Assembly: GCA_965660545.1 (NCBI GenBank)
Contig: CBFIAF010000020.1
Location: 97-64,096, forward strand
Source: Alphaproteobacteria bacterium
Lineage (GTDB): Bacteria; Pseudomonadota; Alphaproteobacteria; Bin95
DNA: 64,000 bases
Reading direction: 5' to 3'
Each line of letters opens with the position of its first letter. Positions within the stretch are counted from its first letter, which is position 1. A program made the position numbers and the translations under genes. Below the pieces are notes generated by a model. It did no database searches, was not told where the DNA came from, and saw only the letters and a program-made list of their open reading frames with translations. This document shows, piece after piece, positions 1 to 64,000 of this stretch.

Positions 1-39
1 GCAGAGGGGGGGCGGCGTCAATCAGCGGCCAAGCAAGGG

Positions 40-927
40 TTAACTGTTGTGGCGGCGGGACCAGAGGATGTTTAGGTAGCTGGCGGCTAGGATGAGCGCG
101 CCGCCGGCCAGGGTGAATGGGTCCAGGCCTTCCGAGTAGATCAACAATCCCGCAATCGCCATTACTGGAAGCTGCAGAAAGTTGATTGGCATGACGACAC
201 TGGCGTCAGCCATAGTCAATGATTTCGTCATGCAGTAATGGGCTGAAAGACCACAAACGCCCACTAGCAACAGCCAAGGGCAAGCCGCCCATACAGGAGT
301 TTCAATTTGGCCCCCCATCAGCGCCAACGCGATGAAAGACTGGATCGCCATCATGAAGAATACAACGCGCAATGGCGGTTCCGTAGCTGTCATCGCCTTC
401 ACCATGGTGATCGAGACTGCGTAACAGAACGCGCCGAACAGCGTGACACCTGCCGCCAATTCAATCGGAATAACACCTGGGCGAAGCACCATAATGACGC
501 CGAGGAACCCGCAGCCGATGACCATAGCGCGCGGCCAGGTCAATCGCTCACCGAGGAACGCGACGGCAAGCGTCACTCCTAAAACTGGCGTCGTCGAGGT
601 CAGCGCCGTCACATCGGCCATCGCCAGATGGGCGATGCCATAAAACCAGCCGAACTGGCCGCAAAAATGGATGACATTCCGCGTTAAATGCGCGAATGGT
701 CGACGTGTCGTGACGTTGGTCAATCCGCCTGCAATCAACGCAGTCGGCAGGATCAGAACGACGCCAATAGCACTGCGGAAAAACAGCACTTCATAGGCGT
801 CATATTCAAAGGCACCTTGCAGCTTCCGACCTGCGACCTGCATGAAAGCAAAGCTGGCAACAGTCGCAAGCATCCATAGAGCGCCCGCTACGGGGCGGTT
901 TACGGCAGGCGCTAAAGGTGTGGCCAC
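40..927 (-). CDS. DMT-superfamily (EamA-like) membrane transporter
   Basis: 295-aa ORF, hydrophobic throughout with about 10 predicted helices in two EamA-like halves. It abuts the next ORF with no gap. Confidence 0.7.
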   Translation of the reverse strand: MATPLAPAVNRPVAGALWMLATVASFAFMQVAGRKLQGAFEYDAYEVLFFRSAIGVVLILPTALIAGGLTNVTTRRPFAHLTRNVIHFCGQFGWFYGIAHLAMADVTALTSTTPVLGVTLAVAFLGERLTWPRAMVIGCGFLGVIMVLRPGVIPIELAAGVTLFGAFCYAVSITMVKAMTATEPPLRVVFFMMAIQSFIALALMGGQIETPVWAACPWLLLVGVCGLSAHYCMTKSLTMADASVVMPINFLQLPVMAIAGLLIYSEGLDPFTLAGGALILAASYLNILWSRRHNS

Positions 928-1875
928 TTAGTCTAGAATTCGTGCAAAGCGGGCAGCGCGCTGGCCGCCTTTGGAACGATGATTCGGCATTATCAGCACA
1001 CAGTTTGCATAAGGTGTGACGACGGTTGCGTCGCCATCCTCAGCCACTGGCGTTCCGGCTTTCTCGAATTGCTCACAGCCAACAAAGCTCTCGACGAAAC
1101 GGAAATCATTGCTGATCGCGGTAACCCCGTGGGTTACTTCCATCACGACCTGGGCTGGTTTGTCTTTTCGGTGAAAATGCTCAGCCGCATCGTCAGCGGT
1201 CATAATGCCTGTCGCGACCAGGAAATGCAGCGCTGTATTCCGGGCAACTTCGCCGGTGGCTTTCGCCCAATGTTCACCGCATTCGACCAGCATGGCCGTC
1301 TTGTCGGTCTCAGTATCGTCAAACGGAGTGTACTCGATAATGCGCTTGCCGGGCGCGTAGACGGGTCCTGCCGCGACATCTGCCGGATAGCCCGTCTTAC
1401 GAGACATGGCAATGTGCTTGTCCAGATTGTTGATCAGCATTAGCGGCGGGGAGAATGACGTCATGGAGTGAATGTCGAGCAGGTCATCGACATCATCAAA
1501 CACCGGGCGCAGTTCTCGCCCGCGCACCAGTTCCGCCGTCCTAACATCGCTGTCCAGATGCTCTTCCGTCCAAATCCGGTTGAAGTCTTCATCCACAAAT
1601 CGGGAGGCGTATGGGTCAGTCGGGTCAAACCGCTCGAAGGCTTGTATGTTCACAAAGCCAAAGCTGAGCTTGCCCGCTTTAGGGCGCAGATTGAGGCCGA
1701 AAAGATAATCTAGCGCAATGGCACCGCAAATCTCATTGCCGTGGGTCAGCGCCGTGATCATCACGTGACGGCCTGGCTCACCGCTATCCCAGGTATGGAC
1801 GTAATCTACACCCGTTCCGCCATCGCGGTATTTGCGGAGATCAGGCGCTTCGAGTTCGACGACAGGGGTTGCCAT
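928..1875 (-). CDS. Succinylglutamate desuccinylase/aspartoacylase (AstE/AspA) family zinc hydrolase
   Basis: 315 aa. An HGNEICG motif about 45 residues from the N-terminus is typical of this family. Confidence 0.65.
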   Translation of the reverse strand: MATPVVELEAPDLRKYRDGGTGVDYVHTWDSGEPGRHVMITALTHGNEICGAIALDYLFGLNLRPKAGKLSFGFVNIQAFERFDPTDPYASRFVDEDFNRIWTEEHLDSDVRTAELVRGRELRPVFDDVDDLLDIHSMTSFSPPLMLINNLDKHIAMSRKTGYPADVAAGPVYAPGKRIIEYTPFDDTETDKTAMLVECGEHWAKATGEVARNTALHFLVATGIMTADDAAEHFHRKDKPAQVVMEVTHGVTAISNDFRFVESFVGCEQFEKAGTPVAEDGDATVVTPYANCVLIMPNHRSKGGQRAARFARILD

Positions 1876-1953
1876 GGCGTTGGCTCCACTCAGGCTTCTC
1901 GTTCTGGGGATTCTAATCCTGGCCGTGATTATGCGCCTTTGGCACTCCCCGCC

Positions 1954-3252
1954 TCAAGCCTCACCAAATACCCGGGCAAAGATAGTATCCACGTGCGCCA
2001 TCTGGCATTCAGGATCAAAGGCGGCGTTCAAGGTGGCTTCCGGTACGCGGTCCACCACTGCGGGGTCCGCCTTCAGTAGTGTGAGGAAGTCCCCGCCCTT
2101 TTCCCAAACCTGCATTGCGTTGGACTGGACGATCCGATACGCGTCCTCGCGGGATACACCCGCTTGCGTCAGCGCCAGCAGCACATGTTGCGAATAGGCA
2201 AGGCCGCCCAAGCGGTTCAAGTTTGCAAGCATCCGGTCTGGATAGATCAGCAGCTTTTCGACCATGCCAGCCATGCGATTCAACGCAAAGTCAAGTGTGA
2301 CAGTGGAATCCGGCCCAATCATCCGCTCAACGGAGGAATGAGAGATATCCCGCTCATGCCAGAGCGCCACGTTCTCCATAGCCGGCGTTACAGCGGCGCG
2401 GACGATGCGGGCGAGGCCAGTCAAGTTTTCGGACAACACGGGGTTCCGCTTATGCGGCATGGCAGAGGAGCCTTTTTGGCCCTGGTGGAAGAATTCTTCG
2501 GCCTCCAGCACTTCTGTGCGCTGCAAGTGCCGCACCTCAACTGAAAACCGCTCAATGCCGCTGGCGATCACGGCCAGCACCGCGAAGAACATCGCATGGC
2601 GATCCCGCGGGATTACCTGGGTGGATACGGTTTCGGGCTCCAAGCCCATCGCCTCCGCCACATGTTTCTCAACGCGGGGATCAATGGACGCGAACGTGCC
2701 GACGGGGCCAGAAACTGCGCAGGTGGCAATTTCCGCGCGGGCAGCCAACAGCCGCTCCCGATTGCGCGCGAACTCGGCATAATGACCAGCCAGCTTGATG
2801 CCAAACGTCGTTGGCTCCGCGTGAATGCCATGGCTACGGCCAATGGTGAGCGTTCGCTTATGTTCAAACGCACGCTTTTTCAGCGCCGCCAGCACCCGGT
2901 CGACGCCTGCCAGTAGAATATCACTGGCACGCATCAGCTGGACGGATAGGCAGGTGTCGAGCACATCAGAGGACGTCATGCCCTGATGCACAAATCGCGC
3001 TTCGGGCCCGACATATTCGGATAGGTTTGTAAGGAATGCGATGACGTCATGGCGCGTCTCAGCTTCAATCGCATCAATCCGCGCGACCTCAAAATTCCCG
3101 CGCTCCCATACAGCCTTGGCAGCCTCCTTCGGCACAACGCCAAGCTCCGCCTGCGCATCCATGGCATGGGCTTCAATCTCAAACCAAATCCGAAACTTCT
3201 GCTCCGGCTCCCAAATATCAACCATTTCCTGACGGGCATAACGTGGAATCAT
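1954..3252 (-). CDS. purB: Adenylosuccinate lyase
   Basis: 432 aa with ATG start. Begins MIPRYARQEM..IW and carries the fumarate-lyase signature GSSAMPHKRNP. Confidence 0.95.
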   Translation of the reverse strand: MIPRYARQEMVDIWEPEQKFRIWFEIEAHAMDAQAELGVVPKEAAKAVWERGNFEVARIDAIEAETRHDVIAFLTNLSEYVGPEARFVHQGMTSSDVLDTCLSVQLMRASDILLAGVDRVLAALKKRAFEHKRTLTIGRSHGIHAEPTTFGIKLAGHYAEFARNRERLLAARAEIATCAVSGPVGTFASIDPRVEKHVAEAMGLEPETVSTQVIPRDRHAMFFAVLAVIASGIERFSVEVRHLQRTEVLEAEEFFHQGQKGSSAMPHKRNPVLSENLTGLARIVRAAVTPAMENVALWHERDISHSSVERMIGPDSTVTLDFALNRMAGMVEKLLIYPDRMLANLNRLGGLAYSQHVLLALTQAGVSREDAYRIVQSNAMQVWEKGGDFLTLLKADPAVVDRVPEATLNAAFDPECQMAHVDTIFARVFGEA

Positions 3253-3302
3253 GGGCTTGGACTTTCTCTTGGAGGGCTGAGCATCGCAGTTCGCTACACC
3301 TC

Positions 3303-3322
3303 ATATTTATATATATTTATAT
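3303..3322. repeat. Perfect tandem duplication of the 10-mer atatttatat, followed by caatcaat
   Basis: Read directly: 3303-3312 and 3313-3322 are identical. It lies about 50 nt upstream of the purB start, in the purB/MOSC divergent intergenic region. Confidence 0.9.
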
Positions 3323-3665
3323 CAATCAATGCACTTTTCCGACCACGCCAGAAATTGTCGCGGTGATACGATTTATCGTACCTACAGAAAGCGCCTGAAG
3401 GGATGTGCAAGCCAATGTAGGAATCAATCCAAGCGCTAAGTTTCCAAGCTCAAACCGCCAAAAGATTTAATTCTGATCAAGCAAAGGCGTTTTAGCGAGT
3501 GAGCACAGTGTTACGAGACAAAATTTGGCGAAGTATTCTTGGTGAAATTTGCGGTCAAGCAATGGACGGTCTGGCAGCGCCTAGGCCCCTAACGTACGGA
3601 TAGGCTATCTATCCTAAATTCACGACTAGCTTCATCATGATATTTGGTGCTCACGATGCTCAAAA

Positions 3666-4313
3666 ATGCAAAGATCAGCCCTCTTCTTCGGCCCGGTGAC
3701 GATGATCGAGCTGCGAGGTCGCAACGCCCTCACATCCGACATTCGGAAAAGCGCTACAAACGAAGGCCATCTCAGCTCGTTCGGCTTCCCTCTAGACGCG
3801 AGCGCGCTTCCTGAGCATCACACGCCCGGCAAAGCCGTTCATCTGTTCGCCATAGAGAGCTATGCGGCGTTGGAGGAACTGTTGGGCCGCCCCCTGCCGC
3901 GCCCAGCGTTCGGAGAAAACGTTTTGGCGGGCGGTATTCGGGATGAGGATATCTGTGTGGGGGATACGCTGCGATTAGGCGAAGCGCGCCTAGTCGTGAC
4001 TGAGCCGACGGAACGGTGCCGGATACTAGGGACAATCTTCGGGCGAACCCAAGCTGCTGAACTGCTGCATGAACATGAAATCTGCGGGTTCTATGCCGCC
4101 GGCGCTGCCGAAGGCCATGTGCGCACAGGTGACGCCATCGAATTCATCAAACGCCTGCACCGGCTAATGTTCAAAGGCCTGGGTGACCAGCACGCCCTCG
4201 AAGCAACCTTCACATTACCCGCGCTTTCTGCAACCTGGAAAGCCCGCCTCGCCCTTATCCGCGGCCGCCATCAACGAGGCGAGCCACTCATTAGCAACCT
4301 TGCCGATTTATAG
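3666..4313 (+). CDS. MOSC-domain protein (YiiM-like)
   Basis: 215 aa. GENVLAGG..ICVGDTLRLGEARLVVTEPTERC matches the MOSC beta-barrel core with its conserved Cys. The start is uncertain (alternative Met at 3702). Confidence 0.6.
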   Translation: MQRSALFFGPVTMIELRGRNALTSDIRKSATNEGHLSSFGFPLDASALPEHHTPGKAVHLFAIESYAALEELLGRPLPRPAFGENVLAGGIRDEDICVGDTLRLGEARLVVTEPTERCRILGTIFGRTQAAELLHEHEICGFYAAGAAEGHVRTGDAIEFIKRLHRLMFKGLGDQHALEATFTLPALSATWKARLALIRGRHQRGEPLISNLADL

Positions 4314-4329
4314 ACGTAGCAACGTAAAT

Positions 4330-5463
4330 CTAAGCCCCAATCCCTTCCTGAAACAGCCGCTCGTATTCATCCTGGGTCGGTGGTTTGGGGTTGGTGGCAT
4401 GACAGGCGTCGGTCATGCAGTGGGCGGCTAGGGATGGAATCATGGCTGTAGTGACGCCCATTTTTCCCAAGTTAGCAGGCAGTTCTAGGGATGCGTTGAA
4501 GTCCGTGATCCAATCGGAGAGGTCGGCGCCCGGCTTTAAGCCCATGGCTTGGCGGAGTTTGGTGTATTTGTCGCCGACATGGTCTGCATTGAAGCGCAGC
4601 ATGGGCGGTAAAATGACGGCGTTTAGGGTGCCATGATGGGCGCGGAGTGTTGGGTCAGCGCCGATAGCGTGGCTCATGGAATGGACGGAGCCTAGGCCTT
4701 TGGTGAAGGCCATAGCGCCTTCGCTCGCGGCCATCATCATGTTCCAGCGGGCTTCTTTGTCATGCCCGTCATCCACCGCGCGGCGGAGATATTTGACGAC
4801 GCGTTCCAAACCATCCAAGCCAATAGCGGCGGCGGGCGGGTTAATGACGGGTGTCAGATACGCCTCAATACAATGGGCCATGGCGTCCATACCGGTCGCG
4901 GCTGTGAGGTGGCGCGGCAGATCGAATGTGAGCTCTGGGTCACAGATCGCCATTTTGGGCTTCAGTTCCGGGCTGACGATCACAACCTTGCGGCCATCTT
5001 CCGTCACAATGACAGACCCGCCGCCAACTTCACTGCCAGTGCCTGCCGTTGTTGGGATGGCGATGATTGGTGGAGATGGGCCGATGCGTTGGCTGCCGCC
5101 ATTTACAGCACTCCACTCATCAATCGGGCCATCGTGATTGACCAGCAGCGCCGTCGCCTTGCCAAGATCGATCGAGGACCCGCCGCCAAGCGCAATAATG
5201 CCGTCGCAATCATTCTCCCGGTAGAGCGCCACTGCTTCCCGCACTGCAGCTTCGGTCGGGTTGCCGGGAGTGCCGTCGAACGTCGTTACCTGCACATCAT
5301 TCGGCAACACGCCGCGAATTTTGTCAAAAATGCCGGTCGCAACGATGCCTTTATCGGTGCAGATCAGCGGGCGTTTGATGCCATTCCGCTTCAGCGCATC
5401 GCCCAGCACTTTGATCGCGCCGAAATCAATTTCCATCAATGTTGAGTATGTGATCGTGGCCAT
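4330..5463 (-). CDS. Iron-containing (group III) alcohol dehydrogenase
   Basis: 377 aa with the GGGSSIDLGKA nucleotide-binding motif and His-rich metal site (AMAHCIEAY, HSMSHAIG). It starts 26 nt downstream of the P450 pseudogene stop. Confidence 0.85.
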   Translation of the reverse strand: MATITYSTLMEIDFGAIKVLGDALKRNGIKRPLICTDKGIVATGIFDKIRGVLPNDVQVTTFDGTPGNPTEAAVREAVALYRENDCDGIIALGGGSSIDLGKATALLVNHDGPIDEWSAVNGGSQRIGPSPPIIAIPTTAGTGSEVGGGSVIVTEDGRKVVIVSPELKPKMAICDPELTFDLPRHLTAATGMDAMAHCIEAYLTPVINPPAAAIGLDGLERVVKYLRRAVDDGHDKEARWNMMMAASEGAMAFTKGLGSVHSMSHAIGADPTLRAHHGTLNAVILPPMLRFNADHVGDKYTKLRQAMGLKPGADLSDWITDFNASLELPANLGKMGVTTAMIPSLAAHCMTDACHATNPKPPTQDEYERLFQEGIGA

Positions 5464-5488
5464 CTCAGCTGTCCTTTAAGCGGTGCGT

Positions 5489-6670
5489 TTAAACAGTACG
5501 TTTTATCGGCATGGAAGTAATACCGCGAATGAAGTTGGAGTATAAGCGCTCCGGCGTTCCAGCCGATTCAAAACGCACGCCCCGCCCCAGAATTTTCTCC
5601 TGCAGGATACGCAGTTGCTATTCAGCCAGCCTATCGCCGACACAGCGATGAATGCCAGCACCAAACGACAAGTGCCGCCGCGCAATCTTTCGCTCAACGG
5701 AGAAGCGCTCCGGTGCCTCAAATACCGTCTCATCTGCATTGCCGGAGACGTAACACATCACGACCTTGTCGCCCTTGGCGATAGACTGTCCGTTAAACGT
5801 AGTATAGCTCAAAGGCCGTGCGACGCATATAGATCACCGGTGTTTGCCAGCGGATGCTTTCGGATACGAGTGTTGGGATAAGGCTGGCATCTGCGCGTGC
5901 GGCGTCGAAGGCTTACGGGAACTCTGCCATCGCCAGCAAGCCGCCACTCTTAGAATCCCCCATCGTGTCCTTCCCACCGACGATAAGTAGGAACAGCGTA
6001 CCAATAAATTCGGCCCGGTCCATATGCTTGATAGACGGGTCATTGGCCAGCATATTAACGACGTCGAAAACTTCCTGATCTTCGGCTCGCGCATCCCAAT
6101 AGGGCAGAAAAGCTTCGGCCATCTCCTGCAGCACGGCATAGCGCGCCGCTTTATCGGGAACAAGCGGGTTGGGGGCGTTCAGATTGGCGGTCGCAACGTC
6201 TGACCAATATATCAGCTCATGTCGGCGTTCTTAAGGTAAGTTGAACATGGTGGCCGGCATCATCGCCGTCAGGTCAACGGAGACTTTGGGGACCCAATCG
6301 AACGTCTCCCCAACTTGAATGCTGTCCTAAACGGCTGTAGTGCGCGCACGGATCATCGTCTCATATTCACGCAGGCTCGCGCGATTGGCGATGGGGGCGA
6401 CGGCGCGGCGGGGGCCGGTATGCTCTGGCGGGTCCATGGAAACGAACGCGGGGCGGTTATGCTCCAGCGAGATATCGTTCAACTATATGCAGCCAAGCCC
6501 TCCCTCCCTGGAGAAGACGCCGGGGTTCAGTTCGACTTCCATGATGTGCGCGTAGGATGAGACGGACCAGAACGGCCGCCCTATTTTTTTCGGCCCAACC
6601 GCATTCGGTGACAGATTGTGTGCATCTCAAAGCCGGACCAAAAAGGAGTTGCGTGATATCAGTAGGTTGT
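5489..6670 (-). pseudogene. CYP153-like cytochrome P450 (alkane hydroxylase family), multiply disrupted and 5'-truncated
   Basis: Pieces in three frames read as a P450: GRPFWSVSSYAHIMEV, MDPPEHTGPRR, I-helix [22 protein letters not shown], heme loop [15 protein letters not shown] and QLRILQEKIL. There is an in-frame TAG at 5618-5620, several other stops, and a frameshift at the T7 run 6584-6590. About 60-80 N-terminal codons are missing where the IS relic begins. Confidence 0.8.
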
Positions 6671-6699
6671 GATTCACCAGCTTTGTCAAGAAATGAAGG

Positions 6700-7566
6700 A
6701 TCGGATGGCCTGAAACGATACCGCTCGCGCGGAACATACGCGCAAGGCGGCTTGCCATCCAAGCGACATGCTGGATATCGAGTGGGCGCTGATAGCGCCG
6801 CTTCTGCCGGCAGCGAAGACTGGCGGAAGGTCTCGCAGCACAGACCTGCGCGAGGTGATGAACGCGATCCAGTACATCGGGTGAACGGGCTGCCAATGGT
6901 GGGCTTTGCCATAAGATTTCCCGCCGCTGACGATGGTGCAGGGGTATTTCTATGCTTGGCGTGACACTGGGCTGTTCCCGGTGATAAATCATCTTCTGAT
7001 GATCAGCGCACGGTAACTGGAGGGCCGCGAGGCCAGTCCTACGGCAGGCGTCATCGACAGCCAGAGCATGAAGCAGCCAAAAGTGGCAGTTTTTGTAGAT
7101 TCGATGCTGGGAAGAAGATCAAGAGCCGCAAGCGCCATATATTGACGGACACGCCCGGGCAGCTGTTGTTCGTGATCGTTTACGCCGCCAGCGTGCAAGA
7201 ACGCGACGGGGCATCAGGTCTGCTCAATGCCGTACGCCGCCGCTTCCCATGGCTGCACCATGCGTTCGCCGACAATGGATACCCCGGCGATAAGCTGCGC
7301 GCTGCGATCAAAGGTAACGGCGAATGGATAATTGAGATCATACGGGGTTCCAATGCCGCCAAGGGCTTCAAAGTCCTCCCCCGAAGATGCGTCGTCGAGC
7401 GCACCTTCGCCTGGCTCGGGCGTTGCCGTCGCCTCGCAAAAGACTGGAGCGCAGAATCGAAAGCTCAACCGCCTGGGCTTGGCTAGCAGGCCTACGCCTC
7501 ATGACCAGAAGAATCGCAAGATATTGCTATCAATCGTGAATTTTCGAGTTCTCGCTCTAAAACTAT
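6700..7566 (+). mobile_element. Degenerate IS5-family insertion sequence (transposase pseudogene)
   Basis: From about 6745 the sequence reads LDIEWALIAPLLP..TDLREVMNAIQYIG*TGCQW..VQGYFYAWRDTGL..LEGREASPTAGVIDSQS. After a frameshift it continues DAGKKIKSRKRHILTDT..RDGASGLL..FADNGYPGDKLR..VVERTFAWLGRCRRLAKDW. There are at least 3 in-frame stops and at least 1 frameshift. I could not identify inverted repeats, so the ends are approximate and the left end may be deleted. Confidence 0.75.
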
Positions 7567-8349
7567 AGGGCCAATAGAATGAGTGGGGGAAATTAAGAGG
7601 ATTGTTGTATTGATGATAAAATTTCTCCAGGTCCAGTGGCGCTAACATTAGCAAATTCTAAAACCACGCCGTCGCTTTCCGGGAATTTAGGAGCGCTTGC
7701 ATCATATTGAATGCTATTGCGCTGGTTAGCCGTTTCGGGTCGAATTTGGTGATCCTGTGCACTGCTCGACAATTCTAGAAGTGGCTACACCTGAATCGAA
7801 GAAACCCATCGACCATTTACCAAATACAAGAGCCTTGATAGGTCCCGCTCCAATAATAAAAGGATTCTGTTGGCAAGGAGCTGGCGCGATACGGCTATAA
7901 ACCGCTGAAACTTGTTCATACTCATGTTCCAAAACCTGAAAAAATAAGATTGATGCGAAAATAATGCGCCTGTCAATTCGTCACTTGGTTTTTTCTTACG
8001 TGTAGCACGCAAGATTTAGGCCACTTCTGCAAATACATTCTTGGTCGAAAAGTAAAATTTTGCCTCACTATATTAAACTGGCATTTGCACTTCTGACATT
8101 TGGTCCTCCTGCGTTGAAAAATTCAACACACCCAATTTACCGCGAATTAGTCGCAATTTAATTAAGCAATATTATTTATATTTTTACCTATTTTTATGAT
8201 TTTCATCGAAGATCAAATTTTCCGCAGGTTTTGGGAAAACCATGCGTAAGACCGGCTAGCAATAAACATCTGCGATAATTTGCGCCCATCTTCTATCCAC
8301 TCAATAACCGTGCCAAGCTTTCGGTCAAACAAGGTGAGGGGAGCAAGCT

Positions 8350-9393
8350 ATGACTGAAGCCGTTTCAACGAAGGTATCTGCCCGGGCGCGTACGGTGCCG
8401 CAGGAATGGCTGGACCAGAACCGGGAGGAAGCGCTGGAGCCTGATCTGCCGATCATTGATCCGCACCATCACCTCTGGGATTTCCCGATGTCCCGCTATC
8501 AGTTGGATGAGATGCTGGCAGATGCGGGGGATGGGCATAATGTTCGCAAGACCGTATTCATCGAATGCACATCCCAGTGGCGCGCGGATGGGCCAGAGGA
8601 AATGCGGCCCGTTGGTGAAACCGAATACGCCAATGGCATCGCCGCCATGAGTGCGAGCGGCGACTATGGCGATTGCCGGGTCGCCGCAGGCATTGTCGGC
8701 TATGCGGACTTACGCCTTGGTGGTGCGGTTGAGGATGTGCTGCAAGCCCATGTGAACGCAGGCGGTGGGCGGTTCCGGGGCACACGACATTCAATCTCGT
8801 TTGATCCCTCCCCTGCCATCCACAACAGCCATGTCGGCGCACCGCCGGATATGTATCACGACCCAGCTTTCCAAGAAGGTTTCCGCACGCTTGGCCGCAT
8901 GGGCCTTTCGTTCGAAGCATGGCTCTACCACCCGCAATTGGATGATCTGGCGTTTCTGGTCGATGCCTTCCCAGACAACGCCATCGTCTTGAACCATGTG
9001 GGCGGCCCCCTCGGTGTTGGCCCCTACGAAGGCCGCCAGAAGGACTTATTCCCGGCCTGGAAAGCCGGTATCGAGAAAGTGGCTGCGGCAGGCGACAATG
9101 TTTGCGTGAAGCTTGGCGGACTTGGCATGCCGGTCAATGGTTTTGGCTTCCAGGACCGCCCAGTGCCGCCGTCATCCCAGGAACTGGCAGATACGTGGCG
9201 TCCCTATGTCAAAACTTGCATTGAGGCCTTTGGCCCGAACCGCTGCATGTTCGAGAGCAACTTCCCGGTCGATAAAGTCAGCGGCAGCTACCGCACGTAC
9301 TGGAACGCATTCAAACGACTCGCGGCTGGTGCCAGCGACACCGAAAAAGCTGCGATGTTCCATGACGTCGCGGCAAGGTTCTACAAGATTTAG
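8350..9393 (+). CDS. Amidohydrolase-2 family metal-dependent hydrolase
   Basis: 347 aa. PIIDPHHHLWD at the N-terminus and a distal NHVGGP..FESNFPVD are typical of the Amidohydro_2 TIM-barrel family. GAGGGGAG RBS lies upstream of the ATG. Confidence 0.8.
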   Translation: MTEAVSTKVSARARTVPQEWLDQNREEALEPDLPIIDPHHHLWDFPMSRYQLDEMLADAGDGHNVRKTVFIECTSQWRADGPEEMRPVGETEYANGIAAMSASGDYGDCRVAAGIVGYADLRLGGAVEDVLQAHVNAGGGRFRGTRHSISFDPSPAIHNSHVGAPPDMYHDPAFQEGFRTLGRMGLSFEAWLYHPQLDDLAFLVDAFPDNAIVLNHVGGPLGVGPYEGRQKDLFPAWKAGIEKVAAAGDNVCVKLGGLGMPVNGFGFQDRPVPPSSQELADTWRPYVKTCIEAFGPNRCMFESNFPVDKVSGSYRTYWNAFKRLAAGASDTEKAAMFHDVAARFYKI

Positions 9394-9397
9394 AAAT

Positions 9398-9484
9398 TGG
9401 TCCGGGCGGCCGGACTTGAACCGGCACTCGCTTACGCGAAACAGATTTTAAGTCTGTCGTGTCTACCGATTCCACCACGCCCGG
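9398..9484 (-). tRNA. tRNA-Leu (anticodon UAA)
   Basis: Hand-folded. Acceptor CCGGGCG pairs with CGCCCGG, followed by discriminator A and encoded CCA. Anticodon stem ACAGA/TCTGT carries loop CTTAAAA. There is a long variable arm and the T-arm is GCCGG-TTCAAGT-CCGGC. Total length 87 nt. Confidence 0.9.
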
Positions 9485-9527
9485 GTTCAGCTCGCCCGCG
9501 TCGTCAAAGGCGTGGGCGCGAGCGACC

Positions 9528-10331
9528 TTAGTGCAGGATCTGGCTTAAGAAAAGCTGTGTTCGCTCGTTGCGTGGATTGGAGAAGAATTCCTCCGGCGCG
9601 TTCTCTTCAACGATCTCTCCACCATCCATGAAAACCACGCGGTTAGCGACCTGACGGGCAAAGCCCATTTCATGGGTGACGCAGATCATCGTCATGCCGC
9701 TTCCGGCTAGATCGACCATAACATCCAGCACTTCCTTGATCATTTCAGGATCAAGCGCGGAGGTTGGCTCATCAAACAACATGATGCGCGGGTTCATGCA
9801 AAGCGCGCGCGCGATGGCGACGCGTTGCTGTTGTCCACCGGAAAGCTGGCCTGGAAACTTCGCCGCTTGCTCTGGAATTTTCACGCGCTCCAGATATTGC
9901 ATGGCAATTTCTTCGGCTTCGGCCTTCGGCTGCTTGCGCACCCAAAGCGGTGCCAGCGTGCAGTTTTCAAGCACGCTCAAATGTGGAAACAGGTTGAAGC
10001 TTTGGAACACCATGCCGACTTCAGAACGCACGCTATCAATGTTCTTAAGGTCACTGGTAAGTTCAACGCCATCAACAATAATATTGCCCTCCTGGTGCTC
10101 TTCCAAGCGGTTGATGCATCGCACCAGCGTTGATTTACCTGAGCCAGACGGCCCGCACACAACGATGCGTTCGCCGCGCTCAACGGCCATGTTGATATCT
10201 TTCAGAACGTGAAAATCACCGAACCACTTGTTCACGTTCCGCATTTCAATCGCTGTATCTTCAGCCACGCGCCAATTCTCCTGTTCCTTCCTGGCTCTCT
10301 CTACCGGAAAACCGTGAGCGGTATGCTTCAT
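9528..10331 (-). CDS. Polar amino-acid ABC transporter ATP-binding protein (GlnQ/AapP-like), orphan
   Basis: Walker [11 protein letters not shown]-loop, signature [15 protein letters not shown], Walker [12 protein letters not shown] and H-loop VTHEM are all present. No permease or binding-protein gene is adjacent. Confidence 0.88.
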
Positions 10332-10362
10332 ACGACGCTAGAAGGGCCAAAAACACAAGTCT

Positions 10363-11399
10363 TTATGCGGCTTCAACGTTGGATTTCGCCAGACCGGGCC
10401 AACATATGACGATTGCGGTCGGATCATCCGCGGGCTCAGCTTCACCGGCGAACGCTAGCACTGGCTTCACCAACGCATCCAACACTGCCGACGCGTCGCT
10501 CATACCGGCAACACCATCCAGCGCTTCATCCGTTCGCTCAATCCCAAAGAGCTCACCTGATATATTCTGCGCTTCAGTAACGCCGTCGGTTACTACCACT
10601 AAGACATCGCCGCGCTGCATCTGTGCCTGATCGCTAGGTAACGGGAATTCGTCCAACAGGCAAAGCGGCGGCCCGCCCTCCCCTTCAGGACGTTCCTGCG
10701 AGCCATCGGAATGGATCAGCCAAGGCTGCTCGTGACCAGCAGAACAGAATTCAAGCGCGCCCGTTTCCACATCCAGAATGCCGGCAAAGGCCGTGATGAA
10801 CATGGTGCCTGGATTATCGCGGGCGATTTCGCTGTTCGCTTGCTGAAAAACCGCACCAATGGACCCCATGTCTCGGAGTGCGGAGGGTTTACAAAGCGCC
10901 TTAGAGATCGCCATGAACAGGCTGGCCTCTGGGCCCCTTTGTCCGACACAACGCCGGCGAGGAAGAACAGGCGTTTATCATCCAACAGGAAGAAGTCATA
11001 TAGATCCCCGCCGACTGTCCCAGCGGGCTTACTGATGGCCGCGATGGAAAGGCGTTGCTCGTCTGGGAAGACGTCCGCCGCTTTAGGCAGAATACCCATC
11101 TGTATGCGTTTGGACGCCGCCATTTTACCATCGAGCCGCTGACTTGCAGCTGCCGCCAACCGCCGCTACCGCTCACTAAGCGTCATGGATGCAAGAAACG
11201 CCAGCACGCCCGCGACACCAATTGCCAAAGCGGGTGCTGCACCATCAAAAACCAGCTGGCCCCCAACATAAGCTGCTACGGCAGCCACAGGCGGTGAGAG
11301 TGCGAGGCCAACGCCGCCGAGAGCAGCCCATGCAAATTGCATCCTAGGCATGGCAAAGGCGGCAATGAGTGCCAATACCAATGTCACTGCGATTTCCAC
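10363..11399 (-). pseudogene. Membrane-anchored PP2C/SpoIIE-type phosphatase, disrupted
   Basis: A TM-rich 77-aa ORF ends at an in-frame TAG (11166-11168). The same frame continues into the PP2C core (GGDLYDFF..LAGVVSDKG). A roughly 1-nt frameshift near 10915-10930 leads into the C-terminal half (FITAFAGILD..CSAGHE..VVVTDGVTEA). Further degraded upstream sensor sequence may extend to about 11700. Confidence 0.7.
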
Positions 11400-11749
11400 T
11401 TGCTACGAATTGTCTGGGCAGGACAACAGCGCGCCGTCAAAAATTGCCTCAAGCGTTTGACGATGCGCTTCTAAGCCTGGGATCAATGCGTCCAGTGCAA
11501 AACACGCTCATCCAAACCGCCAGCGGCTGCATAGCCGACGAGGACAAGTTTGCCTTCAAGGCGAGCCGACTCATCATCAGTATCCATCAAGACAATGGCG
11601 GGTATTTGCTCGCTCTTATACCGTTCGCCCTACCATGGCCGTTCGCCAAGGCCAAGGCTGCTGGAATAGTCAAATTCGCTTGGCCGCATTGTAAAAACCG
11701 CCATTGCGGACTGTGTTGTCCGCCAAGTAGTGTCGGCGTTTACGTATTT

Positions 11750-12712
11750 ATGGATAGCGCCGAAACGCACATGCCATCCCCAAAAGCAGACTCTTCCCGC
11801 CCGGGTGACCGGCCCAGCCTGGCGATACTGCTGGTGCTGCTGGCGATGTTCCTTTTGGCGACGATGGACGCTATCGCCAAGCATCTGACAGAGAGCTTAG
11901 CGATCCCACAAATCCTAGGCGTGCGGTTTGCAATCTTCTTCTGTTTCGCACTTATGCTGGCCGCCCCGCGCGGTATTCGCGTAACGGTGCGATCCGAGCG
12001 GCCCCAGCTACAAATCTTACGCGGGCTCATCCTGATTACAGAGATGTCCTGCTTCATCTACGCCTTCAGCTTGATGCCCCTTTCGGACGTCCACGCCATC
12101 GCCGCCGTGTCGCCATTGATGGTGATGGCCATCGCCGCAATCTTCCTTGGTGAGCGCATTGGCCCCCGCCGCTGGATTGCGGTTGGCGTTGGCTTTGCCG
12201 GCGTGCTGATTATTATCCGGCCGGGCGGCAGCGTTTTTGACCCAATATCGTTTATCCCGCTTGGTGCCGCCTTCGGTTGGGCGGTATACCAAGCAATGCT
12301 GCGGATGGTGGCAGCGGGCGACTCACCACAAACGACGACGCTTTATACGGCAGGCGTCGGTATCATTGGCTTCAATCTGATTTCGCCGTTCGTATGGCGA
12401 CCGCCCGATCTAGAGACATGGATCGGGCTTGTCACGATCGGCATATTGGGCTCAATCGGGCATTTTATATTGCCCGTCGCCTATCGATTGGCACCCGCAT
12501 CCACCCTGCAACCCTACGCTTATATGATGCCGCTTTGGGCCGCCGTTATGGGCTGGCTGGTGTTCAATCACCTGCCAGACCGATGGACGATGATCGGCGG
12601 TGCTGTAATCATCGCCAGCGGCCTATATGCGCTCTACCGGGAACGCATTGCAGAGCGGCGGATCAAGCCTATTCCTCCAGCTGCGGCAAGCGATACCGAT
12701 CCTCAGGCTTGA
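11750..12712 (+). CDS. DMT-superfamily (EamA-like) membrane transporter
   Basis: The hydrophobic 10-helix pattern begins after MDSAETHMPS. The 127 codons upstream in the track ORF (11369-11749) are not membrane-like and overlap the phosphatase remnant. The start is set at ATG 11750. Confidence 0.7.
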   Translation: MDSAETHMPSPKADSSRPGDRPSLAILLVLLAMFLLATMDAIAKHLTESLAIPQILGVRFAIFFCFALMLAAPRGIRVTVRSERPQLQILRGLILITEMSCFIYAFSLMPLSDVHAIAAVSPLMVMAIAAIFLGERIGPRRWIAVGVGFAGVLIIIRPGGSVFDPISFIPLGAAFGWAVYQAMLRMVAAGDSPQTTTLYTAGVGIIGFNLISPFVWRPPDLETWIGLVTIGILGSIGHFILPVAYRLAPASTLQPYAYMMPLWAAVMGWLVFNHLPDRWTMIGGAVIIASGLYALYRERIAERRIKPIPPAAASDTDPQA

Positions 12713-13463
12713 GCCAGCCCCTGAAATTCGGCTTGCGCTTTTCAGCGAATGCAGCGCGGGATTCAATGAGATCGCTGAGATCACCATGGGCATGCAGGCG
12801 GGTTGCCAAATCATCAAATGCGGGCGTGATGCAGGGGCGCATCTGGCGCATGATATGCAGCGTGTTGACCCGCGCTGCTGGCGGCAAGCTCATCAAGTGT
12901 TCAGCCATTTTCATGGCCTCATCCATCAGGTCCGCCGTTGGAACCACACGGTTCAGGAAGCCGATTTCATGGAAGCGCTTCGCCGTGAACCGATAACCCA
13001 TCGCCATCTCAAGTGCCACGGGATAGGCCACATTTGCGATATGGCCATGATTATAACCGCCAAGTAGCCAACGCTTCGCTTCTGAAACCTCAAAAATGGC
13101 CGTATCTGCAGCGACGCGAAGGTCCGTGCCTTCGACCAGCATGAACCCGCCGCCCATGGCGAAACCGTTGATCGCGCCAATAATTGGCTTGCTGATTTTG
13201 CCGGCGCGGAACGGGTCTTCCATCGACAGCTTACGCCCGCCGGGCGTGTTGTCCTTCAGCGCCTCTTTCATATCTTCCCCCGCACAGAACCCGCGCCCGG
13301 AACCGGTGAAAATAGCGACCTCCAGATCTTTGCTGGCCTCAAATTCCGTCCAGGCTTCTGCCATGGCGCAGCGCATTTCATAGTTCAACGCATTCAGGCT
13401 TTCCGGCCTGTTCATCCGCATCACAAAGATTTGCCCGTGGGTTTCCGTCTCTAATACAGGCAT
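12669..13463 (-). CDS. Enoyl-CoA hydratase/isomerase (crotonase) family protein
   Basis: 264 aa. FTGSGRGFCAGEDM and INGFAMGGGFML are oxyanion-hole motifs. Its ATG overlaps the upstream gene's stop (ATGA at 13461-13465). Confidence 0.88.
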   Translation of the reverse strand: MPVLETETHGQIFVMRMNRPESLNALNYEMRCAMAEAWTEFEASKDLEVAIFTGSGRGFCAGEDMKEALKDNTPGGRKLSMEDPFRAGKISKPIIGAINGFAMGGGFMLVEGTDLRVAADTAIFEVSEAKRWLLGGYNHGHIANVAYPVALEMAMGYRFTAKRFHEIGFLNRVVPTADLMDEAMKMAEHLMSLPPAARVNTLHIMRQMRPCITPAFDDLATRLHAHGDLSDLIESRAAFAEKRKPNFRGWLKPEDRYRLPQLEE

Positions 13464-14134
13464 CAGGCTTTTCCTTTCATGCTCACATGATCATTGATCG
13501 CATCGTGCCAGGCTTCTGGGTCGAAGCCATGGGAGCCTGCGACGGTCTTAAATTGCACCGTGCAGTCAGCATCCAAAAGATACAAGCGCTCTGGCAAGGC
13601 GTTATAAGCGGCGTCGATTGTGTCTTCCATGTCATCTACGACCATCGGCATATTGAGCGCTAGTTTCAGCATGCATACTTCAGCTAGGGCGTCACGCTCA
13701 TCCTTGGTCGTCGGCGTATCGTAAATCACGTTATCTTCCAGATTGGCTTCGACCTGCCAGCCATCCGATGGATGCGCTTCTTGGATATAGACGCAGAGGA
13801 ATTGGACTTTATCTTGGAATTTTGCTGCGATTTCGTTAAGGCGCACGGCCTGTTTACGAAATGGCGGTCAGGTATAGGAGCCAAAAACCAAGCCAACCGG
13901 TTTACCGCGCATCAAAGATAGAGTCAGCGTCTCGCCCGTTGGCTTGCCACTAGGGGTTAACCGTTCTGCCGAGAAATCAGGCGCGATGTCGCCAACCTCG
14001 GGCGCAGCTTCTTCTCGCACTAAGCGACCGGCGCGCATCGCGGTATATTGCTCCGGCGTCATCATCATTCTCGCCCAGCGAGCTTTTGGGATATCTCGCC
14101 AGTCTGCCGGATAGCTAATTTCAGCCATGCCCAT
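13463..14134 (-). CDS. Deiodinase-like thioredoxin-fold protein with in-frame UGA (candidate selenocysteine) at the active site
   Basis: Track ORFs 13868-14155 and 13463-13846 are in the same frame, separated only by TGA 13868-13870. The read-through gives GKPVGLVFGSYT-U-PPFRKQAVRL..FLCVYIQEAHPSDGW..LPERLYLLD, the FGSxT[C/U]PPF family signature. There are no other lesions. The start is probably ATG 14134 or 14128, since 14155 is TTG. Confidence 0.7.
13831..13861 (-). promoter_or_regulatory. Candidate bacterial SECIS stem-loop
   Basis: The mRNA reads UGA-CCGCCA-UUUCGU-AAAC-AGGC-CGUGC-GCCU-UA-ACGAAA. This gives a 6-bp lower stem, an internal loop, a 4-bp upper stem, and a 5-nt apical loop containing GU that starts about 20 nt after the UGA. 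Confidence 0.45.
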
Positions 14135-14206
14135 GGTCCCTTCCCTGTTGTTCAACCTTCACCCTATCATGACCCCAGCACATCATTCGAGCCAGGAGCT
14201 AATTCC

Positions 14207-14494
14207 ATGACAGCCTATGTGATCGCCCGCGTAAACGTGACCAACCCTGAAAAATATAAGGCCTACCAAGTACTGACTCCCGATGCGGTCGCCAAGAATG
14301 GCGGTAAATTTCTGGTGCGCGGTGGACCTATTGTAACAATGGAAGGAGACGATGAATCGCGCCGTGTCGTCGTACTAGAGTTTGATGACGTCGCCGCAGC
14401 AAAGGCTTTTTATGATTCGCCGGAATATCGCGAAGCCCGCGCGGCCCGCGAAAATGCGGCTGATTTCCAAATGATCATTGTAGAAGGCGTTTGA
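14207..14494 (+). CDS. DUF1330-family small protein
   Basis: 95 aa: MTAYVIARVNVTNPEKYKAYQ...VVLEFDDVAAAKAFYDSPEYREA, typical of DUF1330. AGGAG lies 8 nt upstream of ATG 14207, and the longer track ORF start is not supported. Confidence 0.78.
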   Translation: MTAYVIARVNVTNPEKYKAYQVLTPDAVAKNGGKFLVRGGPIVTMEGDDESRRVVVLEFDDVAAAKAFYDSPEYREARAARENAADFQMIIVEGV

Positions 14495-14497
14495 TTC

Positions 14498-15589
14498 ATG
14501 GGTGATCTCACCATTAAGGATGTCCGCGTCACGCTGCTGAGCGTGCCGTATGTCGAGCAACCCTCATTGCAGGCCGGGTACAGCCGGGACCGCGATATAT
14601 TGCTGTGTGAGATTGAAACAGCGGCTGGACATGTCGGCCTTGGCTACCAGCTTTATCTCCGTGAAGGCATGCGGACGACAAAAGCGGCGATTGAAGAACA
14701 ACTCGCGCCTCGCATTAATGGCCGCGATGCCACCGAAGTCGAAGGCATCTGGAAGGACCTATGGAGCTCCACCCTGGCAGACGGTCGCGGCGGTGCGCCC
14801 GTGCTTGGGCTTTCCGCCATTGATGTGGCGCTTTGGGATATCGTTGGCCAAGCAGCGAACATGCCGCTCCATCGGCTATGGGGGCATTCACAAAAAAAAG
14901 TGAAAGCTTACGGCTCCGGCGTATGGCGAGGCATGACGCGCGAAGGGATGATTGAGAAGGCTATGCGTTTCAAGAGCGAAGGTTTCTCCGCCATCAAGAT
15001 GCAGATCGGCTTCGTCTGGGGCGACAAGGATGATGTCGAAAACGTCCGCCTCATCCGTGAAGCCGTGGGCGATGACGTAGACATCATGGTCGATGCAAAC
15101 ATGGCCTATACCGCCGACCATGCCATCCTTATGGGTAAGAAAATTCAGGAATACGGCATCTACTGGCTGGAAGAACCCGTCGTGCCAGATGACTACGAAG
15201 GCTATTTCCGCGTCGCCAATGCACTGGACACACGTGTTGTCGGCGGCGAGAGCCACTTCACGCGCTATGACCTGAAGCCATTTTTCCAGAACCCCGTCTG
15301 CCCGATCCTACAGCCGGACGTTATCCGGGGTGGATTGACGGACCTGCGGAAGACGGCGGTGATTGCAGAAACCTTCGGTCTGAAAATCGCGCCGCATCTC
15401 TATCCAGAACTCATGATTCACCTGATGGCGTCGATCACAAACGGCGAAATCATTGAAGATATGGGCCTGCTGGGCGATCTGTGGATCGACTGGGCGAAAC
15501 CGGTAAACGGCATTATGACGGCACCAGAAACGCCAGGCCACGGCCTAAAGGTCAAGCCAGAAATCGTCAGAGACTGCCGGGTGGTCTAA
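14498..15589 (+). CDS. Enolase-superfamily enzyme (mandelate racemase/muconate lactonizing family)
   Basis: 363 aa. KMQIG, the metal ligands in VDANMAY and LEEP, and the barrel/capping-domain layout fit the family. It starts 3 nt after the DUF1330 gene. Confidence 0.82.
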   Translation: MGDLTIKDVRVTLLSVPYVEQPSLQAGYSRDRDILLCEIETAAGHVGLGYQLYLREGMRTTKAAIEEQLAPRINGRDATEVEGIWKDLWSSTLADGRGGAPVLGLSAIDVALWDIVGQAANMPLHRLWGHSQKKVKAYGSGVWRGMTREGMIEKAMRFKSEGFSAIKMQIGFVWGDKDDVENVRLIREAVGDDVDIMVDANMAYTADHAILMGKKIQEYGIYWLEEPVVPDDYEGYFRVANALDTRVVGGESHFTRYDLKPFFQNPVCPILQPDVIRGGLTDLRKTAVIAETFGLKIAPHLYPELMIHLMASITNGEIIEDMGLLGDLWIDWAKPVNGIMTAPETPGHGLKVKPEIVRDCRVV

Positions 15590-15592
15590 CGT

Positions 15593-16627
15593 CTACTTGA
15601 CTGGCTTTGGCACGTAGAACTGGCGTCCATACCAGCGCCAGCGGCCACCACCGGCGGATAAGGTGCAGTTGACGCGGTGCCTGCCTGGTTTAAAGCGACG
15701 GGGCAAGCGCGCCTCAACCCGGCGCGCGCCAAGCTTCTGCAGCTTCAGCTTGCCAAGGCCACTAGCATAGCAAGCCAAGCCATTCAAATTCCCAGCTGAT
15801 TCCCCTGCTGTGAAGCCAAACGCTGGAGGGTTGGTGGATTTGTCCAGCGTTATATTACTGGGCGTCACGTCCCGCGCATCCATTGGCAGTGCTGCAATCA
15901 ATGTGCGGAACCGATCAGCCGCACCATATTTTTCGTTAAGCGAGAAACGCGGGAGGTAGAACATATCTTCGGATGCATGGGCGACGCCAGAATGCTGGCC
16001 AAATGCAGCCACATGTCCCGCGGCCTTAACCGCATCACGCACCGCCAGTGTCGTTTCACCGTAAGGATAGGAAAACAGCCCCGGGACGAAGCCCAACTCT
16101 TCCTTATAACGCTGATTGCTGAACGCGATTTCGCGCTTAGCGTCCGCCAATGGCAGATCCGCCAGATGCGCGTGGCTGATGGTATGCGCGCCGATATCAA
16201 ACCCATCATCCAAGGCTTTGCGGATGTTATCCCAGCTCATATAACCCGGCAGGGCAGCATCCAAAGGCCCTGTCGAGACAAATAATGTGGCCGTAAAGCC
16301 TGCCGCTTTCAGAGCCGGCAATCCACGCTTCATGACAGAAGCATATGCGTCATCGATTGTGATGGCGACGGTCTTGTCTGGCAAAGGCTCGCCAGCTTTG
16401 ATCGCCGCGACGATCTTCTTCAGTGGCCAGACTGTAAACTTGCCAAGCTTTAGATGCGAAATGTGCGCGTCCAGCTGCTTCATCGTCACGTTGGTAGATG
16501 GGTAACGGCTCTCGCCAAACCTGTGGTACATAACGATCACAGCATGATCCGCGGCCAACGCCTGCGGAGCTGCACTAACTGTCCAAGCAGCAAAAGCCGC
16601 AACAACAAGGAATAGATTTTTGTTCAT
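15593..16627 (-). CDS. Secreted polysaccharide deacetylase (NodB-homology) family protein
   Basis: Signal peptide MNKNLFLVVAAFAAWTVSAAPQALA. VAITIDDAY and AHTISH are NodB motifs. There is an extra C-terminal domain of about 110 aa. Confidence 0.78.
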   Translation of the reverse strand: MNKNLFLVVAAFAAWTVSAAPQALAADHAVIVMYHRFGESRYPSTNVTMKQLDAHISHLKLGKFTVWPLKKIVAAIKAGEPLPDKTVAITIDDAYASVMKRGLPALKAAGFTATLFVSTGPLDAALPGYMSWDNIRKALDDGFDIGAHTISHAHLADLPLADAKREIAFSNQRYKEELGFVPGLFSYPYGETTLAVRDAVKAAGHVAAFGQHSGVAHASEDMFYLPRFSLNEKYGAADRFRTLIAALPMDARDVTPSNITLDKSTNPPAFGFTAGESAGNLNGLACYASGLGKLKLQKLGARRVEARLPRRFKPGRHRVNCTLSAGGGRWRWYGRQFYVPKPVK

Positions 16628-16677
16628 GGTAATATGAAATGCGCATAAGTTCATGCTGATGACAAGGATTTAGACGC

Positions 16678-17178
16678 TTGCTGCTGACCCCAAGAACAAT
16701 TGACGTCACGCTCGACCTAAGAGAAATGATCGCGGCCGACGCTGACGCAGTCGCGGCATTGTTTCTTTCAGCCCATGCTGACGGCGGAGCAGGCGGCTGG
16801 AAGACCCGGGATATCACTAGGGTCTTAAATGAAGGTGGCGCTGGCGTTATTGCGTTCGCACCGGGCGTTAGTGGGCCTGCAGGTGCCGTCCTCGCCATGC
16901 GCGCTGGTGCCGACATGGATATCGTCAATATTGCAGTTAGGAATGCATTCCGACGACGCAGCCTTGGTAGGCATTTGTTGAAAGAGCTCGCCACCCAAGC
17001 TGAGAGCGACAACTATAAGCGCATTCTGCTCGAGGTCGCAGACGACAACACCATTGCAAAAGCTTTTTATGAAGCAACGGCTTTCACCATAGTAGGGACG
17101 CGACCTGCCTACTATCCGCGAGACGGTTATCGCGTGGATGCCAAAATCATGGCGAAAGCACTTAATGCTCTACTCTAG
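16678..17178 (+). CDS. GNAT-family N-acetyltransferase (RimI-like)
   Basis: NIAVRNAFRRRSLGRHLL is an acetyl-CoA-binding motif A-like segment. Size is about 150-166 aa. The track start is TTG; an alternative ATG is at 16729. Confidence 0.65.
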   Translation: MLLTPRTIDVTLDLREMIAADADAVAALFLSAHADGGAGGWKTRDITRVLNEGGAGVIAFAPGVSGPAGAVLAMRAGADMDIVNIAVRNAFRRRSLGRHLLKELATQAESDNYKRILLEVADDNTIAKAFYEATAFTIVGTRPAYYPRDGYRVDAKIMAKALNALL

Positions 17179-17423
17179 ACCTTTTCTATAAAAATGCTCA
17201 CGAGATCGTGCTCATTAAGTATAGGTTCTGCGACCAGATGACCCAATTCCTTTGCTGATCGAGGCACGTTTTTCAAAGGCTCTTTACCCTTCAGGCGCAC
17301 ATGCAGCGTGTCACCTGATTGCATCTTATCCAGCATTAATCGTGTCTTAACAAAAGTCATCGGGCAGCGATCTGCCGTTATATCGAGCAAGTAGTCCGCC
17401 GTTTTGTTTTCATCCTCAGTCAT
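17175..17423 (-). CDS. TusA-like sulfurtransferase-fold small protein
   Basis: 82 aa. LDITADRCPMTFVKTRLMLDKMQSGDTLHV contains the CPxP-type active-site Cys context of the TusA/SirA family. Confidence 0.72.
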   Translation of the reverse strand: MTEDENKTADYLLDITADRCPMTFVKTRLMLDKMQSGDTLHVRLKGKEPLKNVPRSAKELGHLVAEPILNEHDLVSIFIEKV

Positions 17424-17529
17424 AAATCACCCTCTTTGTTGCTAAAATACATGTTGCGCGAATGCTTTGCCAAGTCTATTGTAATGGAAATTCAGGTATC
17501 CGACATATCAATTCTGGAGAAAGTTCGGC

Positions 17530-17946
17530 ATGACCGACGCAGACACCAAAATGTCCCGCGAATTACTAGAGCATACGACTGAGATTGTCTCATCTCATGT
17601 CGCCAATAACCCAGTGCCAGTAAGTGATCTTCCAGAATTAATTCGTCAAGTCTATACAACATTGGCATCTTTAGACGCTGATAGCGCACCTCAAGCAGAA
17701 AAACCGCAACCTGCTGTTCCGATCAAAAAGTCTATTACCCCAGATTATTTGATTTGCTTGGAAGATGGAAAAAAGCTGAAGATGCTGAAGCGTCACTTAA
17801 AGACAGCTTACGAAATGTCTCCGGAAGATTATCGCGAAAAGTGGTCTCTTCCCCACGATTACCCAATGGTCGCCCCGAACTATGCTGCACAGCGTAGCAC
17901 ACTCGCGAAGAAAATTGGCCTCGGGACCCGCGCACGCCGCCGCTGA
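17530..17946 (+). CDS. mucR: MucR/Ros-family zinc-finger transcriptional regulator
   Basis: 138 aa. ITPDYLICLEDGKKLKMLKRHLKTAY..SPEDYREKWSLPHDYPMVAPNYAAQRS is the conserved Ros/MucR core. Confidence 0.9.
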   Translation: MTDADTKMSRELLEHTTEIVSSHVANNPVPVSDLPELIRQVYTTLASLDADSAPQAEKPQPAVPIKKSITPDYLICLEDGKKLKMLKRHLKTAYEMSPEDYREKWSLPHDYPMVAPNYAAQRSTLAKKIGLGTRARRR

Positions 17947-17992
17947 TATAGCGGAAAGCCAGGCCGGATACGTTCCGGCCCGCAGCGACATC

Positions 17993-18020
17993 AAAACCCC
18001 GCCTTTGTGCGGGTTTTTTT
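17993..18020 (+). terminator. Rho-independent terminator downstream of mucR
   Basis: CCCGC (17998-18002), a 6-nt loop, then GCGGG (18009-18013), followed by T7 (18014-20). A second 7-bp hairpin, GGCCGGA/TCCGGCC, lies at 17962-17980. Confidence 0.7.
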
Positions 18021-18234
18021 GTGCCCTCATCCTCCAGATATCCCCAAGTAGGGCCACTAAAACTCTTAGGTCGAGCCGAAGTCACCCCCACACCCACGTC
18101 CAATGCGTCGCATCCAGCCCTATCGTGCGAGGAACTGACACGTGGTAAGCTCTGATCATCAAAATGCAATTCGTCCGGCGATAAGGCCGACCAAAGCCTG
18201 GCCGTCCGATGATGCGACAGAGGTAGAACAGCCC

Positions 18235-19191
18235 ATGCGGATTGCGCTGAAGCGCGCCTTAGCAAAGAGACGGCCCTGGAAACGGGTGCGCCCGCCACGC
18301 AGGCTTCTTGGCGCTCGCAAGCCGTTTCCGTTTGTGCGCGCACTACGACGTGGGCCGGCTCCCGCCCGCCTTGGCGAATTGCACTTGGTCGCCCGAACAC
18401 TTGAAGTGCGCCTTGCCAAAACTGATACTGAAATCAGGGCGGCACAGCGCCTGCGCTATGAGGTTTTCTACGAAGAACTCTCCGCCAAGCCTTCCCCGGA
18501 GGTTGAGGCTGCCCGGCTGGACTTTGACCGCTATGATCAATTTTGTGATCATCTGATCGTGCTAGACCATGGTGGCCCCGTTACGAACCGTGTTGTTGGG
18601 GTGTATCGCCTGTTGCGCCGCGATGTAGCCGCAAAAGCTGGCCAATTCTACACCCAGGACGAGTTCCGTATCCGCAAGCTGCTGCGCGGTGGGCGCCAGG
18701 TGCTTGAACTTGGCCGATCCTGCGTCCATCCAGATTTTCGCAGCGCAGGCGTGATGAACCTAATGTGGCGAGCGTTAGCGCATTATATTGCCATGCATGA
18801 CGTCAAGATCATGTTTGGCTGCGCGTCATTCCTTGGCGCAGACCCAAAAAAGCATGCGATGGCGCTGAGCTACCTGCATAAAGTGCACCTGGCCCCGCCC
18901 CAATTACGCCCCAAAGCGATCCGTAAGCGCTATGTCCGCATGGACCTATTGCCCGATGGCGAAATTGACGAAAAGGAAGCGCAGAACGCCTTGCCGCCGC
19001 TGCTCCGGGGATATCTTCGCCTCGGTGCCACGATCGGCGATGGTGCCGTGATTGATGAACAGTTTGACACTGTCGATGTCTGCGTCGTCGTCCGCACGGA
19101 CCAATTAGCTGCTGATTACGCGAAGCGTTACCAAAGTGTGAGAGAGCGCACAGGTGCCGGTGATGCGGCTGGAGCCGACCTCGGCGCATGA
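18235..19191 (+). CDS. olsB: GNAT-fold lipid N-acyltransferase, OlsB-like (ornithine lipid synthesis)
   Basis: LEVRLAKTDTEIRAAQRLRYEVFYEELSA...VVGVYRLL...ELGRSCVHPDFR resembles OlsB/hemolysin-like acyltransferases. The N-terminus is basic. The start is set at ATG 18235 (track start 18142 is not ATG-supported). Confidence 0.7.
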   Translation: MRIALKRALAKRRPWKRVRPPRRLLGARKPFPFVRALRRGPAPARLGELHLVARTLEVRLAKTDTEIRAAQRLRYEVFYEELSAKPSPEVEAARLDFDRYDQFCDHLIVLDHGGPVTNRVVGVYRLLRRDVAAKAGQFYTQDEFRIRKLLRGGRQVLELGRSCVHPDFRSAGVMNLMWRALAHYIAMHDVKIMFGCASFLGADPKKHAMALSYLHKVHLAPPQLRPKAIRKRYVRMDLLPDGEIDEKEAQNALPPLLRGYLRLGATIGDGAVIDEQFDTVDVCVVVRTDQLAADYAKRYQSVRERTGAGDAAGADLGA

Positions 19192-20033
19192 TGCCAGTTC
19201 TTCGCATGATGGCCCTGATCGGCTGGATATTGCTATTGGCACCCGTTCAAGCCGGAGCCTTGCTGCTGAATCTTAAGGCTGCCAACCGCATACCGCGCCG
19301 CTTCCATTGCGGCGTCACGCGTATCTTCGGCATTCAGATTGAAACAACAGGCCATATGAGCGAAGTTTACCCAACGCTCTTTGTATCTAACCACATATCA
19401 TACCTAGATATTTTTGTGTTTGGTGCCGTGATTGAAGGCTCATTCGTTGCGAAGTCTGATATTGCGAACTGGCCCATCGCAGGCTGGCTGGCAAAGATGC
19501 AGCGGACGATATTCGTAGAACGCGAGCAGCGCATAAAAATCGGTGCCCAGCGCACGCGCGTGCAGGAACGCTTTGAAATTGGTGGCAATGTCATTCTGTT
19601 TCCGGAAGGCACCAGCTATGACGGTGCCAGGGTTTTGAACTTCAAAAGCGCACTCTTTTCGGTCGCTCAAAATCAAGTAAACGGCCGTGCCATTACCGTT
19701 CAACCGGTTTCGATTGCCTACACGGAAATGGATGGCCTGCCGCTAACCCGCGCACAACGCCCGCTGGTCGCATGGTATGGAGACATGGCGCTGCTCCCGC
19801 ATATTTGGTCTTTCCTGAAAGCGCAGCGCACGAAGGTTGAAATCCAGTTCCATGAGCCTGTCAGTATCGATGATTATGCAAATCGCCGGGCAATGGCCAG
19901 CGCTTGCCAGGATATAGTTTCCGCCGGTGTCACTGCTATGGTGACGGGGCGGGCCGTTCCCGAACCCGCACTTCCATCGTCAGACGCACAAATAGCGCTG
20001 CCAGCAGCTCAAAATGAGGCCGCTGGAACTTGA
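19188..20033 (+). CDS. olsA: Lysophospholipid acyltransferase (PlsC family), OlsA-like
   Basis: Acyltransferase blocks VSNHISYLD and FPEGTS, with an N-terminal TM helix. It overlaps the olsB stop by 4 nt. Confidence 0.7.
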   Translation: MMPVLRMMALIGWILLLAPVQAGALLLNLKAANRIPRRFHCGVTRIFGIQIETTGHMSEVYPTLFVSNHISYLDIFVFGAVIEGSFVAKSDIANWPIAGWLAKMQRTIFVEREQRIKIGAQRTRVQERFEIGGNVILFPEGTSYDGARVLNFKSALFSVAQNQVNGRAITVQPVSIAYTEMDGLPLTRAQRPLVAWYGDMALLPHIWSFLKAQRTKVEIQFHEPVSIDDYANRRAMASACQDIVSAGVTAMVTGRAVPEPALPSSDAQIALPAAQNEAAGT

Positions 20034-20087
20034 CAGGACGCTGGCGAATTCTACTGTCCGCCTGAACTTTTAGAGGTAACAGATCCC

Positions 20088-21461
20088 TTGGCGCGCAAGC
20101 TCTTTATCAAGACCTACGGATGCCAGATGAACGTGTACGATTCCGCCCGCATGGCAGACGTGCTCGCCCCCATCGGCTTTGAACGCACAGAAACAGCAGA
20201 AGACGCTGATCTTGTCGTCCTCAATACATGCCATATCCGCGCAAGGGCGGCCGAGAAGGTCTATTCCGAAATCGGACGCCTCCGCCTGATGCGTGAAGCC
20301 CGGCGGGAGTCCGGTGACGATGATATGCTTATCGCGGTCGCTGGATGCGTCGCCCAAGCAGAAGGTGATGAAGTTCGCCGTCGGGCTCCGTCTGTCGACA
20401 TTGTTGTTGGCCCGCAAGCCTATCACCGCCTTGGCGCCATGGTCCGTCGTATCCTGGCAGACAGGGGGGAGCGTATCGTCGATACGGATTTCCCGGCTGA
20501 AACCAAATTTGACACCCTGCCAGAACAGTCTGCGCCCCAGGGGGCTTCGGCATTCCTGACGATCCAGGAAGGCTGCGATAAGTTCTGCACGTTCTGTGTC
20601 GTGCCTTATACGCGCGGTGCTGAATATTCTCGGGCTGTTAGCGATATCCGGAACGAAGCGATCAAACTCGTTGGCCAGGGCGCGCAAGAGATTACGCTGC
20701 TTGGCCAGAACGTTAACGCCTATCACGGTGTTGACGACCACGATGAAACTTGGACGTTGGCAGAGCTGATCCGGGAGCTTGCGAAGATTGATGGCCTGGA
20801 ACGCATCCGCTTCACGACCTCCCATCCGCGCGACATGGATGATGACTTAATCGCCGCTCATGGCGACACGCCAAAGCTAATGCCTTACTTGCATCTCCCA
20901 GTGCAATCCGGGTCTGACCGCATTCTGAAGCGCATGAACCGTGGCCATGGGCGTGAGGCTTATTTCCGCATTGTTGAGCGCCTCCGTGCAGTTCGGCCTG
21001 ATTTGGCACTATCGTCAGATTTTATCGTTGGGTTTCCGGGCGAGACAGACCAGGATTTTGAAGACACGCTTGACCTCATCAGGCGAGTCAATTTTGCCCA
21101 GGCCTATTCGTTCAAATACAGCGCACGCCCCGGCACCCCTGCTGCGGAACACCAAGACCAAGTGCCCGAAGTCGTTAAAAGTGAGCGTTTGCAACGGCTC
21201 CAAGCGCTTCTGAACGAACAGCAACTCGCCTTCAATGAAGCAATGGCGGACCGTGTTGTGCCGGTGCTATTTGACCGCCGCGGCAAGAAGCCTGGCCAAC
21301 TTGTTGGCCGCTCACCCTGGCTGCAGGCAACTCATATTGATTTGGACCCCGTCCGCGCCGACGCGTTGTTTGGCGCGGTATCCGATGTCCGAGTCGCCCG
21401 CGGTGCCCCTAACGGATTGGTAGGCTCATTGGCTGACCCGAAACAGGAGAGTGCGGCTTGA
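20088..21461 (+). CDS. miaB: tRNA-2-methylthio-N6-dimethylallyladenosine synthase
   Basis: Begins [16 protein letters not shown] and carries the radical-SAM cluster motif [15 protein letters not shown] and a TRAM C-terminus. TTG start. Confidence 0.93.
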
Positions 21462-22426
21462 ACGCTGATGATCGCGATGACGCCCGCGCGGAAGTCTCCT
21501 TTCTGGATGAAGCACCGCTGCCTACACTTTTCGGTGCCTATGACCGTCACCTCGCCCGGCTAGAACGGGAACTTGGCGTCAATCTGGCGTCGCGCGGCGG
21601 GCAGGTCGCGATTACTGGACCCTCGGATGCGGTCGCGGCGGCAGAGACAGCTATCAATCAGCTTTACGCCGAAGCAAAGTCCGGCAGCGCACTGAATGAT
21701 GACCGCATTGCAGCCGTCGCTCGCGCCTCCAGACTTGGCCCGAGTGACGCTGAAGGCCAACCAATCGATACCTATAAGCGCCCCATCCGACCTCGCGCAG
21801 GTGCCCAAACGCGCTATGTTGAAACGCTTCGAAAATCAAAATTGACTTTCTCAATCGGTCCAGCCGGCACGGGGAAAACCTTCCTCGCCGTCGCTGTCGC
21901 CGTGGAAATGATGAAGCGGCGACAGGTTGAGCGTATCATCCTATCCCGCCCAGCCGTCGAAGCCGGTGAACGCTTAGGCTTCTTGCCCGGCGACTTGAAT
22001 GAGAAGGTCGACCCCTACCTCCGTCCACTCAAAGACGCACTCGGCGTAATGATGCCGGGAGACATGATGCAGCGAAAGCTGGCGAATGAGGAAATTGAAG
22101 CGGCACCCCTGGCATTTATGCGCGGGCGTACACTCTCCAACGCCTTTATTATCTTGGACGAAGCGCAGAACACGACGCCAATGCAAATGAAAATGGCGCT
22201 GACCCGTATTGGCGAGGGTAGCCATATGGTCGTGAACGGCGACCCCAGCCAGACGGACCTGCCACGTGGCCAGAAATCTGGCTTAAACGACGCACTTGAA
22301 GTGCTGAAAGATGTCCCTGACGTCGCTGTCACACGCTTTTATGCAGGGGATGTCGTTCGCGAAGAACTTGTCGCCAAAATCGTCGCAGCCTATAATGCAC
22401 GGTCAAAGTCCTCTAGCCATGACTGA
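21458..22426 (+). CDS. ybeZ: PhoH-like ATPase
   Basis: Walker [13 protein letters not shown], and ILDEAQNTT. It overlaps the miaB stop by 4 nt, in the conserved miaB-ybeZ-ybeY-corC-lnt order. Confidence 0.9.
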
Positions 22427-22940
22427 CGAGGCGCCAACTGATGAGCCGGATTGTCCGCAGGACATTATCCTGGAAAATGACGCTTGGCGGATTGCACCCT
22501 TCCTCCAAGACGAAGCAAAAACTGCAGTTAACGAAGCATTGAAGGCTGCACTGGCAGAGGCCAAACTTCCGCAAAATACAGCACTCACCGTCCTATTGGC
22601 CGACGATGCGGCCTTGCAGCGCCTGAATGCAGATCATCGTGAGCAGGACAAGCCCACAAATGTGCTATCATTTCCAGCTGTAGGCCCAGGCGAGACGCCC
22701 ATTGACGGGCATTATGGCGATATCGCAATCGCCCTAGAAACCGTTTTATCGGAAGCCCGTGAAGCTCAAGTATCACCTGCCAACCACCTGGCCCATATGG
22801 TGGTTCACGGCGTGTTACACTTGGCGGGATATGATCATAACCAAGATGATGAAGCAGAAATTATGGAGGCGATGGAAGTGCGGGCGCTAGAGCGGATCGG
22901 AATTCCAGATCCTTATGCGGACAGTGAGTTGGCGTTTTGA
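22419..22940 (+). CDS. ybeY: rRNA maturation endoribonuclease YbeY
   Basis: HMVVHGVLHLAGYDH is the zinc-binding motif. The ATG at 22419 overlaps the ybeZ stop; the longer track ORF start is not supported. Confidence 0.9.
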   Translation: MTDEAPTDEPDCPQDIILENDAWRIAPFLQDEAKTAVNEALKAALAEAKLPQNTALTVLLADDAALQRLNADHREQDKPTNVLSFPAVGPGETPIDGHYGDIAIALETVLSEAREAQVSPANHLAHMVVHGVLHLAGYDHNQDDEAEIMEAMEVRALERIGIPDPYADSELAF

Positions 22941-23845
22941 GTAACGATACAGATAACGGCACCAGTCGCCCTAGCTTGTGGAACCGCCTCATTCGGCGAA
23001 GCGGCGAGACAGACCTCCGAACTACCCTCGCCGAGCTTGTTGAGCGTGAAAATACGGACACACCGACAATTTCTGACGCCGAACGTCAAATCATCGAAAA
23101 TGCGATCAGCCTGAACGAATTGACAGTCGCTGATGTCATGGCGCCCCGTGCTGACATTGACGGCGTCGACGTGGCAGATGGTGTTAAAGGTGCCGTTCAT
23201 AAGGCCAGCCAAACCTACCATTCCCGCCTGCCAGTCTTCCGCGGCGGGCTGGACGACACCCTCGGCATGATCCACGTAAAGGATCTGATGGTAGCGATGA
23301 CAGGCGATCCACCTGTTACAGAACTTGAGCCGCTGCTGCGCGATGTTCTCTTTGTCGTGCCATCTATGCGGGTGATTGATTTGCTGCTGCAAATGCAGGT
23401 CAGCCGCACCCACATGGCCATCGTCATAGATGAATATGGCGGCGTTGACGGCCTTGTTACGGTGGAAGACGTTGTCGAGGAAATTATCGGCGAGATGCGG
23501 GACGAGCATGATGCCGAGGCCACGCTGGAAATGGTCGACGAACCCGGCGGCACCATCATCGCAGACGCCCGCGCCAGCTTGGAAGATTTTGAGGAGCGTG
23601 TAGGCTTCATCTTGACCGAAGATGAGCGCGAAGAAATCGATACCGTTGGCGGCCTTGCGGTTACACTTATTGGCCGCGTGCCAACCCGTGGCGAAATTAT
23701 TGGCCATCCTTCTGGCGTAGAGTTTGAAGTTCTTGAAGGCGACCCTCGGCGCGTGCGCAGCCTCCGCATCCGAAATTTGCCTGAAAATTACGGAGATGAC
23801 TCTGAAGAATCCGCCGAGTATATCGATGAAGCAAACAAGGCCTAG
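22937..23845 (+). CDS. corC: CBS-pair/CorC-HlyC domain protein (CorC/TlyC family)
   Basis: 302 aa with two CBS repeats (VADVMAPR..., VIDLLLQMQ..THMAIVIDEYGG) and a C-terminal CorC_HlyC domain. It sits at the conserved operon position. Confidence 0.82.
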   Translation: MSNDTDNGTSRPSLWNRLIRRSGETDLRTTLAELVERENTDTPTISDAERQIIENAISLNELTVADVMAPRADIDGVDVADGVKGAVHKASQTYHSRLPVFRGGLDDTLGMIHVKDLMVAMTGDPPVTELEPLLRDVLFVVPSMRVIDLLLQMQVSRTHMAIVIDEYGGVDGLVTVEDVVEEIIGEMRDEHDAEATLEMVDEPGGTIIADARASLEDFEERVGFILTEDEREEIDTVGGLAVTLIGRVPTRGEIIGHPSGVEFEVLEGDPRRVRSLRIRNLPENYGDDSEESAEYIDEANKA

Positions 23846-23848
23846 CAG

Positions 23849-25399
23849 ATGCAGGCGATACTAAAGGCACCGGCATGGCTGCGAGACAGCCTGCTTGCCC
23901 TGATCGCTGGCCAAGCGGTTGCCTACTCATTTCCGCCATCACCGAACCCATACGGGATACTTCTGGGCCTTGCAGCAGTTACGTTCTATTTGGATGCGCG
24001 CTCTCCTGCGCGGGTATTTGGGATAGGCTGGCTGTTTGGCATTTCCTGGCACTTCGGCGCACTTAATTGGATTTCTCAAGCGTTTCTGGTGCCGATGCCG
24101 GGCATGGGTGCCTTTTCCTTATTGCCTGTCCTGGTGCTTGCCGGCGCGTTCGCTCTCTACATTGCACTGGCATTTTATCTGTGGCGGCGCTTTTGGCCGG
24201 GCGCAGATAAGCCTTCCGTTGCAGTACGGCTTGGGCTGGCAGGCGTTCTCAGCATCTCAGAATATGCGTATGGCCACCTATTCACAGGCTTTGCCTGGGA
24301 CCTAACGGCGCTGGCCTTCGTTGAAACCAGTCTGATCAATGTGGGGTCTGTTTTCGGAGTGTATGGCGTTGGTTTATTGGCGCTAGCTAGCGCTCTCGCC
24401 GCTTCAGGAGCCGTCCGCCGATGGACCATTCAGAAGCGCCTACCAAAGTGCGATGCAGCACTTGTCGCTGGCTCTGTCGCCTTCTTAGCCACTGGATTCC
24501 TCTATACGCAGTCGCCGTCAGAACCCGCAGCACCGGAAGCTGATGCCCTCATTGTTCGCATTGTTCAAGGGAACACACCGCAGCGCATAAAGTGGAAGCC
24601 AGAAAACCGCAGGATCATCTTCAATCGGCATGTTGCATTGTCCAGCAAAGAGAGTGCGCCAAAGCCAGACCTAATCGTTTGGCCAGAAACCGCGACACCG
24701 TTCAATGTCGCCGAAAGCGAAAAAGCGCTTGAGATCATCGGTGGATTGCTAGCCGAGAATGGTTTCGCAGTCATCGGAACGCCCATCCGCACACTATCAG
24801 CGGATCGCGAATACGATTATGCGAATGGCCTGCTCGCTATTGATAGCACAGGCAAGATCGCTGCCCGGTATGATAAACACCATCTGGTGCCATTCGGTGA
24901 ATTCATGCCGCTGGAGGCCTATCTGCCATTTGGTCGGCTTGTGCCAGGGCGAGGCTCGTTCACAGCCGGCCCAGGACCACTAACGATGAAACTTGGAAGC
25001 CTACCGAGTTTCAGCCCGCTGATTTGTTATGAGGTGATTTTCCCAGGCGCGGTCACTGGAGCAAGCCGCCCGGCCTTCCTTCTGAACATCACCAATGACG
25101 CATGGTATGGACAGAGCGCCGGTCCACATCAGCATCTGGCAATAACCCAGATGCGTGCAATTGAAGAAGGATTGCCGCTCGTTCGCGTTGCAAATACTGG
25201 AATTAGCGCTGTATATGATGCCTACGGCGTTGAGATCGCGCGCATTCCGCTGGAGCGAGCAGCCGCAATAGATGTCCGCCTGCCAGCGCCCAATCCGCCG
25301 ACCCTCTACGCCCTGTTTGGCGATGTGCTATACGGCCTGCTATTGGTTTTTGCATTGGCGTTAGGCCTTCTTTTCCGCCAGGAGGAATTGACCGAATGA
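23849..25399 (+). CDS. lnt: Apolipoprotein N-acyltransferase
   Basis: 516 aa. A multi-TM N-terminal half is followed by a CN-hydrolase domain (VWPE, KHHLVPFGE, ICYE..F). Confidence 0.9.
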   Translation: MQAILKAPAWLRDSLLALIAGQAVAYSFPPSPNPYGILLGLAAVTFYLDARSPARVFGIGWLFGISWHFGALNWISQAFLVPMPGMGAFSLLPVLVLAGAFALYIALAFYLWRRFWPGADKPSVAVRLGLAGVLSISEYAYGHLFTGFAWDLTALAFVETSLINVGSVFGVYGVGLLALASALAASGAVRRWTIQKRLPKCDAALVAGSVAFLATGFLYTQSPSEPAAPEADALIVRIVQGNTPQRIKWKPENRRIIFNRHVALSSKESAPKPDLIVWPETATPFNVAESEKALEIIGGLLAENGFAVIGTPIRTLSADREYDYANGLLAIDSTGKIAARYDKHHLVPFGEFMPLEAYLPFGRLVPGRGSFTAGPGPLTMKLGSLPSFSPLICYEVIFPGAVTGASRPAFLLNITNDAWYGQSAGPHQHLAITQMRAIEEGLPLVRVANTGISAVYDAYGVEIARIPLERAAAIDVRLPAPNPPTLYALFGDVLYGLLLVFALALGLLFRQEELTE

Positions 25400-26595
25400 C
25401 GATAGATCTAATCCGCCTCCGTGCGGAAACGCCCGGCGCTCAAAACGTCTTGCATTTCAACAACGCGGGGTCGGCCCTGCCGCCAAGCGTTGTTGTGGAC
25501 GCGCAGATCAACCACCTGCAACTCGAAGCCGCTATTGGCGGATATGAGGCGGCAAACCGGGAAAGCGCACGCGTCGCGGCGGTGTATGATTCAGTAGCGC
25601 GGCTGATTAACGCCAAGCCGCAGGAAATTGCTGTAGTTGAGAACGCAACAGTCGCCTGGGATATGGCATTCTATACAATTAAATTCATACCCGGTGACCG
25701 TATCCTGACGGCAGAGGCTGAATACGCAGCCAATTATGTAGCCTATCTACAGGTCGCAAAACGCACCGGTGCTGTTGTTGAGGTCATTCCATCTGCCCCA
25801 ACCGGCGAAACGTCGCCTGATGCGTTGGCGGCAATGATGGACGATCGGGTAAAGCTCGTTTCGATCACCCATGTGCCGACCAATGGCGGACTTGTGAACC
25901 CTGCTGCGATGATCGGCCAGATCGCCAAACGTCATGGCGCGCTTTACTTGCTCGACGCCTGTCAATCTGTCGGCCAAATGCCCGTTGATGTGGCAAAAAT
26001 CCAGTGCGATATGCTCTCCGCGACAGGGCGGAAATATCTGCGGGGACCGCGTGGCGTTGGCTTCCTGTACGTCCGCGAAAGCCTGATACCCACAATGGAA
26101 CCGCCGGTCATCGACCATTTCGCTGCCAATTGGACGGGCCCCGACAGCTATGAGCTTCGTAGTGATGCCCGGCGGTTTGAAAACTGGGAAAACAACTATG
26201 CTGCTAAGCTCGGTCTTGGTGCCGCGGTGGATTACGCCATGGATATTGGCATGGATGCGATTTGGGCGCGGATACGCCTGCTAGCAGAGGATCTTCGCCG
26301 TCGCCTGCGTGAAACACATGGCATTACCGTCCATGATATTGGCCAGGAACAAGGCGGCATTGTTACCTTCTCTAGCGACTATGAAGAAAGTGCGGAAATC
26401 AAACAGCGTCTTGCTGATCAGAAGATCAATATCAGTATCTCTGGGCCAAGCAGTACGCTTCTAGATTCAATGCGCCGAAACCTGCCGCCAATCTGCCGCG
26501 CATCCGTGCATTACTACAATGACGGGGCTGAGATTGACCGGCTAATAACGGCGCTAAGAGGCATGGCTGGACGCCTGCAATCGCCTGCTGCCTGA
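25396..26595 (+). CDS. Class V aminotransferase-fold PLP enzyme (cysteine desulfurase/SufS-like fold)
   Basis: 399 aa. THVPTNGG, LLDACQSVG and SATGRKYLRGPRG (candidate PLP Lys) are present. Its ATG overlaps the lnt stop (ATGA). Confidence 0.75.
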   Translation: MTIDLIRLRAETPGAQNVLHFNNAGSALPPSVVVDAQINHLQLEAAIGGYEAANRESARVAAVYDSVARLINAKPQEIAVVENATVAWDMAFYTIKFIPGDRILTAEAEYAANYVAYLQVAKRTGAVVEVIPSAPTGETSPDALAAMMDDRVKLVSITHVPTNGGLVNPAAMIGQIAKRHGALYLLDACQSVGQMPVDVAKIQCDMLSATGRKYLRGPRGVGFLYVRESLIPTMEPPVIDHFAANWTGPDSYELRSDARRFENWENNYAAKLGLGAAVDYAMDIGMDAIWARIRLLAEDLRRRLRETHGITVHDIGQEQGGIVTFSSDYEESAEIKQRLADQKINISISGPSSTLLDSMRRNLPPICRASVHYYNDGAEIDRLITALRGMAGRLQSPAA

Positions 26596-26648
26596 AGAAT
26601 GCGCCCTGGCGCTAGCGCCATCCGGGCTCATCATCAATAGGATCAAAT

Positions 26649-27357
26649 CTAAGGGTCGACTTGCGCACCAGTCAGTGGCAGTAGGCCCTTTGAGAATCCA
26701 GGTGGGCGGTGGCGGTCAATCCAACCGGCGTGAATGTCGGCGAAACCATCCATAATCGGTGGATAGGCATTGCGCTCAAGATCTGCCGCAATGCGGTCTT
26801 GATGGGCAGCCGTTATGGCCAGCATGGCTAAGTTATAACCCGCAATCCGGTCAATCGTGGCACCTTGGGTTTGCCCATCCACATAGACCAAGGAATTGCA
26901 GAGGAGCACGGCGTCATAGACCTTATCTGCCTGGAAATCGGCGAATGACTGCGCAGGCAGAAAAGTCACCCGCGCCTGAACTTCTGATGTGATGACGACG
27001 GCCTTATCGTCCACTTGTTTGAAATAGCCTTATTCCTCAGCAAGAGCGCCCTGCAGCACGGCTGGGATATGCACACCTTACCGCATAGTTCACGATGTCC
27101 TGGGAAAGGTCTGTCGCTTCAAACTGGAAATGCAGCTCGGGGCGCTCGATCATCATCCGTATTGCAAGCGAATACGCTTCGGCTCCAATGGAGCAGGCGT
27201 GCGCCACGATCCGTTTCGGAACGTCAGCAGATGGGCGAATTTGGCAGCAAAATGCGCCAAGAAAAGCCCGGTTCCGAAAGAACGCGGTGGTTTCAATCAA
27301 CGGCCCATCGGTGGGACGTAGACGCACAGTCGCTGCAGCGGGGGAATGCTCATTCAT
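26649..27357 (-). pseudogene. CheR-type SAM-dependent methyltransferase, split by a frameshift plus a nonsense codon
   Basis: The N-terminal half reads TTAFFRNRAF..IVAHACSIGAEAYSLAI..EATDLSQDIV. The C-terminal half reads VTFLPAQSF..YDAVLCNSLVYVD. The two halves are in different frames. The N frame stops at TGA 27037-39, and the C frame carries TAA 27030-32 just upstream of its open part. Confidence 0.62.
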
Positions 27358-27417
27358 AGTCTCAATACTAAAAGGCTGTGGTTTACGCGCCGTTACTGCG
27401 CACCGACTGAGCCGCCG

Positions 27418-29871
<2,454 letters not shown>

Positions 29872-29950
29872 TTATCGTATTTCATCGGGCGCAGTGGCCG
29901 GGCTCATTCGTGAATGTGTGCTGGGCGAGTGCCCTTTGTAATATGTGTCA

Positions 29951-31144
29951 TTATTCAGGCCTGTCGCTCACCGTCGCTGCCTCAACATGACGCCAATCTG
30001 CACGGCCTTTAAGCGGTCGCAATTGATCTTCATCCGCCCCGGTGACCCAGATTTGGCCACCCAACGCCAGCGCTTCAACGAACAGCGCTTCGCGGCGGGC
30101 CGGGTCAAAATGGGCTGCGACTTCATCGAGCAATAATACTGGTGCAGCACCCTTCGCGGTAGCCAACATCCTTGCGGACGCAAGGGTTAGTGAAACCAGC
30201 AACGCCTTTTGCTCCCCAGTGGAGCCGTCAGCAGCCTTCAAGCCGCGTGCCCGGTCCGCTACGACCATGTCGCTACGGTGTGGACCGGTTGCGGTCGTCC
30301 CGAGCTGTGCATCGCGACCTCTATCCGCCGCCAGTTTTTCCCGAAGACTATCTTCAGCGGCGAGTGCGGGGCCTGTTTCCAGCAATAGCTCTGCCGTTCC
30401 GTCCACAATCACCGATGCACGCGGGAACGCTCCCACGCCTTCCGCGGCAGCGGTGTCTAAAAACAGCGCTGTTTCGTTCCGGGCGGCAGCGATGGCGACA
30501 GCGCGCGCTGCCATTTCTGCTTCCAATGCGTCAAGCCAAGTCGGGTCTGCGCGGCCTTCTTTCAGCAGTGAGAGACGTTGCCGCATCGCGTTCCGATAAT
30601 TAGCAACACGCCCGATATGCGCAGTGTCATATGAGGCAGCCAAGCGGTCCAGATAGCGGCGGCGCTCTTCCGCGCCATCAATGAACAGGCGGTCCATCTG
30701 CGGCGTTAGCCAGAGCGCTGAAAATCGTTCGGCAAGTGCGGCCTGCCCTCGAGCGGGCGCGCCGTCAACCTGCACCTTGCGGCGTTCGCCATGGGTTTTA
30801 GGGTCAAATCCTACACCAAGAGTGCTCTCACCACCGGGGCCGTTTACAACCGCAGCAGCACCCCAGCGACGTGGCTGGGCGTCAATGGATTTGCGGCCAA
30901 TTTCTGCGGTTTTAGCATTTCGAAGGCCGCGACCAGGCGTCAGGAGGGAAATCGCTTCCAGCACATTGGTCTTGCCAGCACCGTTAGGGCCAGTCAGCGC
31001 AATCGCCTGCGCATCAGTCTCCAACCGCAAAGCTTCGTAGCACCGGAAATTCGTGAGAGTAAGCCGAGACAAGCAGACACCGGAGGACGGCGTCACGGCA
31101 GCCGTCGCCTTTGGAAATGCATGGATGACAGGGTTGGCCTGCAA
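29951..31144 (-). CDS. recF: DNA replication and repair protein RecF
   Basis: LTLTNFRCYE, Walker A LTGPNGAGKTNVLEA, signature GSTGEQKALL and LLLDEVAAHFD. The track start is TTG; an alternative GTG is at 31096. Confidence 0.9.
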   Translation of the reverse strand: MQANPVIHAFPKATAAVTPSSGVCLSRLTLTNFRCYEALRLETDAQAIALTGPNGAGKTNVLEAISLLTPGRGLRNAKTAEIGRKSIDAQPRRWGAAAVVNGPGGESTLGVGFDPKTHGERRKVQVDGAPARGQAALAERFSALWLTPQMDRLFIDGAEERRRYLDRLAASYDTAHIGRVANYRNAMRQRLSLLKEGRADPTWLDALEAEMAARAVAIAAARNETALFLDTAAAEGVGAFPRASVIVDGTAELLLETGPALAAEDSLREKLAADRGRDAQLGTTATGPHRSDMVVADRARGLKAADGSTGEQKALLVSLTLASARMLATAKGAAPVLLLDEVAAHFDPARREALFVEALALGGQIWVTGADEDQLRPLKGRADWRHVEAATVSDRPE

Positions 31145-31158
31145 AAGCTGACCTTGCT

Positions 31159-32283
31159 CTATACCCGCATCGGCATCAGCACATAGAGCGCGCTGGCGTC
31201 GGCCTTATCACGAAGAATTGTTGGGGACGCAGGGTCGGAGAACGAAAGCTCCGCCACATCACCTTCAATCTGATTAGCAATATCCAGGAGATAGCGGGAG
31301 TTGAAGCCTATTTCGAGCTCGGCGTCGTCATAATCTGCTTCAATCTCTTCGCTCGCAGCGCCCGATTCAGCGTTTGATGCCGAAACCACCAATGCGCCTG
31401 GCTGCATCGCTAGCTTCACGCCGCGCGATTTCTCTGTGGAGATGGTGGAGACTCGGTCAACCGCATCTTTGAAGGCCTGACGATCCAATTGCATGAACTT
31501 GTCGTTGCCTGCAGGAATAACGCGCTCGTAGTCCGGGAAAGCACCATCGATCAGCTTGGAGCCCAGCACAATGTCGTCCAGAACAAAACGAATCTTGGTT
31601 TCCGACAGGCTAATCTCAACATCATCGTCACCAGCCTCATCTAGAAGCTTGCGCAGCTCACCGACCGTCTTCCGGGGTACGATAACGCCCGGCATGTCTG
31701 CAGCGCCATCGGGTAACGGTGCCTCGGCACGCGCCAGTCGATGTCCATCTGTCGCCACAGCACGGAGGACCTGGACGCCCTCGTGCTCGGCTTTATGGAT
31801 AAAGATACCGTTCAGGTAATAGCGCGTTTCCTCGGTCGAGATTGCAAATCGCGTCCGGTCGATAAGGGCGCGTAGGTCTCTAGCGGCCATACGGAAATTC
31901 ACCGGCAAGTCACCATCAGCAAGGGAGGGGAAATCCTCGGTTGGCAGCACCGATAGCTGAAAGTTTGAGCGACCGGCGCGAACGGTCAACCGTTCGGCCA
32001 TCGTATCCAAGGCGAGCTCGACCTGGGCACCATCCGGTAGCTTACGAACAATGTCATAGAGCGTATGTGCTGGCGCTGTGGCGGATCCGTCTTCGGATGC
32101 CGGGTCTGCCATTGCGCTTTCGGTCAGACCAATTTCCATATCTGTCGCAGCGACAGAGACTTTGCTATTCGCCACTTCAAGCTTCAGATTGCTCAAAATC
32201 GGAATGGTGTTGCGGCGCTCTACAACGCTTTGGGCATGTGCCAACGTCTTTAGCAGCGCGCCACGATCAATCATCAACTTCAT
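31159..32283 (-). CDS. dnaN: DNA polymerase III beta sliding clamp
   Basis: 374 aa. Begins MKLMIDRGALLK...VVERRNTIPILSN, has three-domain length, and ends LMPMRV. Confidence 0.94.
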   Translation of the reverse strand: MKLMIDRGALLKTLAHAQSVVERRNTIPILSNLKLEVANSKVSVAATDMEIGLTESAMADPASEDGSATAPAHTLYDIVRKLPDGAQVELALDTMAERLTVRAGRSNFQLSVLPTEDFPSLADGDLPVNFRMAARDLRALIDRTRFAISTEETRYYLNGIFIHKAEHEGVQVLRAVATDGHRLARAEAPLPDGAADMPGVIVPRKTVGELRKLLDEAGDDDVEISLSETKIRFVLDDIVLGSKLIDGAFPDYERVIPAGNDKFMQLDRQAFKDAVDRVSTISTEKSRGVKLAMQPGALVVSASNAESGAASEEIEADYDDAELEIGFNSRYLLDIANQIEGDVAELSFSDPASPTILRDKADASALYVLMPMRV

Positions 32284-32653
32284 CGCAAACTAGCCCTTTT
32301 GTTCAAGGCACCGACTTGAGAGACCACCTCCCAAATCCGGCTCATAGCTGCCGCAGTAATTGCGGCCCAAATACTTGTGCGCTTTTTGGCGGCGAAAATC
32401 TGCATTGGCACCTGACTAAGCGCTAGGATTTGTAGCGCTGAACGCTGGAAACCCCACATATTCCTCGTTGCCGCGCGAAAGCTAAGTAGCAGAGGATACT
32501 CCGGCAGCCGCTAGGGCGCCAGCGATTCGGGGCAATTTTCAGGCTTTTTTCAAGCAAACGCTGCCACCTATCCCCAACGGATACTTAGCGGCTTTAATCT
32601 TGCGTAAAGGTCGCCCTCATTCCCGCTTTCGCAGAGATGGGAGTGCGACGCGT

Positions 32654-33277
32654 TTATTTGTTAGCAGTGCTCGGCACCCAAGGCCGGGACATGTAGTCCT
32701 TACCCTCAAAGCCATCAATATCCTGCTTGTTCGCCATGGTCAGGCCAATGTCGTCAAGGCCATTGAGCAAGCAGTGCTTTTTGAATGGGTCAACATCAAA
32801 CTTAACGACCTCGCCGTTCGGCCGGGTAATAGTTTGATTTTCTAGGTCTACCGTCAGCCGCGCGTTCGCGCCAAGCTTCGCGTCGTTCATCAATTCATCA
32901 ACGATGTTCTGCGGCAACTTAATTAACAACATGCCGTTCTTGGACGAATTGTTGAAGAAAATGTCCGCGAAATCGGTACCGATCAGGCACTTCACACCGA
33001 AATCTGACAGCGCCCAAGGGGCATGCTCACGGCTCGACCCGCAACCAAAATTGTCGCCTACGACCAGCACTTCAGAATTACGATAGGCAGGCTGGTTTAG
33101 TATGAAATCTTCCGTCTCCGACCCATCCGTATTGTAGCGCATATCGTTGAAAAGGTTTTTGCCGAGCCCCTTGCGCTGAATTGTTTTCAGAAACCGAGCA
33201 GGAATGACTTTATCCGTATCGATATTCTGGGCTGGCATCGGCGCCGCAACGCCGGTGAAGGTTTCGAATTTTTCCAT
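32654..33277 (-). CDS. leuD: 3-isopropylmalate dehydratase small subunit
   Basis: 207 aa. [12 protein letters not shown] and [17 protein letters not shown] are present. Confidence 0.94.
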
Positions 33278-33301
33278 GGGTCTAGGACTCCCGAACCTGA
33301 A

Positions 33302-33523
33302 TTAGCAATTGCCGCGCGGAGCGTAGCGCAGAATGTCGGCCATTTCATCAATACCGACCTTTTCGGCCGAACTGGGCCAAGCAAGCCGTGCCGTATCGAC
33401 GGCGCGCATGGCACCATCACGGCCACGCACCATGGCGCGAACGGCTGGCCGACGCGTGGGTGCCTGATCCAACTCGTCAAGATCAAACGCAACCGCAGCT
33501 GCTCCAAAACGGTTGTTCCTCAT
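33302..33523 (-). CDS. Hypothetical 73-aa protein wedged between leuC and leuD
   Basis: Its ATG overlaps the leuC TGA (ATGA at 33520-33523), and it ends 24 nt before leuD. It is Ala/Arg-rich with no motif I recognise. Confidence 0.4.
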
Positions 33524-34929
33524 AAAAGGAACACCCTAACGTCAGCCAAGTGGCCTTTGATAGCAGCAGCAGCAGCCATCCCCGGAGAGACAAGATGGGT
33601 CCGTCCGCCTGGGCCCTGCCGGCCTTCAAAGTTACGATTAGATGTGGACGCAGAGCGTTCGCCCGGCACCAGTTTGTCAGCATTCATCGCGAGGCACATG
33701 GAGCACCCTGGCTCTCGCCACTCGAACCCAGCTTCTGTCAAAATCACGTCAAGGCCTTCGGCCTCCGCCGCTTCCTTGACAAGGCCAGAGCCCGGCACGA
33801 CCAACGCGCGGATGCCGTCAGCAACCTTACGGCCCTTAGCGACTTCAGCCGCAGCCCGAATGTCTTCCAACCGGCCATTAGTGCAGGAACCGATGAAAAC
33901 CGTATCGACTTTGATATCTTGAATGTCCATGCCGCCCTCGAGGCCCATATACTTAAGGCTGCGCGCCACACCATTCTGGCGGGCTTCGTCCTCGAAGTCG
34001 CCGGGGTTCGGCACAGTCGCGGTGATCGGCAATGCGTCCTGCGGGCTAGTGCCCCAAGTAACGTAAGGAACGATTTCCGCTGCGTCCATCGTCACTTCGG
34101 TGTCGTAGACAGCACCTTCGTCAGACGGCAGCGTCTTCCAATAAGCAACAGCCTGTTCCCATGTGCTGCCCTTTGGCGAGTGCGGGCGGCCCATCAGATA
34201 TTCAAAGGTTTTCTCGTCTGGCGCGATCATGCCTGCACGCGCGCCTGCTTCAATCGACATATTGCAGACCGTCATCCGGCCTTCCATTGAGAGGTTCTTG
34301 ATCGCGTCGCCAGCAAATTCAATCACGTGACCGGTGCCGCCAGCGGTGCCAATCTTACCGATGATCGCGAGAACCAAATCTTTCGCCGTTGTGCCTTTAG
34401 GCGGCACACCGTTCACGGTCACACGCATGTTCTTTGCGGGTTTCTGCACAATGGTTTGCGTTGCGAATACGTGTTCAACCTCGGACGTACCGATTCCGAA
34501 CGCAAGCGCACCAAACGCACCATGGGTGGATGTATGGCTGTCGCCACAAACCACTGTCATGCCTGGCTGGGTCAGCCCCTGTTCTGGGCCAATGATATGC
34601 ACGATACCCTGGCGGATATCGTCAACACCGTAATAGGGGACACCAAATTCCTTGACGTTCTTCTCCAGCGTCTCGACCTGGAGACGGCTCTCCGGGTCTT
34701 CGATGCCTTTGGAGCGATCTGTGGTTGGGATGTTGTGGTCAGCCACAGCAATCGTACGGTCGGGGCGACGGAGCTTCCGGCCAGCAGCACGGAGGCCTGC
34801 AAACGCCTGAGGGCTGGTCACTTCATGGGCCAAGTGCAAGTCAATGTAGATCAGTCCCGTGCCGTCGTCTTCGGTGCGGACAAGGTGGTCTGCCCAGATT
34901 TTATCAAACAATGTGCGTGGTTCAGCCAT
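33520..34929 (-). CDS. leuC: 3-isopropylmalate dehydratase large subunit
   Basis: Begins [15 protein letters not shown] after a GGAGGG RBS. The aconitase-family cluster ligands VCGDSHT and GSCTNGR are present. Confidence 0.94.
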
Positions 34930-34994
34930 TTGGCCCTCCCGGTAGTCCTTAACCGGCCGCACCCAAAAGCGCCGCCGACAGTTTTATTAGTTTG

Positions 34995-35372
34995 TTACGC
35001 TTTCGGCGCGACCCCGCGGCGACGCTCGGCGATACGCGCAGAGCGACCACGACGGCCACGCAGATAATACAGCTTTGCCCGACGGACACGGCCATGGCGA
35101 ACCACAACGATGCTTTCTACATTCGGGGAATACAGCGGGAATACGCGTTCCACACCTTCGCCGGACGCAATCTTGCGCACAGTGAATGCTGATGAAACGC
35201 CAGCGTTCTTACGGGCGATGCATACGCCTTCAAACGCTTGAATACGCTCACGCTCGCCCTCAACGACGCGGTAATTTACCCGAACGGTATCGCCGGAGCG
35301 AAAGTCTGGGATATCTTTAGATTCCGTGACGCGGGCGATTTCTTCTTGCCCGATAATATCAAGGATGTTCAT
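34995..35372 (-). CDS. rplS: 50S ribosomal protein L19
   Basis: Begins MNILD and carries [33 protein letters not shown]. Confidence 0.94.
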
Positions 35373-35482
35373 GAGGCCGGTTCCTTTTTCTTTTCGCCTT
35401 TACATGAACGCGCCCGCCTTAAAGGGGGACGACGCCATATTCTTTTTTGATCGCTCAGTTTAGTCTTACGGCTCGCACCACG

Positions 35483-36220
35483 TTAATTTTGCGGCTCACG
35501 CCGCGCTCTTTTCCTAGCATAGTTGGCCCAAAGATCAGGCCGCCGCTGCTGGGTTGCAGCTTCCGATTGTTCCCGCCGCCAAGCCGCTACACGGCCATGA
35601 TCGCCAGAAAGTAATACACCGGGCGGCTCCATCCCCGCCCATACCCTTGGCCGGGTATAGTGCGGATACTCGAGCAACCCGTTCTCGAAACTCTCCTCGT
35701 CTAGCGACTCTGCACCACCCATAACGCCAGGCAGAAGCCGCACACATACGTCCAAAATGATCAGCGCCGCCGCCTCGCCCCCAGATAGGACAAAATCACC
35801 AATGCTGATCTCCTCAACGTCGCGAGCGTCCAGCACCCGTTGATCGACGCCTTCATAGCGACCGCACAGCAGCGTCACCCCCGGCCCAGCAGCTAGCGCC
35901 TTCGCGCGCGCCTGGGTCAACGGAACGCCCCTGGGCGTCAGATAGACCAATGGGCCAACAGGTGGCGCAGCTTCTATCGCCGCGTCGACCACATCAGCCC
36001 GCATAACCATTCCTGCCCCGCCACCAAAAGGAGCATTATCAACCGTGCGGTGTTTATCGCGCGCAAACCCTCGAATGTCCAGTGCTTCTAACGACCAAAG
36101 CCCCGCCTCCAACGCTTTACCCGCAAGGGTATGGCCAAGCGGTCCTGGAAACATCTCGGGGAACAACGTCAACGCCGTTGCCCGCCAGGGTTTCTGATCA
36201 TAGTCAGCGCCTTCGCTCAC
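35483..36220 (-). CDS. trmD: tRNA (guanine37-N1)-methyltransferase
   Basis: [23 protein letters not shown] and [10 protein letters not shown] are present. It occupies the rpsP-rimM-trmD-rplS operon position. Confidence 0.92.
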
Positions 36221-36816
36221 GCAGGGTCACCTTCCACCGGTCTTAGCCGCTTGCGTTTACCGCTTTTAGCCGGGCCGGTATGTTTCGCCTTCGTCTTTCG
36301 TGGCCAAAGGCCTACTGGCGGGTTGAGCAAAACCTTGCCGCCAGCAATATCGACCACCGGAACCACTGCCATCGTGAATGGACAAACCAGCGGCGCACCG
36401 CCAGCATCCAACGCGATTTCAATCAGCTCACCGGCGCCAAAGTCGTCCAAGCTGGAAACAACGCCGATTCGCCCCTCAGCCTCTGTCTCTGCAACAAGAC
36501 CGACCAAGTCTGCATGGTAAAACTCGTCCTGATCCACCTCTGGCAAAGCCGAGCGCGAGATGTGAAGCATCAGGCCTTTAAGCGCTTCTGCCGCTTCCCG
36601 GCTGGCGACGCCGTCAATCTTAACGACAGCTACCGTCGGTCGGGCTTCGACCAGCGTCACCTGAAAGTGCCGATCACCGCTTTCATTGAACAACAGGCCG
36701 TAATCCGCTATGCTACTTGGTGATTTAGTGAATGTTTTCACCCGGACTAGGCCGCGGATCCCCTGTGCCCCAACAACAATGCCGGCAGGGGTCAGGCCTG
36801 GTCCTGATTGGCTCAC
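36217..36816 (-). CDS. rimM: 16S rRNA processing protein RimM
   Basis: Its position lies between rpsP and trmD with 4-nt overlaps on both sides. [12 protein letters not shown] and the PRC-barrel half fit RimM. It has a basic C-terminal tail. Confidence 0.85.
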
Positions 36817-37199
36817 GCGCTCTCTTCAGCTGCAGTGTCTTCAGCAGGCGCGGCGGCTGCTTCAGCAGCAGCTGAAGCTTCACGCATCCGCTCCTGGGCT
36901 TTGGCTTTAGGCTGATCTTTCTTGGTCTGGGTCGGTATAGCTTTCCGCTCCATCAGTCCAGCATCAGCAAAGAAACGGCCAACACGATCGCTTGGCTGGG
37001 CACCAACGGAAAGCCAATGCTGCGCGCGTTCGGTTTTCAGCGTGATCCGGTTTTCGTTGTCACGGGGCAGCATCGGGTTATAAGTGCCGATCTGCTCAAT
37101 GAAACGGCCATCCCGAGGGTTGCGGGAATCAGCGACGACGATTCGGTAATACGGACGTTTCTTAGCACCGCCGCGGGTGAGCCTAATCTTTACAGCCAT
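36813..37199 (-). CDS. rpsP: 30S ribosomal protein S16
   Basis: Begins [35 protein letters not shown] and has an Ala/Glu-rich C-terminal extension. Confidence 0.93.
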
Positions 37200-37248
37200 A
37201 GTTAAACATTTCCTTATTTAAGCAAAACAGTGTGTTAGAGGATGGCCA

Positions 37249-38730
37249 TTACCGGCCAAATGGATTAAAGCCGCCTTTGGGCAGCATGCCGCCGAGACCA
37301 CCGAGCCCCCCGCCGCCGCCAAGTCCGCCACCCACGCCGCCACCGGGCATTGCCATATCGGGAGGTAGGGCGGGCATGCCCTTCTTGCCTTTTTTGCGGC
37401 CAAGCTTGTTCATCTTCCTCATCATGCCACGCATCTGATCGAACTGCTTCAAGAGCCTATTCACATCCTGCACTTCAACACCGGCACCCGCCGCAATCCG
37501 GCGCTTACGGGACGCTTTCAGCACATCAGGCTTAGCGCGCTCGTGCGGTGTCATGGAGAGGATGATGGCTTCTTGGCGCGCGAGCATTTTCTCGTCGATA
37601 TTGGCCTCAGCCATCTGTTTCTTCAGATTACCAACCTGGGGCAACATGCTCATTAAGCCACCGAGCCCACCCATTTTCTTCATCTGGCGTAGCTGCTGTA
37701 GCAGAACCGTCAGGTCCATCTGTCCGGATTGAAGCTTTTTCGCCAGCGCTTCAGCGTCTTCCTGCTCGATCGTCTCCGCAGCACGCTCGACCAGGCTGAC
37801 AACGTCACCCATGCCCAGAATACGGCCGGCGATCCGGTCCGCGTGGAATGTCTCAATCGCGTCCAGCTGTTCGCCGGTCCCGATGAACTTCAGCGGCTTA
37901 CCGGTGACCGACCGCATGGAAAGTGCGGCACCGCCACGAGCATCACCGTCAACGCGCGTTAACACGATACCAGAAACGCCGAGGCGGTTGTTGAAAGCTT
38001 CTGCGACGCCGACAGCGTCCTGACCTGTCATTGCATCGGCGACCAGCAACGTTTCCTGCGGGTTGATGATACGACGGACCTCTTCGGCCTCATTCATCAT
38101 CTGCTCGTCGATGACAGTCCGGCCAGCCGTATCGATGAAGAGAATATCGTAGCCCTGGCGCTTTGCAGTATCGAGCGCGCGCCGGGCGATGGCTGGAGCC
38201 AATTCACCGAACACGACCGGAAGCGTATCAACGCTGATCTGCTGGCCGAGCGTTGCCAATTGCTTCTGTGCAGCAGGGCGATGGACGTCCACGGAGGCCA
38301 TCAGGATTTTCTTGCGCTCACGATCTTTCAGCCGAAACGCGAGCTTGCCTGTCGTAGTGGTTTTACCGGAGCCCTGCAGACCGCACATCATAATGACGGC
38401 GGGCGGGTTTTGGCCAAGCGAGAGCTCTGAAGAAAGACTGGCCGCCTCTACAGTTTCAGCTGGGCCACCGCCGAGCATAGAGACAAGCTCATCATGGACG
38501 ATCTTGATGACCTGTTGGCCGGGCAAGATGCTGCGCAGCACATCCTGTCCAATAGCTTTGGCAGTGGCGGAATCAATGAATTTCTTGACTACCGGCAGCG
38601 CCACATCCGCTTCCAGCAACGCCAGGCGGACTTCCCGCATGGCTGTGCGGACATCAGCTTCTGAAAGCGAGCCCTTGCCCGTAAGCTTCTTAAATGTTCC
38701 GGAGAGCTTGTCACTTAAGCTTTCAAACAT
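37249..38730 (-). CDS. ffh: Signal recognition particle protein Ffh (SRP54)
   Basis: Begins MFESLSDKLSG at ATG 38730. Carries GLQGSGKTTT, DTAGR, TRVDGDARGGAA, an M-domain and a Gly-rich tail. The 14-codon track extension is not supported. Confidence 0.94.
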   Translation of the reverse strand: MFESLSDKLSGTFKKLTGKGSLSEADVRTAMREVRLALLEADVALPVVKKFIDSATAKAIGQDVLRSILPGQQVIKIVHDELVSMLGGGPAETVEAASLSSELSLGQNPPAVIMMCGLQGSGKTTTTGKLAFRLKDRERKKILMASVDVHRPAAQKQLATLGQQISVDTLPVVFGELAPAIARRALDTAKRQGYDILFIDTAGRTVIDEQMMNEAEEVRRIINPQETLLVADAMTGQDAVGVAEAFNNRLGVSGIVLTRVDGDARGGAALSMRSVTGKPLKFIGTGEQLDAIETFHADRIAGRILGMGDVVSLVERAAETIEQEDAEALAKKLQSGQMDLTVLLQQLRQMKKMGGLGGLMSMLPQVGNLKKQMAEANIDEKMLARQEAIILSMTPHERAKPDVLKASRKRRIAAGAGVEVQDVNRLLKQFDQMRGMMRKMNKLGRKKGKKGMPALPPDMAMPGGGVGGGLGGGGGLGGLGGMLPKGGFNPFGR

Positions 38731-38976
38731 CGCTGACCCTCCCTGCCCTCTAAGTACAAACCCACAACGCAAAAAGCGTCAGTGCGTGAACCCTCGCGAA
38801 CTGACGGGCGACGCAAATGCGCCGTTGGCGATGCAGAACTGCCATCTAATAACAGGGATATGCACCAATTCCACCCGGAACGCAAGCACATCCGGCAACA
38901 GCAGAGGACTGGATTTTTAAAGCATTTGGTGGTCCGCTTTATAGCCCGATCCTATCAAACCTGAGCGAGCAGGACC

Positions 38977-39867
38977 ATGAGCAAGCAACTTCCCTGGCAA
39001 TGGCCGGAATCCACGTGGCGCCCCATCGTTGAGAAAGTGCGCGCTGGACGCAGCCTTAAGCCCAAACATTGGCCAGGTGGTGCCAAGTGCGCAGTCGCCC
39101 TGTCGTTCGATAGCGATCATGAAACAACAACGCTGCGCTGGGGTGATACTTCACCCGGCACGCTTTCAGCCAACCAATATGGTGCCCGCGTCGCCATTCC
39201 GCGCATCCTGGCGCTTCTGGCGGAGCATGACATCAAGGCGAGCTTTTTTGTACCCGCCATCACCGCAATGATCCACCCAGATGAGCAACGCCGGATCATT
39301 GCTGAAGGCCATGAGGTTGGCATCCATTCCTGGATTCACGAAATGAACGCTTCCCTGCCGCCGGAGGATGAGCGCGACATTCAAATGCGCGCTGCGGACA
39401 AGCTTGAAGAAATCTGCGGCCTGCGCCCTGTCGGCATCCGCACGCCAAGCTGGGATTTCAGCCCCGTCACCCTTGCCATCACCCGCGAGATGGACCTGCT
39501 CTATGACTCTTCTTTAATGGCGGACGACGATCCCTATGAGCTGCTAGAAGAAGGTGCCGCCACAGGCATTGTCGAACTACCGGTCGAATGGATCCGGGAT
39601 GACATGCCTTATTTCGGCTTCGACTTCCGCCGCCAGTCACGACCGCATACGCCGCCCAGTTCTGTGCTTGGGATATTCAAGGCTGAATTTGACGGAGCTC
39701 ATGCCGATGGCGGCGTATTTCAACTCACCATGCATCCCCACATCATCGGCCATCGTTCCCGCATGGTGATGCTGTCCCAGCTGATTGACCACATCAACGC
39801 CACAGGCGATATCTGGTATGCAACCCACGCTGATATCGCCCGCTGGTGCCTGGAGCATGCTGAATGA
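38977..39867 (+). CDS. Polysaccharide deacetylase-fold protein (PuuE/allantoinase-like subgroup)
   Basis: 296 aa. ALSFDSDHE, GHEVGIHSWIHE and the barrel length are consistent with the NodB fold. Confidence 0.75.
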   Translation: MSKQLPWQWPESTWRPIVEKVRAGRSLKPKHWPGGAKCAVALSFDSDHETTTLRWGDTSPGTLSANQYGARVAIPRILALLAEHDIKASFFVPAITAMIHPDEQRRIIAEGHEVGIHSWIHEMNASLPPEDERDIQMRAADKLEEICGLRPVGIRTPSWDFSPVTLAITREMDLLYDSSLMADDDPYELLEEGAATGIVELPVEWIRDDMPYFGFDFRRQSRPHTPPSSVLGIFKAEFDGAHADGGVFQLTMHPHIIGHRSRMVMLSQLIDHINATGDIWYATHADIARWCLEHAE

Positions 39868-40430
39868 CCTATTCCGTCGCCGCTTTTGTAGAAGACCTCC
39901 GCCGTCTGTCGAAAACACACCAGACGCCTAAAGAGATATTGCCGGAGGTGGCACCGCTTGCGGCCAAGTTGGCAGAGACAAGCGGTTGGATCAAACCCGA
40001 TTTCTACGAAGTCGACCCGAATCAGGGCATTGGCATCACTGTGCTGCATGAAGAAGCGGACCACACACTGCTTGTTGAAACGATTGTATGGGCGCCGGAT
40101 AAAGGTGTGCTGCCACACGATCATCAGACTTGGGGCTGCGTTGTTGGCCTTGATGGCATTGAGCGCAACACGATCTGGAAGCGCAATGACGATGGCGCAG
40201 CGCCGGGTTATGCCGACCTCACCGTTCACCATGAGGCGGATGTCGGTGCCGGGCAAACCATCGTGTTCATGCCAAACGATATTCACAGCGTGCAGAACCA
40301 CGGCGATACGCCCACACTCTCGCTGCATATCTACGGCAAGAGCTTAGCGCATGTGAACCGATCTGAATTCGATCCAGAAGCAAGCGTTGTCCGCCCCTGC
40401 CCTATCCGCAAGAAGCGCCCTGCGGCCTAG
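39864..40430 (+). CDS. Cupin-fold protein, cysteine-dioxygenase-like metal enzyme family
   Basis: 188 aa. WAPDKGVLPHDHQTWGCVVGLDGIERN and a later NDIHSV form a cupin His pattern. It overlaps the upstream stop by 4 nt. Confidence 0.6.
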   Translation: MTYSVAAFVEDLRRLSKTHQTPKEILPEVAPLAAKLAETSGWIKPDFYEVDPNQGIGITVLHEEADHTLLVETIVWAPDKGVLPHDHQTWGCVVGLDGIERNTIWKRNDDGAAPGYADLTVHHEADVGAGQTIVFMPNDIHSVQNHGDTPTLSLHIYGKSLAHVNRSEFDPEASVVRPCPIRKKRPAA

Positions 40431-40527
40431 GCGTTCTGGACTTCCACAACCCCCTTCTGCCCTACTATACGAAGCTTTGGTGGACGCGTTCGGGGTCCGT
40501 CCTTAGTATTCATGGATCGGCTAACCT

Positions 40528-41304
40528 ATGCACCTTTGCATAATCACGACCTGCACAGCGGCCATTCTGACGCTTGCGCTCATTACTATGCCTACAATGG
40601 CACAGCAGCGGAGCGGTCTCAGCCAGACGCCTACGGCAGAGCAAGTTAGCAATGCAAAGACAACGCTTATTGCCGAAGCACCGCCACTCACTTACCGAGC
40701 GCTGCTTCCGGTCCCCACGGCGCGAGTCGCCCAGGCTCCGGTCCGGTTTAACGCTGAACCTGCTGAGAAACCTTGGCACTCGGATATCTGGTTCGGCGCT
40801 CTCAACCCTGGCGATTTCACTGAAAGCATTATCGACCCTGCCAGTACGACGATAGAAGATAGAAAGATTGTCGGCTTCATCGTCGGGCGGAAATTATTTG
40901 ATCTGGGTTATGGCTTCAGTTTTGGGCTGGGTTTGCTCGGGGCCCACCGGATTGATGAAGGTGGCGTCGAGATCAGCATACCAATGACCATAACATTTGA
41001 CGGTTTTCCATGGCGGGAGCGGCTGTCAACAAAGCTCGCCATATCCGTCGGCCCGTCCTTTATTTCCGAAATTACGCCAACGGAAAAGCGCAAAGACGAT
41101 GACAATGAAGGCTCTAAGCTCCTGAACATGTTCTCGCCTGAAATTGAATTTGGCGTACCCGATACGGACTGGTCTGGCTTCTTTCGCCTACATCACCGCA
41201 GTGGCATATTTGGACTGATAGATTATGTCTCCGGCGGGTCTACCTATTTCACCTTCGGCATTCGCCATCGCTTCGGTCTTGGCGATGAGCTGCCCTGGAA
41301 ATAG
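40528..41304 (+). CDS. Outer-membrane beta-barrel protein, possibly acyloxyacyl hydrolase (PagL-like)
   Basis: Signal peptide ending in TMAQQ, alternating beta-strand pattern, LHHRSGIFG near the C-terminus (resembles the PagL HxS(N/G) catalytic context), and an aromatic-rich terminal strand. Confidence 0.45.
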   Translation: MHLCIITTCTAAILTLALITMPTMAQQRSGLSQTPTAEQVSNAKTTLIAEAPPLTYRALLPVPTARVAQAPVRFNAEPAEKPWHSDIWFGALNPGDFTESIIDPASTTIEDRKIVGFIVGRKLFDLGYGFSFGLGLLGAHRIDEGGVEISIPMTITFDGFPWRERLSTKLAISVGPSFISEITPTEKRKDDDNEGSKLLNMFSPEIEFGVPDTDWSGFFRLHHRSGIFGLIDYVSGGSTYFTFGIRHRFGLGDELPWK

Positions 41305-41316
41305 TGCACGCACCAA

Positions 41317-41663
41317 TTAGCTTTTCTCCTGGGTCCAGACAGCGATTTCGTTGCCGCCTTATTCTCTGAATTAGAACCCGCAGCCGCCACGAAACTCAAA
41401 AATCTCTTGGCTGATTTCTGCACTAGCGTCCTTCACGACAGTTAACATTGCCTCCAGATCATCCGCTTCTAGACCAACCAAGGCGCTCTGAGTTCAGCCT
41501 TTTCGATACCAGCCCCGATTCCAGCGCCCTGAACGCCTCGATAATTATCCCCGAAATTAATGAACTCCTAGCCGAATGCTTTCGCAAAGAAAGTTTGAGT
41601 TTTTTCGACCGCTGGAGAGGCTAACTCAACGTAGTTGATGCCAATTTTCTGTTGCCTAGGCAT
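41317..41663 (-). pseudogene. VOC/glyoxalase-fold protein, inactivated
   Basis: Reads MPRQQKIGINYVELASPAVEKTQTFFAKAFG, then TAG (41568-70) where homologues usually have Trp. Further stops and a frameshift follow, and the family-like end GNEIAVWTQEKS survives in another frame. Confidence 0.62.
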
Positions 41664-41701
41664 ATGGGTTTTCCTGAAATCGAGAATGAACCACTAAGCC
41701 G

Positions 41702-42835
41702 CTAAAGCACTGGCAGTTCACGCGCCGCCCGTTCGGACAGCAATTGTGGTCCGCCATCAGTGATGACGATATTTTCCTCGTGAACCATGATTTTTCCAGA
41801 ACTGGTGGTCAAGCTTGGCTCTAAAGTTATGACCATACCGGGTGCGAGGATCGTTTCATCAAAGCCGATCAGCGACGGTGGTTCGGTCAGCTGCATGCCA
41901 AGACCGTGTCCGAAGCGGCCCACGTCACTTGCACCTTGGCCGATGATCGTGGTCATCGCCTGAAATACCTCCGCGGCGCGCGCGCCTGGATGTGCAGCTT
42001 GCAGCCCCGCCTCTGTGGCCTCCCATAGCGTGCCGTAAGCAATGCGCGCGGCATCAGTGGCCTGGCCAATAGCAAAATTCCGATCGAAGTCTGCGAAGTA
42101 GCCTTTAAGGCTCGCACCTGTGTCGAGCATCAGCACGTCCCCAGACCGCAACGGCGTGTCATCTGGCGGTGAGATCACATCGCAGTACCCACCCTCGCCT
42201 GCCCCCCCAACAAGGTAAGGCACATTCTCTGCACCAGCTTTGAGCAAGGCGATCTTAAATGCACGGAACGCTTCGGTGAGCGGTTGTCCTTCGTGAAACA
42301 AAGATGGTGCCTGGGAAAATGCCGATGACGTGATCCGGCAGATCTCCTTGATCCGGGCGATCTCCGCCGGAGATTTGACCATACGAAGACGCTGAAACAA
42401 GGGGCTGGCGTCTAAGAACATTGCCCCGGAGCATCTGGCCCTAAGCTTCTCGAAATCCGCCAAGGGCATCCGGAGGCTGCTTTCGCGTCCCATGGGCATG
42501 CCAATCAGACGGGCGGTACGAAGCGCATCACTTAGCAGCGAAAGGCCGTCGTCTGTTGCGTGGGGGGAAGCCCAGGTGCGGATATCTTCCACCCAGGTCT
42601 TGCGCATAAGCGCTGTGCCAATTTCAGGAATAATCGCAATGGGCTTGCCGTCCTTTAGCAAAACAACGAACCAAGGTCGCGTGGGGCTTTGCCAGAAGGC
42701 CGAGCGGAAGCCGGTGAAGTAGCGAACTTCGGCTTCTGTCGTTAGCAGTAGCGCATCGATACCGGCAGCATGCATCGCCTTTTGAGCATTGGCGACGCGC
42801 GCTTCGAACTCAGCTGGCGGGAAGTCCGCCGTCAC
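41702..42835 (-). CDS. M24-family metallopeptidase (Xaa-Pro aminopeptidase/creatinase-like)
   Basis: 377 aa. A creatinase-type N-domain is followed by a pita-bread fold with DTGASLKGYFADFDR, HGLGMQLTEPP and EENIVIT. Confidence 0.83.
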   Translation of the reverse strand: MTADFPPAEFEARVANAQKAMHAAGIDALLLTTEAEVRYFTGFRSAFWQSPTRPWFVVLLKDGKPIAIIPEIGTALMRKTWVEDIRTWASPHATDDGLSLLSDALRTARLIGMPMGRESSLRMPLADFEKLRARCSGAMFLDASPLFQRLRMVKSPAEIARIKEICRITSSAFSQAPSLFHEGQPLTEAFRAFKIALLKAGAENVPYLVGGAGEGGYCDVISPPDDTPLRSGDVLMLDTGASLKGYFADFDRNFAIGQATDAARIAYGTLWEATEAGLQAAHPGARAAEVFQAMTTIIGQGASDVGRFGHGLGMQLTEPPSLIGFDETILAPGMVITLEPSLTTSSGKIMVHEENIVITDGGPQLLSERAARELPVL

Positions 42836-43599
42836 ACGCGGCCTGCGGATACGCCGCCGTCAACCATATAAACGCCGCCGGTGGAAAAGCTGGCGTCATC
42901 GCTGGCCAAGAACAGCATCATCCGCGCCACTTCTTCTGGTTGGCCATAGCGCTTCAACGGCGTGCCTTGAGCAAGTGGGAAATTCTGGCGGTCAGCATTC
43001 GTGACGCCGTTCATATCTTCCATCTTGTCCATCATTGGTGTGGCGATGGGGGATGGGTTGACCGTGTTCACACGGATATTGTGCGCCGCCCCTTCCAATG
43101 CCGCCGTCCGCATCAAGCCAATCACGGCATGCTTGGACGTAGTATAGGCGGCCAACCCCGGCAAAGCACGAATACCCGCTGTGGAAGACGTGATAACGAT
43201 GCTGCCGCCAGATGCCTCCATAGCTGGCATCGTGTGCTTCAGGCCAAGGAACACACCCCGCACATTAACGGCCAGCACTTTATCGAAAAGCTCGAGATCA
43301 TAATCGACGGTCGGCCTGATATTGCCGACAATGCCTGCGTTCAGCAGCGCCGCATCCAGGCCGCCAAACTGATCAAGCGTCGCCGCAACGATATCGCGGC
43401 TGGCGTCATCCTGAGAGACATCGGCCACCATGTGGGCAGCACCAAGCTCAGATGCGAGTGCGGACAATGGTGCCTCATCAACATCCACAAGCATGAGATT
43501 AGCACCTTCCGCATTAAACAGCCGCGCCGCCGTGGCACCGATGCCAGCCGGTGCGCTAGCGCCAGTGATTATTGCTGTTTTGCCCGAAAGCTTGCCCAT
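42832..43599 (-). CDS. Short-chain dehydrogenase/reductase (SDR)
   Basis: The TGASAPAGIG Rossmann motif, NAGI and catalytic YTTSKHAV are present. It overlaps the downstream gene by 4 nt. Confidence 0.9.
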   Translation of the reverse strand: MGKLSGKTAIITGASAPAGIGATAARLFNAEGANLMLVDVDEAPLSALASELGAAHMVADVSQDDASRDIVAATLDQFGGLDAALLNAGIVGNIRPTVDYDLELFDKVLAVNVRGVFLGLKHTMPAMEASGGSIVITSSTAGIRALPGLAAYTTSKHAVIGLMRTAALEGAAHNIRVNTVNPSPIATPMMDKMEDMNGVTNADRQNFPLAQGTPLKRYGQPEEVARMMLFLASDDASFSTGGVYMVDGGVSAGRV

Positions 43600-43611
43600 A
43601 TTGCTTCCCCT

Positions 43612-44949
43612 CTATTTCCAATCGCCGAGCGTTGCCTTTGGCAATCCCAGATGATCACGGAGCGTCGATCCGGCGTATTCTTTGCGATACAGGCCCCGTC
43701 GTTGCAATTCCGGCACCACATGATCAACAAAGTCCTCGAATGATCCGGGTAAAACGGATGGCCCGATGACGAAGCCATCGCACGCTGGTGATGTGAACCA
43801 TTCTTCCATGATGTCGGCTATTTCTTTCGGCCCGCCGACCCAGGCATGGTTCAAGCGTCCACGCTGCGTCAGATTCATAAAGTCGCGCGGGGTTGGATTG
43901 GCGACGCCCTGCTGCACGACCCTATCCCTGAGCGCCTGGATGCCAGACAGGCCTTCCATATCCTCGTCCGTAAAAGACTCATCCATGCCCTTTTGGCCAA
44001 AGTCATAGTTCAGGCCTTCTGACAGCAGTGAGAGCTGGTCTGTTTCATTCGGCAATGTGTCGTAGAAGGCGCGCTTGTCTTCGGCTTCCATCTTAGTCGC
44101 AGCGGCAACGGGGAAGCCCAGCGCCGCAATTTTGAAGTCATCTGGATTGCGGCCATTAGCGGCGCAGGCGACTTTCAGGCTGTCATAATTGCGCTTAGCG
44201 ATGTCGAACGTCGGGAACGCCGTGAAAAGTAGTTCCCCCCAACGTGCTGCAAACTTTTGCCCTCGCCCACTGGCACCCGCCTGAATAACGACAGGGCGGC
44301 CTTGGACTGAGCGCGGCACGGTGAACGGTCCCCGTGTCCTGTAGAATTCGCCCTCATGATCAAGCCTGCGGACGCTACCTGGCTTTGCGAATACGCTGTT
44401 GGCTTTATCGAGGATGATCGCATCATCATCCCAACTGTCCCAAAGGCCGAGCGCGGCTTCCATGAAATCGTCAGCCCGATCATACCGGTCATCATGGGCG
44501 ATAACTTTATCCCGGCCCATATTGCGCGCTTCGTTGTCATTCACAGACGTCACTACGTTCCAGGCGGCCCGACCTTTGGTCATCAGATCGAGTGTCTGGA
44601 ACAAGCGGGCGACGTAAAATGGCTCGTGGTATGTAGTGGAGAATGTAGCACCGAGGCCCAGCCGCTCTGTCGCCATCGCCATCGCCATCAAGACGGCAAC
44701 GGGGTCCATTTTTACAGCACGGATGCCATGTTCAATCGTGTGGGCATGATCACCGGTGTACATATCCGGCATGGCAAGACGGTCGTCAAAGAAGCCAATG
44801 TCGAATTTACCGCGCTCCAGCACGCGGCCGATGTGTTGATAATACTCAGGCGAGGTGAAATCCGCCCTCGCCTCCGGGTGGCGCCATGCGGCAGGGATCG
44901 TCGTGCAGTTCTGCGCTTGCAGAAACGCGACCAAGTGAATTTGACGCAT
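43612..44949 (-). CDS. LLM-class flavin-dependent monooxygenase (NtaA/SnaA/DszA subgroup)
   Basis: 445 aa. Begins MRQIHLVAFLQAQNCTTIPAAWRHPEA and has the length and insertion pattern of the NtaA/DszA group. Confidence 0.85.
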   Translation of the reverse strand: MRQIHLVAFLQAQNCTTIPAAWRHPEARADFTSPEYYQHIGRVLERGKFDIGFFDDRLAMPDMYTGDHAHTIEHGIRAVKMDPVAVLMAMAMATERLGLGATFSTTYHEPFYVARLFQTLDLMTKGRAAWNVVTSVNDNEARNMGRDKVIAHDDRYDRADDFMEAALGLWDSWDDDAIILDKANSVFAKPGSVRRLDHEGEFYRTRGPFTVPRSVQGRPVVIQAGASGRGQKFAARWGELLFTAFPTFDIAKRNYDSLKVACAANGRNPDDFKIAALGFPVAAATKMEAEDKRAFYDTLPNETDQLSLLSEGLNYDFGQKGMDESFTDEDMEGLSGIQALRDRVVQQGVANPTPRDFMNLTQRGRLNHAWVGGPKEIADIMEEWFTSPACDGFVIGPSVLPGSFEDFVDHVVPELQRRGLYRKEYAGSTLRDHLGLPKATLGDWK

Positions 44950-45035
44950 AGTTCAGCCCTCAGTAAATTCATGGCAATGAAGCCAAGTTTCGGCTGCAAG
45001 GCTGGACCGGTCAACCGCTGCCAGAGTTCAGTGTA

Positions 45036-45355
45036 TTAGCGAATACGGCAGCCAGACTTACCGCGATTATCCCGAGCGTCCTCGACATAGTGTTTCACTT
45101 GCCGAAGGTCGGGGCGGTGCCGTGCATCACAGCGAGTAACAACACGTTTCGCCAAAAACCGCGGAAAATCGCCCCTATCCGCCCAAGCATCAATCCACGC
45201 ACGCGTCCGCTGCTGATCTAAAAGACAACTATCAGCCTTTTCAGCTGCACCAGCGACACAGAATGACCGCGCCTAATCAATATTAATACGCTGGCAGTTG
45301 CAGCAACTGGCACTGAAGAAATAGTAGCGGCAAGCAGGATTGGTTTGATAGCCAT
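45036..45355 (-). pseudogene. Possible small secreted Cys-containing protein, frameshifted
   Basis: AGGAGG lies 7 nt upstream of ATG 45355 and gives a signal-like MAIKPILLAATISSVPVAATASV. A different frame is then open for 78 codons (45039-45272) but has no ATG. Together they would make a protein of about 105 aa if 1 nt is shifted near 45272-45290. Confidence 0.25.
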
Positions 45356-45405
45356 GGGACGTCCTCCTGCAGCAAACCATGGGTGCGGCCACACCGCCCG
45401 CCAAT

Positions 45406-45439
45406 ACAAAAACGGCCCGGAACGTGAGTTCCGGGCCGC
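45406..45439 (-). terminator. Rho-independent terminator after the BI-1 family gene
   Basis: On the minus strand, GGCCCGGAAC-TCAC-GTTCCGGGCC forms a perfect 10-bp stem, followed by GTTTTTGT. Confidence 0.78.
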
Positions 45440-45464
45440 AATCTCCGTCACAACTGCGTAAAGT

Positions 45465-46193
45465 CTATTCGCGATTTCCGAAGAACGATAGCAGAAACAT
45501 GAAGATGTTGACGAAGTTAATGTAGAGCCCAACCGCGCCCATCACCGCAAGCTTGCCTGCAAGCTCATAACCATGGTTGACATGGTATTCTTCCTTAATG
45601 CGCTGAGTGTCCCAGGCTGTCAGGCCCGTGAAGATCGCCACACCAAGGGCGGAGATAGCGTAGTGCATCACCGGGCTCTGCATGAAAATATTCACGATCA
45701 TGGCGATAAACAGGCCTATCATGCCCATAAAGAGGAAAGAGCCCATTTTAGCCAGATCACGTTTGGTCGTGTACCCATAGAGGCTGGTAGCAGCGAACAT
45801 GCTCGCCGTGATGAAGAAGACCTTCGCTATCGATCCGCTGGTGTAGACCAGGAATATGGATGAGAGCGAAAGTCCCATCACAGCTGCAAACGCCCAGAAC
45901 ACGACCTGCAGCGTGGCAAAGCTCATTTTATTTATACCGAAGTTCATCGCCAGGATGAACGCGAATGGCGCGAAGGCCAGCACCCAACGCAGCGGCGTGC
46001 CATAAATAATCTGCACCATTTCTGGTGAAGTTGTTAAGTATGAGGCAAAGCCGTATGCGACGACGCCTGTAAGCACCAACCCAGCGCACATGTAGTTATA
46101 CACGCGCAGCATGTGCGAGCGGAGGCCAATGTCATATTCTGTTTCAATAGCACCTGCGCCGCTTCGGATGTAGCCACGGTCTTGGAGAGCCAT
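45465..46193 (-). CDS. Bax-inhibitor-1/YccA family membrane protein
   Basis: 242 aa, 7 TM helices, with the LRVYNYM start region and a charged C-terminal tail typical of the family. Confidence 0.85.
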   Translation of the reverse strand: MALQDRGYIRSGAGAIETEYDIGLRSHMLRVYNYMCAGLVLTGVVAYGFASYLTTSPEMVQIIYGTPLRWVLAFAPFAFILAMNFGINKMSFATLQVVFWAFAAVMGLSLSSIFLVYTSGSIAKVFFITASMFAATSLYGYTTKRDLAKMGSFLFMGMIGLFIAMIVNIFMQSPVMHYAISALGVAIFTGLTAWDTQRIKEEYHVNHGYELAGKLAVMGAVGLYINFVNIFMFLLSFFGNRE

Positions 46194-46351
46194 TCCCTGT
46201 TCCCCTTGGAATTAATTGAGTTTCGCGAAGAGTGAGACCACTTCAGAGCACACTTGATAGGCCCCGAGCAGATATTCAACACATTACTTCATAAGACGTC
46301 GTTGTTCTAGCACCCAAATTCAAGGGGTGCAGTGGCAATGATGGCGGATAT

Positions 46352-48046
46352 TTATAGACGCACCACGTGAACCGAAACCTGAGGCCGTTTACCCGTTTCG
46401 CGCCGCAACACGCGGCGGAGCGCCGTCCGTGCGGCTTCGTGCACGGGATCATCCTTTTTGCGATCGCCTGGTTTCATCGCGGCAATGGCGTCATCGACAC
46501 TTTCTTCAATCACATCGAGCATATCGTCATCATCAGCGGCATCGAGACCGGAGAGCGTGACCATGCTATCAGCGGCGAGACGCCCGCGATCATCCAGTAC
46601 GACCGTAATATGCGCCATGCCTTCGATCTTCATACGCCGACGCTCCCGCAGCGCGTCGCCGTCCAACGCAACAGGCGTTTTGCCATCAAGACCAACCCGG
46701 CCGATCTTAACATCCGCAACTTTCTTGAAGTCGCCACCGGCGAGGCGCACCACATGGCCATTGAACGCGACCATGCTTTCCGGGACGCCGCAATCTTTTG
46801 CAAACGCAGCATGGGCGATCAGGTGACGCCCCTCGCCATGAGCAGGTAACAATCGCTCTGGCTTTAGTAATTCATAAAGACACTTGATCTCGTCCTGTGC
46901 CGGATGACCGGATACATGGATATCTTCCATGGTGGCCGTAATCACCTCAATGCCAGATTCAATCAACCGGTTCTGCAAGCGGCCAATCGCTTTTTCATTG
47001 CCCGGAATGTCCCGGCTGGAGAAGCAGACTGTATCTCCCCACTCCAGGTTCAGATGCCGATGCTGGCCATCTGCGATCCTGTGCAAAGCCGCGCGCGGCT
47101 CGCCCTGGCTGCCAGTGCAGATAGCGACCATCTTACCGCGCGGCAGATAACCGACGTCATTTTCCTGCAGGAAATCCGGCAAACCGTCCAAATATCCAAG
47201 CCCGCCTGCGACGCCGTGCATCCGCCAGAGCGAACGTCCCACAAGTCCAATATCGCGCCCCGCAGCCTGGGCTGCTTCCGCCACCGTATAAAGCCGCGCA
47301 ACGTTGGAGGAGAAGCAGGCAAAGATCACACGGTTCTTGCGGGACTTGATCAATTCCTCAATCGGCTGCTTCAGGCTGCTTTCGCTTCCGGTCCAGCCTT
47401 CGCGGAGCACATTCGTTGAATCGCATACAAGGGCAGCAACGCCTTCTTCCCCCAGCTTGGCCAGCGCTTCGGCATCTGGCTTTGGGCCGATAACCGGGCC
47501 GTCATCCATTTTCCAATCACCCGAATGGATGACCATGCCCGCGTTCGTGCGGATAGCAACAAGGTTTGCCTCCGGGATCGAATGCGGCATAGGCACCATT
47601 TGGATATTGAATGGCGCAATCTTTTTGGCACCCGGGGTTTTGATCTCAATGATCTTTACCTTGCGCTTAGCCCCCGCGCCGCCATCATCTTCCAGCTTCT
47701 TGCGCAGAAATGCAGCCGCGAAGGGAGATGCATAGACAGGGCATTTGAAGCGACCTGCAAGATAAGGCACAGCCCCAATATGATCTTCGTGGGCATGGGT
47801 AATCAAAACACCGACCAGTTCGTCGCCAAGCGCTTCGATGGCGCTGATATCTGGCACAATCACGTCAACGCCCGGCGTTTCTTCGTCACCAAAGGTCACG
47901 CCCATATCAACCGCGAGCCATTTGCCAGCATGGCCGTAAAGCGCAAGGTTCATTCCAATTTCGCCCAGCCCACCCAAAGCGGCGAATAGCACTTCGTCCT
48001 TAGTCGGGACAGGAAGATCGGCAGTCGGCTGGTTTGGATCGGTCAC
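46352..48046 (-). CDS. rnj: Ribonuclease J
   Basis: 564 aa. It has the metallo-beta-lactamase motif [14 protein letters not shown] and a beta-CASP region. It occupies the nuoN-birA-coaX-rnj position conserved in alphaproteobacteria. Confidence 0.88.
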
Positions 48047-48816
48047 TTGGCATTCCGTCTGTATAATTCAAGAAGGCCGCGCAATGTGAGGTCGCGGTCA
48101 ATGGCGTAGATAACATCTGTGGCGCTATGGAAAAGCGGTGCCAGCCCACCCGTCGCGATGGCGCGCAGATCTGGCTCGCCGCGTTCCTCACGGATACGCG
48201 CAACCAAGCCTTCGATTAAGGAGAGGTAACCGTAAAAAATTCCAGACTGCATGGCTTCCACCGTGCCGCCGCCCACTACATGGGCCGGTTGACGGACAGC
48301 GACAAGGGGCAGCTTGGCCGCGGCCATATGCAATGCTTCCATGGAAAGGTTAGCGCCAGGCGCGATGATGCCACCCACATAATTCCCATCGCCATCAATC
48401 ACATCGAATGTGGTGGCTGTGCCGAAATCAATGAGGATAAGCGGACCACCATATTCGGACTTTGCGGCGAGAGCATTCACCAGCCTGTCAGCACCAACTT
48501 CGTTCGGATTATCGAGCAGGACCGTTATGCCAAGATCAACGCTAGGCTCGCCGACGACCAGGGCCTCAACATCAAAATACCGGGTGCAAAAGCGCGTCAG
48601 GTTGAACAGTGAGGCAGGTACAACGGTGGAGATGATCGCAGAATCGATATCACTGCGCTCCAGGCCCTCAACGGCCATAACCTGGGAAAGCCAGACGAAA
48701 TGCTCATCGGCAGTGCGGCGCGTATCAGTCGCGGCACGCCAGAGGCCCCTGCGTTCCTGACCATCATAAACGGCAAAAACGGTATTGGTATTGCCGGCGT
48801 CAATTGCGAGCAGCAT
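48043..48816 (-). CDS. coaX: Type III pantothenate kinase
   Basis: Begins [16 protein letters not shown] and carries DFGTATTFD, the ASKHA-fold motifs of CoaX. Confidence 0.92.
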
Positions 48817-48819
48817 AGG

Positions 48820-49602
48820 TCAGGACCCTCTCGCCAAGGGAAAGACATCACCCGCTGAAACGCGCCGCTCAGCGCCATCAGCCAATTGGAGAACAAGCGC
48901 GCCATCTGCCCCTAAATCAAGGGCAACTCCCTCGACCGTTTCATTCGGCAGCCGTGCGACAACAGGTTTGCCAAGATCGCGAGCGCGGTCACGCCAGGCA
49001 TCGCGAATAGGCTCGAAGCCCTGAGTAAGCCATTGGCCAATCCAGTGATCAAGATGCGCTAAAAGCCGATCCGCGGCTTCTTCTGGCTGCAAACGCTTCC
49101 CGCCCGAACTTTCCAAATCAATCGCATGCGGTGCCGCGTCGTGCGATTGCGTTGCCAGATTAATGCCCATGCCCAGCACCAGCCAGTCAACCCGCCCATC
49201 AGCACCAGAAGCAGCCTCAGCCAGAATGCCCGAAAGCTTGCGATCCCCAATCAAGACGTCGTTTGGCCATTTGATGGTGAGGGGGGCTGTGGATGGCAGT
49301 ACTTCGCGCGCCAGATCATAGACAGCGAGCGCAGCCACAAACCCAGCAGCAGCGGCAGCGGCGGGCTTCAATTGCGGGCGCAGCAGTATGGAGAGCGCTA
49401 GGTCATTAACGCCGGTCGACCACGCGCGGCCGCTCCGCCCCCTACCAGCTGTTTGTTCGCGAGCGATAATAGCGTATCCGCCAGGCTCGCCAGCGCGGGC
49501 GCGTCTCGCGGCTTCAGCATTCGTGCTGTCTATACTGTCCCGGGTCTCAAGGCGCCAGTTGTTTGGGAGGAATTGGTCGCCGGTGGAGGTCTGGAGGCTC
49601 AA
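48820..49602 (-). CDS. birA: Biotin--[acetyl-CoA-carboxylase] ligase (no N-terminal HTH domain)
   Basis: 260 aa. QTAGRGRSGRAW and KWPNDV motifs are present. It overlaps the nuoN stop by 4 nt. Confidence 0.88.
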   Translation of the reverse strand: MSLQTSTGDQFLPNNWRLETRDSIDSTNAEAARRARAGEPGGYAIIAREQTAGRGRSGRAWSTGVNDLALSILLRPQLKPAAAAAAGFVAALAVYDLAREVLPSTAPLTIKWPNDVLIGDRKLSGILAEAASGADGRVDWLVLGMGINLATQSHDAAPHAIDLESSGGKRLQPEEAADRLLAHLDHWIGQWLTQGFEPIRDAWRDRARDLGKPVVARLPNETVEGVALDLGADGALVLQLADGAERRVSAGDVFPLARGS

Positions 49603-51053
49603 TTCTGGAACAGTTGCTGAGCCGCAGCGGTCGCTTCGGAAACAATAGGCCCCGGCAGCACGATAAACAGCAGGATCACAATCGTTGCTACGCCGAGCAC
49701 GACGCCAAGGTCCCGCGGCATAGGGCCTTCAAGCGGATCGTTCGCTTCATCAAAGTACATGACCTTGATCAGGCGAATGTAATAGAAGCAGCTGACCACA
49801 CTGGCCAGAACACCAACAACAGCCAGAATGTACAGATGCGCCTCAACAGCGGCTTGCAGTACATAAAGCTTGCCGAAGAACCCCGCGAGCGGCGGAATTC
49901 CGGCCATTGAGAACAAGATTGCGGCCAAGGCCAATGCCATTGCTGGGTGCGTACGGGATGCGCCGGCAAGATCATCAATGTCCTCAACGGCCTCGCCATC
50001 CCGGCGCATGGCAAGCACACAAGCAAAGGCAGCAAGGTTCATGAACAGATAGATAGCCGTATAGATCAACAACCCGCGCACGCCAATTTCAGACGCCGCC
50101 GCTAATCCGATCAACGCAAAGCCCACATGTCCGATAGAGCTATAAGCTAGCAGTCGCTTGATATTCCGCTGGGCAAGCGCGCCGAACGCGCCAACTACAA
50201 CGGATATGCCCGCCAGCATCGCTACGACTTGGCTCCAGGATTCTGCCGCACCAAGCAGTGGATCTGCCATAACGCGGGCGAAAAGCGCCAACGCTGCCGC
50301 TTTAGGCGCCGCGGCGAAGAAGGCGGTAATCGGCGTATCAGCCCCTTCATAGACATCAGGCGTCCACATATGGAATGGCGCGGCGGAGACTTTAAATGCG
50401 AGGCCCGCGATCAGAAACACAAGCCCGACAACAAGGCCAACGTTTGTCTCTGGTGCCGATAGAACTTGCTCGGCGATCATGTCGAAGCCGGTGTAGCCGG
50501 TATAGCCGTAAATCAGTGAACAACCGTACAGCAGCATGCCGGAAGATAATGCACCCAACACGAAATACTTGAGGCCAGCTTCCGTCGCGCGCAAGGAATC
50601 CCTGCGAATTGCGGCAAGCACATAAAGCGATAGGCTCTGCAATTCCAGGCCCATATAAAGCGAGATCAGGTCATTGGCCGAGACCATGAGCATCATGCCA
50701 AGTGCTGCAAAGAGCATCAACACAGGTTGCTCAAAGCGCACAGCGCCTGAAGCACCACTTGGGGTTGCGCGGGCAGCCGCCATCACGGCCGTGGCTGCGG
50801 CACCAATAACGATCAGCACCTTAGCAAAAGTCGCCAGTTTGTCGGATATGAAGAGGCCACCAAACGCAGGGCCAGCAGGCATCATCAAGCCGATCATGAG
50901 GACCGTTACAAGCGTCGCCGCGACTGCATAAGCCAGGGGTTTCGCCACACGGTCACCAATAAACACGCCGATCATGAGAAATATCAGACCAGCACATGCT
51001 AGCAGGATTTCCGGGAGGAGAGGCATAACCGCCATAATTCTAGCGTCCTCCAA
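49599..51053 (-). CDS. nuoN: NADH-quinone oxidoreductase subunit N
   Basis: Last gene of the nuo operon. It is polytopic and antiporter-like, with FHMWTPDVYEG. The start is ambiguous (51053, 51035 or 51026). Confidence 0.92.
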   Translation of the reverse strand: MEDARIMAVMPLLPEILLACAGLIFLMIGVFIGDRVAKPLAYAVAATLVTVLMIGLMMPAGPAFGGLFISDKLATFAKVLIVIGAAATAVMAAARATPSGASGAVRFEQPVLMLFAALGMMLMVSANDLISLYMGLELQSLSLYVLAAIRRDSLRATEAGLKYFVLGALSSGMLLYGCSLIYGYTGYTGFDMIAEQVLSAPETNVGLVVGLVFLIAGLAFKVSAAPFHMWTPDVYEGADTPITAFFAAAPKAAALALFARVMADPLLGAAESWSQVVAMLAGISVVVGAFGALAQRNIKRLLAYSSIGHVGFALIGLAAASEIGVRGLLIYTAIYLFMNLAAFACVLAMRRDGEAVEDIDDLAGASRTHPAMALALAAILFSMAGIPPLAGFFGKLYVLQAAVEAHLYILAVVGVLASVVSCFYYIRLIKVMYFDEANDPLEGPMPRDLGVVLGVATIVILLFIVLPGPIVSEATAAAQQLFQN

Positions 51054-52598
51054 TCAACGCAGCGAAGCGAGCAAGGAACGAGCCTGGTCGCCAATGTCTT
51101 GCAAGCTGGATGCTGTGGAAACCGGCGCTCTTGAGAGCACCTCCGCCACAGCAGGCTGTATGCCATCCAGGAACGAAGCCGGGTATATGCCCATCCAAAG
51201 CACCAAGATCACCAAGGGCGTGAAAATAGCCGCTTCGCGCCAGGTGAGGTCGCTGATGGATTTGAGGTCATCATGTTCTAGCCTACCGAAGATAACGCGG
51301 CGATAGAGCATCAGCATGTATGCGGCACCCAAGATCAAGCCTGTGGCGGCCAACGCTGCAACCCAGGTATTCGCCAGGAACGCGCCAGCCAAAACCAGGA
51401 ACTCACCGATAAAGCCGGATGTTCCCGGCAGACCAACCGACGCCATGGTGAAGATCATCATGACAGCCGCATATTTCGGCATCCTATTCACCAACCCGCC
51501 ATAGCGAGAAATTTCGCGCGTGTGCATCCGATCGTAGACGACGCCGACACAAAGGAAGAGTGCGGCAGACACAATGCCGTGGCTCAACATCTGGAAGACA
51601 GCACCCTCTACGCCTTGGGCATTACCGGTAAAGATGCCCAGCGTCACGTAGCCCATATGGGCTACCGATGAATAGGCAATCAGCTTCTTCATATCCTCTT
51701 GCGCGAGTGCGACAAGGGATGTGTAAACGATGGCAACGATGCTAAGCGCATAGACCATGTCCGAAAAATAGGCGGACGCATCAGGGAACATCGGCAGCGA
51801 GAAGCGAAGAAAGCCGTAGCCGCCCATCTTCAGCAATACGCCAGCCAGAATGACTGAGCCTGCCGTCGGTGCCTCAACGTGCGCGTCAGGCAGCCAAGTA
51901 TGAACCGGCCACATCGGCATCTTGACGGAGAATGAGGCAAAAAACGCCAGCCAGAGCCATATCTGCAGCTCTGGATCAAAGTCGAATAGCATTGCTTCTT
52001 CGATAGAGGAACCGCCGACCTGAACTATTATCGCGATGATCGCGACCAGCATCAATACTGAGCCGAGCAGCGTGTAGAGGAAGAATTTAAATGATGCGTA
52101 TATGCGTCGCGCACCGCCCCATACGCCGATGATCAAGAACATCGGGATCAGCACGCCTTCGAAGAAGACGTAGAAGGCAATCATATCCAGCGCGCAGAAC
52201 ATGCCTACCATGAAGGTCTCTAGCGCTAAGAACGCCGCCATATATTCGCTAACGCGTTTATCGACAGATGTCCAAGAGGCCAGGATACAGATTGGTGTCA
52301 AGAAGGTGGAGAGCAGTATAAAATAGATCGAAATTCCATCAACGCCCAAGCGGAAGGCGATGTTGAATTCCGGGAACCACTCATAGGTTTCCTTCATCTG
52401 GAAACCAGGGTTCGTTGGATCAAACTGCGCCCATACTAGAAGCGAGACCAGGAATACAAAGCTGGATGCCCAAAGGGCAACCCAACGGGCGTTCGATGCT
52501 TTCTCGTCGCCACGGGCGAAGAGCATAATCATCAGCGCGCCGACAAGCGGGCCGAAGGTGATTAGCGTTAGAAGGGGCGCACCAGACACTTGGCTCAA
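51054..52598 (-). CDS. nuoM: NADH-quinone oxidoreductase subunit M
   Basis: 514 aa, antiporter-like, with [15 protein letters not shown]. Confidence 0.94.
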
Positions 52599-54559
52599 GC
52601 TCCCTGATGGAAGATGCGCCAGGCGACCAGGGCGACGACCCCCATCAACATGGCGAATGCATAATGATAGACATAGCCGGACTGAAGCTTGCTTGCTTTA
52701 TCCGCCGCTCGCTTGGCTAGGGATGAGATGCCGTCTGGCCCGAAGCGGTCAATAATGCCAACGTCGCCGCGCTGCCAGAGCAGACGCGCCAATCGTTTAG
52801 CAGGGCGCACGAAAAGCCAGTCATAGGCTTCATCAAAGTACCACTTGTTAAAGAAGAACTTATGCAGGCCTTCGAATACCTCAGCCGTTTTCTGCGGCAG
52901 GCTCGTGTCCTTGATATATAATCTCCAAGCCAGAAAGATACCAAGCGCCGTCACAACAACCGGCAGCGCTTTCACCCAGAACGGCACATGGTGCGCGTTG
53001 TCTATGATGTTGTGGCCCTCGCTATCCGCCAGGATAAAGATAGAGTCTCCCCAGAATTCCTGGAAGTCATAGCCAACGAACGGTCCATATAGCGCTATGC
53101 CGGACACGACGGCACCGAAAGCCAATACATAGAGTGGCCAAAGCATCACAGGTGGCGATTCATGCACATGCGCCATAACTTTCTCATCAGCGCGCGGCTG
53201 ACCGTGGAATGTCATGAATAACAGGCGCCATGAATAAAATGCCGTCATACATGCGGCCGCGATCCCGAAGATAAACGCCAGCATCCCAGGCACCGATTCA
53301 GCCGCATAGGCTACCTCCAAGATCATGTCTTTGGAGTAGAAGCCTGCAAAACCTATCAGGCCAGGAATACCAACGCCCGCAAGCGCCAGACTACCGATCC
53401 ACATCAAAATATAGGTCTGTTTAATGTGGCTGCGGATGCCGCCCATGTTCCGCATGTCCTGTTCGTCTGACATGGCGTGAATCACGGAACCAGCGCCAAG
53501 GAACAGGAGCGCCTTGAAGAATGCATGGGTCGTTAGGTGGAACATAGCGGCGGGATATGCAGATAGGCCAACCGCGAAGAACATGTAGCCAAGCTGAGAA
53601 CAGGTCGAATAGGCGATAACACGCTTGATATCGAACTGCGTCAGACCAACGGTCGCGGCAAAGAACGCCGTGAACGCGCCAATCATCGTTACAAACACCA
53701 TCACGTTGGGGGCGTATTCAAAGATTGGCGACAGGCGGCAGACCATGAAGACGCCTGCCGTGACCATGGTAGCAGCATGGATTAGTGCGGAGACTGGTGT
53801 TGGGCCTTCCATCGCGTCCGGCAGCCAGGTGTGTAGACCTAGTTGGGCCGATTTCCCCATAGCGCCGATGAACAGCAGTAGACAGAGGATTTCAAGCGCT
53901 GGCAGGTCTAGGCCCAGGAACTGAAGCCGCGCTTCTGTATGCTGCGGAACGGCGCTGAAGATAGAGCCGAACGAGACTGTTTCGAACAACAAGAATATGC
54001 CGAAGATGCCAAGCGCGAAGCCAAAGTCACCAACCCGGTTGACGATAAATGCCTTCATTGCGGCTGCATTAGCTGCAGGGCGGTCGTACCAGAAGCCAAT
54101 CAACAGGTAGGAACAAACGCCCACACCTTCCCAGCCAAAGAACATCTGGACCAGGTTATCGGCAGTCACGAGCATCAGCATCGCGAACGTAAACAGCGAT
54201 AGATACGCCATGAACCGCGGCTTCGAATGATCGTGGCTCATGTAGCCGATGGAATACACGTGCACGCAAGCCGATATGATTGTGACGACGCACATCATCA
54301 CAACAGATAGCGTGTCGAAACGCAGACTCCACGCGGCTTCAAAGCTGCCGCTATCAATCCAACGAAATAGCTCGACAGTCCGCGGATCATGGCCGAGCGC
54401 GATATCGATAAACGCGACGATGGAGATAACGGCGGCCAGAATAAGGCCGCCAGCGGTCACATACTGTGCGCCGCGATCTCCAAGCCTGCGATTACCAAGC
54501 CCGGCAACAAGCGCTCCCAGAAGCGGCAGGAAAATTGCGATGACATAAAGGGCGTTCAT
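52595..54559 (-). CDS. nuoL: NADH-quinone oxidoreductase subunit L
   Basis: 654 aa with [22 protein letters not shown] and a long C-terminal lateral-helix region. Confidence 0.94.
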
Positions 54560-54567
54560 TGAATCAA

Positions 54568-54876
54568 TTAGCCCTTCATCATGCTGACGTCTTCAACCGC
54601 GATGGAGCCACGGTTGCGGAAGTAGACGACCAGAATTGCAAGGCCGATTGCAGCTTCAGCCGCTGCAACGGTCAAGATGAACATGGCGAAGGCCTGCCCG
54701 GCGAGATCACCATTGAATGACGAAAACGCCACGAGATTGATGTTCACTGCCAACAGCATCAGTTCAATCGACATAAGGATGACGATGACGTTCCGGCGGT
54801 TCAGGAAAATTCCGAAAATGCCGAGCGTGAATAGGATCGCCGCGACGCCAAGGTAATGTATGAGCCCGATAATCAT
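54568..54876 (-). CDS. nuoK: NADH-quinone oxidoreductase subunit K
   Basis: 102 aa, 3 TM helices, with [16 protein letters not shown]. Confidence 0.93.
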
Positions 54877-55490
54877 TGTGCGCCCCCGCCAAGCGGTACT
54901 TTCACGACTTCGACTGCACCATCAGGTGTACGCGCCAACTGGTCTGAGATCTTCTGTTTACGCACGCCAGGCCGGCTGCGGAGGGTAAGAACAATCGCGC
55001 CGATCATGGCAACCAACAGAACGAGGCCAGCGATTTGGAAGAGAATGAAATAGTTCGTGTACATGATCTGCCCGAGCGCCCTAGTATTCTCAACCACTTC
55101 ATGGGGTGGGGTCGGTAATGCGCCGCCAATAACCGCACCTTCGCCTAGTGTCATCCCACCAACCACGACGAAAAGTTCGGCCAGCAGGGCTGCGCCCACC
55201 AAACCACCAACAACGACATAGCGAGCCGCACCTGCGCGAAGTTCCTGGAAATTCACGTCCAGCATCATCACGACAAACAGGAACAGCACAGCGACAGCGC
55301 CCACGTAAACAACAACCAACGCCATAGCCAGGAATTCAGCACCTAACAGCACGAACAGCCCGGCAGCGTTAAAGAACGCCAGGATCAGGAACAAAACCGC
55401 GTGAACGGGGTTGCGCGCGGTCACTACCATAGCGCCAGCCACCACGGCGACCGTGGCAAACAGGTAGAAACATAATGCGGCGACAGTCAT
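54873..55490 (-). CDS. nuoJ: NADH-quinone oxidoreductase subunit J
   Basis: 205 aa, hydrophobic. Its position between nuoI and nuoK and the 4-nt overlap with nuoK support the call. Confidence 0.9.
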
Positions 55491-55556
55491 CCGATCATCC
55501 CCTTGGGCATCCAGATCCCCCCTTTGAGCGCACAGTAAGCGCGTCCTGCAGGCTTA

Positions 55557-56045
55557 TCAGCGGTACGGCGCATCCTGCGCCAGATTCTTGGCAATGGCGG
55601 TTTCCCACCCGTCGCCGTTATCCAGAAGCTTCTGCTTATTGTACATCAGCTCTTCGCGGGTTTCGGTCGCGAATTCGAAATTCGGGCCTTCGACGATAGC
55701 GTCCACCGGGCAGGCTTCTTGGCAGAAACCGCAGTAAATGCACTTCGTCATATCGATATCGTAGCGGGTCGTACGGCGGCTACCATCTTCGCGTGGCTCG
55801 GCTTCAATCGTGATCGCTTGCGCTGGGCAAATCGCTTCACACAGCTTGCAGGCAATGCAGCGCTCTTCGCCATTGGGATATCGGCGCAGCGCGTGTTCGC
55901 CTCGGAAGCGCGGGCTCAACGGGCCTTTTTGGTATGGGTAGTTTAACGTGACTTTGCGCTTAAACAGGTATTTGAACGTAAGCGCCATGCCGGAAACAAG
56001 TTCCGCCAGGAGAAAACTTCGGGCCGCGCGATTAATAGACACCAT
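55557..56045 (-). CDS. nuoI: NADH-quinone oxidoreductase subunit I
   Basis: Carries two 4Fe-4S ferredoxin motifs, [12 protein letters not shown] and [12 protein letters not shown]. Confidence 0.95.
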
Positions 56046-56069
56046 GGTCTTTGGTCCTCTCCCTACAAT

Positions 56070-57083
56070 CTAATATTTTGGCAGCCAGTCAAACATGACC
56101 AGCGCGCCTGCGGTGAGGGCGACCCATAGCAGCGAGAATGGCAGGAATATTTTCCAGCCAAGCCTCATCAATTGGTCGTAGCGATAACGCGGGAACGTTG
56201 CGCGCACCCACAAGAAGCAGAAAAGAATGAATGCCGTTTTGGCCGCAAACCAGAACACGCCCGGGATCCAATTGAACGGCGCGATGTCAAGAATCGGCAA
56301 CCAACCACCCAGGAAAAGCGTCACAGTCATGCCGCTCATCAAGATCATGTTGGCGTATTCGCCAAGGAAGAACAGCGCGAACGTCATCGCCGAATATTCA
56401 ACGTTGTAGCCGGAGACAAGCTCCGCTTCCGCTTCTGGCAGGTCGAACGGCGCACGGTTAGTTTCCGCCAGGGCCGATACGAAGAAGATCACAAACATCG
56501 GGAACAGTGGAATGCAGTACCAGAGGCCCTTTTGCGCTAGCACGATGTTGGTCAGGTTCAGTGACCCGACACAGAGCAGGACCGTTATAATCACGAAGCC
56601 GATGGAGACCTCGTAGGATACCATCTGCGCGGCGGACCGAAGTGCGCCCAAGAACGGGTATCGGGAATTTGAGGCCCAGCCTGCGATAATGATTCCGTAA
56701 ACCCCAAGCGATGAAATGGCGAAGAGATACAAGACACCGACATTGATGTTCGCGACCGCCCAACCTTCATCCACTGGAATAACCGCCCAAGCCACGAATG
56801 CGAGAATGAACGTTAGAATTGGTGCCATAATGAAAAGCGCTGCGTTGGCACCAGCCGGAATAATGGTTTCTTTGGTCAGTAGCTTCAGGCCGTCAGCAAT
56901 TGGCTGTAGCAGCCCAAATGGACCGACCACATTTGGGCCGCGCCGCAACTGCATGGACGCTATGACTTTACGTTCCGCTAGCGTGAGATAGGCAACGGCA
57001 CCCATCAACGGCAAAACTGTCGCCAGAATATGCGCGACGATGATGATCGTCGGCCAGGCGTATAGGCTCCAGAAGCTATCCAT
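56070..57083 (-). CDS. nuoH: NADH-quinone oxidoreductase subunit H
   Basis: Polytopic, with [25 protein letters not shown]. The start is set at ATG 57083 (MDSFWS), which overlaps nuoG by 8 nt. Confidence 0.93.
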
Positions 57084-59103
57084 GGGCTTCGGCTTGCTTT
57101 TCAGCGGCAGCACCGAATTCGGCGGTACATTTCGCCATAGTTGGGCTCGCGCGGGAAATTGGATCAGTCATGTAGAAGTTCTGCACAGGGCTAACGAACG
57201 GAGCGGAGTCTAGAGCGCCTTCTATGCCAAACGCCCCCCATTCACCAGGGGCTTGAGCGTCCAAATCGCCAAGGACAGGACACGCGGCTTCCATCGCTTC
57301 CCGCAGCCCACGGAGATCATTGTAGGGCAACGTGGCATTCATAACGCCGGAAAGCTCACGAAGGATTGACCAATCCTCACGGCCATCACCAGGCGGGAAC
57401 ACGGCGCGTTGGCTGCGTTGCGCCCGGCCTTCCATATTCACATAGGTGCCACTTTTCTCAGGATAAGCCGCACCTGGCAGAATTACATCCGCGGCATGGG
57501 CACCGGCATCACCGAGCGCGCCCTGATAGATAACGAAAGCATTCTGAAGTCTGCTCGCATCAAATTCATCTGCACCGAGGAGGTAGACCGTTTTAATATC
57601 GCCCGATTCGGTGCCGGCCATAATGGCTTCGATATCCATACCGTCCTCGCCCGGCACAAAGCCAAGATCAAGGCCGCCAACACGGCTGGCTGCAGTGTGT
57701 AGAACGCCAAAGCCGTTCCAATCATCGTTGACTGTGCTCAGCGCACGGGCTTTCGCCAATACCGCAGCGCCATCAGCTCGCGCCAGCGCACCTGCGCCCA
57801 CCAGCACCATCGGGCGCTCGGCACCGACAAGGAAATCTGCCGCTTTGTCTAGGCCGTATGGGCCATCGCGTAGGAGTTCAGTTTTGTAGGTTTGGTGGCC
57901 GACCTGACCAATCACGCCAACCTTAAATCCACCCTGAAGCCAACGCTTGCGGATGCGCGCGTTAAACACCGCCGCCTCGACCCTGGGGTTCGCACCAATC
58001 AGTAACAGCCGATCGGCATCTTCAACGCCAGCGAGGCCAGCGTTCAGGATATATGCGCCGCGTGGAGCAGAGCCTTCGATCTTCATGCCGTCCTGGCGAC
58101 ATTCAAGATGCGCACCTTCGAACAGGGATTTAGCTGCAAACATGGTTTCGCAATCCGTCTGATCGCCAGCAATCACGGCCAATTTGCCCGTGTCCGTTGC
58201 TTTGATCTTATCTGCAACAACGCGAATGGCTGCGTCCCAAGTGCTAGGCCTCAGCTTGCCATCAGCGCCGCGTACATAGGGTTTATCGAGGCGCTGGCGT
58301 TTGAGGCCATCAACTGCAAAACGAGATTTATCGGACAGCCATTCTTCATTGACGTCCTCATGCAGGCGCGGCAACACGCGGAGCACTTCTGGCCCGCGCG
58401 CATCAATGCGGATGTTCGTTCCGACCGCGTCCATCACATCAATGCCTTCAGTCTTCTGCAGCTCCCAAGGGCGCGCGACGAAGGCATAAGGTTTGGACGT
58501 CAATGCACCAACGGGGCACAAATCAATGATATTACCGGAGAGTTCGGATGCGATACCCTCTTCCAGCGTTGAAATTTCCATATGCTCGCCACGGCCAAGC
58601 GCGCCGATAGCAGGAACGCCGGCAACCTCATCCATGAAACGGACACAACGGGTGCAGTGGATGCACCGGGTCATGATGGTCTTGACCAGAGGGCCCATAT
58701 ATTTATCGACGACAGCGCGCTTGTTTTCTTCAAAGCGGCTGCCGGATACGCCATAGCCGATGGCCTGGTCTTGCAAATCGCACTCACCACCCTGGTCGCA
58801 AATCGGGCAATCCAGCGGGTGGTTGATTAGTAACATTTCCATCACACCTTTGCGGGCATGCTGGACCATAGGTGAATCTGTAAATACTTCCATGTTTTCG
58901 CCAGCCGGCATCGCGCAGGACGCTGCCGGTTTTGGCGGGCCAGGCTTGATTTCAACCAAGCACATCCGGCAGTTGCCAGCGATGGACAGACGGTCGTGAT
59001 AACAGAACCGCGGGATTTCCTTACCCGCTTCTTCACAAGCCTGCAGCACTGTGGCGCCGGCAGGAACCTCGACTTCTACGCCGTCAACTTTAAGCTTTGG
59101 CAT
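57076..59103 (-). CDS. nuoG: NADH-quinone oxidoreductase subunit G
   Basis: Begins [24 protein letters not shown] at ATG 59103, with 2Fe-2S/4Fe-4S Cys clusters ([27 protein letters not shown]). The 60-codon track extension overlaps nuoF and is rejected. Confidence 0.94.
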
Positions 59104-59113
59104 CGCCCGCCCC

Positions 59114-60391
59114 CTACGCCGCCGCCTGATGGCGCGCGCGAATACGTTTTTCAAGCTCCGGCCGGAAATGACGCAATAGGCCCTGTATCGGCCAGGAGCC
59201 GCCATCGCCATGGGCGCAGATTGTATGGCCTTCAATTTCCTTCGTGACCTGATGGAGCATATCAATCTCCTCCATCCGGGCATCGCCCGTCACCATGCGG
59301 TTCATCACGCGGTTGACCCAGCCAAAACCCTCGCGGCACGGCGTGCACTGGCCGCAGCTCTCATGCATGTAAAAATATGAGAGACGCGCAATGGCTTTCA
59401 CAACATCCGTCGATTTATCCATCACGATAACGGCTGCCGTACCAAGCCCGCTTTGGACATCTTTCAGCGCGTCGAAGTCCATAAGCACGTCGTCACAAAT
59501 GTCTTTCGGCAAGATTGGTGTAGACGACCCACCTGGAATGACGGCCAGCAGATTATCCCATCCGCCGCGCACGCCGCCCGCATGATTTTCGATCAACTCC
59601 CGTAGTGGGATGCTCATCGCTTCTTCGACATTACATGGCGTATTCACGTGGCCAGAAATGCAGAAGACTTTGGTGCCCGCATTATTCTCACGGCCAAAGC
59701 TGGAGAACCATGTGGCACCCCGGCGCAAAATTGTTGGCGCGGCTGCAATCGTCTCAACGTTGTTGACCGTTGTCGGGCGGCCATAAAGGCCAGCCATAGC
59801 CGGAAATGGCGGCTTCAAGCGTGGTTGGCCCTTTTTGCCTTCCAGGCTTTCGATCAGTGCCGTTTCTTCGCCGCAGATATATGCGCCAGCGCCCCGATGC
59901 AGATACAGATCGAAATCATAACCGGAGCCGCAAGCGTTCTTGCCGATCAATCCCGCGTCATAAGCTTCAGCAATGGCTGCGTCCACGACTTCCGCTTCGT
60001 TGTGAAATTCGCCGCGGATGTATATATAACCAGCGGTCGCCCCTATTGCGACACCGGCAATCAAGCAACCCTCAACGAGCTTGTGCGGATCATTCCGCAT
60101 CATATCGCGGTCTTTACAAGTGCCGGGCTCGCCTTCATCCGCGTTCACAACAAGATATCGCGGCAAACCGTCATCATTTTTGGGCATGAAGGACCATTTA
60201 AGGCCCGTCGGGAAACCAGCGCCGCCGCGGCCACGTAGGCCAGAAGCTTTCATTTCTTCCACGATCCAGTCGCGGCCCTTCAGCAAGATGTCCTTCGTGC
60301 CATCCCAATCACCGCGTTTTTTCGCAGCGTCGAGATTCCACGGCTGTTCGCCGTACAGGTTCGTGAAGATGCGGTCTTCAGCTTTGAGCAT
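59114..60391 (-). CDS. nuoF: NADH-quinone oxidoreductase subunit F
   Basis: [10 protein letters not shown] (FMN site) and [12 protein letters not shown] (4Fe-4S) are present. Confidence 0.96.
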
Positions 60392-60412
60392 GGACTAGCC
60401 CCTACTTCCGGT

Positions 60413-60997
60413 TCACGATTTGGCGGGCTCGGAACCACGGCGGCCGCTTTGCGACCCCTGTTCCGGCGTCTCGCCTTTAGCGAAGGCCTCCAGGATGCGC
60501 GTCGTCGATGCGGCATCCAGATCCTCATAATAATCATCGTCGATTTGGATCATTGGCGCGTTCACACATGCACCGAGGCATTCAACCTCATGCAAAGAGA
60601 ACTTGCCGTCCTCAGTCACCTGGCCAAAGCTAATACCGAGATGGTCTTTACAGGCCTTAACAACATCATCAGAGCCGCGCAGCCAGCAAGGTGTTGTCGT
60701 GCAGACCTGCACTTTGTGCTGACCTTTCGGGGCCAGGAAGTACATCGTGTAGAAGGTCGCGACTTCCCAGACACGGACGGATGGCATTTCCAGCCGGTCA
60801 GCAATCATTTCAATCGCAGCAGAAGGGATCCAGCCACCATGCTGACGCTGTGCCAAATCAAGCAGCGGCATCACCGCTGATTGCTTTTTGCTGTCAGGGT
60901 ATTTGGAAATAATCACTTTGGCGCGCGCATCATGTTCTACATCGAAAGCAAACGTCTTCGGCTGCAGATCATGCGGCGCAATATCCAGGCCGCTCAT
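60413..60997 (-). CDS. nuoE: NADH-quinone oxidoreductase subunit E
   Basis: 194 aa. The 2Fe-2S ligands lie in [11 protein letters not shown] and CLGACVNAP. Confidence 0.94.
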
Positions 60998-62172
60998 CGA
61001 TCGACCTCCCCGAAGACGATGTCCATAGATCCGAGGATCGCGACACTATCCGCAAGCATGTGGCCTTTGGAGCAGAATTCCATGGCCTGCAAATGCGCAA
61101 ATCCGGGTGCACGAATTTTGCAGCGGTAAGGCTTATTGGTGCCGTCGGAGACCAAATACACCGCGAACTCACCCTTCGGCGCTTCAACAGCAGTATAGGT
61201 TTCGCCTTCTGGCACGTGGAAGCCTTCGGTGTAGAGCTTAAAGTGATGGATCAGCGCTTCCATCGAACGCTTCATCTGCCCACGATCCGGCGGTGCGATC
61301 TTGCCGTCTTCGGTCATCACTGGGCCATCCGGCATCTGCTCGATACACTGGCGGATGATTTTCAGGCTTGCGGCCATTTCCTCAACCCGGCAGACATAGC
61401 GATCATAGCAATCGCCGTTTTTGCCGATGGGAATATCGAACTCAACTTGATCATAAGCGTCGTAAGGCTGCGCACGACGGAGATCAAATGCAACGCCGGA
61501 ACCACGCAACATCGGGCCGGTAAAGCCCCAATCCAGCGCCTCTTTTTCAGTAACAACACCGATACCAACGGTGCGCTGCTTAAAGATACGGTTGCCGTCC
61601 AGCAATGAGCGCATATCGTCGACAAATGCCGGGAATTGATCACACCATGCGAGGATATCTTCCAGCATGCCCGCCGGCACATCCTGATGAACGCCACCGG
61701 GGCGGAAATAAGCAGCATGCAAGCGAGCGCCCGAGACGCCTTCGTAGAATTCCATCAGCTTTTCGCGCTGCTCGAAGCCCCAGAGCATCGGCGTCATCGC
61801 ACCTACGTCCATCGCAAAAGCCGTGATGTTCAGCAGGTGGTTCAGGATTCGGCTGATTTCAGCGAACAGCACACGCAGATATTGGCCGCGAGGCGGTGGT
61901 GCGATGCCCATAAGCTTCTCGACGCCCAGGGCATAAGCATGCTCCTGGCTCATCGGTGCCACGTAATCCAGGCGATCAAAATACGGCAATGCCTGAAGGT
62001 AGGTTTTGTACTCAATCAGCTTTTCTGTGCCGCGATGCAGCAGGCCGATATGGCTGTCGATGCGCTCAACAATCTCGCCGTCGAGCTCCATCACCATGCG
62101 CAGCACGCCGTGGGCAGCAGGATGCTGCGGCCCAAAGTTGATGGTGTAATTTTTTATATGGGCTTCGGCCAT
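60994..62172 (-). CDS. nuoD: NADH-quinone oxidoreductase subunit D
   Basis: [26 protein letters not shown], and ends DIVFGEVDR. Confidence 0.96.
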
Positions 62173-62181
62173 GGTCCTGCC

Positions 62182-62793
62182 TTAGTCCGCTGCTTTTGAG
62201 GGGGCATCTTCGGCTTTCTCATCGCCCGGCATGTGGCGCTCGGCACCTTCCCATGGGCTCAAGAAATCAAAGCTGCGGAATTCTTGGGTCAGTTTCACAG
62301 GTTCGTAGATAACCCGCTTTTGCTCGTCGTCGTACCGAACTTCAACATATCCTGTCATCGGGAAATCTTTGCGCAACGGATGGCCTTCGAATCCATAGTC
62401 CGTCAGCAGACGCCGAAGGTCCGGGTGGTCGGAAAAGAATACGCCGTACATGTCCCATACTTCGCGCTCGAACCAATTGGCGGAAGCGAATAAATCTGAG
62501 ACTGTTGGCACAGTTGTATCTTCATCGGTGTTAATTTTAACACGAACGCGATGGTTTTGGCGCACGCTAAGTAGATTATAAATGACCTCAAACCGTTCCG
62601 GACGGTCTGGGAAATCAACACCGCAGACATCCAACAGGATCTTGAAGTCACATGCGCTGTCGTCCCGCAGGAACGTCAGAACCTTGACGATATCATCCCT
62701 CCGCACAGTCAATATCAGTTCGCCCAAGCGAATGTTTTGCGCCTGAATATCATCGCCCAGCTGTTCAGCGATATGTTCCGCCAGTTCTTGCAC
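62182..62793 (-). CDS. nuoC: NADH-quinone oxidoreductase subunit C
   Basis: 203 aa with [39 protein letters not shown]. Confidence 0.95.
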
Positions 62794-62840
62794 CGCTTAA
62801 GCCTCCCCAATCCGCTTCGAACCTGTGATCAGATAGGTCA

Positions 62841-63386
62841 TCAGCGCAAAATCGTGCCGGTGCGTTTGATCTTTTTCTGCAATTGCAGAATGCCGTAGAG
62901 CAGCGCTTCAGCAGTTGGCGGGCAGCCGGGTACATAGATGTCTACCGGTACGATCCGGTCACAGCCGCGCACCACGGAATAGCTGTAGTGATAATAACCG
63001 CCGCCATTGGCGCAGGATCCCATAGAAATAACCCATCGTGGTTCCGCCATCTGGTCATAGACCTTACGGAGCGCGGGTGCCATTTTGTTTGTCAGTGTAC
63101 CAGCGACAATCATCACATCGGACTGGCGCGGGCTTGGACGGAAGACAACGCCAAACCGATCCAAATCGTAGCGTGAGCAGGCCGTATGCATCATTTCAAC
63201 GGCGCAACAGGCAAGGCCGAACGTCATCGGCCAGAGCGAGCCAGACCGTGCCCAGTTCACCAGGCCGTCAAGATTGGCTACGACAAAGCCTTTATCCTCA
63301 AGCTCACCGGTTACGCCCTTTATAATTGCGTCTTGATCAGCGCCAGGGCCAACAACGGGTCCCGATTGCGTGTCCATCACTCCCAT
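62841..63386 (-). CDS. nuoB: NADH-quinone oxidoreductase subunit B
   Basis: [10 protein letters not shown], and [19 protein letters not shown]. The start is at ATG 63386 or 63377 (the latter overlaps the nuoA stop). The longer track ORF is rejected. Confidence 0.93.
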
Positions 63387-63751
63387 TCGAGCGCGCCCTT
63401 TTTCCATTCGTAGATAAAGCCGATGGTCAGAATGCCGAGGAAAGCCATCATCGACCAGAACCCGAATAGGCCAATGTCCCCAAGCGCAACCGCCCAAGGA
63501 AACAGGAAAGCGACTTCAAGATCGAAGATGATAAACAGAATGGCGACCAGATAGAACCGAACGTCAAATTTACCGCGGCTGTCAGAAAACGCCTCGAATC
63601 CACACTCATAGGCCGACACCTTTTCAGGATCCGGCTTTTGACGCGCGATAATGAATGAGGCTGTCACTGCAGCCAATGCGATGCCACCTGCGATCCCAAA
63701 GAATATCAGGATCGGCAAATATTCGATCAGCAGGTTTTCCAACCCAGCCAT
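63377..63751 (-). CDS. nuoA: NADH-quinone oxidoreductase subunit A
   Basis: 124 aa, 3 TM helices, with YECGFEAF and [14 protein letters not shown]. Confidence 0.94.
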
Positions 63752-64000
63752 GCTGGTCCCCCTGGCATGGGCGACTCACCGGCGAGCCTGCCCCTAAACT
63801 GCGCCGCACTCTAGTCAGCCAGCGCGCCATGTGCAATTGACGCTTTGCCACAGATCAAAACATTCTCAATTAAGCGCCCATAAAAACGGCCTGAGACATC
63901 GTTTGAGCCAATACAAACCCAGGCTAAGCCATGAGCGGCCCTATGCTAAGTGCGCCGATCTGCCTTTGTAAGAAACAGCGTAAGCGCCGGGGTTTTTTGA

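Follow-up and report, generated by a model that had tools for sequence, protein, structure and literature searches.

In the 64,000-nucleotide stretch of alphaproteobacterial DNA analyzed here (the window), two open reading frames (ORFs) of 95 amino acids (14155–13868, TTG start) and 127 amino acids (13846–13463, GTG start) share one frame of the minus strand and are separated solely by a TGA codon at 13870–13868. Translation confirms this arrangement as it was described in the initial annotation, and reading through the TGA reproduces exactly the protein sequence quoted there, ...GKPVGLVFGSYT*PPFRKQAVRLNEIAAKFQDKVQFLCVYIQEAHPSDGW...LPERLYLLD. The frame from the ATG at 14128 down to 13463 contains no other stop codon or frameshift across 221 codons, which bears out the earlier remark that no second lesion is present in about 225 codons. 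Judging from the sequence, this ATG (MAEISY...) is the likely true start of the gene, and it was chosen because the N-termini of orthologues match and AAGGGA stands 8 nt before it; 86 residues then precede the position encoded by the TGA. A further ATG, at 14134, is an alternative start. The coordinates of the features are collected in Table 1.

Table 1 Features of the deiodinase-like locus and its predicted selenocysteine (Sec) insertion elements
Feature	Position	Strand	Remarks
Deiodinase-like selenoprotein coding sequence (predicted)	13463..14128	-	221 codons + stop, ~25 kDa, Sec at codon 87
Purine-rich AAGGGA, likely ribosome-binding site of ATG 14128	14137..14142	-	Read from sequence; function inferred
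In-frame UGA, predicted Sec codon (residue 87)	13868..13870	-	Motif FGSYT-U-PPFR
SECIS-like hairpin	13830..13862	-	Begins 5 nt past UGA
Lower stem AUUUCGU/ACGAAAU	13862-13856 with 13836-13830	-	
Upper stem AGGC/GCCU	13851-13848 with 13842-13839	-	
Apical loop CGUGC	13847-13843	-	Starts 20 nt after UGA
Cys152 codon, candidate resolving cysteine	13673..13675	-	Motif AEVC, 65 residues past Sec
Cys189 codon TGC	13562..13564	-	Gly in 77/81 relatives; specific to window lineage
Crotonase/enoyl-CoA hydratase family gene, downstream	12669..13463	-	PF00378 ECH_1

The stop codon of the deiodinase-like gene and the ATG of the crotonase gene overlap by 1 nt in the junction TGATG (13465–13461), rather than in the ATGA previously proposed to couple the two genes, and this overlap suggests that they are probably co-transcribed. 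In L084–L087, four metagenome assemblies made independently for the same strain, every base of the gene matches the window, the TGA among them; each assembly is at least 99.9% identical to the window over 10.5–20.8 kb, and this agreement argues against a sequencing error as the source of the TGA.

Gene callers annotate two ORFs in every assembly, which, taken at face value, would describe a split enzyme made of a separate 86-residue N-terminal protein and a 127-residue protein initiated at GTG 13846. We assign next to no probability to this arrangement, since the break interrupts the catalytic motif and would eliminate the catalytic residue, and since the GTG, already recognized in the initial annotation as an internal codon, corresponds to Val95 of the full protein, the conserved Val in QAVRLN, and is located in the apical loop of the conserved hairpin without a ribosome-binding site. 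Furthermore, the spacing between U87 and the EAHP motif is 30 residues in every locus but one, and those homologues that carry Cys in place of U are single chains.

The protein read through the TGA belongs to the deiodinase-like thioredoxin-fold family, in agreement with the initial assignment. Residues 17–207 match positions 46–227 of the 237 positions in the Pfam profile T4_deiodinase (PF00837; E = 4e-26, 92.2 bits versus a cut-off of 27), with the TGA at the catalytic FGSYT-U-PPF position. The only sequence matches in the PDB are Dio3 (4tr3, E = 1.4e-17) and Dio2 (9h48, E = 1.2e-14), and U87 aligns with the residue that was changed from Sec to Cys in these crystallised mouse cores. As a proxy for the fold, an AF2 model of the Cys homologue P0035 (45% identity, pLDDT 95.5) was compared by Foldseek, which returns 4tr3 and 9h48 as top matches (TM 0.76–0.77, target-normalised), followed by 2-Cys peroxiredoxins. 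The NCBIfam model NF038285 (deiodinase_rel) scores 173.4 bits, below its cut-off of 250, and aligns over profile positions 172–339 of 347 only.

A peroxiredoxin identity (AhpC/TSA, PF00578) was considered and rejected: the match is weaker (37.8 bits) and overlaps that of T4_deiodinase, and the peroxiredoxin motif PxxxT/SxxC is absent, the local sequence being G-S-Y-T-U with the Thr directly before Sec. The protein does share with peroxiredoxins a thioredoxin-type fold in which helix 1 bears the redox-active residue at its N-terminus, as well as, with the Sec-containing Prx-like bacterial selenoproteins included, a plausible cycle of Sec and resolving Cys; however, it differs in possessing the deiodinase-type EAHPxDGW insertion, and the deiodinase HMM scores much higher.

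The resemblance to the animal deiodinases Dio1–3 extends over a homologous catalytic core with Sec at the same position in FGS-x-T-U-PPF. Ser84, Thr86, U87, Tyr114, Glu117, His119 and Trp124 align with Dio active-site residues and show at least 95% conservation across the family. The active-site and proton-relay set of deiodinases consists of Ser, Thr, Sec, Tyr, Glu and His, with Trp in addition (PMC11592359), and the equivalents of Dio2 Ser127, Thr129, Tyr157, Glu160, His162 and Trp167 (PMC11592359) are conserved in the window protein, as is the Dio-type insertion following EAHPSDGW. There are also clear differences. Animal Dio proteins carry an N-terminal transmembrane anchor, whereas the N-terminus here, MAEISYPADWRDIPKARWARMMMTPEQY..., is charged and helical and contains no hydrophobic span; the SECIS element resides in the 3′ UTR of animal Dio genes, but in the coding region here; and the equivalent of Dio2 His182 is Thr. 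The position of the thyronine clamp (Dio3 Arg275/Dio2 Lys241) aligns to an Ala and is variable in the family. Because clamp and anchor are both absent, the protein is a family member by homology, and not an iodothyronine deiodinase by its substrate apparatus; unlike for Dio, thyroid hormones are not anticipated as its substrates.

The distal Cys of Dio2, Cys205, aligns to Met, and the family-conserved Cys152 is located approximately seven residues earlier, so that the animal mechanism is not simply transferable. Of the 81 family members aligned, 79 have a Cys at the position of Cys152, and none of the other Cys positions in the window protein is conserved, which makes Cys152 a candidate for the role of resolving cysteine. 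One of these other positions, residue 189, changed from Gly to Cys on the window branch, as polarised with L005 and L001.

The alignment of orthologues envisaged in the initial annotation reveals a covarying hairpin and shows the corresponding codon to be TGA in 77 of the best 80 species-representative genome loci (protein identity 40–94%). TGA is also present at this codon in L001–L003. The TGA-bearing loci span Alphaproteobacteria, Myxococcota, Chloroflexota and others, and the flanks of residue 87, FGSYT and PPFR, are nearly invariant across the family. A Cys codon (TGT or TGC) is found in the remaining three loci, L056, L068 and L073; among the relatives recovered here Sec forms dominate, contrary to the notion that the majority of bacterial homologues have Cys. 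Selection has acted on both sides of the codon: comparison with L004 (dS 0.4–0.6) gives a dN/dS of 0.08 for the part upstream of the TGA and of 0.037 for the part downstream, the values against L001 and L005 are similar, and the branch leading to the window carries 23 synonymous versus about 6 non-synonymous changes. On the evidence of these alignments, TGA is the ancestral state at this position and not a lesion.

This bears directly on the null hypothesis of the initial annotation, that an ancestral TGC (Cys) was mutated to TGA in the window lineage and the gene thereby knocked out. A single base change would be sufficient to convert TGC or TGT to TGA, and Cys-form homologues are known; however, these constitute a distant minority, the TGA is shared across phyla, TGA forms specifically have a covarying hairpin after the codon, both halves of the gene are under purifying selection (dN/dS 0.04–0.08), and the identical independent assemblies argue against an artefactual TGA. 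Close relatives with TGC and an unstructured downstream sequence, to which the initial annotation had drawn attention, were not encountered: all 12 closest relatives carry TGA. A nonsense pseudogene is accordingly rejected as an extremely improbable account.

The hairpin reported earlier to follow the UGA was recovered. In the window it has a minimum free energy of -13.2 to -13.4 kcal/mol, and 2.4% of 1000 dinucleotide shuffles fold equally well; the z-score from single-sequence folding is modest (-1.6). The alignment of 63 TGA-type sequences is far more informative: 97.5% of the cells in the upper stem are paired, compensatory double changes occur at three of the five upper-stem pairs, and loop nucleotide G31 is invariant. 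The covariation score was reached by none of 500 shuffles, and every slid control is far below it. Column 28 pairs with column 36 in 63 of 63 sequences, by way of GC, AU, UA, UG and GU, and these columns correspond to the first codon position of Ala, Thr or Ser and to a synonymous third position of Arg, respectively. The upper stem of the window lineage has only four pairs because of a C25/U39 mismatch, and is one pair short of the family consensus. Chloroflexota members have a different hairpin, 4–5 nt nearer the UGA, with a loop that likewise contains AG(U/G). At the same columns, no hairpin is present in the Cys-form loci L068 and L073, the two examined of the three.

The numeric limits of bSECISearch are 16–37 nt and a stem of at least 4 bp; the criteria for SECIS spacing and loop were applied by hand, with these limits. 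By the published description, a bacterial SECIS hairpin follows immediately past the UGA and has a small apical loop containing G (PMC1088965), and the hairpin at 13862–13830, assessed by hand, agrees in both position and loop, with CGUGC starting 20 nt past the UGA. It resembles the SECIS of E. coli fdhF and fdnG in being an in-ORF hairpin that follows the UGA directly on its 3′ side and has, at a fixed distance from it, a small apical loop with a conserved G; in most members of the present family this G is followed by U. The sequences are unrelated, however, and the stem here is interrupted by an internal loop, whereas fdhF has a bulged U. Rfam returned no SECIS or other family for the hairpin, neither for the window at the gathering threshold nor for 13780–13900 at E values up to 10. 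The single Rfam match in that search is a tRNA-Leu.

In L042, selA (TIGR00474, 593 bits) and selB (TIGR00475, 448 bits) immediately adjoin the selenoprotein gene. Altogether, the gene has selA and selB as neighbours in eight related loci, and tRNA-Sec is encoded within about 4 kb in seven of these; selD was not seen in any flank of the related loci. The 64-kb window itself contains none of selA, selB, selD and tRNA-Sec. A tblastn search of the window with SelA and SelB of L042 gave no match, a regular expression for the SelD motif returned nothing credible in it, and Pfam searches on the genes at 23.8–48 kb, together with precomputed Pfam matches for 2.7–23.5 kb, identified housekeeping genes only. 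The capacity of the source organism to decode Sec is therefore inferred from selection and from the relatives.

It is very unlikely that the UGA is translated without selenium, with one of the standard amino acids (Trp, Cys or Gly) inserted through near-cognate suppression or a reassigned codon. Cys would be chemically competent at the site, and one public gene call (P0028, from JGI) does give W at the position of residue 87, but the underlying DNA is TGA and the W is an artefact of the gene caller. The genetic code of the host phyla is the standard one. In the window, moreover, TGA is the commonest ordinary stop codon, ending 24 of the 52 ORFs of at least 150 amino acids, and an alternative genetic code is rejected on this stop-codon usage. 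The hairpin with its conserved loop G, and the adjoining selA-selB-tRNA-Sec genes in relatives, point specifically to Sec.

It is also conceivable, although quite improbable, that the family consists of genuine selenoproteins but that, after a recent loss of the Sec machinery or of expression in this strain, the UGA terminates translation and only an inactive 86-residue fragment is produced. The lack of sel genes and tRNA-Sec in the window would fit such a relic, as would the decayed genes elsewhere in the window (a frameshifted SpoIIE remnant and P450/IS fragments), the Gly-to-Cys change at the nearly invariant residue 189 and the shortened upper stem. Against it stand the ratio of synonymous to non-synonymous changes of about 4:1 on the window branch, with most of the coding length past the UGA, the dN/dS of 0.037 versus L004 downstream of the UGA, the absence of a second lesion in 221 codons, and the intact hairpin and loop G. 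Any loss would have to be very recent.

Taken together, the conservation of TGA in 77 of 80 loci, purifying selection on both sides of it, the covarying hairpin and the linked selA-selB-tRNA-Sec genes in eight relatives support the earlier proposal that the UGA is decoded as Sec. That the 'stop' codon splitting the gene is the selenocysteine codon of a deiodinase-like redox enzyme is strongly supported, and we regard it as highly probable that a single gene, at 14128–13463 on the minus strand, encodes a soluble deiodinase-like selenoprotein of about 25 kDa, in which the UGA is read as Sec and which would perform thioredoxin-fold redox chemistry. In this mechanism, SelB with Sec-tRNA(Sec) would bind the hairpin that starts 5 nt past the UGA and has the apical loop CGUGC with the conserved G. 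Since the hairpin resides within the coding sequence, the codons F-R...Q-A-V-R-L-N-E serve protein and RNA structure alike, and standard gene callers, faced with a UGA that is read as Sec, split the gene into fragments of 86–88 and 127 amino acids. The product would adopt a thioredoxin/peroxiredoxin-like fold, as animal iodothyronine deiodinases do; its selenolate would probably attack a substrate that is oxidising or halogenated. Cys152 could then resolve the selenium so oxidised as a selenenyl-sulfide, and a thiol system, thioredoxin or glutaredoxin, may in turn reduce the latter.

A bolder proposal is that the bacterial deiodinase-like proteins are true reductive dehalogenases of iodinated or brominated aromatics, and thereby the evolutionary source of thyroid-hormone deiodination in animals, and that in some lineages they are also the principal client that the Sec machinery serves. 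Such a reading is compatible with the conserved relay residues of deiodinases and with the operon linkage, and its second part is suggested by lineages in which the gene heads or abuts a dio-like-selA-selB-tRNA-Sec cluster, but we consider it rather unlikely. If the gene were the principal client, its chemistry would explain why those bacteria keep selenocysteine.

The genomic context provides little guidance as to pathway. ORFs within 5 kb were clustered over all loci, and the recurrent neighbours are selA/selB (8–9 loci), a short-chain dehydrogenase (11) and the crotonase (8, mostly close relatives); with no broad recurrence beyond these, the context reveals no pathway. The pairing with the crotonase gene, for which NCBIfam yields no specific assignment, is kept only in close relatives (ECH cluster within 5 kb, eight loci). 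A scan of the window for a TGA between two long same-frame ORFs returned only the deiodinase-like gene, the other cases being neighbouring genes or non-coding frames. A split creatinase/M24 peptidase gene beside L002 was evaluated as a second selenoprotein and rejected, being broken by frame changes and not by a single TGA.

The bacterial 'deiodinase-like protein' selenoprotein family was predicted in 2005 from the Sargasso Sea by Zhang, Fomenko and Gladyshev (PMC1088965) and appears also in the GOS survey of 2008 (PMC2398784) and in reviews (PMC9312934, PMC13188914). The initial annotation had regarded Sec-containing bacterial members as predicted only; predicted and experimentally uncharacterised they are, according to PMC13188914, but the family has had an established place in selenoprotein catalogues since 2005 (PMC1088965, PMC2398784, PMC13188914). 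As far as these sources describe it, the family shares with the window protein PF00837, a Sec aligned with the Cys of homologues, and a bacterial-type SECIS past the UGA with a small G-containing loop; its hosts are marine or environmental uncultured bacteria, as here, and its function is presumed to be redox. The window locus is another member of this family with no essential difference, that is, a real but mis-annotated gene and no new kind, and the known picture of selenocysteine decoding is unchanged by it. The reviews give the motif as UxxC (PMC9312934, PMC13188914), whereas U-P-P-F, without Cys at +3, is found here. Three observations are not described in the accessible parts of PMC1088965, PMC2398784, PMC9312934 and PMC13188914: the dominance of Sec in the nearest 80 species representatives (77/80), the location of the gene beside selA-selB-tRNA-Sec in eight genomes, and the two hairpin registers of Proteobacteria versus Chloroflexota.

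This family has its active site in common with the enzymes by which animals control thyroid hormone, and the present survey provides a covariation-supported SECIS model together with a conserved candidate resolving Cys. The natural dio-like-selA-selB-tRNA-Sec cassettes would be convenient self-contained units for heterologous expression. All public assemblies examined present the gene as a pair of 'hypothetical' ORFs, apart from one case in which Trp is given at the codon. The majority of database homologues are called as C-terminal fragments of 122–127 amino acids beginning just past the Sec codon, and the same truncation affects about 80 of the best 150 cluster representatives (50% identity), indicating that a widespread selenoprotein is systematically mis-called.

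The 95-aa and 127-aa ORFs of the initial annotation lie, as it claimed, in one frame on the minus strand, and a single TGA is all that separates them. Translation of 14155-13463 gives only this one stop, within ...GKPVGLVFGSYT-stop-PPFRKQAVRLNE...VYIQEAHPSDGW...LPERLYLLD, and the frame carries no further lesion. The 127-aa ORF indeed 'starts' at no more than an internal GTG, and the codon chosen by gene callers is the GUG of the hairpin loop described below. Coupling to the next gene as ATGA has to be corrected, the actual junction being TGATG with a 1-nt overlap. The most likely start is the ATG at 14128, since AAGGGA ends 8 nt before it and orthologues begin with MAEISY, MAKISY or MVEISY; this start gives 221 codons and places the predicted selenocysteine (Sec) at residue 87.

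Coordinates of the deiodinase-like gene and of other features in the window and in related loci
Feature	Locus	Positions	Strand	Remark
Deiodinase-like gene	window	14128-13463	minus	UGA at codon 87
95-aa ORF	window	14155-13868	minus	
127-aa ORF	window	13846-13463	minus	
In-frame TGA	window	13870-13868	minus	
Residue 189 codon	window	13562-13564	minus	TGC (Cys)
SpoIIE/PP2C phosphatase gene remnant	window	10363-11176	minus	
GGDLYDF part (ORF)	window	10716-11159		
SpoIIE-domain ORF	window	10363-10914		
Gene fragments	window	~5500-7500		low coding density
ORF with cytochrome-P450-type heme motif	window	5618-5812	minus	
ORF like C-terminus of IS5-family transposase	window	7142-7486	plus	...ERTFAWLGRCRRLAKDWS
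Class-V aminotransferase	window	25396-26595	plus	SufS/cysteine-desulfurase type
Second candidate selenoprotein	L042	9298-9780	minus	beside 10001-14091
YciW/AhpD-related gene	L042	8720-9247		beside second candidate
P0028 homologue	L088	973-1539		JGI call
Extra ~1 kb	L004	10652-11678		between selenoprotein and crotonase genes

The null hypothesis that a TGC codon was knocked out to TGA is rejected: the codon between FGSYT and PPF is TGA in 77 of the 80 loci returned by a genome scan with one genome per GTDB species, and dN/dS is of the purifying type. The other three loci have the Cys form (L068, TGT; L073, TGC; L056, Cys). Independent assemblies speak against a sequencing error: in public assemblies, 24 or more contigs encode the exact protein of the adjoining enoyl-CoA hydratase gene, and four of these contigs, L084-L087, near-identical to the window (identity at least 99.9% across 10.5-20.8 kb), repeat the deiodinase-like gene base for base, TGA included. 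The TGA form is found in MAGs labeled Alphaproteobacteria, Rhodospirillaceae, Myxococcota, Opitutales, Terriglobia, Burkholderiales, Chloroflexota (Dehalococcoidia and SAR202) and Entotheonella. By the Nei-Gojobori method, comparison with L004, the closest species-level relative (94% amino-acid identity), gave a dN/dS of 0.08 for 60 codons upstream of the TGA (dS 0.58, dN 0.046) and 0.037 for 115 codons downstream (dS 0.41, dN 0.015); against L001 and L005 the values were 0.05-0.08, and with these two loci as outgroups the window's own branch carries 23 synonymous and ~6 non-synonymous changes.

The genetic code is standard, since TGA, the commonest normal stop in the window, closes 24 of its 52 long ORFs. 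P0028, a homologue that looks full-length, has been given Trp at the Sec residue; since the underlying DNA reads TGA, the Trp is a gene-calling artefact, apparently from the use of a code in which TGA is Trp. Most homologues from a protein search (93% to ~40% identity) have been called as proteins of 122-127 aa, which are cut at a common point and span just the C-terminal 55% of the query. Among 1.84 billion cluster representatives searched exhaustively with HMMER, the 127-aa part matched 446 clusters at E ≤1e-10; ~80 of the best 150, counted by eye, have their first residue at or very near the post-Sec position, a few residues away at most.

The window RNA downstream of the UGA folds into AUUUCGU-AAAC-AGGC-CGUGC-GCCU-UA-ACGAAAU (-13.2 to -13.4 kcal/mol). 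Single-sequence folding evidence for this hairpin is weak (z-score -1.6 for an 81-nt piece; 2.4% of 1000 shuffles of a 42-nt piece fold equally well). Comparative evidence for a SECIS-like element is strong, and the covariation proposed as a check was found: in a gap-free alignment of 72-nt segments taken from 63 TGA loci, 97.5% of cells in the upper stem (columns 25-29 with 35-39) are paired, and three of its five pairs show compensatory double changes (25-39: CG 39, AU 8, UG 5, UA 4, GC 1; 27-37: GC 55, UA 5, AU 2; 28-36: GC 47, AU 6, UA 5, UG 3, GU 2). None of 500 shuffles reached the observed covariation score, and in slid controls the paired share drops from 81% to 14-42%. Column 28 opens an Ala/Thr/Ser codon and column 36 is a synonymous third position in an Arg codon; no protein-level constraint can account for the perfect pairing of the two. 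The apical loop, (C/G)G(U/G)NN with invariant G31, begins 20 nt past the UGA, and bacterial SECIS elements are described as recognized by a G-containing small apical loop directly 3' of the UGA (PMC1088965). Pairing in the lower stem (columns 15-21 with 41-47) reaches 70%, with no double changes among the 63 loci. Just 2-3 of five upper-stem positions pair in the two Cys-form loci examined, and no Rfam model matches the hairpin.

Sixteen Chloroflexota-type loci carry another hairpin, GCGCUC-AGUCU-GAGCGC, 4-5 nt nearer the UGA than the proteobacterial type and with 12-16 of 16 paired per position. These Chloroflexota/Entotheonella hairpins (L054, L058, L060, L064, L066, L069-L071, L074, L076, L078-L083) lie about 13-30 nt past each TGA, and the family therefore has two SECIS registers, encoding RAQSERM (Chloroflexota/Entotheonella) versus QAVRLN (proteobacterial).

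Neither selA nor selB (tblastn) nor a tRNA-Sec was found within the 64-kb window, whose other genes are housekeeping only; the case for Sec decoding in this host therefore rests on selection and relatives. In L027, L029, L042, L044, L046, L048 and L050, ARAGORN places a tRNA-SeC no more than ~4 kb from the gene. The two ORFs between gene and tRNA in L042 are selA (TIGR00474, 593 bits versus a cut-off of 268) and selB (TIGR00475, 448 versus 242), and tblastn with these sequences finds both adjoining the deiodinase-like gene in eight loci, downstream on the same strand in seven and divergent in L027. Decoding of the UGA as predicted Sec, the reading of the initial annotation, is supported. A second candidate selenoprotein in L042 is encoded by a Prx/Trx-like ORF, ...ILFYRGHW-TGA-PYCRRQLVGFENE..., which has a U-x-x-C motif and diverges from the deiodinase-like gene; the two genes, selA, selB and tRNA-Sec form a compact selenoprotein island.

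Assignment to the deiodinase-like family is borne out by a match to Pfam T4_deiodinase (PF00837; stop replaced by Cys; E=4e-26, 92 bits versus a gathering score of 27), overlapped by weaker matches to AhpC-TSA, Thioredoxin_8 and Redoxin; the protein does not reach the cut-off of NCBIfam NF038285 (173 versus 250 bits). Solved structures similar in sequence are the mouse Dio3 (E=1.4e-17) and Dio2 (E=1.2e-14) catalytic cores only, whose Sec-to-Cys residue aligns with the UGA. An AlphaFold2 model of P0035, a Cys homologue 45% identical to the window protein (pLDDT 95.5), is nearest to 4tr3 and 9h48, then to 2-Cys peroxiredoxins. A 2005 report on the Sargasso Sea described deiodinase-like proteins of bacteria that contain Sec (4 sequences; PMC1088965), and the GOS data set contributed another 22 sequences with Sec and 21 with Cys (PMC2398784); reviews of 2022 and 2026 include these proteins, describing bioinformatics as almost the sole source for such families and their functions as largely unknown (PMC9312934, PMC13188914). 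Because the family has been reported since 2005, the locus is a new, mis-annotated member of a predicted bacterial selenoprotein family.

The deiodinase proton relay (Dio2 Ser127, Thr129, Tyr157, Glu160, His162, plus Trp167; PMC11592359) is matched in the alignment by S84, T86, Y114, E117, H119 and W124, each at least 95% conserved over 81 family members. Unlike the animal enzymes, the window protein has Thr for the second relay His, Ala for the Dio3-Arg275/Dio2-Lys241 clamp (a position variable across the family), Met for the distal Cys, and a charged, helical N-terminus in place of a membrane anchor. Cys152 (AEVC, 65 residues past Sec), found in 79 of 81 family sequences, is proposed as a candidate resolving residue. 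Residue 189 is Cys in the window protein alone within the family alignment and is shared by all four near-identical assemblies; it is Gly in 77 of 81 relatives, including the strain's closest ones (motif DADG).

The deiodinase-like gene diverges from two neighbors, a DUF1330 gene and one of the mandelate-racemase-family dehydratase-like type, and probably shares a transcript with a crotonase-family gene of generic type. No neighbor is broadly conserved across loci, and context thus assigns no pathway. The extra ~1 kb in L004 lacks a window counterpart, and the selenoprotein C-terminus there deviates (...DHVIGWS-stop), which may reflect an insertion or rearrangement.

Elsewhere in the window, the SpoIIE/PP2C remnant looks like a genuine decayed gene: its GGDLYDF part and SpoIIE-domain ORF differ in frame, and it lacks the CHASE2 sensor part, which is present in the 705-aa orthologue in L001; L001 also has the neighboring STAS and metallo-beta-lactamase genes. 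The fragments at ~5500-7500, judged by eye, are probably a P450 pseudogene beside an IS remnant. The class-V aminotransferase falls under every NCBIfam cut-off and also weakly matches the selenocysteine lyase SclA; it might mobilize sulfur or selenium.
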